Assembly: GCA_037308085.1 (NCBI GenBank) | Contig: CP147779.1 | Location: 1,056,001 to 1,120,000 of the forward strand | Length of the DNA: 64,000 nt | Origin: Promethearchaeati archaeon SRVP18_Atabeyarchaeia-1 | GTDB taxonomy: Archaea; Asgardarchaeota; Atabeyarchaeia; Atabeyarchaeales; Atabeyarchaeaceae | Reading direction: 5' to 3' | Shown: piece after piece, positions 1-64,000 of the stretch | How the letters are laid out: every line of letters begins with the position of its first letter | Position numbering within the stretch: position 1 is the first letter of the stretch | Position numbers and translations under genes: made by a program | The notes under the pieces: model-generated | Told to the model about the DNA's origin: nothing | Seen by the model: only the letters and a program-made list of their open reading frames with translations | The model's database searches: none

Positions 1-71
1 CTAAAGCAATATGTACGGAGATCTCAGATGCGAGGACGGGGACCTAGAATAGTCTAGCGTACGCTGTCGTC

Positions 72-2654
72 TCACCCATACCGTATTGTGTCGACCACGT
101 TCATTTTTGCTGCACCGTAGGCTGGATACGCTGCGCTGACAACTGATATTATTATGCTTGCTAGCGCGACGTACAGCAGGACGGTATATGGTATATCTAG
201 TGGCACGGCGAACAGGGCGAAGGCCATTATGTCAATGAAGTAGTTCAAGGCCAGCATTCCCGTAGCCACGCCTGCCAATAGCCCAATTACGCCGAGGATG
301 AGTGCTTCTCCAACTATCATTGCCGTGACTTGGTTCTTGCTTATGCCTATGGCTCTAAGTATGCCAATCTCCCTTCTTCTCTCAAGAATCGACATGATCA
401 TCGTTGTCGTCATGCCGAGAAGCGAGACGATTACGGCCATCAAGACTAGGACTTGGAAGAAGGCGAATATTCTCGAAATCCCGTCCACAACCTGCTTCAG
501 TACGTCTGATACTGTGAAAATGTAGATAGTCCCACTTGTTGCAGTAGTAATCCTCTGGGCTACAGCGTTGGGATCCTCGCCTTGGTTGACCTTGATGAGG
601 AAGATGTTGGCATCCCTTGTGGCGTTGTACTGGCTTGGGAAGGAGTTGACGAGCGCTTTGTAATTGGTCATCGTCATCTCGTTCTCGCTTATTGGACCTA
701 GGTTAATGAAGTCAGAGCCAAAGAATATCGCGATTACCGTGAAGTTCTGGAATTTGCCACCCTCGACCAGGACTGATACATTTTCGCCTACATTGACGCT
801 GAGTCTGCCAGCCAGCCCTGAAGCCATGATCATTGAGGCATTACTTTGGCTGAGTGTTGTGAAGATCTGATCCACTGTGTATGTCGAGTTAATGACGCCT
901 ACGCGCCAGACTTTGTCGAATGTCAGGGCGTCGACTCCGACAAGCGCAGTCGTTCTGCCATCGACGCTGGTCGGCTGGATTTTGAGGTAGGTGACCATAT
1001 TGACTCCGCTGATGCTGCTGATATTGTCAGCGTAACTCACTGGAAGTGAGCCACCGGTTGGCATTATGTATATGTCGGCACCGAGTTGCTGTCTTACGAA
1101 GTTGTTGATCCCCAAGTTTAGGCTGCCGGACATTCCGCCAATAAGAACGGTGAAAGTTATTCCGATGGCCACCATGCTCATTGTTAGGGAGCTCCTCCTC
1201 CTGTTTCTACCTATGTTTCTTGTGGCGATTGTTCTCCTACTTCTAAAAACCGGGTAGAAAAGGTAACTCAGAACTGCTGAGATCCCCTTCATTGCAGCAG
1301 TGGAGAGCAACAATATTCCGGCAGGGATCAATATCATCATTATGTAGATTCCTGTAAGGTTCAATGACAACTGCTGCACATCTGCTGCCGCGAAATTGGT
1401 GGATTCAGCGTAGTGGGCGTTAACATAATATGAGACAAGGAGAAAAACCCCTCCAAGGGAAGCCATTATGCCCGTCCCTAGCCTTCCTCCTCCCCCACCC
1501 CTCATCTGGGGTCGAATTGCTTGGACAACGTTGGTCTTCGACGCCGACAAGGCTGGATATACGCTTCCGACGCCAGCCACAGCTAGCCCCGACACGGCGC
1601 CAAACAGGGGAACATAAGAATTCACTATGAGGGGAGGAACGGCGACGTTCAAAACTGATGCCATGTAAGATGCCAAGAACTGCGACAGATAGATGCCAGT
1701 GACTACTCCGAAGACGCTACCGATCGCACCGAAAAATAACCCCTCCAACAAGAAGATGCGGAAGACTGTCCCTCGAGAGGAACCAATTGATCTCAGAACT
1801 CCCGTCTCATATTTCCGCTCGTTCACCGCCATGAGGAGAGAGTTCATTATCAGGATGCAGGCCACAGCTAGACTTATTGTGGCAGCCATATTCATGGCTA
1901 TTCTGAAACCATTGTTGATTCCCTGAACTTGGCTCAGCGTGCTTTCCTTCGGAGCCAAGACCTGGAAGTTGCTGCCCAACCTAGCCTGAAGAGCGCGAAG
2001 GATGGCCATCGTGTCATCAATATTTACGACCGATGCAACTATCGAATTCACTTTACCCCCGCTATCGAAAATACCCTGCGCAAGGGAGAGGTTTGTGATC
2101 ATGACTGCCGAATAGCCCTTCCCTTCAATGTGAGCTACTCCAATGACGCGGAGTGTCCACAGAGTGTCGCTTGGGGGAGATATCCGTACTTGCGAGACTG
2201 TCACTGTCGAGCCACTAGTAACGTTGTATTCCCTTGCAACCTGCTCCGTGACAATACACGAGTTGGTCTGGCTGAGAAGGTTCAGGCTTATATTCGAGAC
2301 TCCGAAGTCGTTATCCAACGCTGGGACTATGCCGACCAAAGTGAACGGTAGAATGAGACTCTGGTTGAGGTAGTATATTGAGCCACCGAGCAGAGGTGAC
2401 ACAGCTCTGATGCCAGGTTGGCTCGATACGGTTGACGAGTTGCCAATGCCAAAAGCCTCACCAGTCGCATATCTGACGCTGATATCAATATCGCCTTGCG
2501 ATGACATGACGGTGTTGGTGACTTGCACCATTAGGGAGTCGCCAGCCACATTTACTCCAACCAGTATGCTGACCGCGAAGACGACTGCCAGGATGGTAAG
2601 CCCGTTCCTCAGCTTCCGTCTACGCAGACCCCTAGTGGATATTCGTAAGCTCAA
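72..2654 (-). CDS. ABC transporter permease, FtsX/MacB family (duplicated domain)
   Basis: 860 aa; two ERxxExGxLRxIG motifs, each after a large extracytoplasmic domain; directly downstream of an ABC ATPase. Confidence 0.92.
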   Translation of the reverse strand: MSLRISTRGLRRRKLRNGLTILAVVFAVSILVGVNVAGDSLMVQVTNTVMSSQGDIDISVRYATGEAFGIGNSSTVSSQPGIRAVSPLLGGSIYYLNQSLILPFTLVGIVPALDNDFGVSNISLNLLSQTNSCIVTEQVAREYNVTSGSTVTVSQVRISPPSDTLWTLRVIGVAHIEGKGYSAVMITNLSLAQGIFDSGGKVNSIVASVVNIDDTMAILRALQARLGSNFQVLAPKESTLSQVQGINNGFRIAMNMAATISLAVACILIMNSLLMAVNERKYETGVLRSIGSSRGTVFRIFLLEGLFFGAIGSVFGVVTGIYLSQFLASYMASVLNVAVPPLIVNSYVPLFGAVSGLAVAGVGSVYPALSASKTNVVQAIRPQMRGGGGGRLGTGIMASLGGVFLLVSYYVNAHYAESTNFAAADVQQLSLNLTGIYIMMILIPAGILLLSTAAMKGISAVLSYLFYPVFRSRRTIATRNIGRNRRRSSLTMSMVAIGITFTVLIGGMSGSLNLGINNFVRQQLGADIYIMPTGGSLPVSYADNISSISGVNMVTYLKIQPTSVDGRTTALVGVDALTFDKVWRVGVINSTYTVDQIFTTLSQSNASMIMASGLAGRLSVNVGENVSVLVEGGKFQNFTVIAIFFGSDFINLGPISENEMTMTNYKALVNSFPSQYNATRDANIFLIKVNQGEDPNAVAQRITTATSGTIYIFTVSDVLKQVVDGISRIFAFFQVLVLMAVIVSLLGMTTTMIMSILERRREIGILRAIGISKNQVTAMIVGEALILGVIGLLAGVATGMLALNYFIDIMAFALFAVPLDIPYTVLLYVALASIIISVVSAAYPAYGAAKMNVVDTIRYG

Positions 2655-2673
2655 TTACTGTTCGCCCGCGACG

Positions 2674-3366
2674 CTAATTTTCTTCGGTGGTGATTTGCCC
2701 ATCTCTGATCCTTAGAATCCTGTCCATCTTCGCTCCGACATTCGGATCATGTGTCACAATTATGAGCGTTCGTTTCTCTTCCTTCGACAACTTTAGCAGC
2801 ATCCTTACTATTTCTTCGCCTGTCTTCGTGTCGAGATCTCCTGTGACCTCGTCGCCGAGAATTATCGCGGGGTTATTGGCGAGAGCTCTGGCGATAGCGA
2901 CCCGCTGCTGTTCACCGCCACTCAACTCGTCAGGTCTATGGTTAATCCTGTTCCCCAGCCCCACAGCAGTCAACAGCTGCTTTGCCCTTGCCCCCCTTAC
3001 ATCCTTCGGAAAACCAGCAAAAATCATCGGCAGCTCAACATTCTCGAATGCTGTGAGAACGGGTATCAGGTTATAGAATTGGAATATTGGGCCTATCATG
3101 TGTCTTCTAATCAAGGTCAGTTGTTTGTCACTCATCCCTGAGATGTTAACGCCATCGATTATAACCTCACCTGAAGTCGGCGTATCCATGGCTCCAAGCA
3201 TGTTGAGGAGAGTTGTCTTTCCAGATCCGGAGGGGCCCATGATGGCTACCGCTTCACCCTCCATGATCTTAAGGTTCACCCCCCTTAAGGCATGGACGAC
3301 ATTGTCTCCTAGCTTGTATGTCTTCACTAGTTTCCTTGTCTCAACAACTACTCTACCATCACTCAT
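2674..3366 (-). CDS. ABC transporter ATP-binding protein, LolD/MacB type
   Basis: Walker A GPSGSGKT, LSGGEQQRVAIARAL signature, DE and VTHD motifs. Confidence 0.96.
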   Translation of the reverse strand: MSDGRVVVETRKLVKTYKLGDNVVHALRGVNLKIMEGEAVAIMGPSGSGKTTLLNMLGAMDTPTSGEVIIDGVNISGMSDKQLTLIRRHMIGPIFQFYNLIPVLTAFENVELPMIFAGFPKDVRGARAKQLLTAVGLGNRINHRPDELSGGEQQRVAIARALANNPAIILGDEVTGDLDTKTGEEIVRMLLKLSKEEKRTLIIVTHDPNVGAKMDRILRIRDGQITTEEN

Positions 3367-3789
3367 TTCAGGCTCCCCCAGGTTGGTTTCAGATGTGGTA
3401 AGCGAAGAACTGCAAAACAGCAGTCTTAGACCTCTGATGAGAAGACTCTACGGTTTAAAAGGTTTTCGCGATGACTGGGAGTCTCGCAGAAACTCGCTCT
3501 CTTAATTCTCTTCAGCCGTCTCCATGGTCTTCAGAGACGCGCTCCGCGAAGCTCAATATATATTTCTTTTGTGTTTGCCTAGAGAGCTTTGCCATCTGGG
3601 CAACTTATTGCTGTTGAAAGCGATTTGCTAAGAGCTAGCTGAAACGTCGGGATGCCTGCTTTTGACCGGTCGCAGCGGAGATATCGATCGACATCATGTT
3701 GTCAGAAGGGTAGTGAGAAAGAAATTACCGCTTAGCCTTTCCTTTTCCTGCTTTCTGTCAGCTGGGAATCCGCCAAAACCTTGGAATTT

Positions 3790-5079
3790 CTATCCCGTAA
3801 AAAGCCCGTATCGGACGATGAGGAAGATTGTTCCCAAGCCGACAACTAGGAGTACGGTGGAGAGTCCGTCCTTAAGGTACTCCTTGTGTCCTATCCTGTG
3901 TCCTTTCTGCTCAGCCATGTCTGATGCAACTACTCCCGCTGCAGTTCCGATTATTGTTGCGCTCCCCCCTATGTCGCACCCTAATACGAGGGACCAGAGC
4001 AGGGGGAGCACTGGAAGGCTCGTTGCAGTGGCGATGCCTTGCACTAGGGGCAGCATTGTTACGGCGAAGGGGATGTTGCCCACGAAAGCGGATCCGAGCG
4101 CGGACAGCCACACCACGATAATGATCGCCAAGAGCATATTGTTGCCAATAATGCTTGCTAGTGATGTTGAAAGAGATGCGATGACGCCTGACTTCCTGAG
4201 TCCCCCAACCACTATGAAGATTGAGCCAAAGAATAGTAGAGTGGACCACTCTACGTGTTCTAAGATGAAGGTGAGTTTCTTGCCGCCCAGGAAAAGTAGA
4301 GTCGCCGCGGCTCCAAGGCTAATTTCTGCGGGACTCAAGCCCAACTCATTTGAGAAGATCAATAGGATTAGAAAAGTGATGAACATAGAGGACCCTAGCA
4401 GAAACGTCTTCCTGTCGGTAATCAAGTCCGAAGGTCTTGTTACCGGCACCCTCTTGTTGACTTTTGTTGTTCGAAGCTGTTTGCCATAACGCCATCTGAG
4501 GAAGAGGAGTAGGGCTACTAGTGAGAGGATAGCCAAAGGAGCCATGTTGATAATGAATTCTGAGAAGTTGATGCCATAGTTTAGTGATATCATTATGTTT
4601 GGCGGGTCTCCGATCGTCGTTGCTGTGCCGGCAATGTTCGCGGCGAGTATCTCAGCGATCATAAGGGGTTTGGGATCGAACTTCAGGACGTCACTTAACT
4701 GGATGGTGACGGCCAGCATGAATAGAACCACCGCTACGCTGTCGAGGAAGGCGGAGAGAACCGCTGTCAGCAGGATAAAGACGTAAAAGAGTCTCGTAGG
4801 ATTGGGACCGACGCGGTTTAACACGACCGCTCCAATGTAATCGAAGAACTGCCCTTCTCTCAAGGCACCAACTAATACCATTATGCCAAATAGAACGACG
4901 ATGGTTTCTATGCTTATATAGGAGACAACTTCTTCGATTGAGGTAAATATGCCCGCGGTTAGCATCAAGAAACCGCCGAGTAGTCCAGCGACCGATCTTG
5001 CGCGTCCTCCTGTGAGTATCAAAGCGAAGGTGAAAAGAAAGATGACTATTGCAGTTAGCTGAGCCCCAATAGGATCCAC
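3790..5079 (-). CDS. ArsB/NhaD (ion transporter superfamily) permease
   Basis: About 11-12 TM segments; SAFLDSV, ANIAGTATTIGDPPN and GGSATIIGTAA motifs. Confidence 0.88.
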   Translation of the reverse strand: MDPIGAQLTAIVIFLFTFALILTGGRARSVAGLLGGFLMLTAGIFTSIEEVVSYISIETIVVLFGIMVLVGALREGQFFDYIGAVVLNRVGPNPTRLFYVFILLTAVLSAFLDSVAVVLFMLAVTIQLSDVLKFDPKPLMIAEILAANIAGTATTIGDPPNIMISLNYGINFSEFIINMAPLAILSLVALLLFLRWRYGKQLRTTKVNKRVPVTRPSDLITDRKTFLLGSSMFITFLILLIFSNELGLSPAEISLGAAATLLFLGGKKLTFILEHVEWSTLLFFGSIFIVVGGLRKSGVIASLSTSLASIIGNNMLLAIIIVVWLSALGSAFVGNIPFAVTMLPLVQGIATATSLPVLPLLWSLVLGCDIGGSATIIGTAAGVVASDMAEQKGHRIGHKEYLKDGLSTVLLVVGLGTIFLIVRYGLFTG

Positions 5080-5353
5080 TTAATTGCACCCGACCCACTG
5101 CTGTCCCAAACGAACCCAGATTCTGCTGCAGTCTCCCATACAGCTCAGGCTCTTGTCGTGTATTACGGATAGAGTACCCATTCTAATTCCAATTTATACT
5201 TTTGCCAAATGGTCTTCTATTAGCGCTATGAGAAACTGAGGTCTTCGTAAGGCAGAATTCTCTTCAATATTAACCCGCTATCAGAATTCCCACGATTAGT
5301 TGAAAATCGACGCAGCCTCACGTGAAGTAAAACAGTAAGTTATATGTACGAAG

Positions 5354-5803
5354 ATGATGAGAAGCAGATCTATGAAGAGGGCGAAAGGCGACAATCGAAA
5401 AGCAACCACCGCAGATGTCATGTTCCTTGGATCATTTCTATCAATCATAGTTTTTTCGATAGGTGCCTTTCTCGATTTCCTTTTTATCATTCCTATGCTG
5501 ATATCTTTTTTTGTTTGGCTGGGTTTGACACTCACCGTCCTAAGGCGAATGGGTGTGAGTTTGAGAACTGCATTGTTAAAGCGCAAGTTAGTTAGCGGTT
5601 TGCCCTGCAATAAGAAGCTTCACGCTTTCTACATTGTGACACTCCTGGTCTCACTGATGCTCTACTTTACACTGATGCTCGTCGGCAAGGGCCTTTATCT
5701 TCTGCTTGCTTTCACGGCGTGGTTGTACATTGGATCCCTGTTTAGCCAAGAACTCGGTGGAGAAGACAATTCAAGAAAAGTCAAGAAGACTATTAAGAAC
5801 TGA
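5354..5803 (+). CDS. Hypothetical 4-TM membrane protein
   Basis: 149-aa ORF with four hydrophobic segments and basic termini; fills the gap between genes. Confidence 0.65.
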   Translation: MMRSRSMKRAKGDNRKATTADVMFLGSFLSIIVFSIGAFLDFLFIIPMLISFFVWLGLTLTVLRRMGVSLRTALLKRKLVSGLPCNKKLHAFYIVTLLVSLMLYFTLMLVGKGLYLLLAFTAWLYIGSLFSQELGGEDNSRKVKKTIKN

Positions 5804-6047
5804 TGGAGTCTTGGAGAGGTAGGCGGAAGCGGATAGGTCTTTCGGTTATTCGGGTCGGGGTCTTTTGACAAACTGGCGCGTGTTGTGGTTTTCTCTATAC
5901 TCAGCGTGCGTTGGCTTTTCAGGTATCGAGCCTAATATCAGCGCCTTTTAATAGCTAACTATATTTAGGTTCGATTAGTTCTCATCTACTTAAGCAGTTG
6001 AGCGATTCTCGATATGGAGTTGCCGACATACGTCGGAGTCAGCTGAT

Positions 6048-7634
6048 GTGATTGTAATAGGTAGCGGAATTGCAGGTCTCTACACTAGCATAGAAGCTAG
6101 TCGCCACTTGAAGGTTGCCATCGTTAACAAGAGTAGCCTGGAGGAGTGCAACACCAAGTATGCGCAAGGTGGGATAGCTGCAGCGATAGGCCCCTTTGAT
6201 TCCCCAAACCTGCATTTCAATGACACTATTAGAGCAGGGGCAGGACTTGTCGACCCTACTGCAGCGAGGATACTCGTGGAAGAGGCTCCTGACAGGATAA
6301 GTGACTTGATCAGCCTCGGCGTAACCTTTGACACAGTAGACGGCGAGATAACACTAGCAAGGGAAGGAGCCCACACCGTGCCAAGGGTTCTCCATTCCGG
6401 GGGCGACGCGACAGGTGCAAACATAGAGCAGACCCTTGGATCACTAGTAAGAAGAAACCAGAACATAAGCATCTTCGAAGACCACCTAGCTACGGAGATC
6501 CTAGTCAAAGGTGCGAAGGCTTATGGCATCAGAGCGCTGGACCGCAAAACATCCTTAACGAGAACCATCTTGGGAAAATACATAGTCCTGGCAACTGGAG
6601 GGGCTGGCATGCTCTTCAAACAAACGACAAACCCCCAAGTTGCAACTGGAGCAGGAGTGAGCATAGCCTACTTGGCTGGCGCCCTAGTATCAGACATGGA
6701 GTTCTTTCAGTTTCATCCAACTGCTCTCTGCAAGCCGGGAGCGCCGCGATTCCTGATCTCAGAGGCTGTAAGAGGTGAAGGCGGAATCCTCAGGAACTCC
6801 AAGGGAGAAGCATTTGCTCACAACTACCACCCGGACGGTGAGCTGGCTTCAAGAGACATTGTTTCCAGAGCGATCCTCGCAGAAATGAGCAAGACGAATT
6901 CTGATCATGTCTACTTGGACATTACGCACATGCCCAGCAAGATCATCGTAACGAGATTTCCGAGCATCTACAGGTTCTGCTTAACCCAAGGACTCGACAT
7001 CACGAAGGAGATGATCCCCGTTGCACCCGCAGCGCACTATATGATCGGTGGAGTCAAGACCAATGTCTGGGGCGAGACGAATATCAGGGGGCTCTACGCT
7101 TGTGGAGAAGCGGCTTGCACAGGCGTTCACGGCGCAAATCGGCTTGCAAGCAACTCCTTGATGGAGACACTTGTCTTCGGAAAGAGAATCGCAAAGCGGA
7201 TCCTATCGGAGGATCAGTGGATTGGGAGCGCCACAGAACCGAGCGACATGTCGACCTCCCTAGAGAACTACGCTGAACTATTCAGAGACGAACACCACCA
7301 CAGATCCGCTGGCGCCGACGATGTAGGTGAATTCTCGCTGGCAGACTTGCAGGAGCTAATGTGGAATAATGTCGGTATCATCCGGTCGGGCGAGAACCTG
7401 ACGGCAGCAGTTAGGCAACTTTCGAGATGGTTCAGAGAGGAGGCAGATGTAGACAGCAGCGATCCACAGAAAGCTGAGCTGGGGCTCATGATCACCTGCG
7501 CTCTTCTGATCTCGGCGACCGCCCTTATTCGCACTGAGAGTCGGGGGACTCATTACCGCGTAGATTACCCATCAGAATCGATTGTCTGGCGAAAACATGT
7601 ACTCTTCCAACGCATAAGGAACTGGGACCAGTAG
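6048..7634 (+). CDS. nadB: L-aspartate oxidase
   Basis: GSGIAG FAD motif, YAQGGIAA, EGAH, QFHPT, LISEAVRGEG, HYMIGG, GVHGANRLASNSL, ESRGTHYR; GGAG 9 nt before the GTG start. Confidence 0.95.
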   Translation: MIVIGSGIAGLYTSIEASRHLKVAIVNKSSLEECNTKYAQGGIAAAIGPFDSPNLHFNDTIRAGAGLVDPTAARILVEEAPDRISDLISLGVTFDTVDGEITLAREGAHTVPRVLHSGGDATGANIEQTLGSLVRRNQNISIFEDHLATEILVKGAKAYGIRALDRKTSLTRTILGKYIVLATGGAGMLFKQTTNPQVATGAGVSIAYLAGALVSDMEFFQFHPTALCKPGAPRFLISEAVRGEGGILRNSKGEAFAHNYHPDGELASRDIVSRAILAEMSKTNSDHVYLDITHMPSKIIVTRFPSIYRFCLTQGLDITKEMIPVAPAAHYMIGGVKTNVWGETNIRGLYACGEAACTGVHGANRLASNSLMETLVFGKRIAKRILSEDQWIGSATEPSDMSTSLENYAELFRDEHHHRSAGADDVGEFSLADLQELMWNNVGIIRSGENLTAAVRQLSRWFREEADVDSSDPQKAELGLMITCALLISATALIRTESRGTHYRVDYPSESIVWRKHVLFQRIRNWDQ

Positions 7635-7657
7635 TCATGGCTTCATGAATTATCACA

Positions 7658-8227
7658 GTGGCGAGCAAATTGCGCGAAAACCCCGAGATACGTCCAATGC
7701 GTTTGGAGTACGTTGAGGTCATAAAGATCATGGTGATAGGCGAAGGCGGCGTAGGAAAGACAACACTAATACATCGGTTCGTGACTGGCGAGTATTCAGA
7801 CCAATCCATGACAATCGGGCTTGGGTTCGCTTCCAAGACTATGAAAGCCAGGGATGGAAAAACGGTCAAGCTTCAGATATGGGACGTTGGCGGCCAGAGC
7901 CGCTTCAGGCTCCTCCTGCCTTCTGCGAAAGGTGGCGCGAAGGGAATAGTCCTGGTTTTTGATCTCTCTGTCCCCTCAACATTCATTAAGCTCGATGATT
8001 GGGTCAGGCTTGCCAGATCAGGATTTCCACCGGACAAATCCATCCCAATTGTGCTCGTGGGTGCAAAGTGCGATCTTGCAAGGCAAGTGATGGCCGATGA
8101 GGCAAGAAGGTTCGTTGCGAGAATGAAGTTAGATGGATACGTGGAAACAAGCTCGAAAGCTAGAATCATGATTGAGGAGCCATTTGCGAGACTTCTCCGG
8201 CTGATCACTCTAAGAAAGAATTGTTGA
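7658..8227 (+). CDS. Rab/Ras-like small GTPase
   Basis: G1 GEGGVGKT, G2 TIG, G3 WDVGGQ, G4 variant AKCD, G5 ETSSK; start may be ATG 7697. Confidence 0.93.
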   Translation: MASKLRENPEIRPMRLEYVEVIKIMVIGEGGVGKTTLIHRFVTGEYSDQSMTIGLGFASKTMKARDGKTVKLQIWDVGGQSRFRLLLPSAKGGAKGIVLVFDLSVPSTFIKLDDWVRLARSGFPPDKSIPIVLVGAKCDLARQVMADEARRFVARMKLDGYVETSSKARIMIEEPFARLLRLITLRKNC

Positions 8228-8241
8228 GCCACCCTTTCGCG

Positions 8242-9000
8242 TCAACCAGCTGACGCAAGCCTCATTCTTCTGATAGCACTCATGGTTAGGCGATGGTAGC
8301 GCCGCATAAACCTAGCTTTAACGTGTGCATCGTCTATTCCTCCTGTGCCTGCAAGGTCTCCTATGATGTCGCCCAGTGCATGGTAAAGTGAATCCTCTAC
8401 GGGCCCTGTGATGAATGCTGTCACGGCATTTCCCACTCTGAGCCTCAGATCGTCAGGTTTGAGGCCAAACTCGGGATCGAACCGTGCGTTAAGAGGACCC
8501 ATACTTGCCAAGTAGAGCTCTATACTTAGCCCCGTTCCTTCTCTCGCCGGGTGAATCTCCAGTCTGCCTCCCTCTTCGTCTTCTGTCCTAATGATCTCAG
8601 CCACGGTCACTTCTTTCCTCTGTTCTCCGGAATCAAGTACCTGTTCACTGACAGACTCCATCAATCCGCCACTTATGGTTCCATCTGGGCTACCAAGCAC
8701 CGTTGACGGGCTTAGCATGAGTGCGTAGGCAGCTCTGTGCTGGGGTCTCGCGAACTCCCACTTCTCTTCAATACCTTCGACCGAGGCGTCGTGTACACCG
8801 CACATCCTCAGAAGAGCGAGGGGATGTTCTGCTGTGAAGGCATAATTGGAGCCGTCGCGAAGCACAACATTACTGTCCCCCCTTACCACGTATCTTGGTT
8901 TGGCTGGGATGCCGTTCAGAGTAATTCCAGAGCCGGGCTTCGCAGGCGAAACCTTGATTACTGTTGTCTTGAGGTTCTTTTTGAGCGTGTGGAGATGTAT
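8242..9000 (-). CDS. LpxC-like zinc-dependent deacetylase (UDP-3-O-acyl-GlcNAc deacetylase fold)
   Basis: TAEH (LpxC TxEH), HALGDIIGDL (LpxC HKxLDxIGDL) and a downstream His in YHRL. The frame is open upstream of the listed GTG 8889 as IHLHTLKK...VSPAKPGSGI...IPA, matching the LpxC N-terminus. Start placed at ATA 9000 behind AGGTGA (inferred). Confidence 0.72.
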   Translation of the reverse strand: MHLHTLKKNLKTTVIKVSPAKPGSGITLNGIPAKPRYVVRGDSNVVLRDGSNYAFTAEHPLALLRMCGVHDASVEGIEEKWEFARPQHRAAYALMLSPSTVLGSPDGTISGGLMESVSEQVLDSGEQRKEVTVAEIIRTEDEEGGRLEIHPAREGTGLSIELYLASMGPLNARFDPEFGLKPDDLRLRVGNAVTAFITGPVEDSLYHALGDIIGDLAGTGGIDDAHVKARFMRRYHRLTMSAIRRMRLASAG

Positions 9001-9006
9001 TTTGCC

Positions 9007-10236
9007 TCACCTGCTCAGCTCTTGCATTTGATCTTCCTTCATATCCGCTGCCTCATAGGGGATCTTAGCGAGTACTTCTGCAGCCTCGATAATCTCAGCG
9101 ACGATGTCCTTCTCGTTTGGTGGACGAATTGTCGTCCAGTCCCCGGGACCAAAGACAACGACATCGGTTGCGAAGCCGCTCTCCTTTAGATCCCTAGCAG
9201 AAACCGGGAAAGGCAGCCACTCGAAGATCGGTTCGAATCCACTTACTTTCAGGAAAGCCTCGGAGATTGCATTGACTACGAAGGATCGGGCATCTTCTCG
9301 AAATGGTTGCTCCACAAATTCATCCTCCACTGATAGTTGGCAGCCACTGTTCTTGCCAACGCGTTCCGCAACATGTCGGAATTCGCCCATGAGCTCCTTG
9401 TGCGAGCACTCGGGAGGCAAAGTAACATAGCTGTAAGATGCTATGGAGCTAACCCCCTCATCAACGCCTGACAAATCTGATGCAACCCGCGTGGTTGCAA
9501 TAGACGGGTAACCGATCAGGAAATTCGCGATGGTTGCAGATGGCGCCTTCCCGTACTCGACCGGGTATAAGTGATGTCTAGGTTTCATGAATTCATCTAC
9601 GCTTTTTCCGAATCTGGTCAACGCCTCCCAAGGACTGTCTCCAAGCCACGCAAAGGCGGGACTGTGTAGCCGTCCTCTTATTGCCAACTTGAAGACCAGA
9701 CAACCCTTCTGAACATTGCATACTCTGAGGCCAGTCGACTCGATCACGACAACGTGGTTTCTGGACTCGGGAGACATGTTCGCGCACATTGTGTTTTCCC
9801 TGAGCAAGCGGACATTGAAGTAGCTATCTGTAGAACGCCTTCCCTCACTTCCCAGAAGGACGAGTGAAACATCAATGGGAGGATCTCTGTCAGCTTCAGT
9901 CGATATTGCCCTCATGGCAAGAACTGCGGACACTATCTTTCCGGCCACTAGCTGCAGGCAATTCTTATCCCCAGATACTGCATGTTTGCACCTTGCATCG
10001 GGATAATCTCCCCAAGCGTTGACGAGGTATGTTATGGAGCGGGAGTGATCGTGACCCACTCTAGTGAAATATACGACGTTGTCACCACTTCTCGTTGGGT
10101 TCCTCCTGAGGAGACTCAAGCCTGATAGGTAATCATCAACGAGATACGTGGCTGAGCCATTCTCCAGGGATTGAAAGACCTGGCAGAACAATGCATAGGC
10201 TTCACTCTCGAGCAAGTGCTGAGCTCCGCCTCCCAT
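9007..10236 (-). CDS. M20 (ArgE/DapE) family homolog, predicted catalytically degenerate
   Basis: Retains M20 layout (VIESTG...QKG...I.GRLHSP, VVFGPG...PNE) but lacks HxD, the GRGxxDxKG Asp, EE and the C-terminal His. Confidence 0.7.
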   Translation of the reverse strand: MGGGAQHLLESEAYALFCQVFQSLENGSATYLVDDYLSGLSLLRRNPTRSGDNVVYFTRVGHDHSRSITYLVNAWGDYPDARCKHAVSGDKNCLQLVAGKIVSAVLAMRAISTEADRDPPIDVSLVLLGSEGRRSTDSYFNVRLLRENTMCANMSPESRNHVVVIESTGLRVCNVQKGCLVFKLAIRGRLHSPAFAWLGDSPWEALTRFGKSVDEFMKPRHHLYPVEYGKAPSATIANFLIGYPSIATTRVASDLSGVDEGVSSIASYSYVTLPPECSHKELMGEFRHVAERVGKNSGCQLSVEDEFVEQPFREDARSFVVNAISEAFLKVSGFEPIFEWLPFPVSARDLKESGFATDVVVFGPGDWTTIRPPNEKDIVAEIIEAAEVLAKIPYEAADMKEDQMQELSR

Positions 10237-10373
10237 ACTATTCCGAATGACTCGACACCTCCCAGGCTCGTCTAGTCAAGCAAACATGATCTATGAAAAA
10301 CCAGCTAATAACAAAGACGCTTCTCCCCGCAGCGGGAAAGCTGAGGGGCGATGGCGCCAACCCCCCAAAAACG

Positions 10374-10380
10374 TTAAATA
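10374..10380 (+). promoter_or_regulatory. TATA-like box upstream of the uS12 gene
   Basis: TTAAATA preceded by an A-rich BRE-like stretch, about 60 nt before ATG 10440. Confidence 0.4.
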
Positions 10381-10439
10381 GCACTCCAATTATCCATTAT
10401 CCTCACGCACAACCCAAAAGTTACGGTTGATGATAAAAC

Positions 10440-10874
10440 ATGGGCAAATCCCCAACCGGAATGTACGCCGCCAAAAAGATCGTGGAAAACCGAAAACACT
10501 TCAGGTGGCGCAACCGAGACTTCAAAAACAGAATGCTCCGAATCAGAGAAATGACCCCATCCGAAGGCGCACCACAATCCACCGGCATAGTCCTCGAAAA
10601 AGTCGGCCGAGAACCAAGAAAACCCAGCTCCGGAGTCAGAAAATGCGTGAGAATCCAACTCATCAAAAACGGCAGAACCGTCACAGCCTTCATCCCCCTC
10701 GACGGAGCCCTCGACTACGTAGACGAACACGACGAAGTACTTATTGAAGGCATTGGGGGCAGAAAAGGTGGATCAATGGGCGACCTGCCGGGGGTAAGAT
10801 ACCGCGTTATCAAGGTTAACGGCATCTCGATCCAGGCACTTTGGACAGGCAAGAAGGAAAAGCCCCTTAAATAG
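10440..10874 (+). CDS. rps12: 30S ribosomal protein S12 (uS12), divergent stand-alone copy
   Basis: GIVLEKVG...[12 protein letters not shown]...TAF.P.DGA...DEHDEV...[14 protein letters not shown] replaced by RKPSSG; no rps7 or EF-2 neighbours. Confidence 0.95.
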
Positions 10875-10877
10875 GCT

Positions 10878-10901
10878 GTTTTTTCGGGTCTTTTCTCCTC
10901 T
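10878..10901 (+). terminator. T-rich archaeal terminator after rps12
   Basis: TGTTTTTTCGGGTCTTTTCTCC immediately after the stop codon. Confidence 0.4.
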
Positions 10902-10960
10902 TACTACACATTCGTCTTGGATGCCTCAAAGGATTCGCTGACTATGGTGCTTGCTGCACA

Positions 10961-10982
10961 TTTGTAATACTTTGTAATACTT
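10961..10982. repeat. 10-bp tandem direct repeat (TTTGTAATAC x2)
   Basis: tttgtaatac tttgtaatac tt between the rps12 and endonuclease stop codons. Confidence 0.85.
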
Positions 10983-10990
10983 CCTCTTAG

Positions 10991-13402
10991 TCATCTAGAT
11001 GAGGTTTTGGAGTTTTTCAGCATGTTCTTGAGTCTTTCTTGTTTTCTCTTCTGTGGGAAGCCAATTTCGCTGTAGAAGGTTTTAATTGCTTCTTTCGCGC
11101 CTATTTGCAGAGCCCACAAGACACCGTAGCCCCCTTCCCTTTTGTAAATCTCCTTTGGGCGCTCATTGAAGCCAATCCCAAAATCGCCTGTCAGGATTCT
11201 TGCCTCCGACTCCAGGATTTGTGGGCGTATCGAGTCTAGTGTCTCTTGGATGTCTTGAGGTAGATCTTTGAACATGTAGTACTTGACGCCTTTCTTATGC
11301 AGGTCGGCTTTGCGCGTCTTTCTCTTCCATTGTTCGCTCATGATATCAAGGCGGTTCCTCTGCTCGACCGATAGATTATGAGTTCCATCTATGGCTCTCT
11401 CCAATGTTATTATTCCGCAATGTGTCGAAGGTGATCCTTCGTCACCGAAGGCTTGTACCAGCCACTCTCGTTTCATTTCAGGTGACCCTTGTCGTATAAA
11501 CGCCGGTATGTCCGGGTTTTGCAGAATGATTCTGCCAGTTACTGCCCCTGATCTCTGTAGTGTGTGACCAACGATGTCTGTTGTTGCGCGCAGTCTTGGG
11601 ATCCTACCGTCGTCGAATATTCTGTCGGTAATGTTTGGGTCGCCGAATATGTTTCTTAGTGATTCCGCGATCCTTCTTCTTTGTTCGTCGTCTTTGTTTG
11701 TGTATTCGAATCTCGGTCCTGCGCGTTTAGGTGTGTGAATTGATCCGTCTGAGTATCTTGCTGCCATGATTCTTGCTCCGTGTGGGGTTCTTAGGTTGAA
11801 GGGGAGTTTTGGGTTTTTGATTGCTCTGGCGTTTCCTATTGCTGCGGTGTGGTGGTTTGGCTCGTCGAGGTCTCTGCCGAGGTATCTAAGGATTGGGATA
11901 AGTTTGTTGGCCACCATGCCGTCCATTCGTTCGCTCAGTTGGTCGTTTAGGTATTTGATTGCGATCTGTGTTTCTCTTTTCCTGAGTTCGTTTCGGAGTT
12001 GTGTTTTTCCTCCTGCTTTGTTTATTGCTGCGTGTAGTAGTTCATGTTTGTACTCTTTGTCGAGGTAGATGGCGATTGTTTGTGGCAGTGCGTACCATGG
12101 TGTTTCGTAGGGTGGGATTGTCTTGTTTTCTGTTGGTATGTGGAGGGTTTCTTCCCCTTGCCTTGTTTTGTATCTGTAGAGGTGTAGGTTTCCTACCTTT
12201 TCTGCTTCGATGGTTGTGATCTTGTATTCTTGGTTTTGGTATTCTATTGTGATTGCTTTGCCCTCGAGTTTGAAGGTTGTTTTTTCGCGTGGTTTTGGTG
12301 GGGGGTGTGTTTTTTCGGTGAATGGTCTGGGGGAGAGGGCTATGCCATCTGTTCTCACGGTTAGAGTTTGGGCTTCTCCTCTTCTTGCCGTTGTTAGCAG
12401 CTTCTCGGTGGCGTCTTCGCTGAGTCTTATCGCTTTGTTTTCGATTTGCCCCGTAGCGAGTATTTTCCCTTGTTGTGTTTGGATGGCGATACTTGCGTAG
12501 TCTCCGTCTCTGACTTTGAGGCCGAGTTCTTCGAGTTTCTCGGTGAGCTGTATTCTTGTTTCTCCGCTAGTTGTGGTTGGTGTGACTTGGATGCCATGTG
12601 TCCAGGGGGGCTCTCCGGGTCCTCTCACGTTTAGGACATGGACATTTACTTTGTCTCCTGTCTTGATGCCTAGGTTTTCGATGTCTGCTTTCTTGATGTT
12701 TGCTCTTGTTCCCTTCACCACTGTTAGCACGGCGATGGCTTGGACGCCGTCCTTCTCGAGCAGCGCCGTTATTATGTCTCTTCGGTGGAACTCGACGTTT
12801 GTCATGGGGTCAAGCTTTAGGTAGAATGTCTGCTGGGCTTGACTGTAGTCTACTCTTGCGCAGGGGTTTCGTGTACTCTCAATAAACGCGTCGATGCTAT
12901 AGGCTGCTCCTTTCCACTTTATGGCTATGTCTTGGCTTTCGGGTGATTGGAGGCTCCTCAATGCTTGCTCCAGGTCTTTCCCGGCCATGCGTGATAGTTG
13001 CTGTAGATCCTTTAGGGCGATGTGTTCTCTGTTGCTCTCCCAGTAGAACACTTGACTCTCACTGTATCCTAGCTCATGAGCAAGCCTGTGCCTGCTGAGG
13101 CCTAGCTCTGTGCGCCACACTCTAACTAATTCACCTGCACCAAGCACCCACGCATCGTGAACCCTTGTCTTGCTCAGCTCGGTTGTATTGGTTGCTTGTT
13201 CTGCTGCCGCCCTGTCGGTGTTGCTAAGGTGCTCTGTATTGGTCCTTGCAGAAGCGTCACCGTCGCCTCTTGTCTTGGTGCTTTCCGTTGTCTCCCCCTG
13301 CCCATGCGTGTCCACGTCATTGGGTTGTTGTTGTGGCTGCTGCTCTGATGCTTGTGATGGTTCTCGCCCGCATTCCGCTATTTTCGTGCCCTCGTTCTCC
13401 AT
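10991..13402 (-). mobile_element. Free-standing LAGLIDADG homing-endonuclease-like protein with XRE HTH and AbrB-like domains
   Basis: Two LAGLIDADG-type helices (RIMAARYSDGS; EWLVQAFGDEGS) and an FYSEIGF..KRKQ tail typical of intein-type endonucleases; N-terminal XRE HTH (GLSRHRLAHELGYSESQVFYWE); LGIKTGDKV AbrB-like motif; no intein splicing termini; atypical A/C-rich coding strand. Confidence 0.72.
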
Positions 13403-13744
13403 AACAGACTACTATGTTTGATGGTATTTTAACTCGCCATAGGGCTCCTCTTCTCCCTCAATGCATAGGCACATAGAATTCCGCGTTTCGCCGCATTTCC
13501 CCGTGACTGTCACGAACCCAGTCGAGTGTTGTCTTCCTTTTGATGTCTTGTTGGCCACCAGGAATCTTGGTCTCATCTTGCAGGGACTGCTCGCAGGCTG
13601 GGTCTGACTTCTCGTGGCTTTGCCCGAAAAGCGTGTTCAAGCATCGGCTGTGATTCGGATTGCTGCTGGCAAGGTTTTTTATCCTGTTTAAATACAGTCA
13701 CTAGTTTGCATCAACCCATCATTTTTCGGTGAGCGAGTGGACAA

Positions 13745-16700
13745 ATGGCAATAAGATTCGTCGGGGGTTCTCCTCCAAGCGATGAGGAGACTTTTGGGAA
13801 GCTGCGCCCGTACGTGGCTGGGTGGTTCAAGGAGAAGTTTGGGGAGATGACTCCCCCGCAGAAGTACGCTATTCCTCTGATCCAGAGGAACGAGAATACG
13901 CTGGTGTTTTCCAGCACGGGGTCTGGCAAGACCTTGGCCGCCTTCCTGTCCATGATAGACAAGCTGTTCTCGATGGGTGAGAGCGGTGAGTTAGAGGAAA
14001 CTGTTTATGTCCTCTATGTTAGTCCCCTCAGGGCGCTTAACAATGATATCAAGCGGAACTTGATGGTTCCACTTGAAGGTATAAGGGAGACTTCGCGCAG
14101 GGCAAATGTGGAGTTGCCCATGATAAATGTGGCTGTGAGGACTGGGGATACGCCGCAGGCTGAGCGGAGCAGAATGCTTCGCCACCCGCCTCATATACTG
14201 ATAACGACTCCTGAGACGCTCTCTATAGTCCTTAACTCGCCCAAGTTCAGCGAGCGCCTAAAGACGATTAAGTGGGTGATTGTCGACGAGATCCACGAGT
14301 TGTGTGACTCCAAGAGAGGAGTTCACTTGTCTCTTAGCCTTGAGCGGCTCCAACACCTTATTGGCGGTGACAAGGAGTTTGTCCGAGTCGGTTGCAGTGC
14401 GACTCAGGCCCCGGTGGATGAGATAGCCAAATTCCTCGTGGGGTACCGGGATGATGGTTCTTTTAGAGACTGTAACATAGTTGATGTCTACTCTACGAAG
14501 TCGCTTGACATTGGCGTTATCACGCCAGTCTCAAATCTCGCGTATGCAAGCTACGACTCTGCAACAGACAACATGTATGAGCTTCTGAAAAAGCAGATTG
14601 ACTCGCACACTACGACACTCGTTTTTACGAATACTCGTAGCGGAACGGAGCGTATCGCCTTCAGGCTCAAGGAGTTGTATGGCGATGAATCCGTGGATCA
14701 GCTGGCAGCCCACCATGGCAGTCTGAGCCGTGATACGAGGCTCGATGTGGAAGAGCGCCTGAAGAAGGGGCAGCTGAAAGCGGCTGTCAGCTCAACTTCC
14801 CTTGAACTCGGTATAGACATCGGGTACATAGACTTGGTCTGCCAGATTGGTAGTCCCAAAAGCGTCGCTAAGGGCTTACAGAGAATCGGGAGGGCAGGGC
14901 ATGCGCTTCATGAGACTTCCATCGGTCGCCTGCTCGTTTTCGACCTTGATGACCTTGTCGAATGCACAGTATTGGTTAAGTCTGCCTACGAAGGGAAGAT
15001 CGACAGGGTTGCGATACCGAGAAACTGCTTGGATGTATTGGCCCAGCACTTGGTGGGTATGAGCATCGAATCGAAGTGGACTCCAGATGATGCATTGAGA
15101 CTGATTAGGCGTTCCTATTGTTATCATGAATTGCCTAAAGAGGATTTCATGGGTGTAATCAGGTATCTGGCAGGGGAGCATGTTAACCTCGAAGAACGCG
15201 GGGTGTACAGGAAGTTATGGTTTGACGAGGATCAGCAGGTTTTTGGTAGGAAGAGAGGCGCACGGATGATATACTTCCTGAACATTGGGACTATCCCCGA
15301 AGAATCGAATTACAGGGTTCTCCTTGAGGAGTACAGGAATCCGTTGGGGCAACTGTCGGAGAGCTTCGTTGAGCGGCTTCAGCCGGGCGACATTTTCGTG
15401 CTAGGTGGCAGAGCGTATGAATTCAGAAGAACAAGTGGCATGAAAGTCTATGTGAGGCCCGCCTTTGGTCGGCGCCCGACGGTTCCATCATGGACTGGGG
15501 AAATGCTTCCAAGGAGTTTCGACTTGTCATGCGAGATCGGCAAGTTCCGGCAGGTAATAGCTGGTAGGATTAAGAAGGAAGGTTTGGATGCTACGAAGAA
15601 GTGGCTTCTCGAAGAATACCGGGTTGACGAGAGATCTGCAGACAGCATGATCGTGTACTTCAGGAACCAGCTTGCGATCACGGGAACAGTGCCAACAGAC
15701 AAGAGGATCATGATTGAAGGGTACATCGACAAGAGAGGGAGACTCAACATAATCTTCCACAGCGTCTATGGTCGTCGGGTGAATGACGCACTGAGCAGGG
15801 CATACGCCTATGCCATAACTAGGGTCTCAAAGGTGAATGTGGGCACAGCGATTCTGGACGATGGATTCGTCATCACTCTTCCAGCAGGAAGAATGATCGA
15901 CTTGAACAGGGTTCCGCTACTCGTAAACCCTGAGAATGTCGAAGACTTCATCCGCAAGGCAATTAGAAAGACGGAGCTTTTCAAACAGAGATTCAGACAC
16001 TGCGCAGTAAGAAGCTTCATGGTTCTAAGGATGTACAAAGGGTGGGAGATATCTGTAAGCAGACAGCAGACCAGGGCGATAAAGGTCCTTGACCTGCTTG
16101 AGGGAATGGAGGACTTCCCCGTCGTAAAAGAGACTTACCGAGAGATACTTGAAGACGACATGGATCTTCCAAACGCAAAGAACGTTATCAACGGGCTAAA
16201 GAGCGGAGATATCGAGTCTAGGGTTCTTCCGCTCACTGACGTGCCTTCCCCATTCTCACACGGTCTTATCCTCGTTGGGGCTGAAGACGTGGTGTTAATG
16301 GAGGATCGCGAAGCATTATTGAGAGAGTTGCATCGGCAAGTCCTTTCAAGGGTAATAGGCGAAGCTGGGGAAGTGCTCTTCTCGGAGGAGACCGTTCAGG
16401 CTTTGTATAACCAGAGGCAGCACTTAACTCCTGAAACACAAGGGAAAGAAAAGGAAGACATAGTACGAATTCTGCATGATATAGGACCGGCGGAGATATT
16501 CCGAGACACATATCCCACGATCTTGAACAGAATGGCAGTTGATCCTGAGACCGTTAGCCAATGGGCTGAGGAGCTCGTAATGGAGGGTCGAGTAATTATC
16601 ATTAGAACTCCAAAAGGGGAGAGCTTCGGAGTTACGACAGACGACTTCGTAACCTACTATCATGTTTTCAGGAGTGCGCCAGGCGAGCTCGATGAGCTTG

Positions 16701-19700
16701 AGAAAAACATGCTGAAGGCGTTGGAAGTCAAACCTCTCAAAGCCAGCGAACTAATGGTATCGCTGAATTCCGGTTACCCCCATGTTAGGAGAGCATTGCG
16801 AAGACTGGAAAGGGCCATGCTCGTAGTGAGATCAAAGTATTCGCCGAAGGGATCCGCAAGGGAGCAAGCTCTTGAGACAACGTGGAGTCTCACGTCGAGG
16901 CATCTCCCGAGCCAGGTTTTTGCCAGTGTGGAACATGCCGATCCTGAGGAGGAGAAAGAGAAGGCCGTAAAGCATTTCCTTAGGTCCTTTGGTCCATGTG
17001 TCGCGTCGGAAGTGGCCACTCACCTCAACATGTCAGAAGAAGAAGCAGAAAAGATCTTCAACCGCCTAGAGAGGATGGGCGATGTACTGAGTGGATATTT
17101 CATACCCTCAAAGCCGCCTCGCCAGTACCTCCTTGCCGAAGACAGGGAACTACTAAAGCAGATAGAGAAGAGTCGAGAACCCATTCGTTTCCCAGAGGCA
17201 GTGGTGACCCAGCTAGTCTTGGAGAAGCAACATCTAACTCCCACCACGAGAGGCAAGGGAGAAGAAGACATAGTCACAATGATCGCCGAGCTGGGACCAA
17301 TACAGTCGCACAGAGCTTTGTACCACAGGATCGAGAAATTCGATCTAGATACACTGAGAAGGCTTTGGGCTTCCGAGAAGAAGCTAATGTTGGGCAGATT
17401 CACGGAGAGAGGTCTATCATATATCCGTACAAGTGACTTGCCGATCTACGTAGCGCTGAGAGAAGCTAACGGAGTATTGCTCTCAGACCTTGACAGACTT
17501 GTATTGGGCATCATAGAAAAGGAGAATCCTATAACCAAAGGCAGAATAACGGCATTGACCGGGCTTGAAAAACCCACGGTCGAGGAGAGTCTGGAAAGGC
17601 TTGAAGAATCTCTGCTGGTTTTGAGGACCGTCCCTTACGACATGGAGCCCGAGGCCCAGCAAGTAATCCTGTACGAGCCTGCGGGTAACTATACTTCGCA
17701 GTTTCAGAAACTCTCAAGAAGTGAGGCGCTTAGGACTCTTATCCAGCGCACCATTGAAGGACATGGGATGATCACAATACAGGGCATAATATCATTAACT
17801 AATCTTCCATACGACGAAGTCGAAAGCACCCTGTCGGCACTCAGGAGAGAGAGACTGATTGTCTCAGGGCAATTCATTGAAGGCATACCAATAGAAACCT
17901 ACCTCGTCGCGAAGGATCTCCAAAGGTTGAAGGAACTCGGCAGCGAGTTTGCTGTCGGCGGGACGAAGGAGGGTGAGATCCCATTTGAGGGCAGGATCAT
18001 GGTGGATGTCCTCGGCAATTTGGACCCCTATACTTGGAGGGTTGCCCAGCAACTGTCAGACCTCTATGGAAGTGCTTTTCTTAATCCGATAGTGGTTGAC
18101 GGCGTGCTTGTAGGGGCAGCCGACCTTCATGTTACCCAGGACCTATTGCACGTAGCTGACCTAAAGGTGTCTGAACTTCTGCTCGAAAAACCTGAGCTGT
18201 TGGAAAAAATCGCGAAACGATTCATCGAAATCGCTTCATATTACGGGCTTATGGCTGCGGAGGTCGAATTTGTCTGGGGGCAGCCGGCCGTTACAGAGAA
18301 AAACGAGAAACTGGTCAAGGTTTTCACCGAACTCGGCTATGAGATCGTTGGCGACAGGCTCTGTTGGGGAGAAACGCCTTCAGAACTATTCGACGAGCAG
18401 GTTGTCAGGGTATTTCAGTTTAAGAAGCAACACGTGGATCCAGAAACCCGGGGTAGAACAAGAGACGATGTCTATCGGATAATGCGGGACATCGGTCCCA
18501 TATGGACCCCCTGGGAGGAGAAGCTTAGCATTAGAGTGGAGGATTTGAGAAGAGAATGGGTTGAAGAATTGTTGAAGAAGGATAGGGTACTAGTCGAAGA
18601 TACTCTGCTTGGGTCAAAACCGATGCTTCTTCCGGTGAAAGACTGGCCGACTTACTGGTGGGCGTGCAAGACACCTGTGAAGCTTAGCTTAGATGCGGTG
18701 AAACTACTGAAAGTAATAAGAGAGAATGGTCCGATTTCGAAAAAGTCGCTCATTAGGAAGTCGCTGATGCACCAGTTAGACGTAGAACACCTTCTGTCGA
18801 TTCTGTGCCAAATGAGACTGATCACGAACATAGGAAACTCGACAACTGCGGGAATATGGGTCACTATTGACCAATGGCTTCCGGCAACGGTGAAGCTGGA
18901 GGACTATGTTGAGCCACATGAGGCGAGAAGGAGGATCATCCTCAGGCTTCTTAGAAGCTTGGGTCCATTAACGGTATCGCAGTTACGTGAGCTTACGGCG
19001 CTTCACTCAAGGCAGGTAAGACTAGTTCTCTCGGAACTCAGAGATCAAGGAATCGTGGGACTTGGTAGGTTCCTGAGATCTCCCAGGACGCAGATACAGT
19101 TTGTCGCTCTTGAGGACTTGGAGGAACTGCATTCCATCTCATCAATGGTGAAGGACGGAGACTATGGGAGAACGACCCGTGCTTTTACGGTACCGCCGGG
19201 CGATCCACTCTACTACGCCCTGAAGGACGAAATCAAAAGCACCTTCAGAACGGGATGGTGCTATACAGTGGTTCTAAATGACGATCTGGTCGCCGCCTTC
19301 AAATCAAAGGGAGCAAAGAAGAAACACTTCATAATAACTGATCTATTAATTCAAGGCAAGCAGGTCGAGAGGAAAGAAGTCATCCTAAAGATCATCGGCC
19401 AAATAGATGAAACTGCTAGATGCGTCGGATCCCTTGACATCGAAGTCAAGAGTATCAACGAGAAACCCGTGACCTATGAAGGCAACCAAAGTATTGTGGA
19501 GATCTTCAAGTCTGCGGGCTACAAGGCTGGCGGACTAGTTCTCTACAAACCTTTCTCAGTATCTATTCAGCCAAGCGGCAAGGAGGTTTTCGCCGAGGAT
19601 GTTTGCGTAGAGTTCTTGATGCGTAGGCAACATCTCTCTCCGCAGTACAAGGGTAGAGGAAAGGATGAAATACTCAAGGTTCTGCACGACATAGGACGTG

Positions 19701-20782
19701 TGGAATGGTCTGACTCGATTGCAGTCCGCATAGAGGAATTCAACCCCAACGATCTCGATGAACTGAAGTGGAAAGATCAAAAGATTGTTCACGGCAGATT
19801 TCTGAATGAGAACCTGACGCAAGTCCCAACCGACGAGCTACTCGAATACTACTATGCTTCGAGGTCCCCCTCATTCGTTCTAGGATACGACGATCAACGG
19901 ATTCTTGAACTGCTAACCAAGTCTGGGCCTCTAGAAGAAAAGGAGATAACGGCAAGAACTGGTCTAGATCCGGAGACTGTACGTGGATCCCTGGAAAACG
20001 TGGAGAAAGCCGCTAGAATAGTTAGAGTCAGAAAAGGTGACTCGCACTATACAACTGATAGCTGGTTCTACGATGTCATCGACCACTACCTGCCAAGCGG
20101 TTCATCACAATTCGAGAGCACGAGTCCGAAGGACGCGAGAAAGAAGATCATACTGAAGTTTCTTGCAGCAAACGGCCCTGTGAGCTTAAGGCAAATCGAG
20201 GAATGGTCACACATGGAGTTAGCTGAGATCAAATCAGTTCTATCAGAGCTTGAGGCAGAAGGAAGAATCTCCTCAAACGTCTATGTCGAAGGGGTCGCAG
20301 GCAGAAGATATGTTAGAAAGGAGGACCTGCCAGAACTGAGATCACTAGAAGAGCTGTACCTCAGCCAGAAGCTCACCAACGGGGCGCCCTACTATGTCAC
20401 ACTTCCGAACTACGACCCATTAATCAAAACATGGAAAGACGAGCTGCTCAGAGTTTTCTCAATTGGTCTAATAGAACTTGGAGCAGACTACTATATGTTG
20501 ACACTTAGATCAGGAAAACCGGTGGCTGCTATACAAGTCCACTTTGAGGTAAACACCATGAGGATACACGACATGGAGCTGCTCGACTCGCTTGACCTCA
20601 GAATTGTGCAAGACGTGATCAAGGACATAGAGAAAACCGCGCATGACTCAAGAAAAATGGAGTTGCAGATCGAGCGCATAAGCGGTAGAGGAGCCCAGGA
20701 TAAGCTGAATAGGCAGAGAGTCGAGACATTTCTTGAGAATGGTTATCGACTTAATGAAGGAATCCTGCGTAAGAAACTATAA
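13745..20782 (+). CDS. lhr: Lhr-family ATP-dependent helicase with four C-terminal winged-helix AlkZ/HTH_42-like modules (2345 aa)
   Basis: TGSGKT, YVSPLRALNND, TTPE, DEIH, SAT, HHGSL, LELGID, QRIGRAGH; repeated [RK]QH[LV]xP motif at aa 891, 1161, 1561 and 1961. Confidence 0.93.
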   Translation: MAIRFVGGSPPSDEETFGKLRPYVAGWFKEKFGEMTPPQKYAIPLIQRNENTLVFSSTGSGKTLAAFLSMIDKLFSMGESGELEETVYVLYVSPLRALNNDIKRNLMVPLEGIRETSRRANVELPMINVAVRTGDTPQAERSRMLRHPPHILITTPETLSIVLNSPKFSERLKTIKWVIVDEIHELCDSKRGVHLSLSLERLQHLIGGDKEFVRVGCSATQAPVDEIAKFLVGYRDDGSFRDCNIVDVYSTKSLDIGVITPVSNLAYASYDSATDNMYELLKKQIDSHTTTLVFTNTRSGTERIAFRLKELYGDESVDQLAAHHGSLSRDTRLDVEERLKKGQLKAAVSSTSLELGIDIGYIDLVCQIGSPKSVAKGLQRIGRAGHALHETSIGRLLVFDLDDLVECTVLVKSAYEGKIDRVAIPRNCLDVLAQHLVGMSIESKWTPDDALRLIRRSYCYHELPKEDFMGVIRYLAGEHVNLEERGVYRKLWFDEDQQVFGRKRGARMIYFLNIGTIPEESNYRVLLEEYRNPLGQLSESFVERLQPGDIFVLGGRAYEFRRTSGMKVYVRPAFGRRPTVPSWTGEMLPRSFDLSCEIGKFRQVIAGRIKKEGLDATKKWLLEEYRVDERSADSMIVYFRNQLAITGTVPTDKRIMIEGYIDKRGRLNIIFHSVYGRRVNDALSRAYAYAITRVSKVNVGTAILDDGFVITLPAGRMIDLNRVPLLVNPENVEDFIRKAIRKTELFKQRFRHCAVRSFMVLRMYKGWEISVSRQQTRAIKVLDLLEGMEDFPVVKETYREILEDDMDLPNAKNVINGLKSGDIESRVLPLTDVPSPFSHGLILVGAEDVVLMEDREALLRELHRQVLSRVIGEAGEVLFSEETVQALYNQRQHLTPETQGKEKEDIVRILHDIGPAEIFRDTYPTILNRMAVDPETVSQWAEELVMEGRVIIIRTPKGESFGVTTDDFVTYYHVFRSAPGELDELEKNMLKALEVKPLKASELMVSLNSGYPHVRRALRRLERAMLVVRSKYSPKGSAREQALETTWSLTSRHLPSQVFASVEHADPEEEKEKAVKHFLRSFGPCVASEVATHLNMSEEEAEKIFNRLERMGDVLSGYFIPSKPPRQYLLAEDRELLKQIEKSREPIRFPEAVVTQLVLEKQHLTPTTRGKGEEDIVTMIAELGPIQSHRALYHRIEKFDLDTLRRLWASEKKLMLGRFTERGLSYIRTSDLPIYVALREANGVLLSDLDRLVLGIIEKENPITKGRITALTGLEKPTVEESLERLEESLLVLRTVPYDMEPEAQQVILYEPAGNYTSQFQKLSRSEALRTLIQRTIEGHGMITIQGIISLTNLPYDEVESTLSALRRERLIVSGQFIEGIPIETYLVAKDLQRLKELGSEFAVGGTKEGEIPFEGRIMVDVLGNLDPYTWRVAQQLSDLYGSAFLNPIVVDGVLVGAADLHVTQDLLHVADLKVSELLLEKPELLEKIAKRFIEIASYYGLMAAEVEFVWGQPAVTEKNEKLVKVFTELGYEIVGDRLCWGETPSELFDEQVVRVFQFKKQHVDPETRGRTRDDVYRIMRDIGPIWTPWEEKLSIRVEDLRREWVEELLKKDRVLVEDTLLGSKPMLLPVKDWPTYWWACKTPVKLSLDAVKLLKVIRENGPISKKSLIRKSLMHQLDVEHLLSILCQMRLITNIGNSTTAGIWVTIDQWLPATVKLEDYVEPHEARRRIILRLLRSLGPLTVSQLRELTALHSRQVRLVLSELRDQGIVGLGRFLRSPRTQIQFVALEDLEELHSISSMVKDGDYGRTTRAFTVPPGDPLYYALKDEIKSTFRTGWCYTVVLNDDLVAAFKSKGAKKKHFIITDLLIQGKQVERKEVILKIIGQIDETARCVGSLDIEVKSINEKPVTYEGNQSIVEIFKSAGYKAGGLVLYKPFSVSIQPSGKEVFAEDVCVEFLMRRQHLSPQYKGRGKDEILKVLHDIGRVEWSDSIAVRIEEFNPNDLDELKWKDQKIVHGRFLNENLTQVPTDELLEYYYASRSPSFVLGYDDQRILELLTKSGPLEEKEITARTGLDPETVRGSLENVEKAARIVRVRKGDSHYTTDSWFYDVIDHYLPSGSSQFESTSPKDARKKIILKFLAANGPVSLRQIEEWSHMELAEIKSVLSELEAEGRISSNVYVEGVAGRRYVRKEDLPELRSLEELYLSQKLTNGAPYYVTLPNYDPLIKTWKDELLRVFSIGLIELGADYYMLTLRSGKPVAAIQVHFEVNTMRIHDMELLDSLDLRIVQDVIKDIEKTAHDSRKMELQIERISGRGAQDKLNRQRVETFLENGYRLNEGILRKKL

Positions 20783-20785
20783 ACG

Positions 20786-21430
20786 GTGGAGGAGATGTCG
20801 CGGGCAATGTCAATCTGGTTGAAATATAGAGAGGAGATGGCTCAAGTAAAGAACTACCTCAAGACAACTGCTCCTCATGGAGATGACTCGTTCTTCCCCT
20901 ACAGCGATCCCGCCTACAAGTGGGAGCACACCCTGATGGTTCTGAACAGCGGCCTGCTACTCGCCAAAGAAGAGAGGGCCAACATTGACGTCGTAGCCCT
21001 TGGAGCGATTTTCCATGACGTATGCTACTACACTGCAAGCTACGAAGAGCATGGGCACGAAGGATCCAAGTACGCCACGGAGTATATGAGGAAGAAGGGC
21101 TACCCGAATGAGCTTATTGCGAACGTATCGTACGCCGTAGGTGTTCATATTGGAGAAATGAATCCCAAGACTATAGAAGCTAAAATAATCCAGGATGCGG
21201 ACACACTTGACAAGGTTGGGGCGGTCGGCGTCGCCCTGATACTATTGAACGCGGGCGCAGGAAAGTTGCTCTTTCTCGACGCGATCAACAAGTACAAGAC
21301 TGAATATGTGAAGAAACTCGACTTCATGGTCAACTCTATGTGGACAAAGAAGGCTCGCCAGATAATGGCAGAGCGGACGAACTTTCTCACCGCCTACTTC
21401 AAGCAGCTTGAAAGCGAATTAACAAGCTGA
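20786..21430 (+). CDS. HD-domain phosphohydrolase
   Basis: H...FHD...H...H...QDADTLD; begins 3 nt after the lhr stop. Confidence 0.9.
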   Translation: MEEMSRAMSIWLKYREEMAQVKNYLKTTAPHGDDSFFPYSDPAYKWEHTLMVLNSGLLLAKEERANIDVVALGAIFHDVCYYTASYEEHGHEGSKYATEYMRKKGYPNELIANVSYAVGVHIGEMNPKTIEAKIIQDADTLDKVGAVGVALILLNAGAGKLLFLDAINKYKTEYVKKLDFMVNSMWTKKARQIMAERTNFLTAYFKQLESELTS

Positions 21431-21477
21431 AACCCTAGCCCTCACTCGTTCTTTCTCAATCACCTTGCATTCAAAGA

Positions 21478-21812
21478 ATGTCAGAATTCCTGATAAAAGA
21501 GCACGATTGCGAGGTTACAATACTGCAGGAGGATACTAGATTAGGAACTTCCGTGCCTGACGATGAGATAGACTTGATTATAGCATCTCCAGCGCCCACG
21601 GTGATGCTCAATTAGAAGTAGGAAGTCTTGAAATTCATTGAACATCTTCCGGTGTTTCGAGCCGCATGCCAACCTCTGGTGCCTCAACTACGATGACAAA
21701 GTTGTCAGATGGCTTCCGAGACGTGCAGGAGCGGTGCTGATTGCTGACATGCAAAATGTTTCAACCGAGTTGGTGAACTATCAGGCATATAGACCCGCGA
21801 AGCAAAGCTGAA
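21478..21812 (+). pseudogene. Possible decayed DNA amino-methyltransferase remnant
   Basis: 45-aa ORF 21478-21615 containing ILQED...VPDDEIDLIIASP, like the PDxSIDLIxTSPPY start of beta-class MTases; followed by short broken frames. Confidence 0.3.
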
Positions 21813-22103
21813 CTACTCTGAGAAATCTACACTAACGGTGCCTTACGACAACCACCAGGGACCTAGCACAAGCAAAGCGAATTCTATCGAGCCGCCAACT
21901 CAGTTGCTTCCCACTCCTCTTAATTATATCACTCCCATTGCGAACATCTCATTTCATCCGTCATGGTTATATAGAATATCAAATTGAATTATGGAATGAA
22001 TGCGATAACTGTGGCAGCAACCGCCCGCCCCCCGGGTGAGTTGAGTAAGTAGCTTCGTTACTTGCATTCCGTGGAACGAACTCTTTGGAGGTATTGAATC
22101 ATT

Positions 22104-22487
22104 ATGAGTAAGAACCTCAGGAAAGATCTTGAAACCGTGTTAAAGGATTTTGAGTCGACGGCCGGCGATGTCGAGGGCTCAGCCCTCGTTAGAAGCGATG
22201 GTTTGATCGTTGCATTTGCGATGCCCAAGAGCACAGATGAGTCTCTAGTTGCAGCTATGTCCGCTGCTCTTCTTAACATTGGCACGCGAACAGCTAATGA
22301 ACTCAGTCGCGGTGACCTTGACAAGGTCATAGTGAGCGGTACCAAAGGCGATGTCGTCTTAATGGGTGCAGGAGCTGACTCAGTTCTCTCAGCAACCACC
22401 AAGGCAGGTGCGAACCTCGGGCTCGTACTTGTCGAGATGAAGAGAACGAGTTCAAAGCTAGGACACCTGATTTCTGGAGGTATTTAG
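22104..22487 (+). other. Roadblock/LC7 (MglB-like) domain protein
   Basis: ALVRSDGL...AAMSAA...EL.RG.L...IV.G..G; 127 aa. Confidence 0.93.
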
Positions 22488-22531
22488 CTTTTCAACTAAG
22501 ATGATAGAATTCAAGGAGGCATGCGTCTCGT

Positions 22532-22999
22532 ATGGTAAGACAAGCAAATCCGATGTTTGAGGCAATTTCCTATTACGCCTTGATGACTGCAATGGAAAAA
22601 GTGGGGATAAATCCGGGGCTACTCGCTCGACAAACGTCAACTGCTATAACCCCCGTTATGAGCGGCTTTCTCGAGAATTTCTTAGGCCGAAGTCAAATGC
22701 CAAAAGCCCTGAACGAGTTCTTCGAAATGGAAAAATTGATCTTCAAGATTGGCAACATCTGCGACGCAGAGAAAATGCAAGTGACCTGCAAGGATGGGAC
22801 ATCCGTAATGAAAATCTTTGATTGCAGCCTGCAGGAAGTAGCGAAATTTGCCAAATCCGCAGGTTACAAGCAATGTCCAATGTGCATTGTTGGAGCAATG
22901 ACGATGGGAACGGTAAAAGCCATGAACCTCGGCGACATCAAGAACCTCAAAGTTGAAAAGAACGGCGACTGTTGCACTATAAGTTTGATGTCTGACTAG
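22532..22999 (+). CDS. V4R-like, Cys-containing small ligand-binding protein
   Basis: IFDC...CPMC..G...G...GDCCTI pattern; 44 nt after the roadblock gene. Confidence 0.55.
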   Translation: MVRQANPMFEAISYYALMTAMEKVGINPGLLARQTSTAITPVMSGFLENFLGRSQMPKALNEFFEMEKLIFKIGNICDAEKMQVTCKDGTSVMKIFDCSLQEVAKFAKSAGYKQCPMCIVGAMTMGTVKAMNLGDIKNLKVEKNGDCCTISLMSD

Positions 23000-23339
23000 A
23001 GTAGCCGCAGGATCTATTCCCTCTTTTCTTTTCGGGGGAAATGTCACTTGATTTTTCATCGACTCTGAGGTCTCATGAGCAAGTATCAACGAACAAAGGA
23101 TTCTTAAACTACATCAATTTAGGGTTGTGTAAGATTAGCTTACATATATATACGTTAATATTCTAACTGCAGCCACGAAACTAGATAATTGCTGATTCTA
23201 TGCCCTAGCTTGATCACCAGAATTATTAGGGGTTCCAATGAGAATCGCGTGAGAGATCACGTCCATTTCTCACCGAACTGGGATCGCTACTCATAAAGCG
23301 CCCAGCCTAATGGAAAATCGATGAATGGGGGTATCAGCA

Positions 23340-24797
23340 ATGACCATAATGCCTCACGTCCAAAAGATCATAGACTCGTGGGTAGTTTACAAGATGGATG
23401 TCAATGACCCGACATTCAAGTCTTGGAAGGAGATTGATGAAATAAGAAACAAGAACCTACAGAGACAAGTCAAACTCTGCGCGCAGTACAGCAGATTCTA
23501 TAAAGACTTCTTCAAGCAACACAACATCAACCCAGAGAGCATCAAGACGACTGACGATTTGCAGAAGATACCACTCACAACAAAAAAAGATTACATGGCT
23601 GATCCGCTTGCATTCAAGCTCGAATTTGACAGGCTCGGATTATATGATGCGATATGGGACATAAACTACACAGCAGGCACGACAACAGGTCATCCAACAC
23701 AATTCTACAACACCGTACACGACCACTACTCATCGCTGTTACAAGGCATAAGATCATTTAAGATAGGTGGCGGCCCTACACCAGACGATCTGATGATCAA
23801 CCTATTCCCGCTGTTTTTGCCACACATCGGTTGGATCAAGACTGTCGAATATCCCATTGCCATAGGTATACCTGTTGTATCTGCGAATGTCGGCTCCCCT
23901 CATCCCGAGTTTCCTGTGCACCGAAAACTCCAAACTGCCATAGAGCTTATTGAGCATTACTCCAAAATGCAGAAAGTTTCCAATCGCCATACTATTTTCA
24001 TGGGCGTTGCCTCATTCATAAGGCGACTGCTAATGCTAGCTGAGAGACAAGGTAGGGACTTCAGTACGGTGCGCATGGTTCGAGCGCTCGGAGAGGCGGC
24101 GCCCAAAGAGTTACGTGACGACATTAGGATGAGGCTACGGAATCTTGGCGCGGGTGAGGTATTCGTAGGCAACGATTACGGGTTCACTGAAATGCAGGGT
24201 TCAACCACTGAGTGCGTTGAGCTTGGTGGATGTCACAACCCATCACCTGAATTATACTTCTTCGAGACTGTTGATGAGAAGACGGGTGAGAGGCTGGACT
24301 ATGGAAAGGAAGGGCTACTAGCTATAACGCATCTTAATCGTCGCGGAACTGTTTTGCTTCGTTACGTAATAGGGGACCTAGCTGCAATTAAGGTGGAGAC
24401 TTGCCCAAACTGCGGTAGAAACGGTGAACGAATAGTCATCGCAACCGGGAGTACTTATGCAACTAGGACAAGTGAGTTGGTCAAACTCAAAGGGGTGCTG
24501 TTTAACCCTGAACTGCTAAGAAATGAAGTCTCTACGACTCCTGGCGTAGCTGAGTACTGTGTAGTATTCAGGAAGGAAGATCCACATGATCCTTTTTCTC
24601 CAGATGTCCTTGAACTAAGAATAGCTCACTTTGAGGGTGTGAACCAGGCTGAATTAGAGAAGGAACTTATCGATAGAGTCTTTAATGCATGTGAGATGAG
24701 ACCCAAAGTCACATTCACTGACATGAACTCTATTTTCGACCCTTCAGTTAGTCTGAAGGCACAACGTGTCTTGGACTTCAGACCGAAGCCCAAATGA
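23340..24797 (+). CDS. Phenylacetate-CoA ligase (PaaK)-like AMP-forming ligase
   Basis: DLQKIPLTTK, TAGTTTGHP, YGFTE, LLRYVIGD; start taken at ATG 23340 behind GGGGG (ORF open from 23325). Confidence 0.88.
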   Translation: MTIMPHVQKIIDSWVVYKMDVNDPTFKSWKEIDEIRNKNLQRQVKLCAQYSRFYKDFFKQHNINPESIKTTDDLQKIPLTTKKDYMADPLAFKLEFDRLGLYDAIWDINYTAGTTTGHPTQFYNTVHDHYSSLLQGIRSFKIGGGPTPDDLMINLFPLFLPHIGWIKTVEYPIAIGIPVVSANVGSPHPEFPVHRKLQTAIELIEHYSKMQKVSNRHTIFMGVASFIRRLLMLAERQGRDFSTVRMVRALGEAAPKELRDDIRMRLRNLGAGEVFVGNDYGFTEMQGSTTECVELGGCHNPSPELYFFETVDEKTGERLDYGKEGLLAITHLNRRGTVLLRYVIGDLAAIKVETCPNCGRNGERIVIATGSTYATRTSELVKLKGVLFNPELLRNEVSTTPGVAEYCVVFRKEDPHDPFSPDVLELRIAHFEGVNQAELEKELIDRVFNACEMRPKVTFTDMNSIFDPSVSLKAQRVLDFRPKPK

Positions 24798-25456
24798 GTA
24801 GGATTTGGGGTTGGAAGTCCTCGCCCTTTTATCCTACATCTCTTTCTCAAGGGCTGAAGTATTAGTTCAGCATTTGCTCAAGGAGCACGGTTAACGACAT
24901 GCTGACCTTATAAAGGATCACTAGTTGACAGGCTGGTGACAGAGAAAGCATCCATGTTTCACAGAGTATGAGCCATTGACCAAATCAACTACTACAGGTT
25001 AGAATTTCTCTAACGAAATGGCGCAGGATGAAATGTAAGAGGTGACTTGAGCAAAGGAAAGAAATATCTTATTCCTGTTGACGAAGTCGATCGGCTCTTC
25101 CAAGAGTGTCGAAGAAAGTGAGTTGGTGCGAGGAGATTGGAAGTAGCGACTTCATCTATTAGTACAGGAAGCTGTAGAAAGCAGAGGATTAGGGTACGAC
25201 AAGTAGAGCAGCCAGCAGACCCCCTTTTCTCCCCGCCAAATGCCAGAATTGCATAATAGAAAGATAGCGCCAGTTGCGCATGTGGGAATTTGTAGTTGTA
25301 GCATGCAAAAGGATTTATCCTCCGAGAATCTTTTCCCTTGAAAAGAGACCTATGGCATTGTATAGGAGAACTCTGCCATCGTCGCGCGAAATCGAGAAGT
25401 CAGGGTTCTCCTAAGATAAGATGCGGTCTACTTCAGTGCAGGGGAAACGAAATCAC

Positions 25457-26425
25457 ATGCCCCAGATAACGATAACCCAACTCGCCCTAATCGTAATACT
25501 TGTCGTTACCTGTACAATCGCCTCTTTTTCCACGGACCATAATTCCCGCGCGATTAGAAGTCGGATCGCAGAGGGTCAGAGCCGACTGGCACTCTTGAGG
25601 AAGGAAAAAGGACGTCATGGTAGCGAAGTCATCGAAGCTGAGAAGTCATTGAGCAAGTTGGTGGAAGAGATGTCGAGAATTGAGCAATTCTCGTATTTGC
25701 CGAAGTTGCGAGGAGGCGAGTCCCTATCGGCGAAGCTCCGTTCCTCTCTGCCATACATCATTGGGATAACAATAGGCGTAATAGTGGGTGCCATTGTCAT
25801 AATGCTGATACCAATCATACTCATTGTTATTCTCTTCATTTTGGCGACATTTGTGGGCTCAAGCGGGCTGTTCTCTGAGTTTGTTCGCAGCCAAAACAGA
25901 GCCTTTGCCCTCTCGGCAATTCCTGCAGGTCTCTACGCATTGACCCAGGTGTTCGTTCTCCTGCAGCTGTACGACATATTCTATCTGGTGTTCTGGGTCT
26001 TTGATATTGTAGTAGTCCTCACCTTGATAGGCGTCTCAATGATATTCGGGAAGGAGCTTCAGCTGGAGATCGTCATAATACTAGTGGCGATACTGGCGGC
26101 ATGGGATATTTATGCAGTAATTTTCTCGAACGTCATGGGAGCAAACATATCGAAACTAGCATACACGCTTTTCAGCGTCCTCATCCCCAACGGAAATGGC
26201 TTCTCGCTGATTGGTGGGGGAGACTTTTTCTTCTCCTGTCTGCTTGTAACATCCTTTACGAGAAGGCTAAAGGCCGTTCCCGTAGCACTTGTATTTCTGA
26301 TTGGTGCATCTGTCACAGCGCTCATATTCGCAATGGCGATCACTGGTCAGACGATGGCACCAGCGCTTCCAGCGGTACTCGCAGCAGGACTATTCTCTGC
26401 AATATACTATCGCAGAAAACTGTGA
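25457..26425 (+). CDS. Presenilin/signal-peptide-peptidase (A22) intramembrane aspartyl protease
   Basis: WDIYAV (first Asp), IGGGDF (GxGD) and PALP motifs in a multi-TM protein. Confidence 0.85.
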   Translation: MPQITITQLALIVILVVTCTIASFSTDHNSRAIRSRIAEGQSRLALLRKEKGRHGSEVIEAEKSLSKLVEEMSRIEQFSYLPKLRGGESLSAKLRSSLPYIIGITIGVIVGAIVIMLIPIILIVILFILATFVGSSGLFSEFVRSQNRAFALSAIPAGLYALTQVFVLLQLYDIFYLVFWVFDIVVVLTLIGVSMIFGKELQLEIVIILVAILAAWDIYAVIFSNVMGANISKLAYTLFSVLIPNGNGFSLIGGGDFFFSCLLVTSFTRRLKAVPVALVFLIGASVTALIFAMAITGQTMAPALPAVLAAGLFSAIYYRRKL

Positions 26426-26639
26426 GAGTGAAGTGGTTCGAACCGTGCCTATTCCTCTCTATTAATGAGGATCCCTGCGCGAGGAAAGTTGCCACCAAAT
26501 TGAATGTGGATGGACACCTTATATTCCGACCTGCTCTATTGGTACTGAGTGACCTACAGTTGATATAGTGCGAGACTCCTGTCAAGGAATATCATAGATT
26601 AGGAAGGCGTTGCACAGAGTCCGATCGGCGGCTGGAACT

Positions 26640-28028
26640 ATGTCAAACGAATCCACGAAGAATGGTTATGCTGATGAAAAGAATTGGCTCGCTCCACTAC
26701 TAAGGGAGACGGGCGTCTCGGCAGCCGATCTGACCTATGATTTCAACTTGATAAAGGGAAGGGCCACGAAGAGCAATATGTGTGTCCTCTGCAAAGGTGG
26801 CAAGTTTCTTTGTGGCAAAACAAGATGCTCGGTACTGGCAAAAGCATTGACCTATAAGAAGATTGCGCGATCCATTGATAAGCTTGAGCTCGACGGAGCA
26901 TCTCCGCCCGGGGTCTTCATAGGAAGAATGGGTTACCCTAGGGTCTACGCTGGCCCTCTTGTTCCCCCAACTCATGGAGACACTTCGATCATGGATATTC
27001 CAGAACTCTGGGGGCCATGCGGATTTGCAAAGTCAATCGATGACATTATTGATTTTAGGCTGAGTCTCGTAAGGGGAAAGTCACGTATGACCGTTGATGC
27101 GGCAGCGTTAGACACCGGCAGCAGAATTATGGATGTAATAACGGAACTCGCCTTGGCAAGGGGTCCAGTTGAGACGGAAATGCTTCTCAGAAAGAAACCG
27201 AGTAGAACAGTATTGCTCGATGACGACATTCAGCCTTTTGGACCTTCGGCGCCAATCGACAAAGTGAAAGTCGGAAATGTATACTGGGATCCGCAGCTTG
27301 AGAAGGCTTACGGAGACCACGACCTAAAGGCAGCCGAGGCAGTGTCCTCGCTCTACGATAGCGGCGTGCTTGTATCCCGAATACAGAAGGCGTTCAGCGT
27401 TGGTGCCTTCGGAATCAAGAAGAACAGAAAACTCGTGCCAACGAGATGGAGCATAACCGCAGTCGACAGCCTCATATCAAAAACACTTCTGGAGAAGGTG
27501 ACTCTTCAGCCTCCCATCAATGAATACAGGATCTACGAGTCAAACTACCTTGACAACAGGTGGATCATTCTCATGGCTCCGCTATCATGGAGCTACGAAC
27601 TCGTTGAAGCATGGTACCCAGGCACCACGTGGAATCCCGACAGCAGTAACATCGTGATTTTCTCTGATCACGAAATGTTCGAGGGCAGAACAACTTACCC
27701 GGACATAGGAGGATGCTACTTCGCATCCAGGCTGGCAATAGCCGAGAGGCTCCTAGCAGAACGCCGCCAGGCAACCGTCGCCGTTCTGAGGGAGTCTCAT
27801 CCAGGGTACGTCCTCCCTGTGGGCGTCTGGTCTGTCAGAGAGAGTGTGAGAAATGCCTTGAGAAATCCCCCTATGAGGTACAACAACCTGCGTGATGCAA
27901 TCAGCCACATTTCCTCCAAGTTTGCGATACCACTATCCCGATGGCTCAAAACCAGCAAACTGCTCCAAGAGTTGCTGTATCAAACCAGGATAACTGATTT
28001 CCAGCAGTTGAGAACTTCGGAAGGGTAG
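26640..28028 (+). CDS. nreA: Nre family DNA repair protein
   Basis: CxxCKG...CG...C, SPPGVFIGR.GYP, LVPTRWSITAVD, GGCY, PVGVW; C-terminal PIP-like QTRITDF. Confidence 0.92.
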   Translation: MSNESTKNGYADEKNWLAPLLRETGVSAADLTYDFNLIKGRATKSNMCVLCKGGKFLCGKTRCSVLAKALTYKKIARSIDKLELDGASPPGVFIGRMGYPRVYAGPLVPPTHGDTSIMDIPELWGPCGFAKSIDDIIDFRLSLVRGKSRMTVDAAALDTGSRIMDVITELALARGPVETEMLLRKKPSRTVLLDDDIQPFGPSAPIDKVKVGNVYWDPQLEKAYGDHDLKAAEAVSSLYDSGVLVSRIQKAFSVGAFGIKKNRKLVPTRWSITAVDSLISKTLLEKVTLQPPINEYRIYESNYLDNRWIILMAPLSWSYELVEAWYPGTTWNPDSSNIVIFSDHEMFEGRTTYPDIGGCYFASRLAIAERLLAERRQATVAVLRESHPGYVLPVGVWSVRESVRNALRNPPMRYNNLRDAISHISSKFAIPLSRWLKTSKLLQELLYQTRITDFQQLRTSEG

Positions 28029-28117
28029 GACACTGTTTAATATCGTGAATTATTATATAAGCGTAAAACATATAAAGAACCTAATCACCTATTTCTGAGG
28101 AGGGAGTGCGTTACAAC

Positions 28118-29197
28118 ATGACAAAAGAGATACGAGTTGCCATAGTCGGCCTCGGAAACTGCGCATCTACGCTAGTCCAAGGGCTAACCTACTATAGAAA
28201 CGTTGAGAGCCGCGACATCGTACCAGGCTTGATGCATACAGAGCTGGGTGGCTACAAGATAAGGGACATCAAGGTCGTCGCAGCTTTTGATGTGAACAAG
28301 CTGAAGATAGGTCGCGACATAGGCGAGGCGATATTCGCCCATCCAAACGTTGCTGAGAAGTTTGCCGATGTGAAGAAGATGGGTGTGGAAGTTTCTCCAG
28401 GTCCGATTATGGATGGAGTCGCGCCTCATATGTTTGAATCATTCCATGTATATGGCAACGGGGTTCAGCCAGTCGAGCCAGTCAAGGTGCTGCAGGACTC
28501 GGGTGCCGAGATTCTCATCAACTACCTCCCTGTGGGAAGCCGAGAAGCGGCAAGATTCTATGCGCAGGCCTGCCTCGATGCAGGATGCGCCATGATAAAC
28601 TGTATCCCGGAGTTTATAGCTTCAGACCACGAATGGTCAAACAGATTCCTGGAGAAGAAGCTGCCTATTGCTGGGGATGACGTCAAGAGTCAGCTAGGTG
28701 CCACGATTCTTCACAGGGCGATAGTGAACTTGATGCTGGAGCGCGGGGTCAAGATAGAGGAGACGTACCAGCTGAACGTCGGCGGTGATACGGATTTCGA
28801 GAACATGCTCGACGAGAACCGGCTCGCGTCCAAAAGGATCAGCAAGACGCAGGCTGTTACGAGCCTCTCCAACTATGAATTCCCAACGAGGATCGGACCC
28901 TCAGACTGGGTAAGCTTCCTCAAAGACCAGAAGATCTGCTACATTTTCGTCAAGGGACGGAAATTCGGCGATCGACCAATAACAATAGACGTGAAGCTCT
29001 CGGTTGAAGACTCACCGAACAGTGGAGGCGTCGTCATAGACGTTATCAGAGGAACTAAGCTCGCTCTAGAAAGGAAGATAGGTGGAGCACTTGAGGGCAT
29101 TTCTTCCTATGCTTTCAAGCACCCGCCAGTAAATGTCACAGATGAAATCGCCAGAAAGTGGGCCCAAGACTTCATTGATGGTAAGAAGGAGCGATAG
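28118..29197 (+). CDS. ino1: myo-inositol-1-phosphate synthase
   Basis: GLGNCAS, NYLPVGS, GDDVKSQLGAT, YQLNVGG, EDSPNS, FKHPP; GAGGAGG SD before ATG 28118. Confidence 0.96.
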   Translation: MTKEIRVAIVGLGNCASTLVQGLTYYRNVESRDIVPGLMHTELGGYKIRDIKVVAAFDVNKLKIGRDIGEAIFAHPNVAEKFADVKKMGVEVSPGPIMDGVAPHMFESFHVYGNGVQPVEPVKVLQDSGAEILINYLPVGSREAARFYAQACLDAGCAMINCIPEFIASDHEWSNRFLEKKLPIAGDDVKSQLGATILHRAIVNLMLERGVKIEETYQLNVGGDTDFENMLDENRLASKRISKTQAVTSLSNYEFPTRIGPSDWVSFLKDQKICYIFVKGRKFGDRPITIDVKLSVEDSPNSGGVVIDVIRGTKLALERKIGGALEGISSYAFKHPPVNVTDEIARKWAQDFIDGKKER

Positions 29198-29375
29198 CCT
29201 GCTGTGGCTACCGTTGATCGAGTGTGGAACCGCATCCCACTTCACGCCGATGAACTGGAGTTCCAAGTTGCCCTATCTTTTTAAGGGTGATTTGCATAAA
29301 TCTATTAGGGATCTGGATAATCGCGAGACGCCTTCATAAAACTGGAGCAAGTCCTTAGAGACCAAATTCTGAAAT

Positions 29376-30206
29376 ATGAGTGAGGGATGTAAGTTGAGTA
29401 TAAGGAAATCGAAAGAAGAAACTATTCTAGGTTCCACATGGTACCTCGTGCCCTTGTTGCTAGCTGCATACGTGTTCACTATTTATCTGATTCAGCCTTT
29501 AGCTGCGGAGAATATGGGCTCCTACGTCGTAAGTCTGACCAATGTTGCATTTACGGCTCTCGGCGCGGTGATGTTTCTAGTCGTTGCGAAGCGCTTCGGT
29601 TGGCTGCGTGTCAAACCTGGTCAGATTACGATCGCTATGTCACTGGGGCTCGTTTTCTGGACCTTGGCAGAGTTCACATTCATGGATTATGAGATAATTG
29701 GTGAGTCACCGTTTCCGTCGCTTGCTGATGTCTTCTATGTGGCAGGGTACCTGATGTTTCTGATTGCGCTGTTCATGAACATCCGAACCATCAAGATGAA
29801 ATTCAGCTCAGCGATGCTCGCAGTATGGGTCGCCCTGTCTGCTACAGCATTAGTGCTTATAGCATACTTCGCGGTCCTCCCAATAATCCAGGCGGGGATT
29901 GATGTAACCACTGCCGTTGCACTAATGTATCCTATCCTGGATCTCTTGATCGTCGTTCTTGTGTTGGTGATACTGCTAAAGTTCCGTTCTGGCGAGGTTG
30001 CGAAGCCTTGGGGGTTTCTGATACTTGGCTTCATTCTGCAGGCGGTTGGTGACACCTTCTTTGAATATGCCCAATACACCGGCACGTACACAATGGCCTA
30101 TCATCCGGCAGATATGATTCTGAGTTTGGGATACTCCATGATTCTCGCGGGTGCCGTCTTCTTCATACGGGCGTACAGGTTGCCTGGAGGAGGAAGCAGT
30201 GCTTAA
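29376..30206 (+). CDS. ~8-TM membrane sensor-like protein
   Basis: W..AE, PFPSLADVFY..GY, YP.LD, W..L..G....GD and D....GY motifs resembling N-terminal membrane sensor regions of bacterial signalling proteins; no output domain. Confidence 0.75.
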   Translation: MSEGCKLSIRKSKEETILGSTWYLVPLLLAAYVFTIYLIQPLAAENMGSYVVSLTNVAFTALGAVMFLVVAKRFGWLRVKPGQITIAMSLGLVFWTLAEFTFMDYEIIGESPFPSLADVFYVAGYLMFLIALFMNIRTIKMKFSSAMLAVWVALSATALVLIAYFAVLPIIQAGIDVTTAVALMYPILDLLIVVLVLVILLKFRSGEVAKPWGFLILGFILQAVGDTFFEYAQYTGTYTMAYHPADMILSLGYSMILAGAVFFIRAYRLPGGGSSA

Positions 30207-30909
30207 GGGATTGCTAGTCATCCACGAAAGTGGAACCCCCATCTACACTTTTTCTCAGGAGAAGATAAGCGAGGATCGCCAACTACTGCTCTCAGGATTC
30301 CTGTCCGCGATCGAAACTTTCGCTAGTGAGACAAACATCTCGCCAGACGGCGGCTCGATTCACTCGATAAGACTCTCTCAGAGCCTTCTAACTTTTAGGC
30401 TGCTTTGCCTTGAAAATGAGAAGCAGGAGACTATCAAGTACTTCTTTGTGCTGATAACAGACATAAACAAGAACCCTAATAAGGCTGAGAACGAGGAGCT
30501 CCTCGAATACGTGATACTGAATTTCCTGAGCTACAAGAACTCCGCTTTTCGACAGAAGATGCGGCAGTTCGGCTATCAGAGAGAAGAGTTTGGGGAATTC
30601 GACGACTTCATGAACAAGATAATCGACTTGGACTGGAAGACAATAAAGAAAAAGATCAAGCCCGTACCGGGATCGCTACTTCAAGGAGTCCTCAATGAGG
30701 TAAGGGAATACATACCCTTGGACCAGATCCTGCAACTGAATCCCAAGATAGTTCGCTTAGGCACATCTTACGCTTGGCTCTCGGACGACCTTCCTGTGGA
30801 AGAGGAGAAAGCACTACTCGACAAAATAAGGGACAGGCTCTCACGGCTTTTTGGACCCAACATGTTCGACTCGATTGTTGCCAACGTCACCAAACAGTTG
30901 CAAGGATAA
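30199..30909 (+). CDS. Longin-like domain protein
   Basis: LLVIHESGTPIY...LLSGFLSAIETFASE...IHSI signature; GTG 30199 behind GGAGGAGG overlaps the upstream stop. Confidence 0.75.
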   Translation: MLKGLLVIHESGTPIYTFSQEKISEDRQLLLSGFLSAIETFASETNISPDGGSIHSIRLSQSLLTFRLLCLENEKQETIKYFFVLITDINKNPNKAENEELLEYVILNFLSYKNSAFRQKMRQFGYQREEFGEFDDFMNKIIDLDWKTIKKKIKPVPGSLLQGVLNEVREYIPLDQILQLNPKIVRLGTSYAWLSDDLPVEEEKALLDKIRDRLSRLFGPNMFDSIVANVTKQLQG

Positions 30910-31033
30910 AGAAAAAGAGGCTAGGATCCTCGATTCAACGTTTTTTCATTAGGTAGGATCCAGCTTGGTGCTGAGCGGTTTCAGAGTCTTGCTTGCTTCC
31001 AGTTGGAAGCCGACGACTAGTATGCTCTAATGC

Positions 31034-31387
31034 CTAGACGATCGGCGGAAGAGTCTCGAATCCCAGCGCAAAGAGTATCAGTACTATCAGTTCGCACAGG
31101 AAGGATATCATTATGGACTTGTCCCAAGCGATATCTATGAGCACGTGGACGAGTAGTATTATCACGGTGTAGCCGATTATTGACCCCAGTCCACCAAGAC
31201 CGAACTGGCCGGGGATCGACTGAAGTGGCGGGATTATTAGCACGGCTATGATGGCAATGAGAAGGATCACGACTAGCTTCTTACTACTCTTTTGCGCTCC
31301 AGCAATTAGTCTAGTGCAGAGCCAAAGGACGACGAAGAGTACTAGTATCTCCACCAGAAGCACAATATACCATGGTAAAGCAGCCAT
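31034..31387 (-). CDS. Hypothetical 4-TM membrane protein
   Basis: 117-aa hydrophobic ORF with a GGTGAG SD. Confidence 0.75.
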   Translation of the reverse strand: MAALPWYIVLLVEILVLFVVLWLCTRLIAGAQKSSKKLVVILLIAIIAVLIIPPLQSIPGQFGLGGLGSIIGYTVIILLVHVLIDIAWDKSIMISFLCELIVLILFALGFETLPPIV

Positions 31388-31553
31388 TCTCTATTCTCAC
31401 CATTGTCTTGACTAGTTTCTGATTTTAGACTACTGGCTGTTAATCATATGATAAGCTTTGTGCTTGAGAATCGTATCGGCAATGGATTGGCCTCATAGTC
31501 TACGCCTGCGTGAGTTGCGTATTGGATATTTCTTGGCCCAGTCGTTCGCATTC

Positions 31554-32456
31554 CTAGAAGGTTACAATGTCTGAGACTAGGGAGTTGACGTCTAGTATTT
31601 CCTTAGATAGGTCTGTGTCGATGTATGCCCTCTTCCAATCGGGTCTTCCATACCTCGCTGAGAAGACTGTCAAGACCTTATTGGAGACTGCTCTGAAGCC
31701 CGATCCGTCGAAGTATTCGTGCGCCCTGACTAGTATCTTTGCGCCTATGCCCTTTAGGAATAAGTCAACAACATCTTCCCCGAAGTACTTGATCGTAGTA
31801 ACCCCTAGGGGATCCCTTCCATAATTCTGATCGAATCCCTTTATCTCAGGTCGCGGGTCATTCCACAGAAGTTGCTGAAGTTCGCTTCCAGCTAAGTGCG
31901 CGATTTGCGTGAGAGTCGAAACCTTCTCAGGTATGCCACCATGGACAGCGAAAATCCCGTTCTCAGTTACGACAGCATGCGGTAACTTTTCGAAGAGCCT
32001 GTTGCACATATCGTATATCTTATCACCGTTCTCAGGGTACTTGTGCGGTACTTCATCCATGAATCCATAGCGGGAGTTGACGTCGGGTGATTCATGGTTT
32101 CCCCTGAGGAGTATCACATTGTCCCTGAATTTTATCTTCAAAGCAAAAAGTGTCGTCAGAACCTCGATGGATGATGGCCCTCTGTCAACAAGATCGCCCA
32201 GGAAGACAATGTAACATTTCTTCTGTGAACCTGTGTTGCTCCCGACAAAATGGGTGCGGGTGAGTATTTCATTCAAACTGTCAAGTTCCCCATGTATATC
32301 CCCGACGAAAACCAGTCTTCCATGGCTTGGGAGTCTTATCAACTTGCCGTTAACAATGACCCCGTCGCTCAGTCTGCCCTGTTTTCTCTCCCCCGTGATG
32401 ATCCGCGTAACTTTGAGTACCACCTCTTCAAACTCATGATCCGTGAGCATCGGCAT
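31554..32456 (-). CDS. PPP-family Ser/Thr protein phosphatase
   Basis: GDIHG, GDLVDRG, RGNHE, HGG, LLWNDP, RAHE, TVFSA. Confidence 0.94.
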   Translation of the reverse strand: MPMLTDHEFEEVVLKVTRIITGERKQGRLSDGVIVNGKLIRLPSHGRLVFVGDIHGELDSLNEILTRTHFVGSNTGSQKKCYIVFLGDLVDRGPSSIEVLTTLFALKIKFRDNVILLRGNHESPDVNSRYGFMDEVPHKYPENGDKIYDMCNRLFEKLPHAVVTENGIFAVHGGIPEKVSTLTQIAHLAGSELQQLLWNDPRPEIKGFDQNYGRDPLGVTTIKYFGEDVVDLFLKGIGAKILVRAHEYFDGSGFRAVSNKVLTVFSARYGRPDWKRAYIDTDLSKEILDVNSLVSDIVTF

Positions 32457-32514
32457 TTAGAGAGCCGCCTCCTGAGAATGTAAGTTGACTAAGCATCTGA
32501 AGGGCTAGGGAGTC

Positions 32515-33357
32515 TCAAAGGCAGAATTCACAGATTCCCTGGCTGGTAACGCAATGGTTGCAGCCTTTCTTACCGCACTTCTTGCAGGTTACCGTCTTCG
32601 CGCAGTTCCTGCAGTACACTTCCTCCTCAACCTCGCAGAAAACAGCGTCTTCCATACATACTTCTTTCCCGCAAACCTTGCAGCCAAAGACGTCTGAAAC
32701 CCGATTACATATCTCGCATCTCGCTCTGCCAGGTGCTGGGTTCTCCTTAGCAAAGGATGACAACGACATAAGCTTCGCTGTTCCATTGACAAGTAGTCCG
32801 ACAGCCTTGACTTTCCCATCTGCATTGAAGTTCGTCTTCATTTCATAGTCCTGGTTCTCATGCTTGACCGTCTGAAGGAGCTGTAATTCGCTGACGCCCA
32901 AGTTGGGTTCAAGCTTGGGCGAAAGTAATGAAGTTGAGAAAAGGAACCACCTGCTTTTAGATCTCCAAGCTAGCAAGAGGTCATCTAGGTTAAGCGCTTC
33001 CACAAGCCATGCTTCCCTCTCAACCCTGCCCTGAGAGATTAGCAGTGGGTCATGTCTACTTTTGCACTCGACTCCCCACCGCTTGTTTCCTGAAAGAAGA
33101 AGATAATCAAACACGTCTCCGCGATCAATTACCTGTGTTTTGGCTAAATAGGGAGAGAGCTTCAGACACAGGAAACCCTGTTCATGCATCACTTTGGCGA
33201 ACTCTGACTCCCACTCGAAACCTACTAGGAAAGCCTTCGTGAACATAGTGAGGTCGTCCAAGTCCAGGACAATATTGGTGTCCTTGAAGTAGCGGACCAA
33301 CCGATAAAGCAAGTCAAGGAATAGGTACTCTTCGTCTCTGGGAATTCTGAAAACCAC
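32515..33357 (-). CDS. Hjc-like PD-(D/E)xK nuclease with C-terminal multi-Cys zinc-finger region
   Basis: GFEWESE...GF...DYL...VECKS; tail with CEIC, CKVC, CRNC, CKKC, CNHC and CEFC. Confidence 0.65.
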   Translation of the reverse strand: MVFRIPRDEEYLFLDLLYRLVRYFKDTNIVLDLDDLTMFTKAFLVGFEWESEFAKVMHEQGFLCLKLSPYLAKTQVIDRGDVFDYLLLSGNKRWGVECKSRHDPLLISQGRVEREAWLVEALNLDDLLLAWRSKSRWFLFSTSLLSPKLEPNLGVSELQLLQTVKHENQDYEMKTNFNADGKVKAVGLLVNGTAKLMSLSSFAKENPAPGRARCEICNRVSDVFGCKVCGKEVCMEDAVFCEVEEEVYCRNCAKTVTCKKCGKKGCNHCVTSQGICEFCL

Positions 33358-33603
33358 GCTATCAGTCCCCGCATCGCAACGAGATGGTTAATTCTCACCC
33401 TATTAGAAGAGGTAACAAGTTTTAAAATTAGCGTTCTTGCATCTCAAGAACCGCAAAGATATACCGTTCAATGGACAGAGTGAGATCCCCTAACGCTAGT
33501 TCCGTCCTAAGCGATGCTCACGTGGCGGGAAACAGACTTATTAGTTCCAAGGTGAGACTTAATCTCACTAATTCAGATCGCTTTCTAGAAAGGTAGATGG
33601 ATC

Positions 33604-36600
33604 TTGGCTGAAAAACCAGCGTTGATTCAACTGGTGAAGGCAAGCGCTGGTCTAGGTGACCAGGCAGCGCTCGCTTACAAGTATATTCTCATTGTCGGTT
33701 CGTTGACCATAGGTGAGGTCTGCGAGTACACTGGCTACAGCTATGAAGTTGCCTCAAAGGCCCTAGACGAACTCTCGGACAAGAAGCTGGTTAGAAAACT
33801 GACGCAGGTAGTCGACCGATATGTTGCAGTTGCGCCTTACAGAGCATTCGCTGAGCTTCTTGTAGAGTTTCAGAGGGCAATGAAGGAGCTTGAAGAGAAC
33901 GCCACGAAGTCGGTAGATCTAGCGCTTGACAATGTGTCGAAAACCAACGAGCAGTGGAAAGCAAGTGCAATTAAACTAAGAGAAGAGCAAGTCAGTCGAG
34001 CGAAGCAGTCCATACGGTCGCTAAAGGAGGAAGCGACCAGTGCTCGCCAGAGCTTGGTTGAGAAACTGAGACGCGACACTGAGGCGAAGAAGTCAAGCCT
34101 GGTCGACATGCTGAAGAAGCATGTTGATGAACATTCAGCAAGAATCTCAGATGTCGAGAAAGACATCACTCTCAAGGTCGACAACTCAGTGATAAAGTTC
34201 GCGGAAACATCTTCAAAGCTCAAGGAGCAGGTCTCCCAGACAACCACAAGCTATCTCGGTGAATTCGATCGGAAACTGGGCTCCTTTCTCGGGGGAGTAG
34301 ATGCTAGTCTCAGTTCATTCTGGTCAGAGTTCTCCTCCTATGTTGAAGGCTTCCAGGGGCAGACTTCTGCGTTCATCGACGACTCCACCAAAAGGATAAG
34401 AGAACTTGGCGACGCCGTCAAGACCAAGACCAAAGATCTTATCCATGAAGTTGAGCAGGGGTACGCTCAACTTTCAACCCGCCTTCAGGGAACCGTATCG
34501 GGCAATGTCAACTCCACAATAGAGGAAATCTCCGGTACCAATAGGAATCTTGAACTAAACCTCACTGAAGCAACAAGGATATTCGGCGAAAAGCTCAACA
34601 ACGCTATAACCGATTTTCAGGAGAAAACGCGGGAAACCATAGAAGGATGGGGATCTGCTGCCAAGGAAGAGATGCAGAGTAGAGCCGACTCCCTTAAGGA
34701 TGAAATCAAAAACCACACGGACAATCTGACTCAGAAATTCGAGTTAGCCAAGAATCTGCTCTCAGAACTCATGAAATCTCATTATTCAAGTGCAGAATCT
34801 GCTTCAAACGATCTCAGATCAAACCTAGACCTGCTTACCGAATCACTTAAGAGTGATCTGGTCTCCGAAACTGGTTCCTCAAGTGGCGAACTCAAAGAAT
34901 CTTGCGAGGCAACAGCCAAAGAATGCAGCTCGCTGGTTGCCACCTTGGAGAACTTGTCAAAGAAGAACATACCACTCGCCTCTACGACGATAAAAGGTTT
35001 CACTTCTGACGTGAACAACAAGTTATCAAAGATGACGACGAGTCTCTTAACCAGCGCCAAATCCTTCGCTTCCGAAATAAAGGAGAAGATGGTTGAGGCA
35101 ATGGAGGTATTCTTAACAGCTCTGCCTCGGGGAGCTCCCGCGGAATCCGGCAAGAAAGGGGATGAGGTGCCGATCAGAGGGAGCGCTGTGAAGAAAGATG
35201 TGGGCAAGAAAATAGACGAAGCTGTGAGCGACTACGTTGACGGGATAAAGAACAACATCGACAGCTTAGACAAATATGCTTCTGATAGAATATCCGCGGT
35301 CATGGGATTCGAGAGGGAGTTGGAGAAGAAGTGGGTTTCCATCAGAGACACATTGGGGAAGGTCACCGAGCTGGCGCAGGAAATAGGGTCCTTCCCACAG
35401 GGAACCAGCAAGATCATGAGCGATCTGATTGACCAATACGTCAGGAAGGCAGACAGCACTCTGATCTCAACAAAGAGACTGTTGAACACTCACTCGACCA
35501 CACTTGGGGATGCTATGAGCAACACGACAAAGAAGTGGAACAGCATAACAGAAAAGGCCAAGAAAGAGATGACTGACCTGTCCAGCAAGAGGGGAGAAGA
35601 GCTAATCCAGATTCTCTCAAAGCAGATCAGCACTATTGACAAGTTCACTTCTGAGCGAACCAAAGCGCTCGCAGGCTTGGTTGCACAGAAGACGGAGGCA
35701 ATGAGATCAGAGAGTATTGCATCGCAAGAAAGCACATCAAGACACATAGGGACAAACCTGGAAAGCGTCAGAGGAGCACTCGCTGATGCCGAAGGCCAGC
35801 TAGATAGCGCGCTACAGGCTAATCTTGAAGCATTCAAGACGGAAACGGACATGAGATCCAAGGAGACCGACAAGCTATTGGAGGATTGGGACAGAAGCAC
35901 TGGTGAAGCGACGGCAACCCTGAAAGTGCAGCTCGCCACGTTGGTTGATGGAGGAAAGCAACAAGCAAAGCACGTCTGCGAAAGCGCAAGTTCGCAGCTA
36001 AGGGAAACCTTTTCTGAGCAGGGCAAGGCACTCCATGAGATTGTGACATCAGCCTCAAGTTCATTCGGCGAGATCACTGACATAGCAAGCAAGAGCTTCA
36101 GGGAAGAAGGTGAATCGATCAAAGAAGGAACAACAGCAGTTCTATCAAGGCACCTAGCGGATTATACTGAATCGGTGAATAAGGCCATTGCCGAGATAGA
36201 CACGGCATTTGCAGAGCACTTCGAAGACTGCAGCAGGCTAACAGAGAACCTTGGCCAGAAGCTGGACGAACTGCTGACCACACACCAAGACGCGTACGAG
36301 AGATCCTCAACACTGATGGTTGAAGGACTAGTAAGCTGTCTAGACCAAGACGAGGCCGCAATCGATAACATATCAAGAAGGATGTTGAAGGAATTCACTG
36401 AAGACACCACGAAAACAACCAAGGTAGCCGGCTCAGTCGAGAACCTAATGAGAACAGCCTGGGCGGAAATAATTGACACACAACAGATAAATGCTGACAA
36501 GACCTGGCACTGCGTGACAAAGCAGGCAATACTTCACCACATAAAGGATATGGCGAAGAGAACCAAGTCAACCGTAACAATAGTCGTGCCCAAACTAGAA

Positions 36601-36927
36601 GAAGCCCCACTGAAAGAGGTCAAGGAAATAAGTAAGGCAATAAGAATTAACATAATTGCGGGTATAGACGAACTTCAACAAAAGACACTGATCAAAGAGC
36701 TCTTAGCGCAAGGCAACGTGAGACTCTGGAATCGAACTGAAAAAGATTACATGAGTTGCACCAGAGACGCTGAGGAAGTAATCATTGCACCCGTTGTAGG
36801 GAAAGATATGGACTGCGTTGCATTGGTAAGTGTGGAAGAAGGATTCATCAAGCTAATTATGAAGATCGTTGGTCCCATGTGGTTGGCTTCTTCAAAAATG
36901 GTGAGTCTTGCTTCGTTGAAGCCGTAG
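33604..36927 (+). CDS. TrmB-like wHTH + long helical rod + TrmB effector/PLD-like domain protein
   Basis: N-terminal AY..L..G.LT..E...L..L..K.LV; about 880 aa of amphipathic helical sequence; C-terminal alpha/beta domain with RD.EEVII. Confidence 0.75.
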   Translation: MAEKPALIQLVKASAGLGDQAALAYKYILIVGSLTIGEVCEYTGYSYEVASKALDELSDKKLVRKLTQVVDRYVAVAPYRAFAELLVEFQRAMKELEENATKSVDLALDNVSKTNEQWKASAIKLREEQVSRAKQSIRSLKEEATSARQSLVEKLRRDTEAKKSSLVDMLKKHVDEHSARISDVEKDITLKVDNSVIKFAETSSKLKEQVSQTTTSYLGEFDRKLGSFLGGVDASLSSFWSEFSSYVEGFQGQTSAFIDDSTKRIRELGDAVKTKTKDLIHEVEQGYAQLSTRLQGTVSGNVNSTIEEISGTNRNLELNLTEATRIFGEKLNNAITDFQEKTRETIEGWGSAAKEEMQSRADSLKDEIKNHTDNLTQKFELAKNLLSELMKSHYSSAESASNDLRSNLDLLTESLKSDLVSETGSSSGELKESCEATAKECSSLVATLENLSKKNIPLASTTIKGFTSDVNNKLSKMTTSLLTSAKSFASEIKEKMVEAMEVFLTALPRGAPAESGKKGDEVPIRGSAVKKDVGKKIDEAVSDYVDGIKNNIDSLDKYASDRISAVMGFERELEKKWVSIRDTLGKVTELAQEIGSFPQGTSKIMSDLIDQYVRKADSTLISTKRLLNTHSTTLGDAMSNTTKKWNSITEKAKKEMTDLSSKRGEELIQILSKQISTIDKFTSERTKALAGLVAQKTEAMRSESIASQESTSRHIGTNLESVRGALADAEGQLDSALQANLEAFKTETDMRSKETDKLLEDWDRSTGEATATLKVQLATLVDGGKQQAKHVCESASSQLRETFSEQGKALHEIVTSASSSFGEITDIASKSFREEGESIKEGTTAVLSRHLADYTESVNKAIAEIDTAFAEHFEDCSRLTENLGQKLDELLTTHQDAYERSSTLMVEGLVSCLDQDEAAIDNISRRMLKEFTEDTTKTTKVAGSVENLMRTAWAEIIDTQQINADKTWHCVTKQAILHHIKDMAKRTKSTVTIVVPKLEEAPLKEVKEISKAIRINIIAGIDELQQKTLIKELLAQGNVRLWNRTEKDYMSCTRDAEEVIIAPVVGKDMDCVALVSVEEGFIKLIMKIVGPMWLASSKMVSLASLKP

Positions 36928-37465
36928 AGAAGAAATACCCATTGCTTCGGGTTCTCCACAAGGAAGGTCTCACTGTTGGCGACGCTATCACTTCTTTGGT
37001 GCTATTGCCTTTGTGGTTGTTGGTCGAACCTGCTACCTTCAGATTGGCGGGGAAGGCTGCGAAGAACGGTTGATAACAGATAGGTCGTCCTTTAGTCCTT
37101 CCCATATACAGCACCATTCAAGACAAGGTTGTCCATCTAGGGTCGTCGAAAATCGGTCGGTAATCAATCTATGTGATTCTATCCAATTGTCATTTCATCA
37201 GGTTCGTGTTGCTAAACACTCTCATCAGAAGATGAACATATGAAGAAGGGGTATGGGGGGACAGAATGATCGTCGATACTCTTAGCACATGATTCAATGG
37301 AATTTGATTACTGCTCGTAAGACATGAGCGCTTGGCAGTTCCAGTGCCTGTATAATTGAATAATGTGGAGTTTTATTAGCAGACGATGGAGGAAATACCA
37401 TAGGATTTATCTCTTTGAAGGCAGTAAGAAAAGGAGAGAGGAAAGCCTTGGGGTGAGTCGACGGA

Positions 37466-38680
37466 ATGTCAGACACAGATTATGAATTGGAGTTATTGTC
37501 AAAACTTGTAGCTTTGGACACTGATTCGGATGAGAAAAGGAATTATGAGGAATGTTGTAGAGTCATATCCGGCGAAGCCAGTCGCATCGGACTGGACGCC
37601 CGAATACTCGATGGCAAAGTGGTTCTGAAGGGCGATGAGAGGCCAAGGCCAAATGTCGTCGTGGATCTGAATAAGAACTCGGACACGACGCTCGTGCTTG
37701 TGACCCACTACGACATAGTTCCTCCCGGAGGAGAATGGACTCATGAACCGTTCAAGGTTACCGTAGAAGGCGATAAGGCATACGGAAGGGGCACATCAGA
37801 TGACAAGGGTGCAATAGTCGCGTGCTTCGGGGCGCTTGCTAGGCTCAAAGAAGATGCTTCTGCTGACATCAACGTGAAGCTATTAGTGACTTGCGATGAA
37901 GAAGGCGGTGGAGAGGCCGGCATAGAGTACCTCATGGATAATGTCAAGATCAAGGGAGATGCAGCTCTAGTAATAGACAGTGGGCCTGAATTCGTGAGTT
38001 GTGGAGCCAGTGGGGTCATCTGGGGGAAAGTGAAGGTAAGAGGAAAACAAGGGCACGCTGGATATCCGCATAAAGCAGTAAATGCAATTGATGAAGCAAT
38101 CAAGATCATATCTTCGCTTCAAGAATACAGGAAGAAGCTGAGTTCAAGAAAGTCGAAACTTGCTCCACCACCGGGTAGCCCTGAGAAGAGAATTTGGAGA
38201 CGGTTGTCGGTAACCATGATGCATGCTGGTGAGAAGGAGAACATAATCCCCGGGGAATGCGAAATTCGATTTGATCTGCGTGCATTACCAGATGAGGACA
38301 TAGATGAGCTGAAGAGCGCTACGCGAGACTTCGTGACCAACGAAGCAAGGAGGAAAGGCGTGGACGCGAGCCTCGAGATCATACATGTTCTACCTGGTTA
38401 CTACACTGATCCCGGACACCCTCTGGTAAGGTCGCTGGGAGAGGCAGCCAAGAAAGTCTCGGGTGTGGAGCTGCCTGTATGCGCAGACTTGGGTGGGAAC
38501 GATGGAAGCTTCGTCGCAAAGGTTCAGATTCCAGTTGCATGCTTTGGGCCCCTTAGAGAAGGGACAAACTATCATGGCATTGACGAATTCGTCCATCTCA
38601 AAGATATAACATTTGTTCGCGATGTAATCATTAACATGTGTCAAGATGGCAGAAAGAAACTGAAGCAGCAAGTGGAATAG
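37466..38680 (+). CDS. M20 family metallohydrolase (ArgE/DapE-like), intact active site
   Basis: THYDIVP, YGRGTSDDKG, DEE, GKQGHA, HGIDE. Confidence 0.93.
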   Translation: MSDTDYELELLSKLVALDTDSDEKRNYEECCRVISGEASRIGLDARILDGKVVLKGDERPRPNVVVDLNKNSDTTLVLVTHYDIVPPGGEWTHEPFKVTVEGDKAYGRGTSDDKGAIVACFGALARLKEDASADINVKLLVTCDEEGGGEAGIEYLMDNVKIKGDAALVIDSGPEFVSCGASGVIWGKVKVRGKQGHAGYPHKAVNAIDEAIKIISSLQEYRKKLSSRKSKLAPPPGSPEKRIWRRLSVTMMHAGEKENIIPGECEIRFDLRALPDEDIDELKSATRDFVTNEARRKGVDASLEIIHVLPGYYTDPGHPLVRSLGEAAKKVSGVELPVCADLGGNDGSFVAKVQIPVACFGPLREGTNYHGIDEFVHLKDITFVRDVIINMCQDGRKKLKQQVE

Positions 38681-38710
38681 TTGCACTTTTGACCAGCGAC
38701 TATTCCCTTT

Positions 38711-39562
38711 TCACCTTGAGACACCGCGCCATTCCCTCAGGGCTTTCTCGTATCCTTCGGGTGTGCCTGTGTCAAACCATTGCCCTGAAAACAGATAGCC
38801 GTATAGCTCGCCTTTCTCAGCTATCTTGGGGAAGACGTCCTTCTCTATGAAGGATGGACCGCTTGGGGGGACAAGATCTATGATCTTAGGTTGCAGAATA
38901 TAGAGACCCGTGTTTATTAGATTTGAGGGGGCATCTTCTCTGCGCGGTTTCTCAACGAACCTGACTATCTTGTTTCCTTCAAGGACAGCTACGCCGTAAC
39001 TTGAAGGATCGTCGACGGTTGTCAATGCGATAGTAGCAGTAGCTCTGTTCTCGACATGAAACTGGTACATTTTGTACAAGTCGATATTCAGCAAGTTGTC
39101 CCCGTTGACCATTATAAACGTGTCCTTCAGCAAGCTCTTGGCAAGTCTAAGCGGTCCACCCGTTCCCAGTTCGTCTTGCTCCTCGGCAAAGGTTATTTTA
39201 ACACCCAGTCTTTTCCCGTCGCGGAAATACTCCTTTATCTTCTCTCCCAAGTATCCGATGCTTATGATTATGTCGCGGACATCGTATGTTCGTAGCAGAT
39301 CGATGACGTGTTCCAAAATGGGCTTATTCTGAAGCGGAACTAATGGCTTAGGAATCTCATAAGTGATTGGGCGCAAACGTGTTCCCTTGCCTCCAGCCAA
39401 TATAAAGGCCTTGGGAGACATCTTCTCGAGCAGCGCCCCGAAAAGCAGTGATTCCACAGCTTGTGAGAGATTCCTCACCTTAACTCCATCAACCATTGAG
39501 CTGATCTTTCTCAGTATTTCGCTGTCGATGGTCATTGAAACCTTCTTCTTCCGTCTCTCCAT
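38711..39562 (-). CDS. Ribbon-helix-helix + sugar-phosphate nucleotidyltransferase fusion
   Basis: KKVSMTID...NLSQAVE RHH, then ILAGGKGTRLRP.T...PKPL, LGTGG, NGD, FVEKP, WFDTGT; ATG 39562 behind GGAAGG. Confidence 0.88.
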   Translation of the reverse strand: MERRKKKVSMTIDSEILRKISSMVDGVKVRNLSQAVESLLFGALLEKMSPKAFILAGGKGTRLRPITYEIPKPLVPLQNKPILEHVIDLLRTYDVRDIIISIGYLGEKIKEYFRDGKRLGVKITFAEEQDELGTGGPLRLAKSLLKDTFIMVNGDNLLNIDLYKMYQFHVENRATATIALTTVDDPSSYGVAVLEGNKIVRFVEKPRREDAPSNLINTGLYILQPKIIDLVPPSGPSFIEKDVFPKIAEKGELYGYLFSGQWFDTGTPEGYEKALREWRGVSR

Positions 39563-39781
39563 GCTATTACCTTCCAGAATGATATTAGACGGGCAGTTAC
39601 GTGTGATGTTTCCTGCTTGCCTAGCACTGAGAGCTCTTTGAACAGGGCTCAATCACTTGGAACTAAGAGACAAGAGCTACATCAGTGTAGAACAAGAGAT
39701 GCAGTACTGAAGTAAAGGAATATAAGGTTTTTACCCTCGCTAACCTATACTAGGCAGATAGAACTTCAAAAGGCAATAAGC

Positions 39782-40081
39782 ATGGCAATGCGGTCCCTGG
39801 GTTCGCTGCTATCCGCCATAGGGTTTCTCATACTTCTCATCGGCATAATACTAACCATAATAGGATTGGCCTTATCAATAGTTAAGAGAAGCTCCAGGGG
39901 AAAGAAAACTGAGGGTCAGGACGAACGCGAGAGGGGCAGAACGCGAGGCGGAGGAGTCGTAATGATTGGCCCGATTCCAATAATATTCGGGACGGACAGG
40001 AAAATCGTTTTGATTGCAGTCGCCGTTGCCATAGTCTTTATGGTCATATACATAGTGTCTATGCTGCTCGTAACCTCCTAG
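39782..40081 (+). CDS. DUF131 (TIGR00304-like) membrane protein
   Basis: GGVVMIGPIPIIFGTD between two TM helices. Confidence 0.88.
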   Translation: MAMRSLGSLLSAIGFLILLIGIILTIIGLALSIVKRSSRGKKTEGQDERERGRTRGGGVVMIGPIPIIFGTDRKIVLIAVAVAIVFMVIYIVSMLLVTS

Positions 40082-40094
40082 GGGAGGAAGGCAA

Positions 40095-40391
40095 GTGAGA
40101 AAACTCGGAGAATCTCTTGCGAATCTGGAAATAATGATCTCAGTGATAGGCGCGATAATCTTTTCTGCAGGTCTAACCATCAACTCTCTTCAGGGAGGAG
40201 CCGGTGCAACCATCTCGTTTGGAGGAGTCGTGCTGATAGGGCCGTTCCCCCTAGTATTTGGGACTGACAGGACAGCTCTCGATAGGAACAATCGGCGCCA
40301 TAATCCTGATGGGTTTTTCATTAATCATGCTCCATGCCCGAGTGAGGGGCGCTACTCGCCAAGCAGCGGGCGCAGCAAGCTACGGCGCTAG
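40095..40391 (+). pseudogene. Second DUF131 paralog, frameshifted
   Basis: GGVVLIGPFPLVFGTD, but the expected final TM helix (IGTIGAIILMGFSLIML) lies in the +1 frame from about 40270. Confidence 0.6.
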
Positions 40392-40459
40392 TGCGTATCA
40401 TAGAGGGCGCTGCGGACAAAAAGGTGGTCTACTGCGACCAGCTTGTCCCTGCATCGTCA

Positions 40460-43156
40460 TCAAGCATTCAAGACGGGGACTAAAACCTGATCGAAGATGG
40501 TATTGTCGTAAGCCGAGTAGAGTCTCAAGGGCATGCTCATACTCTTATTGTATGCCAAGCCGAGCATGGTAGCGTTTAATCCGGTCACCCTAAACTTGAC
40601 GGTTTGACCCGCGCTGAGATAGTACGTCTCAGTGTGCGGTATCCACGACGCGGTTCCTTGGTTCCAAACGTTCAGAGTGGGTATGGAAGCTTGCTTCGTG
40701 CCATTAATCCAGACGCTTCCTGTAAGGAGTCGGGTTAAGACCTTAGCCCCTAAGGCCACATTTTCAGACAAGGTATTGAGTGGAATAGCGGGCGCACCGC
40801 TACTTCCCATGTTAGTCGCGCTTATCACTGCGGTTCCATTCTTGTACAGAAATGTGTCACTTGCATTGATAACCAAATTGCCTAGCATGTCAAGTGGAGT
40901 ATAGTCGATCTTGTAGATCTTAACTAAGTCGCTAGAGGAGAAGAATGCCCTCTGGAAGAACCTCGGACCATAATCATCAATGCTTGTCACCCCGCTCCAG
41001 CCGACCTGTGTAGCGCCTTGATTTGTCAAGTAATCGTTTATCGAGGTCAGGTAGGTCGTAGTTGTGTCTGCCCAAATGGGTGCTACAGCCATGAAGTTTT
41101 TGGTCGACGTTCCCCGGCCGGCAGCCGTGCCCATAAAGTAGACCAGAGATATGTCTAATGAGTCGCTATAGGAGTGTGGCTCGTTGTTAAACATCAGCCG
41201 ATACAGCGTAGTGTTTTGGAAGAGTGGCCTTGTGACTTGTGATGTCTCATTGTAGTAGTCGCTTGTATTGATTAAGTTGGGGAAGTTATCTGCCGCTATT
41301 CTGGCCATCCAGATCCATTTTCCTTCGTCTCCTCCAATGTAGCTCTGCATGAATCCGAAGAATACCAGTGCGTAGTCGGCATGGAATCGCCTGAAGATTT
41401 GGAGTGACGCGGTCTCATTTGTCTCCATGAACCCCAGTCCGACGCAAGCAATCTGTGTGCTATTGCCAGTTCCATTATCGTCCACTGAGGTTCTGTTGCC
41501 CACTACCGTAATGTAGTACCCGTAGTCCCACCAAGCAACTACAACTGCACCAGGTGGTGCTTGGTTGTTAAGCCAACTCATTGCCTCCAGCCAATCGCCG
41601 TACGCGCCGGCTGGTAGTATCTCTGGTGGCGACATTCCCTGTATCAAGGGATAGCGTGATCCAAAGCCAGGCTGAATGATCATATTTCCATAGGAAAAGA
41701 GCAGTATCCCAATCACAAGAAAAGCTGCCGCCGCGTACTCACGACCAACTGTGGGTGTCATCCTAACCCTCTTTCTATGGATAATCTCCTCTTTCGGGGC
41801 TGCCATGATCTGGCCAAAAGGCCTAAGTACACTTGATAGCCCGTAGCCGGCAAGTATCGCGATTATCGGAGACAGGCTTATGACAATTCTCACCATGGAC
41901 CCTGAGAAGTAGACCAGGGTGACCGTGGCCAATATTATGAATATGTCTGCCTCAGACAGCCTCTTGAAGGAGAAGTAGATTCCAACTATGGAGAGCACTA
42001 CGAGTATTCCCAGATAGTAGAAGAAATCAGCCCAGGGGGTAGGTTGGTGCTCTCCAACCGAGGCGAGGATAGCTTCCTGAGTCTGCCTGAAGATAGGCAT
42101 GATCACAGTGTAGAACTTACCTCCAATGGGGCTGATCGTGAGTATTATGAACCCACCCACTGCGACGATGGCTGCGAGCAGGAACGGGTTCACTTTCGAA
42201 ATTCTACTGCCAATATTCCCCAAGGTCTTGAACTGAGCGAGGTACTTCGAAGTCTCGTAGAGAACCATAAGTCCAAGCACCATGAGTGCTGGAAGGATCT
42301 CCCCTGAAGCTAACTGCCCGACCCCGTTTCGTGGTGCTAGTACCATTATGAATAGGCCTATTAGCATCGTGATACTGTATGTTGTGAAGAGTCTCATGCT
42401 GTAGCGGCGTGTTATCAGCATAACTCCTGCAAATAGGGCAAATATGTCGATGCCGTACCTGAAGGTGCCCCAGCTAATACATAGGTATCCAAGGAATAGA
42501 CCGGCCAAGATGGCTGACGGAAATGAACCTCTCTTCAAAGATCTGATGAAGAAGTAGAATGAAATCAGCATGAGGAATATGCCAAAAGGCTCGTTGTCAA
42601 AAAAGCCGACCACTTGCCGCTGGATTATGGCTGGCGATACGGCAATGAAGAAAGCGGCGAGCAATCCGGAACGCTTGTCATAGATTTCTTTTCCGAGGAG
42701 GTAAACGACTAGGGGAGTCAGCGCGCCGAACAATAATGGCATATAGTAACAGACGGTGAAAGCCGAAGCGCTGATCCCAATGGCATTAACGAAGTAGTAG
42801 AATAGGACGGCAGTGAAGACCATTCCTGGGTATGTGTCTCCCGCAATGAATCTGCCGAAGGGGTACCAAGCGGAATAGTCGACCCAGTGGAACCAAGCGG
42901 GAAAACCATTACCAATGATAAACTGAACGTTCCTGTAAAAGTAGTACGGGTCGAACTCTTTTAGGAGGGGCTGCCAGCCAGCCATAAACACAGGCGATAT
43001 TCTGAGAAGAAACGCAATAGTGAATATGAGCACTAGAGAGACCGCAAGAATTGCCGTACTCCGTGGGATCTTGGCCGTTGCCGCCTTGAACGAGTTTTGC
43101 GTCAGCTGACCTAGTTTCCCAAAGATCCTCTTAATGCCTCTCCAAACCGACGAAAT
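40460..43156 (-). CDS. aglB: Oligosaccharyltransferase catalytic subunit AglB/STT3
   Basis: EFDPY, DNE, SVGEHQP, WWDYG, DNGT, DEGK motifs; start placed at ATT 43156 behind GGAGG (the listed extension to 43345 looks spurious). Confidence 0.94.
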   Translation of the reverse strand: MSSVWRGIKRIFGKLGQLTQNSFKAATAKIPRSTAILAVSLVLIFTIAFLLRISPVFMAGWQPLLKEFDPYYFYRNVQFIIGNGFPAWFHWVDYSAWYPFGRFIAGDTYPGMVFTAVLFYYFVNAIGISASAFTVCYYMPLLFGALTPLVVYLLGKEIYDKRSGLLAAFFIAVSPAIIQRQVVGFFDNEPFGIFLMLISFYFFIRSLKRGSFPSAILAGLFLGYLCISWGTFRYGIDIFALFAGVMLITRRYSMRLFTTYSITMLIGLFIMVLAPRNGVGQLASGEILPALMVLGLMVLYETSKYLAQFKTLGNIGSRISKVNPFLLAAIVAVGGFIILTISPIGGKFYTVIMPIFRQTQEAILASVGEHQPTPWADFFYYLGILVVLSIVGIYFSFKRLSEADIFIILATVTLVYFSGSMVRIVISLSPIIAILAGYGLSSVLRPFGQIMAAPKEEIIHRKRVRMTPTVGREYAAAAFLVIGILLFSYGNMIIQPGFGSRYPLIQGMSPPEILPAGAYGDWLEAMSWLNNQAPPGAVVVAWWDYGYYITVVGNRTSVDDNGTGNSTQIACVGLGFMETNETASLQIFRRFHADYALVFFGFMQSYIGGDEGKWIWMARIAADNFPNLINTSDYYNETSQVTRPLFQNTTLYRLMFNNEPHSYSDSLDISLVYFMGTAAGRGTSTKNFMAVAPIWADTTTTYLTSINDYLTNQGATQVGWSGVTSIDDYGPRFFQRAFFSSSDLVKIYKIDYTPLDMLGNLVINASDTFLYKNGTAVISATNMGSSGAPAIPLNTLSENVALGAKVLTRLLTGSVWINGTKQASIPTLNVWNQGTASWIPHTETYYLSAGQTVKFRVTGLNATMLGLAYNKSMSMPLRLYSAYDNTIFDQVLVPVLNA

Positions 43157-43845
43157 AGTCCTGAACCTCCGGCTACACTTGACAAGCGTCGCAATGCAAA
43201 GGATTGGAATCGGAATTATGTTAAGTTGCTCATATATCTTACGGTTAGGGGTTCCGTTGACTTGCCGATGGATGTGAAGGTGAGTGGAAGGCCTTGAGAT
43301 GATACTGGCTGGGGGTGACGGTGACATTGCTTTGGACGCGGGCAATGGCGCATCAACCCAGGCAACTAGTGCTTCCCTCTCGGACTCCAGCGCTGGTGTC
43401 TCTGTGACGCCAGCAAACCCAGCGGAAATCTTCGCATGCGTTTAAGACACGCAGGTGGCGCCACAAGATACTCACGCAGCCGTGACGACACAGTCCGGCG
43501 CAACCACTGGCGGTGGCGGCTTGGGTAGTCGCACGTTTCTGATCGAAAGAGTTGGCTAGCGGTGATGGCTATGAGAAGGCAGTCGATTCTCTTCGTTGCT
43601 TCTCAGTCATGGGCTCTTCTGTGACTCATCAGGAAACCTGCTCACCATTCAGGCTGTAGCACTTCATTGTTGCAACGATCAAGGACAATCAGAAGAAAGT
43701 TGTCTGCAAGATATTTAAGCGAAAGACCGATTAGTTCTGCAGCATTGGACGAGATAGAAGCTGTTCATTCGCCCTTGGACACAATGGCCTAGGTACTCGT
43801 CACACGGCATATTGGGAGATCAATTATGAGTGTGAGGTCTGCAGT

Positions 43846-45138
43846 TTGCTAGATATGAAGCTAATCAGAGAACAACCTGAGACTGTGAAGAGCAATCTCG
43901 AAAGAAGAGGCGACCCTGAGAAGACGAAATGGGTCGACGAACTACTCAATCTCGACAAGAACTGGAGGGGTTCGAAGCAGGAGGTCGAGCAACTCAGACA
44001 TAGAAGGAACGTCTTGTCCGAGAAAATAGCAGAGCTGAAACGGGGAAAAGAAGATGTGACAGGGCAATTGGAGGAGACTCGGCGGATCCCTGCCCAGATA
44101 AAGAAGATCGAAGACGGCATGGCGGCTCAAGAGGAAAGAATCAGGTTCATACTAATGAGACTTCCAAACCTGCTTCACGACTCAGTTCCGAAGGGCAAGG
44201 ACGACAGCGAGAACGTCGAGGTGAAGCGTTGGGGGGAGGTAAAGGGGCTGAGCTTCAAGCCAAAGGGTCACATAGATCTGATGATTGACCTGGATCTGCT
44301 TGACATGGACAGGGCGGCAAAGGTCTCAGGTGCGCGTTTCTACTACATGAAAAACGAGGCGGTCCTGCTGGAACTCGCCCTAGAAAGATTCGCCATTGAT
44401 ATCCTCAGAGAGAAGGGATTTACAGTAATCGAGCCGCCTTTCATGATCAAGAGAGAACCTTACGAAGGGGTCACCTCGCTTGCAGACTTCGAGGACACTC
44501 TCTACAAGATCGAAAACGAAGATCTCTACCTGATCGCCACGTCGGAGCACCCGATGGGCGCAATGTTCATGAATGAAGTCCTGAATGCCGACGCTCTTCC
44601 ACTTAAGTGCGCAGGCCTGAGCCCATGCTTCAGAAAAGAAGCTGGGGCTCACGGAAAGGATACCAAGGGAATATTCAGGGTCCACCAATTCAACAAGATC
44701 GAGCAGTTCATCTTCTGCAGACCGGAGGATTCATGGGAACTCCATGAGGAACTGCTAGCTAACGCTGAAAACATCTACAAGATGCTCGAAATCCCGTACA
44801 GGGTTGTTAACATATGCACAGGCGATATAGGAACTGTCGCGGCAAAGAAGTATGACATCGAAGCTTGGATGCCAGCTCAGAAAATGTTCAGGGAAGTCGT
44901 ATCCTGCAGCAACTGCACCGATTATCAGGCAAGGAGATTGAACATAAGATATAGAGAGAAGACAGGAGAAAAATCAGAATTCGTACATACGTTGAACAGC
45001 ACGGCAATAGCAACGCAAAGGACCATAGTAGCGATAATCGAGAATTATCAGCAAGCAGACGGCTCAATCAGGATACCGAAGGCCCTTGTTCCATATATGG
45101 GCGGGCTCAATGAAGTCAGAAAGAAAGGAAGGGAATAG
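43846..45138 (+). CDS. serS: Seryl-tRNA synthetase
   Basis: MLD start, LIATSEH, CFRKEAG, RVHQF.K.E, KKYDIEAW, SCSNCTDYQARR, HTLNST. Confidence 0.98.
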   Translation: MLDMKLIREQPETVKSNLERRGDPEKTKWVDELLNLDKNWRGSKQEVEQLRHRRNVLSEKIAELKRGKEDVTGQLEETRRIPAQIKKIEDGMAAQEERIRFILMRLPNLLHDSVPKGKDDSENVEVKRWGEVKGLSFKPKGHIDLMIDLDLLDMDRAAKVSGARFYYMKNEAVLLELALERFAIDILREKGFTVIEPPFMIKREPYEGVTSLADFEDTLYKIENEDLYLIATSEHPMGAMFMNEVLNADALPLKCAGLSPCFRKEAGAHGKDTKGIFRVHQFNKIEQFIFCRPEDSWELHEELLANAENIYKMLEIPYRVVNICTGDIGTVAAKKYDIEAWMPAQKMFREVVSCSNCTDYQARRLNIRYREKTGEKSEFVHTLNSTAIATQRTIVAIIENYQQADGSIRIPKALVPYMGGLNEVRKKGRE

Positions 45139-45331
45139 CAGCCTTCCAAGAATAATCATTGCCTCTCGCTGGTTTTGACTCAAGAAACAACGATCAACAC
45201 TCTGGAAACTTGGTTTGATGACCAAAATGGTAATATCTCTCTGCAAATCAATTGCAACAGACCGCATCTGAAGGATGCTATTTCGCGGAGACATAGTCTC
45301 TCTTTCAGTTCTTGAGGTGCAATATCCGATC

Positions 45332-46828
45332 ATGCGCTCAATCAAGGAGCAGTTAGATCCCATCTTCTACCCGAAGTCGTTAGCCGTAATAGGGGCGAGT
45401 AACAACGCCTTAAAATGGGGATGGATAATTCTTCATAACATCCTTAGAAACCGTTACAGGGGCAGATTATACCCTGTTAATAGGAGCGAGGACAAGATAA
45501 TTGGGGTCAAAGCCTACCACTCAGTGGGTGCCTTGCCTGAACCAGTTGACTTGGCGCTGGTGGTGATTCCTGCCCATTCTGTGGCAGAAGCCGTAGAGGA
45601 GTGCGCCAAGAGTGGAGTCAAGGGCTGTGTGGTGATCACCTCAGGATTCAAGGAGAGCGGAGAAGATGGTGCCGCGCTAGAAAAGGAGCTCGTTGGCGTG
45701 GCGAGAAAGGCTGGCATTCGCATAGTCGGACCCAATTGCATGGGTGTCTTGAGCAGCACCGTAAGTCTTGTTGCGGTGATGTCTCTTATCGATTTGAGAC
45801 CGGGTCCTATAAGCTTCATCAGCCAGAGTGGCAACTTGGGCACGCTGGCAATGTGGAATGCTATGCAGATGGGAGTAGGATTCTCGAAATTCGTGAGCAC
45901 TGGAAATGAGGCAGATCTCCACTGTGAAGACTACATAGAATACTTCGGGCAGGATTCCGACACGAGCGTCATAGCATGCTACATGGAGGGATTCAGCGAT
46001 GCTAGGAGATTCATGAGAACCGCACACGAGGTAGCAGAAAGGAAGCCGGTCGTCGTGCTGAAAGGAGGAGTCACGCAGGCAGGATCCAGAGCGGCGCGTG
46101 CTCACTCAGGATCCTTGGCAGGGACAGAGAATATCTTTACAGCGGCATTCAAGCAGGCTGGGGTGCTGAAAGCGGAAAGCGAAGACGAACTCGTAGACTA
46201 TGCTGGGGCGCTGGCTTCGCAACCACTTCCAAAGAGTAACAGAGTGGGGATACTTTCCCTTGGAGGGGGATGGGGAGTACTTGCCAGTGACTCATGTGAA
46301 AAGCATGGATTGATCGTGCCACCTCTCCCTCCAATTGCCGTAAGCAGGATAGACAAGGTGTTGCCTCCTTACTGGAGCAAAGGAAACCCAGTTGATACTG
46401 TTGCAAAATTCGATGCTGCGACACTGCGCGTATGCATCGAAACTCTGCTTGAACTGGAAGCAATCGACTCGATAATAATCGCCGGGTTTGGCACATACTC
46501 ATACTTCGCTAGCGAGATTTCTGGATCGGCATTCGCCACGAAGGAACAAGCTGAGCTGTTCGATCAAATCAGCATGATCGAAGGGCAAATCGCGAAGGAT
46601 ATCGTAGACTCTAGAAAGAAGTACGGCAAACCGATAATGGTTGTCTCCCGCTTATCAGGCAGGGAATCCTCATCAATACAAATACTTGAATCTGAGGGAA
46701 TGCCTCCTTACCCGACGCCACAAAGAGCTGCAAAAGCTCTGAGCAAGCTCGTACAATATAGGAGGTTCATAGATTCCAGCCGCGAACCTAGAAATATGAA
46801 TCACAGAGAATGGGTTCCGGGAAACTGA
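45332..46828 (+). CDS. acdA: Acetate/acyl-CoA ligase (ADP-forming) alpha subunit
   Basis: PKSLAVIGAS, YPVN, GPNCMG, SQSG, GNEAD, AHSGSLAG, NPVD; ATG 45332 behind GAGGTG. Confidence 0.9.
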   Translation: MRSIKEQLDPIFYPKSLAVIGASNNALKWGWIILHNILRNRYRGRLYPVNRSEDKIIGVKAYHSVGALPEPVDLALVVIPAHSVAEAVEECAKSGVKGCVVITSGFKESGEDGAALEKELVGVARKAGIRIVGPNCMGVLSSTVSLVAVMSLIDLRPGPISFISQSGNLGTLAMWNAMQMGVGFSKFVSTGNEADLHCEDYIEYFGQDSDTSVIACYMEGFSDARRFMRTAHEVAERKPVVVLKGGVTQAGSRAARAHSGSLAGTENIFTAAFKQAGVLKAESEDELVDYAGALASQPLPKSNRVGILSLGGGWGVLASDSCEKHGLIVPPLPPIAVSRIDKVLPPYWSKGNPVDTVAKFDAATLRVCIETLLELEAIDSIIIAGFGTYSYFASEISGSAFATKEQAELFDQISMIEGQIAKDIVDSRKKYGKPIMVVSRLSGRESSSIQILESEGMPPYPTPQRAAKALSKLVQYRRFIDSSREPRNMNHREWVPGN

Positions 46829-46963
46829 GCAGCCAGGAGGCCAACGGCCGCGGTCACTGGCAAATCGTTCCACGCTATCACTGCGCACTGCCTGAACAAG
46901 ATGGTACTCTAAGCGAGGAACGAAGTTCCATTGCTCGCTTGTGCAATTATCTGGTGAGGTCGA

Positions 46964-48256
46964 ATGTACGATGTAATCATTGTGGGCGGAGGAATGGGTG
47001 GGCTTGCGACTGGAGCTCTCCTATCAAGGAAGGGTTTCAAGGTTATGCTCCTTGAGCAGAATAGGATGCTAGGCGGAAGAGCGAACAGCGTCGAATACAA
47101 GAAGGGGTACACTGTTGACTGGGGGATACACCTCCTTAGATTTGGAAGTAAGGGAATCGCGGCCCAGGTTTTTGAGACCCTGGGCGAAAAGCTCGAAATA
47201 CTAGAAATGGGTGAAGGAAAACTCTTCCACAATGATCAGTGGTTAGAACTTCCAACCAAGGCAGATGTGTTGACTAGAACACCTCTCCTCGATGGCGAAG
47301 ATAAGAAATCGGTTGGCGGGCTTTTGACGGGGATCCTAGGGACCCCTCCCCAAAAGGTTCTCGATCTCTCGATTGCAGATTGGCTTAGTGACGTTGGTGG
47401 GAGTGAGAGAATCAAGATGGTCATGCAACTAATAAGCAAACTCTGCATAACGACCCATTCAGCTGGTGAATTGTCGAGCGGTGAGGTATTCTCGGTTATT
47501 TCGGGAGCGCTGAAGACTGGAAAGTCCGCAGGCTACCCGAGGGGAGGATGGAAAACAGCAATCGAGAGGCTCTCTTCCATCATACAAAACGAAGGAGGCA
47601 TAGTGAGAGAAAAAGCCAAGGTCGAGAAAATAGTCGTAGATGAGAGAAAAATCGTCGTAGGCGTTCTCGTCGGAGGGGAGAGGCTACAATCCAGCGTTGT
47701 CGTATACAGCGCACCATGCCAACAGCTACATAGTCTGGTGAGCAAAAGTGATTTTGGAGAAGCCTTTCTAGAAAGGTCCACGAATATGATCCCTACGGCA
47801 GGCATCAGCATCGATCTTGGTTTGCGGGGATGCGTCTCTAACGAGAACGGGATGGTTGTAGTCAACGATCCCTTTATTCTCGCGCAATTTACCTCAAACA
47901 TAGACTCGACCGTAGCCCCCTCAGGCGAACAATTAGCGACATTTCTGCACGTCATGTCACCCACCGAGATGCGGGACAGGAAGAGAGTAGAAGGAGCTTT
48001 CGAGGTCCTCGAGAGATATGCCTTCAAGATGTTTCCAAGGCTGAGAGGATCCATCGTGTGGAAGAGGAAGACCGAGATGGATATAGTAAACGGCGTGCTT
48101 CCGACTCCTCTACAGTCTCGGGAGAAACGAATAGGGTTCATCGGTCCGGTAAAAGGGCTCTACTTTGCCGGCGACTGTTACGACGGCGAAGGGGGAGGGA
48201 GCGACATCGCCTTCCGCTCGGCAAGACGGTGCGCTGAGGTAATCGAGAAAAGGTAG
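46964..48256 (+). CDS. FAD-dependent oxidoreductase (phytoene desaturase/amine oxidase family)
   Basis: DVIIVGGGMGGL...LE...GGR, YPRGG, GLYFAGD. Confidence 0.88.
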   Translation: MYDVIIVGGGMGGLATGALLSRKGFKVMLLEQNRMLGGRANSVEYKKGYTVDWGIHLLRFGSKGIAAQVFETLGEKLEILEMGEGKLFHNDQWLELPTKADVLTRTPLLDGEDKKSVGGLLTGILGTPPQKVLDLSIADWLSDVGGSERIKMVMQLISKLCITTHSAGELSSGEVFSVISGALKTGKSAGYPRGGWKTAIERLSSIIQNEGGIVREKAKVEKIVVDERKIVVGVLVGGERLQSSVVVYSAPCQQLHSLVSKSDFGEAFLERSTNMIPTAGISIDLGLRGCVSNENGMVVVNDPFILAQFTSNIDSTVAPSGEQLATFLHVMSPTEMRDRKRVEGAFEVLERYAFKMFPRLRGSIVWKRKTEMDIVNGVLPTPLQSREKRIGFIGPVKGLYFAGDCYDGEGGGSDIAFRSARRCAEVIEKR

Positions 48257-48367
48257 GAAATATGGCGACCTAACATTGGCGAAGCTCGCAAAAAACAACT
48301 ACTGAGAGTAGTAGTAGGACAAGTTACACCAAGGGGTTAAAATCGTTTCTAGCTCAATGGTGGACTG

Positions 48368-48476
48368 TTGTCGGGGGCGCGGCTTTCGTATTTCTTCTTT
48401 TAGAAGAAGTCCCCTCCAAGCGACACATAGTCCTTGGGGACAATCCCCTCCTCCACCGCGCCTCCGACTTCTTGTT
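48368..48476 (+). ncRNA. Candidate structured small RNA (~100 nt, three-way junction)
   Basis: 13-bp closing stem 48370-48382/48456-48468 with one G-U pair, two internal hairpins, TTAAAA about 30 nt upstream and a T-rich tail; lies between convergent genes. Confidence 0.45.
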
Positions 48477-48574
48477 ACAATAGACAAGAAAGTTGGCAAT
48501 ATCGAGAGCCTGCTTGGTTACTGGCTGACTTTTCCGAAGAGCCGTGCGAGGGAAATGGCGGGTTTCAGGTTTCC

Positions 48575-49693
48575 CTACTTAAGCAGAGAAGACAGTGTGT
48601 CGACAATCTTCGAGATCTCATCTTGTGTGACGGCCGGGTGACATGGAAGTGACAGAACTTCATCAGCCGCCTTTTCTGATTCTGGAAAGTCTCCCTTTCT
48701 GTACTTGAATGTCCTTGCGTAGTACGGTGATAAGTGGATGGGGCTCTCGTAGTACGCCGCGGCGGTGATTCCGTTTTCAGCAAGTTTCCTCATTAGATCA
48801 TTGCGGGAGACGGGTGATCTATCATTAGTCACTCTGGTTGTGTACAAATACCATGAGTGTTTCGCCCACTCCTCTACAATGGGCGGGTCGAGGGCCTCCG
48901 TTTTCTCTGTGAGACCTTTGGTTAAGGCGGCAGCATTAGTCGCCCTGGCTTCCAGAAACGATGGCAGTTTTCTGAGCTGGACTCTGCCTATGGCTGCTTC
49001 GATCTCAGGCATCCTGTAGTTGTGTCCTAGCATCTCGCATTGATACTCTTCTTTCTCGCCGTGCCTTCTGATCTTCCAAATCCTTTCAGCGAGTTCGTCG
49101 TCGTTAGTTGCTACTGCTCCTCCCTCGCCGGTAGTCATGTTCTTGCTGGCGTAGAACGAGAAGCAGCCTATTTGACCGATTGATCCGGTCGCCTTTCCTC
49201 TATATTGTGAGCCTATGGACTGGGCGCAGTCTTCCACAACGGCTATTCCTTTTTCCTCAGCTATCTCCATTATTGGATCCATGTCGACTGGGTGCCCATA
49301 CAGGTGGACGGGGATTACTGCTTTGGTCCTTTTCGTGATGGCCCTCTTGAGTTTCTGGGGGTCGATCGTATACGTTCTTGAATTAATGTCTGCGAAGACG
49401 GGTCTCGCGCCAGCCAAGAGGGCGACATTCGCCGTAGCCACAAAGGTGAAAGGTGGTACGATAACCTCATCACCGTAGCCGACTCCAGCAGCAAGAAGGG
49501 ATGAGTGAAGCGCCGCTGTTCCTGAGCTTACAGTCAAGACGTGCCTTACTCCCAAATAGTCAGCAAGCTCCTTCTGGAACGCCTTGTTCATCGGACCTTC
49601 GCCCAGGCGGTTGGTGACGATTCCTGATTCCAGTACCTTTGCGACTTCTTCCTTTTCTTCAGGACCGAAGATGGGTCTGTTTATCGGTATCAC
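48575..49693 (-). CDS. DegT/DnrJ/EryC1/StrS PLP-dependent sugar aminotransferase
   Basis: SSGTAAL, TFVAT, PVHLYG, EDCAQ, FSFYASKNMTTGEGG, GHNYR. Confidence 0.95.
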   Translation of the reverse strand: MIPINRPIFGPEEKEEVAKVLESGIVTNRLGEGPMNKAFQKELADYLGVRHVLTVSSGTAALHSSLLAAGVGYGDEVIVPPFTFVATANVALLAGARPVFADINSRTYTIDPQKLKRAITKRTKAVIPVHLYGHPVDMDPIMEIAEEKGIAVVEDCAQSIGSQYRGKATGSIGQIGCFSFYASKNMTTGEGGAVATNDDELAERIWKIRRHGEKEEYQCEMLGHNYRMPEIEAAIGRVQLRKLPSFLEARATNAAALTKGLTEKTEALDPPIVEEWAKHSWYLYTTRVTNDRSPVSRNDLMRKLAENGITAAAYYESPIHLSPYYARTFKYRKGDFPESEKAADEVLSLPCHPAVTQDEISKIVDTLSSLLK

Positions 49694-49876
49694 GTTGATG
49701 CGTCAGGCTCCTTCACGAATTCTCAATGTGCGGAGGTACATCAATTGCATGATGCGATATAAACTCTCCGAGCACTATGATATGTGTTCCTTTATGTCGT
49801 GCTGACCTCCAAGGCGAATTGTGTGCCCTCCGAAATCATGAGGTTCGACATTGCATTCATGAGGACCGGCGTGAGG

Positions 49877-49885
49877 TATATATAG
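49877..49885 (+). promoter_or_regulatory. TATA box of the basic microprotein gene
   Basis: TATATATAG about 40 nt upstream of ATG 49922; GAGGGG SD at 49910-49915. Confidence 0.55.
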
Positions 49886-49921
49886 CGATCAGCCCACATA
49901 CTTTGACTTGAGGGGTTAACC

Positions 49922-50083
49922 ATGGAAGAAAAGAAAGAGGAGTACTACAAGAAAAAAGAAGTGGCATTGGGCGGACCAGAGGAAAAGAAGAAACAGTACT
50001 ACAAGAAGAAAGAAAAAGTCGCGAAGCCAGCAAAGAAAGCGAAACAGGCTAAGAAGGCTAAGAAGGCTAAGAAGGCGAAGTAG
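49922..50083 (+). CDS. 53-aa Lys/Ala-rich basic microprotein (not in the ORF track)
   Basis: MEEKKEEYYKKKEVALGGPEEKKKQYYKKKEKVAKPAKKAKQAKKAKKAKKAK; has SD and TATA; the opposite-strand 62-aa ORF is its shadow. Confidence 0.75.
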   Translation: MEEKKEEYYKKKEVALGGPEEKKKQYYKKKEKVAKPAKKAKQAKKAKKAKKAK

Positions 50084-50128
50084 TCCGCACAGCGTGCCAA
50101 ACAAGAAAGTCTAGCCATGAACCCCCAC

Positions 50129-51010
50129 TTATTTTTCCTCACTCCCGACGGAGAAGCGGGGAGTGAATCTTACATCCCTTGAAGGGTTCATTCGCGTCAC
50201 TTGAGTCACCTCGATGGGGGTGACGATTTTTCCGACAAGTCCGTTAAGAGAGAAAGGTAACCTCGCATATTTCGTGCCCCCTCTCGTGACCCAGAGATCT
50301 ATTGGAATGTGCTCCTCATCCCTTACCCATTTTCCAAGTGCATCTCTCTCTGGTAAGGTCCAGCTATAGGACTCCGAATCCTCCACGTAGATGTGGAAGC
50401 CACGTCCAGAATAGATGACCTCGAGTTTCTCGTACCCTTTTTCGACGAGGATGTTATACAGCCTCAGTGTGTAGATTGCTGCCTTCTTGAAACATATAAA
50501 GCAGAAACCGTACATGGATTTTCTTTTTATTCGCTCCTCGAGTGTTCCGCAATTTGGACATTCAATATTCTCAGGATCCACATCAAACATTACGTGCTGC
50601 CCGAATATGTTGGTGCAATTCGAACAGTCCTTTCCGCGTTTCTTGCACTCAATACATTTCTCCTTATTCTCGTAGAGATTTCGATCATAGTAAACATCTT
50701 CAGGAAGCAGATCCACGAGTCTTGTCTTCAGCTCTTTCAACTTTCCGAGTGAGAACATAAGCAGGGTACCGGCTGACTTTCTATATCTCCTGCGGACTAC
50801 TCCGGTCTCCGTGCCAACATCAACCGCGAAGATCGGATTCCTAAGGGCTTCGGGCAGACGGTCAAGCCATCTTCTGGCTTCTTCGACATTGAATTCTCGA
50901 GAGTAGTATTCCCTCCTCTGCGTAATCGTGGGAGAGAAGCAGTTGACCGGGAAACAGAGCCTTTGCTGCAGGGCAAATTCCTCTCCGAAATTAGTTCTGA
51001 GCGGAATCAA
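50129..51010 (-). CDS. Archaeo-eukaryotic primase (PriS-like) domain protein with Cys clusters
   Basis: RRE, MFDVD, YSGRGFHI, ID..VT....ARLPFSLN; CxxC clusters. Confidence 0.82.
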   Translation of the reverse strand: MIPLRTNFGEEFALQQRLCFPVNCFSPTITQRREYYSREFNVEEARRWLDRLPEALRNPIFAVDVGTETGVVRRRYRKSAGTLLMFSLGKLKELKTRLVDLLPEDVYYDRNLYENKEKCIECKKRGKDCSNCTNIFGQHVMFDVDPENIECPNCGTLEERIKRKSMYGFCFICFKKAAIYTLRLYNILVEKGYEKLEVIYSGRGFHIYVEDSESYSWTLPERDALGKWVRDEEHIPIDLWVTRGGTKYARLPFSLNGLVGKIVTPIEVTQVTRMNPSRDVRFTPRFSVGSEEK

Positions 51011-51027
51011 TGGGTGGGCTGTTTAGT

Positions 51028-51987
51028 CTACCTAGCAGTCCAGATCTTTCTTCCGCCCTTCTCTTCCTCAGACTGCTGTAACACTCCTCTGGCAGACAGT
51101 GATCTTAGATATGCTGCGGTGGTTAATGCCGTTGCTACTGGTTTCAATTCGCCTGACCAGCCTAGACCTAGTGCCCTTTCCACGCTATCCGCGATTTCTT
51201 TCGTGTCGGCTTCGCCGAGACGGCTGACCGTATCAGAAACTTCGCTCATCCACATCTCATGTGCATCGATTGCCCTACTAATCTGCTCCTTTATCATGTC
51301 TCCGGAAGCCAGGGAGTCGTGAGCTGGGGCAAGGAAGTCAATTCTCAATTCGAGCAGTCGTTTGAGAATTATTGCCTTTCTTTCGACACTGCCAGTCATA
51401 TCGATGATGTACTTGCAGGGATTGGAGGGAGATTCGATAGTCTCGTCTCCAGTGAACATGACTCTCCTATAGTCGTCGTAGAACATTACGTGACCACCAC
51501 AGTGTCCACCGGAGTGTATGACTGTTAGAGTAGAGCGCCCGAGTTCTATTCTCTCCCCGCCGAGCAAGATCGAGTCTGGGTTAACTGGGTCGATCCTACC
51601 GAAGATCCCCTGTAGCTTATGCGCAATTCCATTAGATTCCTCTGATGGATTGAAGTGTTCGACAAGAAGTTTCGCCGGATCCCTAAGGGTATCTGCAGCA
51701 GCGCTGTGAACATAGATCTTCGCGTTGCTCGCGTTCTTCAACTCAGCCGCTGCACCGAAGTGATCAGGATGCTCATGTGTAAGGAGCACGTACCTCAGAT
51801 CCTTCTTTGGATCTCTGCCGTGATTCTTCACGACATCTATTACTTCCTTCCATAGCTCGCCTTTTGCTCCCGTGTCAACTGCTGCCACTTTTTCATCGAT
51901 GATTACGTAGCTTGAATTCGCTATGCCGTCTTCATCATACTTCCCATAGACTCTTATTAAGCTCGGAGTTATCTCTTCATGGGGCAA
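51028..51987 (-). CDS. MBL-fold metallo-hydrolase with C-terminal wHTH
   Basis: VDTG, THEHPDHFG, GHCGG, FTGD, PAH. Confidence 0.92.
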   Translation of the reverse strand: MPHEEITPSLIRVYGKYDEDGIANSSYVIIDEKVAAVDTGAKGELWKEVIDVVKNHGRDPKKDLRYVLLTHEHPDHFGAAAELKNASNAKIYVHSAAADTLRDPAKLLVEHFNPSEESNGIAHKLQGIFGRIDPVNPDSILLGGERIELGRSTLTVIHSGGHCGGHVMFYDDYRRVMFTGDETIESPSNPCKYIIDMTGSVERKAIILKRLLELRIDFLAPAHDSLASGDMIKEQISRAIDAHEMWMSEVSDTVSRLGEADTKEIADSVERALGLGWSGELKPVATALTTAAYLRSLSARGVLQQSEEEKGGRKIWTAR

Positions 51988-52134
51988 GATAACTTCCTCC
52001 TCAACATTCGATTTTGATGCTGATTATTCTTAGTAGACGATCAGCAACTTAATTCTGTTGGTTGCGGGTCTTTCTTCTTGGGGGTCTCTTACTTCTGTGC
52101 AGAGAAGCTTCTCCTTATCGGATCTATGGCACGT

Positions 52135-53034
52135 TCACAAGATAACCGAGGACAAGAACATCGCTAAACAACCTATCAAGAGGACCGCGAATGCAGCCCT
52201 GCTCCAGTGCAGGACTTTCTCTCCATCAAAAGGCGAGACTGGGATCATGTTGAAAAAGCCAAGCCAACCCGATAACATTGCTCCAAACAAGAAGAAGGTT
52301 GCATAATATGGGAAGATAAAGGCAAACAAGAACAGAATCCCGCTGATTACAAGGTTAGTTGCAGGTCCAGCCGCAGCTGCTTTTCCATACTCACGAGGTG
52401 ACGCATATCCTCCTATCATGACAGCCCCTGGAGCGTATATCTTGAAGGGAGACACGAGGAGGATCATGAGCGTCAATAAGGCATAGGAAGGCACTATCCT
52501 AAACTCGGCGAAGAGACCATGCCTCTGTGCAATGACCTTATGCATTAGCTCGTGGGGTAGGAAGGAAAGGAACAGGATCAATGTCAAAAAGACAAAGAGA
52601 GTCGGATCGAACTGGCTTGGAGACAGTAACGGGAAAAGCGGGAAGAATACAGAGAAACTTAGCAAAACAAGGAGAGCCAAAGCGATCAGGAGGTGCCCTA
52701 CTTCGGTTCTTGAAAAGTGCGCTCTGCCTCCTCTTTTCGCGTATGGCGCATTGAAGCCAGGTCCCCCAGAATACGAGTACTCGACACGGTACTCCACTCC
52801 TTCCCTGTCTTCTCGCCGATCAGGCTTGACGATGTCTTGAGATTGCAGGGCAAGTCCAGAGCCTCCGCGGCCTGCACCAATCGCTTCAACACCTTTAGTT
52901 TCAAGCATTCCGACGCAGTCGTGGAACTCGGGGAGTCTGTGCTTTGCGCAGTACTGTTTCTGGCAGCGCCTACAGATGTACGGCATGGACACCGATTCTC
53001 CGCATTTTGCACACTTCGTCAAACTCGCTCTCAC
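52135..53034 (-). CDS. AN1-type zinc finger + M50 (site-2) membrane metalloprotease
   Basis: CxxC..PY.C..C...YC..HRLPE.H.C; HELMH, AGP..N, FNMIP..PFDG. Confidence 0.9.
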   Translation of the reverse strand: MRASLTKCAKCGESVSMPYICRRCQKQYCAKHRLPEFHDCVGMLETKGVEAIGAGRGGSGLALQSQDIVKPDRREDREGVEYRVEYSYSGGPGFNAPYAKRGGRAHFSRTEVGHLLIALALLVLLSFSVFFPLFPLLSPSQFDPTLFVFLTLILFLSFLPHELMHKVIAQRHGLFAEFRIVPSYALLTLMILLVSPFKIYAPGAVMIGGYASPREYGKAAAAGPATNLVISGILFLFAFIFPYYATFFLFGAMLSGWLGFFNMIPVSPFDGEKVLHWSRAAFAVLLIGCLAMFLSSVIL

Positions 53035-53293
53035 CCCGTTCCGAATTCTAGTTGGTACTGGTAGCGGACAAGGCTAATAAGAAATTCGATTTAGGAGGAA
53101 CACAGGATCCGTGGCACGGCTGATCATTAAGAGCTGGAAGGAGGGAGAAATCCCCTCCACTGTGAAACTGGAGAGAAGAGCGGTAAGAGACTATATTTAG
53201 GCATTTACTCAACGTTACATAGCTACAGAACCCAAGATCTGAGGCGTGTACGATTGCTCTCATTGGCTTGAGCTATGCGGGGGAGTACATTAG

Positions 53294-54088
53294 TTGCCGA
53301 TTGCGACTGGACGTGAAAAGGATTGGATGGAGGAGGCAACGGTCAAGAGGGAGATCAGAGGCTTAGCCCTCTCGGTTGTTTTGGCGCTCCTGAGGGCGGG
53401 AGGCGGATCAGTCAGCATCGAGAGCCTATCAAACGAACTTGAGGTGTCCTTTGGCAACCTCGTCGCGATAGTCAGGCGACTGGAGGAAGAAGGCCTAATC
53501 AAGATGAATAGAGAAGGAACGGGGATCGTAATTCCAAGCGGGGAAGAGCGTCTCAGGCTGGCAGTCACGGCAGTGGCATTTGGCGCAGGGATAGAGGAAT
53601 CCGCTAAAGCTCTATCTTGGAAGGAGTTCGAGTCTTTCTGCACTAAGATACTTGAAGAGAACGGGTACTCATGTGTGCATGGATTCCGATTCAAGTCTAC
53701 AAAGGGTCGAAGATATGAATGTGATGTGGTAGCACTTAACAAGCCCGTGCTATTGTTGGCTGACTGCAAACACTACAAAGGAAGAGTCAGGGGGCTACGC
53801 GCTGTCGTCGAGAAGCAGTTAGAAAGGGCTGGCGCCATGAGCAAAACCACTTCGGCGGTGATGCGTAGGATCCCGCAGATCATCTTATGGGGAAGAATGG
53901 TAATAGTTCCAGTCGTAATCACAATGTTGCCCGAGAATATAGCGATTGTTGATGGAGTCCCCGTAGTTCCAGCATTCAAGCTAAATCAGTTCATTCAAGA
54001 ACTTCCATCGAATATCGAGGCGGTAAAACACAATACGGTCGAGCCATCGAGGCAGCGAAGGCTCACCCAGACGGAAACGACACGCTAG
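53294..54088 (+). CDS. wHTH + restriction-endonuclease-like (Mrr/NERD) nuclease
   Basis: LSWKEFE...GY...ECDVVA...ADCKH. Confidence 0.8.
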   Translation: MPIATGREKDWMEEATVKREIRGLALSVVLALLRAGGGSVSIESLSNELEVSFGNLVAIVRRLEEEGLIKMNREGTGIVIPSGEERLRLAVTAVAFGAGIEESAKALSWKEFESFCTKILEENGYSCVHGFRFKSTKGRRYECDVVALNKPVLLLADCKHYKGRVRGLRAVVEKQLERAGAMSKTTSAVMRRIPQIILWGRMVIVPVVITMLPENIAIVDGVPVVPAFKLNQFIQELPSNIEAVKHNTVEPSRQRRLTQTETTR

Positions 54089-54214
54089 AATGGAGACCAC
54101 AATACTATCCAAAGAGCTTAAATTGAGTCACTGCTCATCTTAGCCGTATGTCTGGCAAAGGCGCTACATTGCCAGCCTTTCTACTAGTTGTGTTTCTGCA
54201 GAAGGTTAGTGCAA

Positions 54215-54766
54215 ATGCTACTTAAGAAGGCGAACATCATTGTCACAGGTCCGCCCGGTTCGGGGAAGACCCGCCTGATTCAGAGGATAGTTGAGGACCT
54301 CAAGAACCAGGGCGTCGCGGTTGGCGGTCTTCTGACCCCCGAGATAAGGGTTGGGACTGAGCGAACTGGTTTTCACATAGTGGATATTATGACTGGTGAA
54401 AAGGGATTAATGGCCGACGCCAGTCTCAGTTCTGATGTTAATGTTGGAAGGTATGGCGTCAACATCGATGTTATCAAGGAAATTGGAGTCAACGCTCTGA
54501 CGAGGGCTATGAGTAGATGTGAGGTAGTAGTAATCGACGAGATCGGTAAGATGGAACTCTACTCAAAAGAGTTCCAAGACGTTGTCGAGCAAGTACTACT
54601 CTCTGAGAAACCTATGATCGGAACAATTGGCGAGAAATTGAGACACCCATTTACTATGAAAATAAAAGCTATGCCCAGCGTCAAGGTAATGACTCTAACG
54701 CGCTCAAATTGGGATGAGACATACCGGCAGATCAAAGAAATGCTGTCCCCAACGGCAGATCAGTAA
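54215..54766 (+). CDS. Nucleoside-triphosphatase (THEP1/NTPase_1)
   Basis: TGPPGSGKT, GG.LTPEIR...R.GF, VG.Y.V, IDEIGKMEL. Confidence 0.93.
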   Translation: MLLKKANIIVTGPPGSGKTRLIQRIVEDLKNQGVAVGGLLTPEIRVGTERTGFHIVDIMTGEKGLMADASLSSDVNVGRYGVNIDVIKEIGVNALTRAMSRCEVVVIDEIGKMELYSKEFQDVVEQVLLSEKPMIGTIGEKLRHPFTMKIKAMPSVKVMTLTRSNWDETYRQIKEMLSPTADQ

Positions 54767-54903
54767 CGTAAATTCCGTTGCACACTAGCCCAATTCTCAT
54801 GGATTCTTCTAGTCTGACAAGTGCTCGTATTGCCAATTCTATTCACTTACAGATGGTCTTGCAGTGGTTTTTCCAATTGATATGAAGTTGGAGGCAAGCC
54901 TAA

Positions 54904-55821
54904 TTGAAGATCGGTGTTGTATACGGAAGGTTGACCGGAATCTGGCCTACTAAGATGCTTACTAAGAGCATTGAGAAACTGGGACACACATCAGTACTGT
55001 TCTCATTGCACCACGTCACAGCCATGGTTGGAGGGGGCAGATATCGAGTCAAAGATCAGTCAGCGGAAGAGTCTCCAAGGTTCTTGTCTAGGGTGATGAT
55101 CCTAGACGACTTGAGTGCAGCCATGGTGAGAACGCTTTCTTATGGCACCCTAGATCAGATCACTTACAGGATATCTTTGCTTGAACATATGGAGATGTCT
55201 GGAATTCTGGTTGTCAATCCGGCATATTCCTTCAGGCGAGCGCGAGACAAGTATGCAGCCCTGTTCTATCTGGAGAAGTATCGTATTCCAGTTCCGAAGA
55301 CATATGTAACGGAGAGCCTCAGGCATTCCTTGAACGTGGTAAGGAGCTTGGGCGACGTTGTGATAAAACCCCTTGTCGGCGCGCGAGGTGAGGGATCGAT
55401 TCGAACAAATGACGTTGACGTCGCTTACAGAGCTTTGAAGGCCGCCTACTCTGTGGGACAAGTTCTCTACATTCAAGAGTACATACCTAAACCTGATAGG
55501 GATATCAGGGCATTCGTCGTCGGCAACGAAGTTGTTTCAGCGATGTATAGAGTTGCACTCCCTGGGGCTTGGAAGACAAATGTCGCCCAACAGGGAAAGC
55601 CTATCAAATGCGAATTATCAAGAGAAATGGAGGACATTGCTGTCAAAGCATCGAATGCGCTTGGACTCGAGTATAGCGGAGTAGACATCATGGAGAGCCA
55701 AGATGGACCGGTCATTACTGAGGTCAACGCAGCACCAACATGGCACGGGTTACAGAGCGTAACGTCCTTTGACATTGCCGACAGGATTATTCAGCACGTC
55801 ATCGGCAAAGTGAAAAAGTAG
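54904..55821 (+). CDS. RimK-family ATP-grasp ligase (MptN/CofF/LysX-like)
   Basis: RDK, IPVPKT, VIKP..G..G.G, QEYI, DIR..V, WKTN..Q.G, GVD, EVN. Confidence 0.92.
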   Translation: MKIGVVYGRLTGIWPTKMLTKSIEKLGHTSVLFSLHHVTAMVGGGRYRVKDQSAEESPRFLSRVMILDDLSAAMVRTLSYGTLDQITYRISLLEHMEMSGILVVNPAYSFRRARDKYAALFYLEKYRIPVPKTYVTESLRHSLNVVRSLGDVVIKPLVGARGEGSIRTNDVDVAYRALKAAYSVGQVLYIQEYIPKPDRDIRAFVVGNEVVSAMYRVALPGAWKTNVAQQGKPIKCELSREMEDIAVKASNALGLEYSGVDIMESQDGPVITEVNAAPTWHGLQSVTSFDIADRIIQHVIGKVKK

Positions 55822-55886
55822 ACCCTCTGTTGCAGCTTCTGTTCAGAAGGAAGACAACCGGACATCGAAGTCGGTCCATCAACTGA

Positions 55887-56624
55887 TCAGAGAAGCGAGT
55901 CGAGCGTAGATTGATAGAGCTGGCCACCCCTTCCCTTTCCGAGGAGGACTTGTTGAACACCGCTCTCGCCCAGCCTATTCACAAGATCAGGTTTGAAGGA
56001 AAGCGATTCCTTAGTGTTAAAGAGCGTGCACTCGATATGGTTCTTGATGACTGGAACCAGCTTGCCCAACAGAACTCCATATGCTGCCACTTGCGGCGAG
56101 GCAATTATCAAGTCTGCGTCTCTGAGACCTGGCTTGAAGTCCAAGACTTGGATGGCGCCTTCCGATGTCATGCGAAGCAAGTCAATGTGCCCTGTCATCT
56201 TCAATTCCTCGCTGTACACTGGAATCTCTGATGCAACTGCAAAGGGATCATAGTTGAGCAAGAAGGAGAGCACACTACTATGGCTAGTTGAGGACGATAC
56301 CACCTTCCTTACGAGATTCAGCAGGTTACTATAGGATTCCATACTTACCAATCCTTCCCTTGCCAACTTGTGCACTAAGCCTGCCTCCCCACTCTTGGAA
56401 ACGCTTGCCAACCTCATCGTCGAAGCCCTTCTGAACTCATTGCTCCAGAAGAATTGGTGAGGTATATCGTCATTGTACACGCGTTCCAAGAAACTCCAAA
56501 GAGAAGACGCGAAGTCATGAAGGGAAGGTTGAGACGCGAGGGCCTTGTGATTTGACTGGTTCCACTGGAAAAGGTACGTAATCCTCTTGTGGATCAGCTT
56601 CTTCCTTAGGATATCCTTCCGCAC
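55887..56624 (-). CDS. PD-(D/E)xK nuclease family protein
   Basis: ASEIPVY, TGHIDLL, VLDFKP, Q...Y; C-terminal QSTLDSLL. Confidence 0.78.
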   Translation of the reverse strand: MRKDILRKKLIHKRITYLFQWNQSNHKALASQPSLHDFASSLWSFLERVYNDDIPHQFFWSNEFRRASTMRLASVSKSGEAGLVHKLAREGLVSMESYSNLLNLVRKVVSSSTSHSSVLSFLLNYDPFAVASEIPVYSEELKMTGHIDLLRMTSEGAIQVLDFKPGLRDADLIIASPQVAAYGVLLGKLVPVIKNHIECTLFNTKESLSFKPDLVNRLGESGVQQVLLGKGRGGQLYQSTLDSLL

Positions 56625-56887
56625 TAGCCAGACTCGCCTCGATCACGAAACCACATATCTCTCTGGAAGGACCAAATCTGTTGCCAGTATCTATTCTGCG
56701 TACACACGCATATATCTTTAGGTTACCAAGCCTCAACTCTCCTGCGCTTATGCTGGCCTCATGTGCGAATTGGAATCTGGCTTGATTAGGAATAGATTAA
56801 TATGACAGCCTCCGCACTAATTAATCGCGGATGAGACTTGCCTGCACAATACTGCTTTGCTGAAGACAGGCTTAGGGGAGATGTGTT

Positions 56888-57505
56888 TTGATTCACTCGG
56901 TGTACTTCATCGACACTGGCGGTCGCCTGATGTTTACTCGGAAATATGGAACCATTGAGCTTAATCCGGACCTTATGGCTGGCTTTCTCACGGCAATAAA
57001 AGAATTCTCTGGAGAGATATCGGCAGGTGCAAACAAGGGCGATTCAGTGAAGGAAATCGAGATGGAGACTTTCAACGTGATCTATGATTTCAGAAGCTCT
57101 AACGGCTTAATGTGCGTACTGTTGCACGACAAAAAAGACGACCCGAGGATTGTGAGAGGAGTTGCAAAGATCATTCTGGATGGGTTCCTGAAGAAGTACG
57201 ACGTTGAGCCGGAAAAATGGGATGGAAATACAAACAAGTTCTCAGAGTTCGGCACCCTAGTGGACGAGATACTTAAGAAAGGAAAGGTAGCAGAAGTCTA
57301 TCCTGTGTTGAAGAAAAAGCTTACCTCGCTGACAGTTAAACTTGGAATGATAAATGACCTCGAGTATCAGATAGCATCGAAGTGCGACGGTACCAAAACC
57401 TACAGAGAGATCGCGGACAAGGTAGGGGTAGATCTCGAGACCATCTACGGCACGATGTCCAAGCTTAAAGATCTGGGTCTAATCAAAGAAGAGAATCCAG
57501 AATAA
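56888..57505 (+). CDS. Longin-like domain + C-terminal winged HTH protein
   Basis: MIHSVYFID..G..MF.R.YG...DLMAGFLTAI..FS.EI; CDG.KT..EIA...L..LGLI. Confidence 0.82.
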   Translation: MIHSVYFIDTGGRLMFTRKYGTIELNPDLMAGFLTAIKEFSGEISAGANKGDSVKEIEMETFNVIYDFRSSNGLMCVLLHDKKDDPRIVRGVAKIILDGFLKKYDVEPEKWDGNTNKFSEFGTLVDEILKKGKVAEVYPVLKKKLTSLTVKLGMINDLEYQIASKCDGTKTYREIADKVGVDLETIYGTMSKLKDLGLIKEENPE

Positions 57506-57599
57506 GCAACAGGTAGCGCAAACATCTCCAGGCTCCCCATCTGTGCCTCCAGTCAGTTTGCCTTTTTTCCTAATGGCCGCGTCGCTTAAGGAACCGTTG

Positions 57600-58301
57600 T
57601 CACTTGGTCAGGATGGCCCCAGCTGTCATTATTAGAATACCTATTATCACAATGCCGGGAGCTAGAATTAGCACAGCCGGGTTAGATGCCGCAACAAACA
57701 ACGTGTGGAGGACTCGCCCCAAATAGTAGACCAAGAACCCCCCACCAACTAGGAGAGAACTGTTTCTTATTACTCCGACACTCTGAACAGCCACATAGAG
57801 GTATATGAGGGGTATTACGATGGCAAAAGCTGGAGCTATGACGACATTCAACGCGAAATACACCGGATCATTTAGACCTGCAGCAATGACCCCCTCCGGT
57901 AGAATGAGAAAAATGATGGCGCAGACTGCAGGGACAAGGGGTATACCGAACTTCAAAATGCGGTTCTCGAAGATCCGTATCGTTATGGCAAGGAACATGA
58001 AGGTCAAGGCAATCCACTGCAGTACCTCACCTATTCTCCAAATCCACTGGTACGCGAGGTCAGCTTGGACATAAAAATCCCAGACCACGAAGAAGCCTCT
58101 TCCCAGGGCAAGTAGCAGAAAGAACAATCCAAAGAAAATGTAGAAAATCGTATTGCCCTTCTGGCGTTGTCCACCAGCCCATAGCCTAAGTCCTTTCAGA
58201 AGCGCGAAATATCCGAAGAGGAGCAGTTCATACGCAACCACTACGAACCACAAGCCTATCGCCAGTGAGGCCCAAACCTCAACATAGGGGACTGGTGCCA
58301 T
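57600..58301 (-). CDS. 7-TM membrane protein of unknown function
   Basis: Seven hydrophobic segments in 233 aa; GGTGAG SD. Confidence 0.8.
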   Translation of the reverse strand: MAPVPYVEVWASLAIGLWFVVVAYELLLFGYFALLKGLRLWAGGQRQKGNTIFYIFFGLFFLLLALGRGFFVVWDFYVQADLAYQWIWRIGEVLQWIALTFMFLAITIRIFENRILKFGIPLVPAVCAIIFLILPEGVIAAGLNDPVYFALNVVIAPAFAIVIPLIYLYVAVQSVGVIRNSSLLVGGGFLVYYLGRVLHTLFVAASNPAVLILAPGIVIIGILIMTAGAILTK

Positions 58302-58560
58302 TAATCTATCTCACCGCCTATTCCTTCACGCCTGGAAGGTTCTCGATACAGACATTCAAGTACTCGTGAAGTACACCGGACACATCTACCTTCCCACGAG
58401 TCAACAACTAGTTTGACAACATCATACATAAATAACTATCCGTTACTCTTTCACCTAAGCTCTCCACTTACAGCCTGATTCCAACTACCTCATTGAATCT
58501 TCTGCTAGCGAATTTATCTTTCCTAGAAGGCAGACCAGTCCCGAGTGTGGTGCGCAACAA

Positions 58561-59961
58561 ATGGAAATTGAAGATGTGATTCTGAGACTGATTGGGCAGG
58601 AGCTCGGCAGAATCGGAGTGCAATTCATGGAAGTCAGATACGAGAGAACCACAGGTACGGGCATAACTATCGTGGATGGAGTAACCAGAGAGGTAGGTAG
58701 GTCGATCAACGCAGGCATAGGAGTCAGAGCATTCAGCGATGGCGCCTGGGGTTTCAGCGCGACAACAGTACTCAAGGAGCCTGCAATCAAAGATACCATA
58801 GAGTCAGCTGCCAAGATAGCTAAGAGAGCGAGTAAGGCGACAAAGGAGAAGTTTGAGCTGAAGGAAGTTTCTGCGACTGAAGGCGAAAGCCGGGTGCCTG
58901 TTAAAGTCGATCCTCGCGATGTATCGGTTCAAGACAAGGTCCGATTTGTCATGGACCTCGACAGGCAGGCGACTGCTTTCAGCCCGAAGGTCGTGAATGT
59001 GAACTGCTTCATGGGAGAAACACTGGGCCAAATCACAATAATCAACTCTTTTGGTACGCACGTGAAAAAGGAAGTCTCCAGGGTGAGGGCTGGGGCAAGC
59101 GTGTACGTCGCGGAGGACGGGGTAAGAGAAAGGAGCTTCGAGGGCGTGGGCGGAACTGGAGGGTACGAAATACTGCAGAGTGAAGAGGCTAGTATGCTGG
59201 GGGAGGCTGCAGCCAAGAGGGCGGTGAAGTTGCTCGACGCTAAACCCGCGCCTTCAGGCAAATTCACAGTCGTCATGGATCCTAGACTAGTAGGGGTCTT
59301 CATTCATGAAGCGTTTGGACACGCGTGTGAAGCTGACAAGGTTATTGCTGGCGCATCTATTATTGAAGGTAGGATCGGGGACAAGATGGGTAGCGAGTCA
59401 ATTACAGTGGTAGATGATCCCTCAATTCGAGGACTATACGGGTCATTTTCGAATGATGATGAGGGCATTCCAGCGCATCCACGGGTACTTGTCGAAAGGG
59501 GTGTTATGAAAGGGTATCTCCACTCGGTGGAGACTGCCAGTAGACTGAATGCAGAGCCAAACGGCGCAGCCCGCGCTCAGGACTTCATGTCGACCCCGAT
59601 TGTGAGAATGTCAAACACATACATCGCGAAGGGTGACTGCAAGGTCGATGAGGTCTTCGAAGGGGTGAAATATGGAATCTATGCTTTAGGCAGCGAGTAC
59701 GGCTACGTCATCCCAGCGAGCGGGCAATTCACATTCAAATGCGATTATGCGCACATCATTAAGGACGGCGAACCCCGCGGGTTGATCCGGGATGCCGCCT
59801 TGAGCGGCTTGATTCTCGAGGCTCTTAACAATGTTGAAGTCGTTGGAAATGATCTCTCCTTTGAGCCTGGGGTATGCGGAAAGGCTGGTCAATCAGTCCC
59901 TGTCACCACTGGCGGTCCGCACGTTCGTGTAGCGAACGTCGTCGTTGGAGGCGTCAAGTGA
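58561..59961 (+). CDS. tldD: TldD-family metalloprotease
   Basis: G.GVR....WGF, HEAFGH..EAD, DDEG, RMSNT, CGK.GQ.VPV..GGP. Confidence 0.95.
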   Translation: MEIEDVILRLIGQELGRIGVQFMEVRYERTTGTGITIVDGVTREVGRSINAGIGVRAFSDGAWGFSATTVLKEPAIKDTIESAAKIAKRASKATKEKFELKEVSATEGESRVPVKVDPRDVSVQDKVRFVMDLDRQATAFSPKVVNVNCFMGETLGQITIINSFGTHVKKEVSRVRAGASVYVAEDGVRERSFEGVGGTGGYEILQSEEASMLGEAAAKRAVKLLDAKPAPSGKFTVVMDPRLVGVFIHEAFGHACEADKVIAGASIIEGRIGDKMGSESITVVDDPSIRGLYGSFSNDDEGIPAHPRVLVERGVMKGYLHSVETASRLNAEPNGAARAQDFMSTPIVRMSNTYIAKGDCKVDEVFEGVKYGIYALGSEYGYVIPASGQFTFKCDYAHIIKDGEPRGLIRDAALSGLILEALNNVEVVGNDLSFEPGVCGKAGQSVPVTTGGPHVRVANVVVGGVK

Positions 59962-59971
59962 GGTTGGAACA

Positions 59972-61339
59972 ATGAGTATTGACAACGCGGAAATTGACCT
60001 CTTAGAATTCGGTGAGCGACTTTTGAGTAAGACTGGAGAAGGGAGATGCGACCAGCTTGAGATATTCTTATCCCGGGAAACCGTGACCTCGGCTGAAATC
60101 GAGAAAGGTTCTCTAAAGAAGTGTGAACGGCTCTTCGACATTGGGTTCTCTGCGCGAGCCGTTAAGGAAAAATCAGTGGGGTTTGCACATTCTAGTTCTC
60201 TCGAGAATGACGACGTACGGGAGGTAATCGATGAAGCGATTACGCTGACAAAGGTCATGACTCCCGACCCAGATTTCCATTCTTTGCAGGAACCAGTAGT
60301 ATACCCCAAAGTCGTGAAGAACATCGACAAAAGAATCCTTTCGATCGGAGTGGAGGATGCAATAGATATGGCGGTTCAGGTAATGGAATCGGCGGCCATT
60401 GATGAGAGGATTCACTCTATCAACACCTCGGTTGACCTTGCATCAAGGGAAGTAGCCATAGTTAACAGCTTGGGTGTTACGGCGAACGAGAGGGACACGT
60501 TTGTCGATGCGTCTGCCAATGTAGTCTCAAAAACCGAGAGCGATATGGCTTCAGGATTCGAGTTTCAAGGAGCCAGAGCAATTAGGGAGCTAGATTTACA
60601 GTGGATCGGTTTGGAGTCCGCGAGGCAGTCAATTAGACAGCTTGGTTCAAGGAAAATCAGTTCGGGTGAACTCCCTGTCGTCTTCGGCCCTAAAGTCACA
60701 GCGGGAATAATCGCAAGCGGGGTAGCCTCTGCCTGCAGCGCAGAGAACATCTGGAAAAAGAGAAGCTACCTGACCGGCAAGTTTGGCGAGACGATAGGCA
60801 GTGACGAGATCACCGTCGTCGATAACGGAACTCTGCCTAATGGCATTGCCACTGACCCCTTCGATGGAGAAGGCGCCCCCAGAACTGTAACAAAGATAAT
60901 GGATAAGGGTGTCCTCAAATCGTCGCTCCACAATTCGTATACGGCAAGAAGAGCGGGCGTCAAGAACACAGGAAATGCGGCGAGGGGCGGGGGCTGGGAC
61001 TACAGAGCAACCCCGAGCATCGGATATACGAACCTGATCCTGAAACCGGGAAAGGGAAACCTAGATGAACTAGCGTCCGAAGTGAGCGAAGGTATCCTAC
61101 TGCTGTACACTGGGGACAGGCCGAACTTGGCAACAGGTGAGCTCAGTGCACAAGTTACGGTAGGATTTAAGATAGAGAAGGGGGATGTTACGTACCCCAT
61201 TAAACAAGCGACCGTTGGAATCAAACTAATCGATCTACTCCAGAACATGGAGGCCGTAGGCGAAGACGCGAGACAGATATCCGGAGTGATTGCGCCGAGC
61301 ACAAGAGTGAGCAAGGCGATGATCTCTGGTGGAACATGA
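59972..61339 (+). CDS. pmbA: TldE/PmbA-family protein
   Basis: PFDGEG, TGNA.R, no HExxH; directly downstream of tldD. Confidence 0.92.
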   Translation: MSIDNAEIDLLEFGERLLSKTGEGRCDQLEIFLSRETVTSAEIEKGSLKKCERLFDIGFSARAVKEKSVGFAHSSSLENDDVREVIDEAITLTKVMTPDPDFHSLQEPVVYPKVVKNIDKRILSIGVEDAIDMAVQVMESAAIDERIHSINTSVDLASREVAIVNSLGVTANERDTFVDASANVVSKTESDMASGFEFQGARAIRELDLQWIGLESARQSIRQLGSRKISSGELPVVFGPKVTAGIIASGVASACSAENIWKKRSYLTGKFGETIGSDEITVVDNGTLPNGIATDPFDGEGAPRTVTKIMDKGVLKSSLHNSYTARRAGVKNTGNAARGGGWDYRATPSIGYTNLILKPGKGNLDELASEVSEGILLLYTGDRPNLATGELSAQVTVGFKIEKGDVTYPIKQATVGIKLIDLLQNMEAVGEDARQISGVIAPSTRVSKAMISGGT

Positions 61340-61388
61340 GGTATATTAGATGGGACTCCGTCTCAAGACGACGAGGATGTGAAATATA

Positions 61389-61772
61389 GTGGTCGACGAA
61401 CTGGAGAGAATTAAGCTGAGAAAGATGGGAGAGATGCGTAAACAGATGGAACAAAATAAGAAGCTGCAGGAAGACCAGAAGAATCTCGAGGAGAACAAGC
61501 GGAAGATAATCGCTGCCGTCCTAGAAGCTGACGCCTATCAGTACTTTGAGGACCTTAAGAAGAGGGATACGGCTACGGCCACGGAGATCGAGAACCTAGT
61601 TATAAGCCTCGCTTTGAACAAGCGGCTCAAGTACAAGCTGGAGGCTGTTGAAATAGAAGCTCTGGAGAGAAAGATCAAAGGCGTGGAGCCCAGGATCGTG
61701 ATCAAGCGGAGAGGAGGGGACGAGATCGATCTCACGGAGAAGCTGAAACGCGGCAGAGAAGAGGAGGAGTGA
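61389..61772 (+). CDS. PDCD5-like double-stranded DNA-binding protein
   Basis: DELERIK.RK..E...K..I...L...A......K....A..IE...I pattern. Confidence 0.7.
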   Translation: MVDELERIKLRKMGEMRKQMEQNKKLQEDQKNLEENKRKIIAAVLEADAYQYFEDLKKRDTATATEIENLVISLALNKRLKYKLEAVEIEALERKIKGVEPRIVIKRRGGDEIDLTEKLKRGREEEE

Positions 61773-61956
61773 ATCGAAACAGTCTTCACTAGGCTGCGAG
61801 TCCGGGGATTTCTCAATTCTGAACTCGCTGTTCCGCCCTGCGAGAATCGCAACCTAACAACAATTCTTATTTAGCCATTTTACTTCTTAAAACTTAACTT
61901 CCTAGATGGAGTACTCACACAGTGTTTCACCGATTCGTTCACGAGGAGATAGTTCG

Positions 61957-62679
61957 ATGTCATTAGAAAGAGTAAAAACTGGGATAGAGTCACTCGATGC
62001 CCTGATCGAGGGGGGTATCCCGAAAGGCAGAATCATACTGGTGGCTGGAGGATGCGGAACTGGCAAGAGCATCCTATCAACCCAGTTCCTTTACATGGGA
62101 GCCAAGTACTATAATGAGCCAGGCATCATGATTACAACTGAGGAGAGACCTAAGAGCATTCGTCAGAACATGTTGCGCTTCGGATGGGATCTCAAACAAC
62201 TTGAAGATGATAAGAAAATTGCCATAATTGATGCAGCTTCGCCAAAAGCCAGAATACCCTCATCTGAGATGTACAAGATAAGTTACTACGATACAAATAG
62301 CCTGCTCCTCAAAATCTACGAAGCTGTAAATGAAATTGGAGCCAAGAGAGCTGTGATCGATTCAATACCAGGCCTTGCGCTTCGGCTCGAGTCTGAGTCA
62401 GAGATAAGGAGAGCAATATCACAGTTGGGGTCGCTTCTGGCAGAGCTGGATTGCACTAGTTTGGTTGTCTCAGAAGTCAATGTTCCTGGAAGGCTGGGAA
62501 GATATGGCATAGAGGAATTCATAGCCGACGGGGTCTATCTACTGGAGAACGTCCAGGTGGATGGAAAGTTCGAGAGAACCTTCTCAATAGTGAAAATGAG
62601 AGGCACCAACAACAGCAAGGATATGCATGGACTGAGGATCACAAACAAGGGAATAGAGATAATGGCGCGGAAAGACTGA
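61957..62679 (+). CDS. Single-domain KaiC-like RecA-superfamily ATPase
   Basis: RVKTGI..LD....GGIP, GGCGTGKS, TEE, VIDS, EEFIADG, KMRG. Confidence 0.93.
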   Translation: MSLERVKTGIESLDALIEGGIPKGRIILVAGGCGTGKSILSTQFLYMGAKYYNEPGIMITTEERPKSIRQNMLRFGWDLKQLEDDKKIAIIDAASPKARIPSSEMYKISYYDTNSLLLKIYEAVNEIGAKRAVIDSIPGLALRLESESEIRRAISQLGSLLAELDCTSLVVSEVNVPGRLGRYGIEEFIADGVYLLENVQVDGKFERTFSIVKMRGTNNSKDMHGLRITNKGIEIMARKD

Positions 62680-62804
62680 GAAGTTGGCAGCCGCTCTGGC
62701 CAAGCCTTTTCCTGCCCTCCACCTTTCTACATTTGCATCCCCGGAACCAGTTTATTTTGAGTAATCAGTTTCTTCTTGTTTTGTCCAGCAATTGTACGAA
62801 CCGT

Positions 62805-63857
62805 CTACCTTGCTAGTTTCCCGAACGCAAGACACAGTCTCACCCAACTGAAATCGTTTATCTCCTTCAGCATTGCGTTCAGCCTTCCTTCATCTCCCTT
62901 CTCAAATATCTCCAGCAGAGTTGAGGACTGCTTGAAGGCTGTCGTTTTCCTCACTTCGTCATTCTTCACGCTGTCAATAATGCCTCTCGCGCCTTCGAGG
63001 TCACCTGCAAGTAATCGATCAATCGCGGCTTTCCTGAAATCCTCCGCTGCTCCGCTCATATCCCCCTTCTTGACTTCCTCCTCAGCGGCTCTTGCGTGAC
63101 ATCTTGACGCTTCAGCAGGTTGCTTTGCCTTTTCATATATCGCCGCGGCTTCCGACAAGAGATGGTCAGCTTGGTTGTGGTCGCCAGTCCTGGTGCTCTC
63201 GTCTGCTGCGCTCTGCAGATCTTCTGCAGCTTGGAGAAGGATCCTATCCCCCTCCCTGTTGTTGCCCGCTTGAACAAGCACTTCTGCCGCTTTCATTAGG
63301 CACCTTGCAGCTTCATCGAAGTGCCCCGCTCCGACGTAAAGATCCCTGGCGTCGCGAAGTGCTGATGAGGCACCCCTGGCATCATTTATCTGGAGTCTTG
63401 CGCTTGCCTCTTTCTCAACGTGCTCTGCAGCCAAGAGCGGCTCACTCAGAGTCCTATACTCTTCTGCGACCGCCCTCAGACTCTCAGCAACTTCTTGGAA
63501 CACATTCGCACGCCTATACGCGTCTGCGGCTTTCAAATAGACTGGTATCGCTCCTCTATGATCTTTTCTGTGAAGATGCTGCTTTGCAGCTTCGAGGTAG
63601 GTCTCTGCGGCAAGCTTGGGTTGACTCAGACTGTCCAGAACTGGCGCAGCTTTCTCAAGGAATCCCTCGACACTCTCGCTCCCTTCATCTTCATAGAGCT
63701 TGATTGCCTGGGTTAGGAGCCGAATAGCTTCAGCATCCTCTCCCTTGTCTCTCAATCTCGTCGATGCCTCAAATAGCTTCTCTGCCGCGGCGCTCTTTAC
63801 CTTCATGGAACGGTATCTTTCGGCCTCAGCTTTTAGTCTCTCGATCTCATCGGCCAA
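62805..63857 (-). CDS. alpha/gamma-SNAP-like TPR solenoid protein
   Basis: Repeated AA..Y..AA helices; C-terminal AAID.L..GD...A and LLE.FE.GD segments resembling SNAPs; GGAGG SD. Confidence 0.65.
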   Translation of the reverse strand: MADEIERLKAEAERYRSMKVKSAAAEKLFEASTRLRDKGEDAEAIRLLTQAIKLYEDEGSESVEGFLEKAAPVLDSLSQPKLAAETYLEAAKQHLHRKDHRGAIPVYLKAADAYRRANVFQEVAESLRAVAEEYRTLSEPLLAAEHVEKEASARLQINDARGASSALRDARDLYVGAGHFDEAARCLMKAAEVLVQAGNNREGDRILLQAAEDLQSAADESTRTGDHNQADHLLSEAAAIYEKAKQPAEASRCHARAAEEEVKKGDMSGAAEDFRKAAIDRLLAGDLEGARGIIDSVKNDEVRKTTAFKQSSTLLEIFEKGDEGRLNAMLKEINDFSWVRLCLAFGKLAR

Positions 63858-64000
63858 GTCAGATTCTCCTCCTAGCGAGTGTCGCTAACTGACCAATACT
63901 GATTTGACACATAACTATTTCCCATAGTTTATGCCCAGAAACTCAAAGGTAAAATACTGGGTCATAGATATACTCCTCCTAAGGAGGCGAGGAATAATTT

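Follow-up and report, generated by a model that had tools for sequence, protein, structure and literature searches.

An LpxC-fold amidase and its M20-fold partner in an Atabeyarchaeia archaeon: a tentative pantothenate-cleaving pair for CoA-precursor salvage

LpxC carries out the committed step in the making of lipid A, serves as an antibiotic target and is known almost only in these capacities. The region between its oxyanion threonine and its zinc helix is what we take to be Insert II, which forms the acyl passage, and K239 of the E. coli enzyme, beside the zinc histidine, is presumably the basic residue used for the UDP-sugar substrate. We know of no M20-fold partner for LpxC.

Two enzymes of pantothenate (vitamin B5) metabolism are also to be compared. 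Vanin-type pantetheinases are eukaryotic members of the nitrilase superfamily with a Cys-Glu-Lys mechanism. Pantothenase (pantothenate amidohydrolase, EC 3.5.1.22) is a Pseudomonas activity known since the 1960s and described as acting via an acyl-enzyme, not as a zinc enzyme. To our knowledge, no gene has been assigned to it, nor do we know of an obvious way to use external pantothenate in the archaea that phosphorylate pantoate before the ligation. The literature searched yielded no paper naming a gene for pantothenase or pantoate degradation, and a 2023 paper gives the identity of the pantothenase protein as unknown.

Here, we analysed a window of 64,000 nucleotides (contig CP147779.1, positions 1,056,001 to 1,120,000) from the archaeon SRVP18_Atabeyarchaeia-1. 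It carries the genes of an LpxC-fold amidohydrolase, called the amidase below, and of a partner protein P. The features are given in window positions, and the amidase residue numbers are those of a 254-residue translation.

8242..9000, minus strand: LpxC-fold amidohydrolase gene, 252 aa, with ATA start at 9000-8998 and stop at 8244-8242
9007..10236, minus strand: partner P gene, 409 aa, M20-fold; the upstream gene, with its stop 6 nt before the amidase start
9005..9012, minus strand: Shine-Dalgarno-like element AGGTGAGG, 4-5 nt upstream of the ATA and including the TGA stop of the partner gene
8824..8829, minus strand: codons of E60-H61 (TAEH), aligned to the general base Glu and the first zinc His of LpxC
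8689..8760, minus strand: family-specific insert, residues 83-106 (W-E-F-A-R-P-Q-H-R-A-A-Y-A-L...), a predicted partner contact surface that is not in LpxC
8419..8421, minus strand: codon of T196, in the family motif A-R/V-T-P/A, like the oxyanion Thr in A-R-T-F of LpxC
8356..8382, minus strand: codons of H209-A-L-G-D213-I-I-G-D217, aligned to the LpxC zinc helix H-K-x-x-D-x-x-G-D (H209 at 8382-8380, D213 at 8370-8368, D217 at 8358-8356)
8293..8298, minus strand: codons of Y237-H238 (YHRL), aligned to the second catalytic His of LpxC (H238 at 8295-8293)

The minus-strand frame 8242-9006 holds 254 open codons that begin after the TGA of the upstream gene (9009-9007). An ORF caller restricted to ATG, GTG and TTG gives only 215 aa of the amidase, from 8889. 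The first-pass annotation had proposed a hidden N-terminus and a length of about 252 aa, and both proved real: the M-HLHT start of 22 close homologues, themselves of about 252 aa, falls exactly on the near-cognate ATA, from which the window protein has 252 aa. DNA alignment places ATG at this position in a genome of the same genus and ATT in a complete genome of the same family, and contigs from four sequencing runs carry the ATA without any differing letter.

An AGGTGAG 5-6 nt upstream of the start is kept in all three of these genomes with their ATA, ATG and ATT starts. As the Shine-Dalgarno-like element overlaps the partner stop, the arrangement of the letters suggests translational coupling between the partner and the amidase.

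It had also been proposed from the window that TAEH, HALGDIIGDL and YHRL line up with the LpxC catalytic set. The family profile aligns them in the same way, with vEH on TVEH, HalGDviGD on HKVFDLIGD and YHalT on GGHSLN of the Aquifex aeolicus LpxC (E 1.8e-11), and 34 of 34 family sequences, with identity down to 22%, share the six residues E60, H61, H209, D213, D217 and H238 without variation. Y237 is kept by at least 90% of the family, and T196 is invariant in the close homologues and Thr or Ser family-wide. Position 210, the equivalent of K239, is Ala in the window as noted before; it is A, T, S, V, C or W across the 34 sequences and never Lys.

A direct search of the single amidase protein against solved structures gave no match, and only the family profile reached LpxC. 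The Pfam LpxC model (PF03331) scores 18.2 bits (E 0.0019) on residues 14-77 only of the window protein, and its cut-off of 27 bits is reached by 5 of 33 family representatives, one being the bona fide LpxC P0070. No NCBIfam model matches the amidase. In the ESM Atlas, clusters of 250 aa from Methanobacteriota and Fibrobacterota are labelled LpxC in part, to be read as leads only. A Pfam match to Ribosomal_S5_C (17.6 bits) was rejected as a sign of a ribosomal role; it stems from the S5-domain-2-like fold that the two have in common (Z 7.6).

The AlphaFold model of the amidase (pLDDT 88) matches LpxC by Foldseek with E 3e-12 and probability 1.00. By VIA-align, the 43 top entries are all LpxC (PF03331; e.g. 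PDB 1p42, 4mdt) and the next fold follows at Z 7.6. The two-domain fold superposes over 212-219 of 254 residues with Z 21-23, rmsd 2.3-2.9 A and 20-21% identity, best at Z 23.0 with 212 residues at 2.3 A. Its motifs E-H, H..D..D and H lie at homologous positions. On alignment and model together, the window protein is confirmed as LpxC-fold with every catalytic and zinc residue strictly conserved, and very probably performs zinc-dependent amide hydrolysis as LpxC does.

The amidase is unlike LpxC in several respects besides its length. T196 and H209 are spaced by 12 residues versus 41 in P0070, leaving about 29 residues fewer before the zinc helix, and block arithmetic against the LpxC of A. 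aeolicus and of E. coli gives the same picture. This missing insert was sized from the motif landmarks and not from alignment, because MAFFT misplaced the middle of P0070; hhalign of the family with P0070 covered the first domain only. The Lys adjoining the zinc His has been lost. After the first domain, about 22 conserved extra residues stand between the blocks aligned with the A. aeolicus LpxC. They are the insert 83-106, with R87, A93 and G105 conserved in the family, and the predicted partner interface. A need for an M20-fold partner is itself a predicted difference from LpxC, and the host without a lipid A pathway is a further difference.

The models of the LpxA C-terminal domain (PF13720), LpxB (PF02684), the LpxD N-terminal domain (PF04613) and LpxK (PF02606) match nothing at E<=1 anywhere in the genome, a 2.81-Mb single contig of 96.9% completeness, and the same searches matched control Gram-negative genomes. 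The absence of lpxA/B/D, noted before for the window, thus extends to the genome and to LpxK. Since the catalytic residues are strictly conserved and the lipid A pathway is missing, the amidase would be an active amidohydrolase on something other than UDP-3-O-acyl-GlcNAc. This much of the first-pass reading, an LpxC-fold amidohydrolase with another substrate, holds up; the N-acetylated sugar or glycolipid that it named is not supported.

The partner encoded in the window has no M20 match above threshold in Pfam, and its ArgE/DapE matches in NCBIfam are weak, confined to the C-terminal 230 residues and far below the cut-offs. Its model (pLDDT 79) is matched best by carnosinase CN2 and DapE in Foldseek (E 1e-19 to 1e-18), and LysK and others are also among the matches (E 1e-19 to 1e-15, probability 1.00). 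It shares the two-domain M20 fold and the EPT and GPG sequence landmarks with ArgE, DapE and carnosinase.

Unlike the M20 di-metal amidohydrolases, the partner occurs with an LpxC-fold gene and has no conserved metal set. There is no invariant His, Asp or Glu for the di-metal ligands (His, Asp, Glu, Glu/Asp, His) among 19 sequences, where only M1, Y224, F239, G242, P275, W340 and G363 are invariant. The partner is probably a non-catalytic, degenerate M20-fold subunit, as judged from these columns and the model.

The two genes travel together. The partner lies within 0.7 kb of the amidase gene in 34 of 36 loci, and its homologues adjoin the amidase gene in other lineages as well (hhalign probability 97-98.5%). 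The amidase is present in 12 of 400 genomes of the phylum, all of them also with the partner, and the partner profile matches 13 of the 400, namely these 12 and one weak match. A 397-aa ORF upstream of NadB in one locus (L017) was tried and is not a partner homologue; the partner of that genome (G279) was found elsewhere in it. These counts demonstrate the coupling of the amidase to its partner.

Modelled as a complex, the two proteins give an ipSAE of 0.87 (0.86-0.88 in three runs), a mark that 58 of 80 solved complexes and 2 of 110 mismatched pairs reach; the best of 3 controls gave 0.00. At least 97% of the contacts are the same from run to run. Amidase residues 83, 85-88, 91-92 and 94-97 are in the predicted interface, which in both proteins is built of those family-specific residues that are conserved best.

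The 36 loci fall into nine sequence clusters at 55% identity, and seven of the nine have a pantothenate- or CoA-specific gene within 6.5 kb of the pair, although gene order inherited from a common ancestor within one phylum may make the clusters less than fully independent. The recurring families are pantoate kinase, phosphopantothenate synthetase (PPS), CoaBC, CoaX, PanF, KPR and the beta-alanine-forming decarboxylase MfnA. This establishes a genomic association between the pair and CoA-precursor metabolism. In the window's own family (3 loci), the 8 kb around the pair contain no gene of pantothenate or CoA metabolism; those closest by, the pantoate kinase, PPS and MfnA of the host genome, are 21-26 kb from the pair. 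The gene of ketopantoate hydroxymethyltransferase, panB, was not found in the host genome.

The arrangements elsewhere are tighter. In one locus (L025) the pantoate kinase gene overlaps the amidase gene by 4 bp. Another type (L018), found in 4 genomes, has on the same strand the partner, an ECF S-component-like gene, the amidase, an AsnC-type ligand-binding gene, the pantoate kinase, a hexapeptide-repeat gene and CoaBC. In L020 the pair is surrounded by KPR, MfnA, pantoate kinase and PPS.

Two loci (L036, L045) carry the sodium/pantothenate symporter PanF 1-2 kb away (TIGR02119, 538 and 564 bits, cut-off 328). These loci also carry an SDR, an aldehyde oxidoreductase, a class III aminotransferase and two further dehydrogenases, one IPMDH-like and one MMSDH-like, a set that reportedly comprises the enzymes of the classical pantothenate degradation route (Snell laboratory, 1966).

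From this context we infer the substrate and the direction of the reaction. We advance tentatively, as a possibility that stops somewhat short of probable, that the pair is a two-subunit zinc amidohydrolase cleaving pantothenate or a very close pantothenate-containing compound for CoA-precursor salvage. The amidase would be the catalytic subunit and work by LpxC chemistry, with zinc on His/His/Asp, Glu as the general base and His and Thr stabilising the oxyanion. It would have lost the LpxC acyl-chain passage and gained the conserved insert, by which it would dock onto the degenerate M20-fold partner next to the active site.

The complex would hydrolyse the amide bond of pantothenate (N-pantoyl-beta-alanine) or a close relative, and the freed pantoate and beta-alanine would re-enter CoA synthesis via the archaeal kinase-then-ligase route. 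In such recycling, pantothenate would be imported, split and rebuilt by pantoate kinase and PPS. As no panB was found in the host and its genome encodes pantoate kinase, PPS and MfnA, both products could there be taken back into CoA synthesis.

Two other roles in the same pathway were rejected. The pair does not replace panB, because one family (f21) has panB together with the pair (4 of 4), at least nine panB-less families are without the pair, and the small genomes described below are also without PPS. It does not substitute for PPS either, neither protein having a nucleotide-binding or ligase domain.

The pair might instead release pantothenate from a conjugate, pantetheinase-like or other, with the freed vitamin then phosphorylated by the kinase encoded nearby, either a homologue of pantoate kinase or CoaX. 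A Vanin-type pantetheinase would do such a reaction, pantetheine to pantothenate for CoA salvage, but its fold is unrelated to that of the amidase and the searches run gave no sequence or fold relation. The tightest kinase linkage is on the side of release: four genomes of 1.3-1.4 Mb, with loci of the L018 type, have retained CoaBC and a homologue of pantoate kinase next to the pair. PPS and panB are each absent from all four, PanC from both genomes tested and true MfnA from the one tested, so these genomes must start from ready-made pantothenate. Pantoate released in them would, without PPS, have no known route to phosphopantothenate. As to this gene set, release of intact pantothenate fits better than its cleavage.

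In a bacterial locus (L057), a type III pantothenate kinase (CoaX) likewise lies 0.8 kb from the module, and the OPT and Dpp-type peptide transporters that adjoin the module in some loci would suit a peptide-like precursor. However, PanF as an importer of free pantothenate and the candidate pantoate-oxidising enzymes nearby imply that pantothenate itself is processed. Moreover, a genome with pantoate kinase and PPS and without PanK could make no use of free pantothenate, except where its kinase accepts this substrate. We consider release unlikely.

A general deacylase of N-acyl-amino acids or peptides for nutrient scavenging, with the CoA neighbourhood inherited as gene order or met by coincidence, is in our view a rather poor prospect. 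It draws on 24 metagenomic loci, where the commonest neighbours are an M20 ArgE/DapE deacylase, the OPT transporter and Dpp/Opp binding proteins. In one large metagenomic cluster (L046-L056, L058) the neighbours are limited to oxidoreductases, an M20 peptidase and ABC binding proteins of the dipeptide type, and two of the nine clusters are without a pantothenate-specific gene. The full ArgE/DapE-type M20 deacylase in the metagenomic loci could also be an alternative pantothenate-cleaving enzyme, which tells against cleavage by the pair. Against scavenging, the seven pantothenate/CoA families recur in three Asgard families (f21, f27, f29), an unrelated archaeal cluster and a bacterium. At least five independent coincidences are unlikely with about seven such genes among a few thousand, by a rough estimate and not a formal test.

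There is little likelihood that the pair feeds PPS with beta-alanine cut from N-carbamoyl-beta-alanine, N-acetyl-beta-alanine or beta-alanyl peptides. PPS is indeed 1.1-2.8 kb away in L020, L021 and L023 (1.1 kb in the latter two), an Amidohydro_3 protein stands between the pair and PPS in L020, and the closest solved folds of the partner include carnosinases, which are beta-alanyl-dipeptidases. Yet the genomes of the tightest linkage are without PPS and hence without a known use of beta-alanine, MfnA is often already beside the pair in the genomes carrying it, and the adjacency of PanF and pantoate kinase would be left unexplained.

The sugar reading of the first-pass annotation, in which the enzyme would deacetylate an N-acetylated sugar nucleotide or a glycolipid (a nucleotide sugar, acyl-UDP-GlcNAc or a GlcNAc-inositol lipid) in an archaeal glycoconjugate pathway, is very improbable: the LpxC fold with its full catalytic set and the absence of lipid A genes, by which the substrate must differ, accord with it, but both the acyl-binding insert and the Lys adjoining the zinc His are gone, the near-constant partner is peptidase-like, and no glycosyltransferase, nucleotide-sugar or lipid gene is among the annotated neighbours in any of the 36 loci. 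The undescribed archaeal pathway that it foresaw may still exist as vitamin B5/CoA salvage, not as glycoconjugate synthesis.

With cleavage of pantothenate as the preferred reading, the LpxC-fold amidase and its partner may be a candidate for the orphan enzyme pantothenase. The reaction proposed from the genomic context, pantothenate to pantoate and beta-alanine, is the same, and relatives of the amidase gene adjoin PanF, pantoate kinase and candidate catabolic enzymes of pantoate and beta-alanine. On the other hand, the Pseudomonas enzyme is described as working via an acyl-enzyme and the amidase here would be a zinc enzyme, so that the two may be unrelated. That the pair is a heteromeric zinc amidase and the missing pantothenase, serving a B5 recycling route in Asgard as well as other archaea and pantothenate catabolism in further microbes, is conceivable and, as a whole, doubtful.

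If true, a pantothenate-splitting enzyme would close the gap in archaeal CoA salvage and explain the source of pantoate in genomes without the ketopantoate hydroxymethyltransferase. The LpxC scaffold would then have been recruited to a small-molecule vitamin substrate, with its acyl tunnel lost and a pseudo-peptidase subunit apparently required.

The protein encoded at 8242-9000 on the minus strand, here the amidase, is on its predicted structure an LpxC-fold enzyme carrying the full catalytic set. The Pfam LpxC model reached only 18.2 bits (cut-off 27) over residues 14-77 alone (numbered by the 254-residue translation), and its single sequence matched no solved structure. The AlphaFold model, made with 16 homologues (pLDDT 88, pTM 0.89), had only LpxC among its top Foldseek matches (E about 1e-12). 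VIA-align superposed it on 43 LpxC entries at Z 21-23 (rmsd 2.3-2.9 Å over 212-219 residues), the first non-LpxC fold being ribosomal protein S5 at Z 7.6.

Across 34 aligned family members, with identity down to 22%, E60, H61, G105, H209, D213, D217 and H238 are invariant. The profile of this alignment matches Aquifex aeolicus LpxC at E 1.8e-11, pairing vEH with TVEH, HalGDviGD with HKVFDLIGD and YHalT with GGHSLN. These are the catalytic positions picked in the first-pass annotation, and we take their E. coli LpxC counterparts to be E78/H79, H238/D242/D246 and H265.

An ORF call restricted to ATG, GTG and TTG starts the gene at GTG 8889, giving 215 aa. Its minus-strand frame, 8242-9006, is open for 254 codons straight after the TGA (9009-9007) of the upstream gene. 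In 22 close homologues (64-79% identical, 239-272 aa long) the N-terminal M-HLHT aligns with ATA 9000-8998, and the hidden N-terminus read earlier from the DNA is correct. When 8998-9000 was aligned with two related amidase loci, L024 and L016, the start codon was ATA in the window, ATG in the same genus and ATT in a complete genome of the same family. AGGTGAG, within which the upstream stop lies, is kept ahead of it in all three genomes. The start codon reads the same in contigs of four sequencing runs, including two made on other samples within the same study. From the homologue starts, the alignment and the four-run agreement, we judge the gene to be intact, with 252 aa and a near-cognate start, and its translation to be probably coupled to the upstream gene. 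Standard gene callers truncate this gene, and short database forms include the 215-aa protein P0020.

The function of the amidase differs from that of LpxC. The LpxA C-terminal domain, LpxB, the LpxD N-terminal domain and LpxK had no match at E<=1 in the window's one-contig genome (2.81 Mb, 96.9% complete), and the same searches matched control genomes. From T196 (motif A-R/V-T-P/A) to H209 the family spans 12 residues; the bona fide LpxC P0070 (263 aa, 182 bits against PF03331), which came up in the same search as family members, spans 41 from the ARTF Thr to the HK..D..GD His. Aligned blocks of A. aeolicus and E. coli LpxC give an equal deficit. LpxC thus has about 29 more residues here, presumably its Insert II, which forms a hydrophobic passage that takes up the acyl chain. 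Conversely, a stretch of about 22 residues following the first domain is found in the family but not in LpxC, and it holds the conserved motif W-D/E-F-x-R-P-x-H-R..G..DG. The position after H209 is Ala in the window and Lys in none of the 34 sequences. An active zinc amidase working outside lipid A, as first proposed, is supported at the sequence level by the invariant catalytic set and the missing lipid A genes; the sugar or lipid substrates suggested with it are not, given the T196-H209 deficit and the lack of that Lys.

The amidase comes with an obligatory partner gene:
9007-10236, minus strand: M20-fold partner, 409 aa, directly upstream of the amidase gene
Its NCBIfam matches, of ArgE/DapE type, are weak and cover the C-terminal 230 residues only. 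The model (pLDDT 79) adopts the fold of M20 peptidases and is matched best by carnosinase CN2 and DapE (E 1e-19 to 1e-18). Amidase-adjacent proteins of other lineages have no Pfam match. By hhalign, the partner of f1, the window's own family, is homologous with that of f21, another Asgard family (probability 97%, E 1e-10), and that of a metagenomic group with those of f1 (98.5%, E 2e-15, 269 columns) and the Asgard family f27 (97.3%, E 2e-11). Because no His, Asp or Glu is invariant across 19 partner sequences, the partner itself is probably not a metallo-enzyme.

Of 36 loci (the window, 11 Asgard and 24 metagenomic), 34 have the partner gene no more than 0.7 kb from that of the amidase. The exceptions are G279, a genome with the partner elsewhere, and a locus ending at a contig edge. 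Either gene may come first, and the two often overlap by a few bases. Among 400 genomes of the phylum, the partner profile matched 13, the same 12 as the amidase and one weakly (3e-10).

The predicted complex supports binding of the partner by the amidase, with ipSAE 0.87 (three runs, 0.86-0.88, sharing at least 97% of contacts); the best of three controls scored 0.00. Among solved complexes 58 out of 80 attain this value, compared with 2 out of 110 mismatched pairs, a calibration roughly valid here, with custom alignments used. In the modelled interface, the amidase contributes residues 83, 85-88, 91-92 and 94-97 of its family-specific insert, the stretch 198-201 that directly follows T196, and positions 239 and 242 next to H238. 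The partner contributes H221, Y224-P225, F239, G242, P275 and 334-340, its most conserved motifs. No solved structure of an LpxC-M20 complex is known to us.

When 1.84 billion cluster representatives were scanned exhaustively with HMMER, 44 proteins reached E<=1e-3. Almost all measure 226-297 aa, and members carry the names Njordarchaeota, Odinarchaeia, 'Promethearchaeota', a Euryarchaeota MAG, Hydrothermarchaeota and one Desulfocucumaceae bacterium. The 12 carriers among the 400 genomes are all sampled members of four families, f1 (3/3, window included), f21 (4/4), f27 (4/4) and f29 (1/1), and none lies outside them. Within the LpxC fold, the amidase family represents a new and rare variant that depends on a partner.

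Neighbours were annotated with Pfam and NCBIfam, then tabulated by phmmer seeds from the annotated loci. In f29 (L025), the amidase gene shares 4 bp with an overlapping pantoate kinase gene (NF041122, E 4e-44). The four f27 genomes (1.3-1.4 Mb) have one same-strand row of partner, ECF S-component-like protein, amidase, small AsnC-type ligand domain, pantoate kinase (E 7e-52), hexapeptide/gamma-CA-like protein and CoaBC:
5140-10642 of L018: f27 locus
In f21, L020 holds KPR, an MfnA-type decarboxylase, pantoate kinase, two unrelated genes, amidase, partner, an Amidohydro_3 protein and phosphopantothenate synthetase (PPS); PPS is 1.1-1.2 kb off in L021 and L023, and pantoate kinase and MfnA are 2-3 kb off in L017.

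The metagenomic cluster L036-L045 has a row of OPT transporter, amidase and partner. Flanking genes encode a full M20 of ArgE/DapE type (PRK13013, E 1e-96 to 1e-121), the PanF sodium/pantothenate symporter (538 and 564 bits to TIGR02119, against a cut-off of 328), an SDR, an aldehyde:ferredoxin oxidoreductase and an enzyme resembling IPMDH/tartrate dehydrogenase. L042 adds a class III aminotransferase and an MMSDH-like aldehyde dehydrogenase, and L045 adds PPS. Short ORFs (91-98 aa) turn up repeatedly next to PanF or the IPMDH-like gene (L036 3404-3676, L042 5585-5860, L043 5835-6122, L045 4791-5084). The bacterial L057 reads M20, amidase, partner and type III pantothenate kinase.

Clustering 33 full-length amidases at 55% identity (fragments L054, L055 and L059 left out) gave 9 clusters, not fully independent as three come from one Asgard family. 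In 7 of them, one or more genes specific to pantothenate or CoA lie within 6.5 kb. By rough estimate, about 7 such genes among a few thousand would be expected to give a few percent per locus. The two clusters with none are f1 and L046-L056/L058, the latter with M20, Dpp-type binding proteins and oxidoreductases. In L058 (8690-10047), a HAD-type and a NUDIX hydrolase follow straight after the amidase gene; speculatively, they could be phosphatase and diphosphatase steps cutting CoA-type nucleotides ahead of it.

No CoA gene lies near the pair in the window itself, where the neighbouring genes encode a Ras-family GTPase, an aspartate-oxidase-like flavoprotein and ribosomal protein S12. The GTPase (7658-8227, plus strand; PF00071, E 2e-37) is convergent to the amidase gene and kept at the same place in two f1 relatives. 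The flavoprotein, of aspartate-oxidase/succinate-dehydrogenase type (6048-7634, plus strand), adjoins the amidase locus in f1 and in f21's G279 (L017 5988-7580, 42% identical), which may be residual synteny or an aspartate-metabolism link. Further off, an 803-aa ORF (10991-13402, minus strand) is 69% identical in an f1 relative, has no Pfam match and coincides with a strong AT skew of -0.41 in the 12001-14000 bin. An unusually large repair fusion of 2345 aa (13745-20782, plus strand) joins an Lhr-type helicase (DEAD, Helicase_C, DEAD_assoc, WH_Lhr) to several AlkZ-like DNA glycosylase and winged-helix domains. A full Peptidase_M20 with dimerisation domain (37457-38677, plus strand), 28 kb from the pair, is a distant relative of the metagenomic-cluster M20 (E 3e-29).

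Three CoA-precursor genes lie outside the window, 21-26 kb before the amidase, in the same genome (G000):
C1:1038136-1038978: pantoate kinase
C1:1039241-1039774: PPS
C1:1042303-1043424: MfnA
CoaBC is also present in this genome, and panB (ketopantoate hydroxymethyltransferase) and PanC are absent; panB is found in 309 of the 400 genomes and in 0/3 of f1. With these genes present and panB absent, the genome is equipped to use pantoate and beta-alanine with no recognised way to make pantoate.

As the simplest reading that unites these observations, we propose that the two proteins form a zinc amidohydrolase whose target is the single amide bond of pantothenate, or else a closely related conjugate of it. 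In genomes that have the archaeal kinase and ligase, it would feed them pantoate and beta-alanine. In the PanF-linked clusters it would open a degradative route for pantothenate. The oxidoreductases there presumably correspond to the Pseudomonas pathway of the 1960s, in which pantoate, aldopantoate and dimethylmalate dehydrogenases lead to 2-oxoisovalerate. In that pathway, beta-alanine is taken off by transamination.

The main rival comes from f27 (G300-G303, 93-98% complete), where PPS and panB are each 0/4, PanC is 0/2 and true MfnA 0/1 of the genomes tested; splitting pantothenate would strand these cells. They nonetheless keep a pantoate-kinase homologue and CoaBC beside the pair. There the pair may instead release intact pantothenate from a conjugate, and the 'pantoate kinase' may act on pantothenate. 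Alternatively, specificity varies by subfamily, these being only 30-45% identical. In the metagenomic clusters, the full M20 deacylase could be what cuts pantothenate, with the pair acting on something related.

That the pair acts somewhere in pantothenate/CoA-precursor metabolism is fairly probable; cleavage of pantothenate itself we hold tentatively, as a little short of an even chance. A 2023 paper calls the identity of pantothenase unknown. Our literature searches on pantothenase, pantoate amidohydrolase or catabolism and the catabolic enzyme names found no paper assigning genes, and the one on LpxC-like proteins brought up a single unrelated paper. The finding links a partner-dependent LpxC-fold variant specifically to vitamin B5/CoA metabolism, a link that can be tested.
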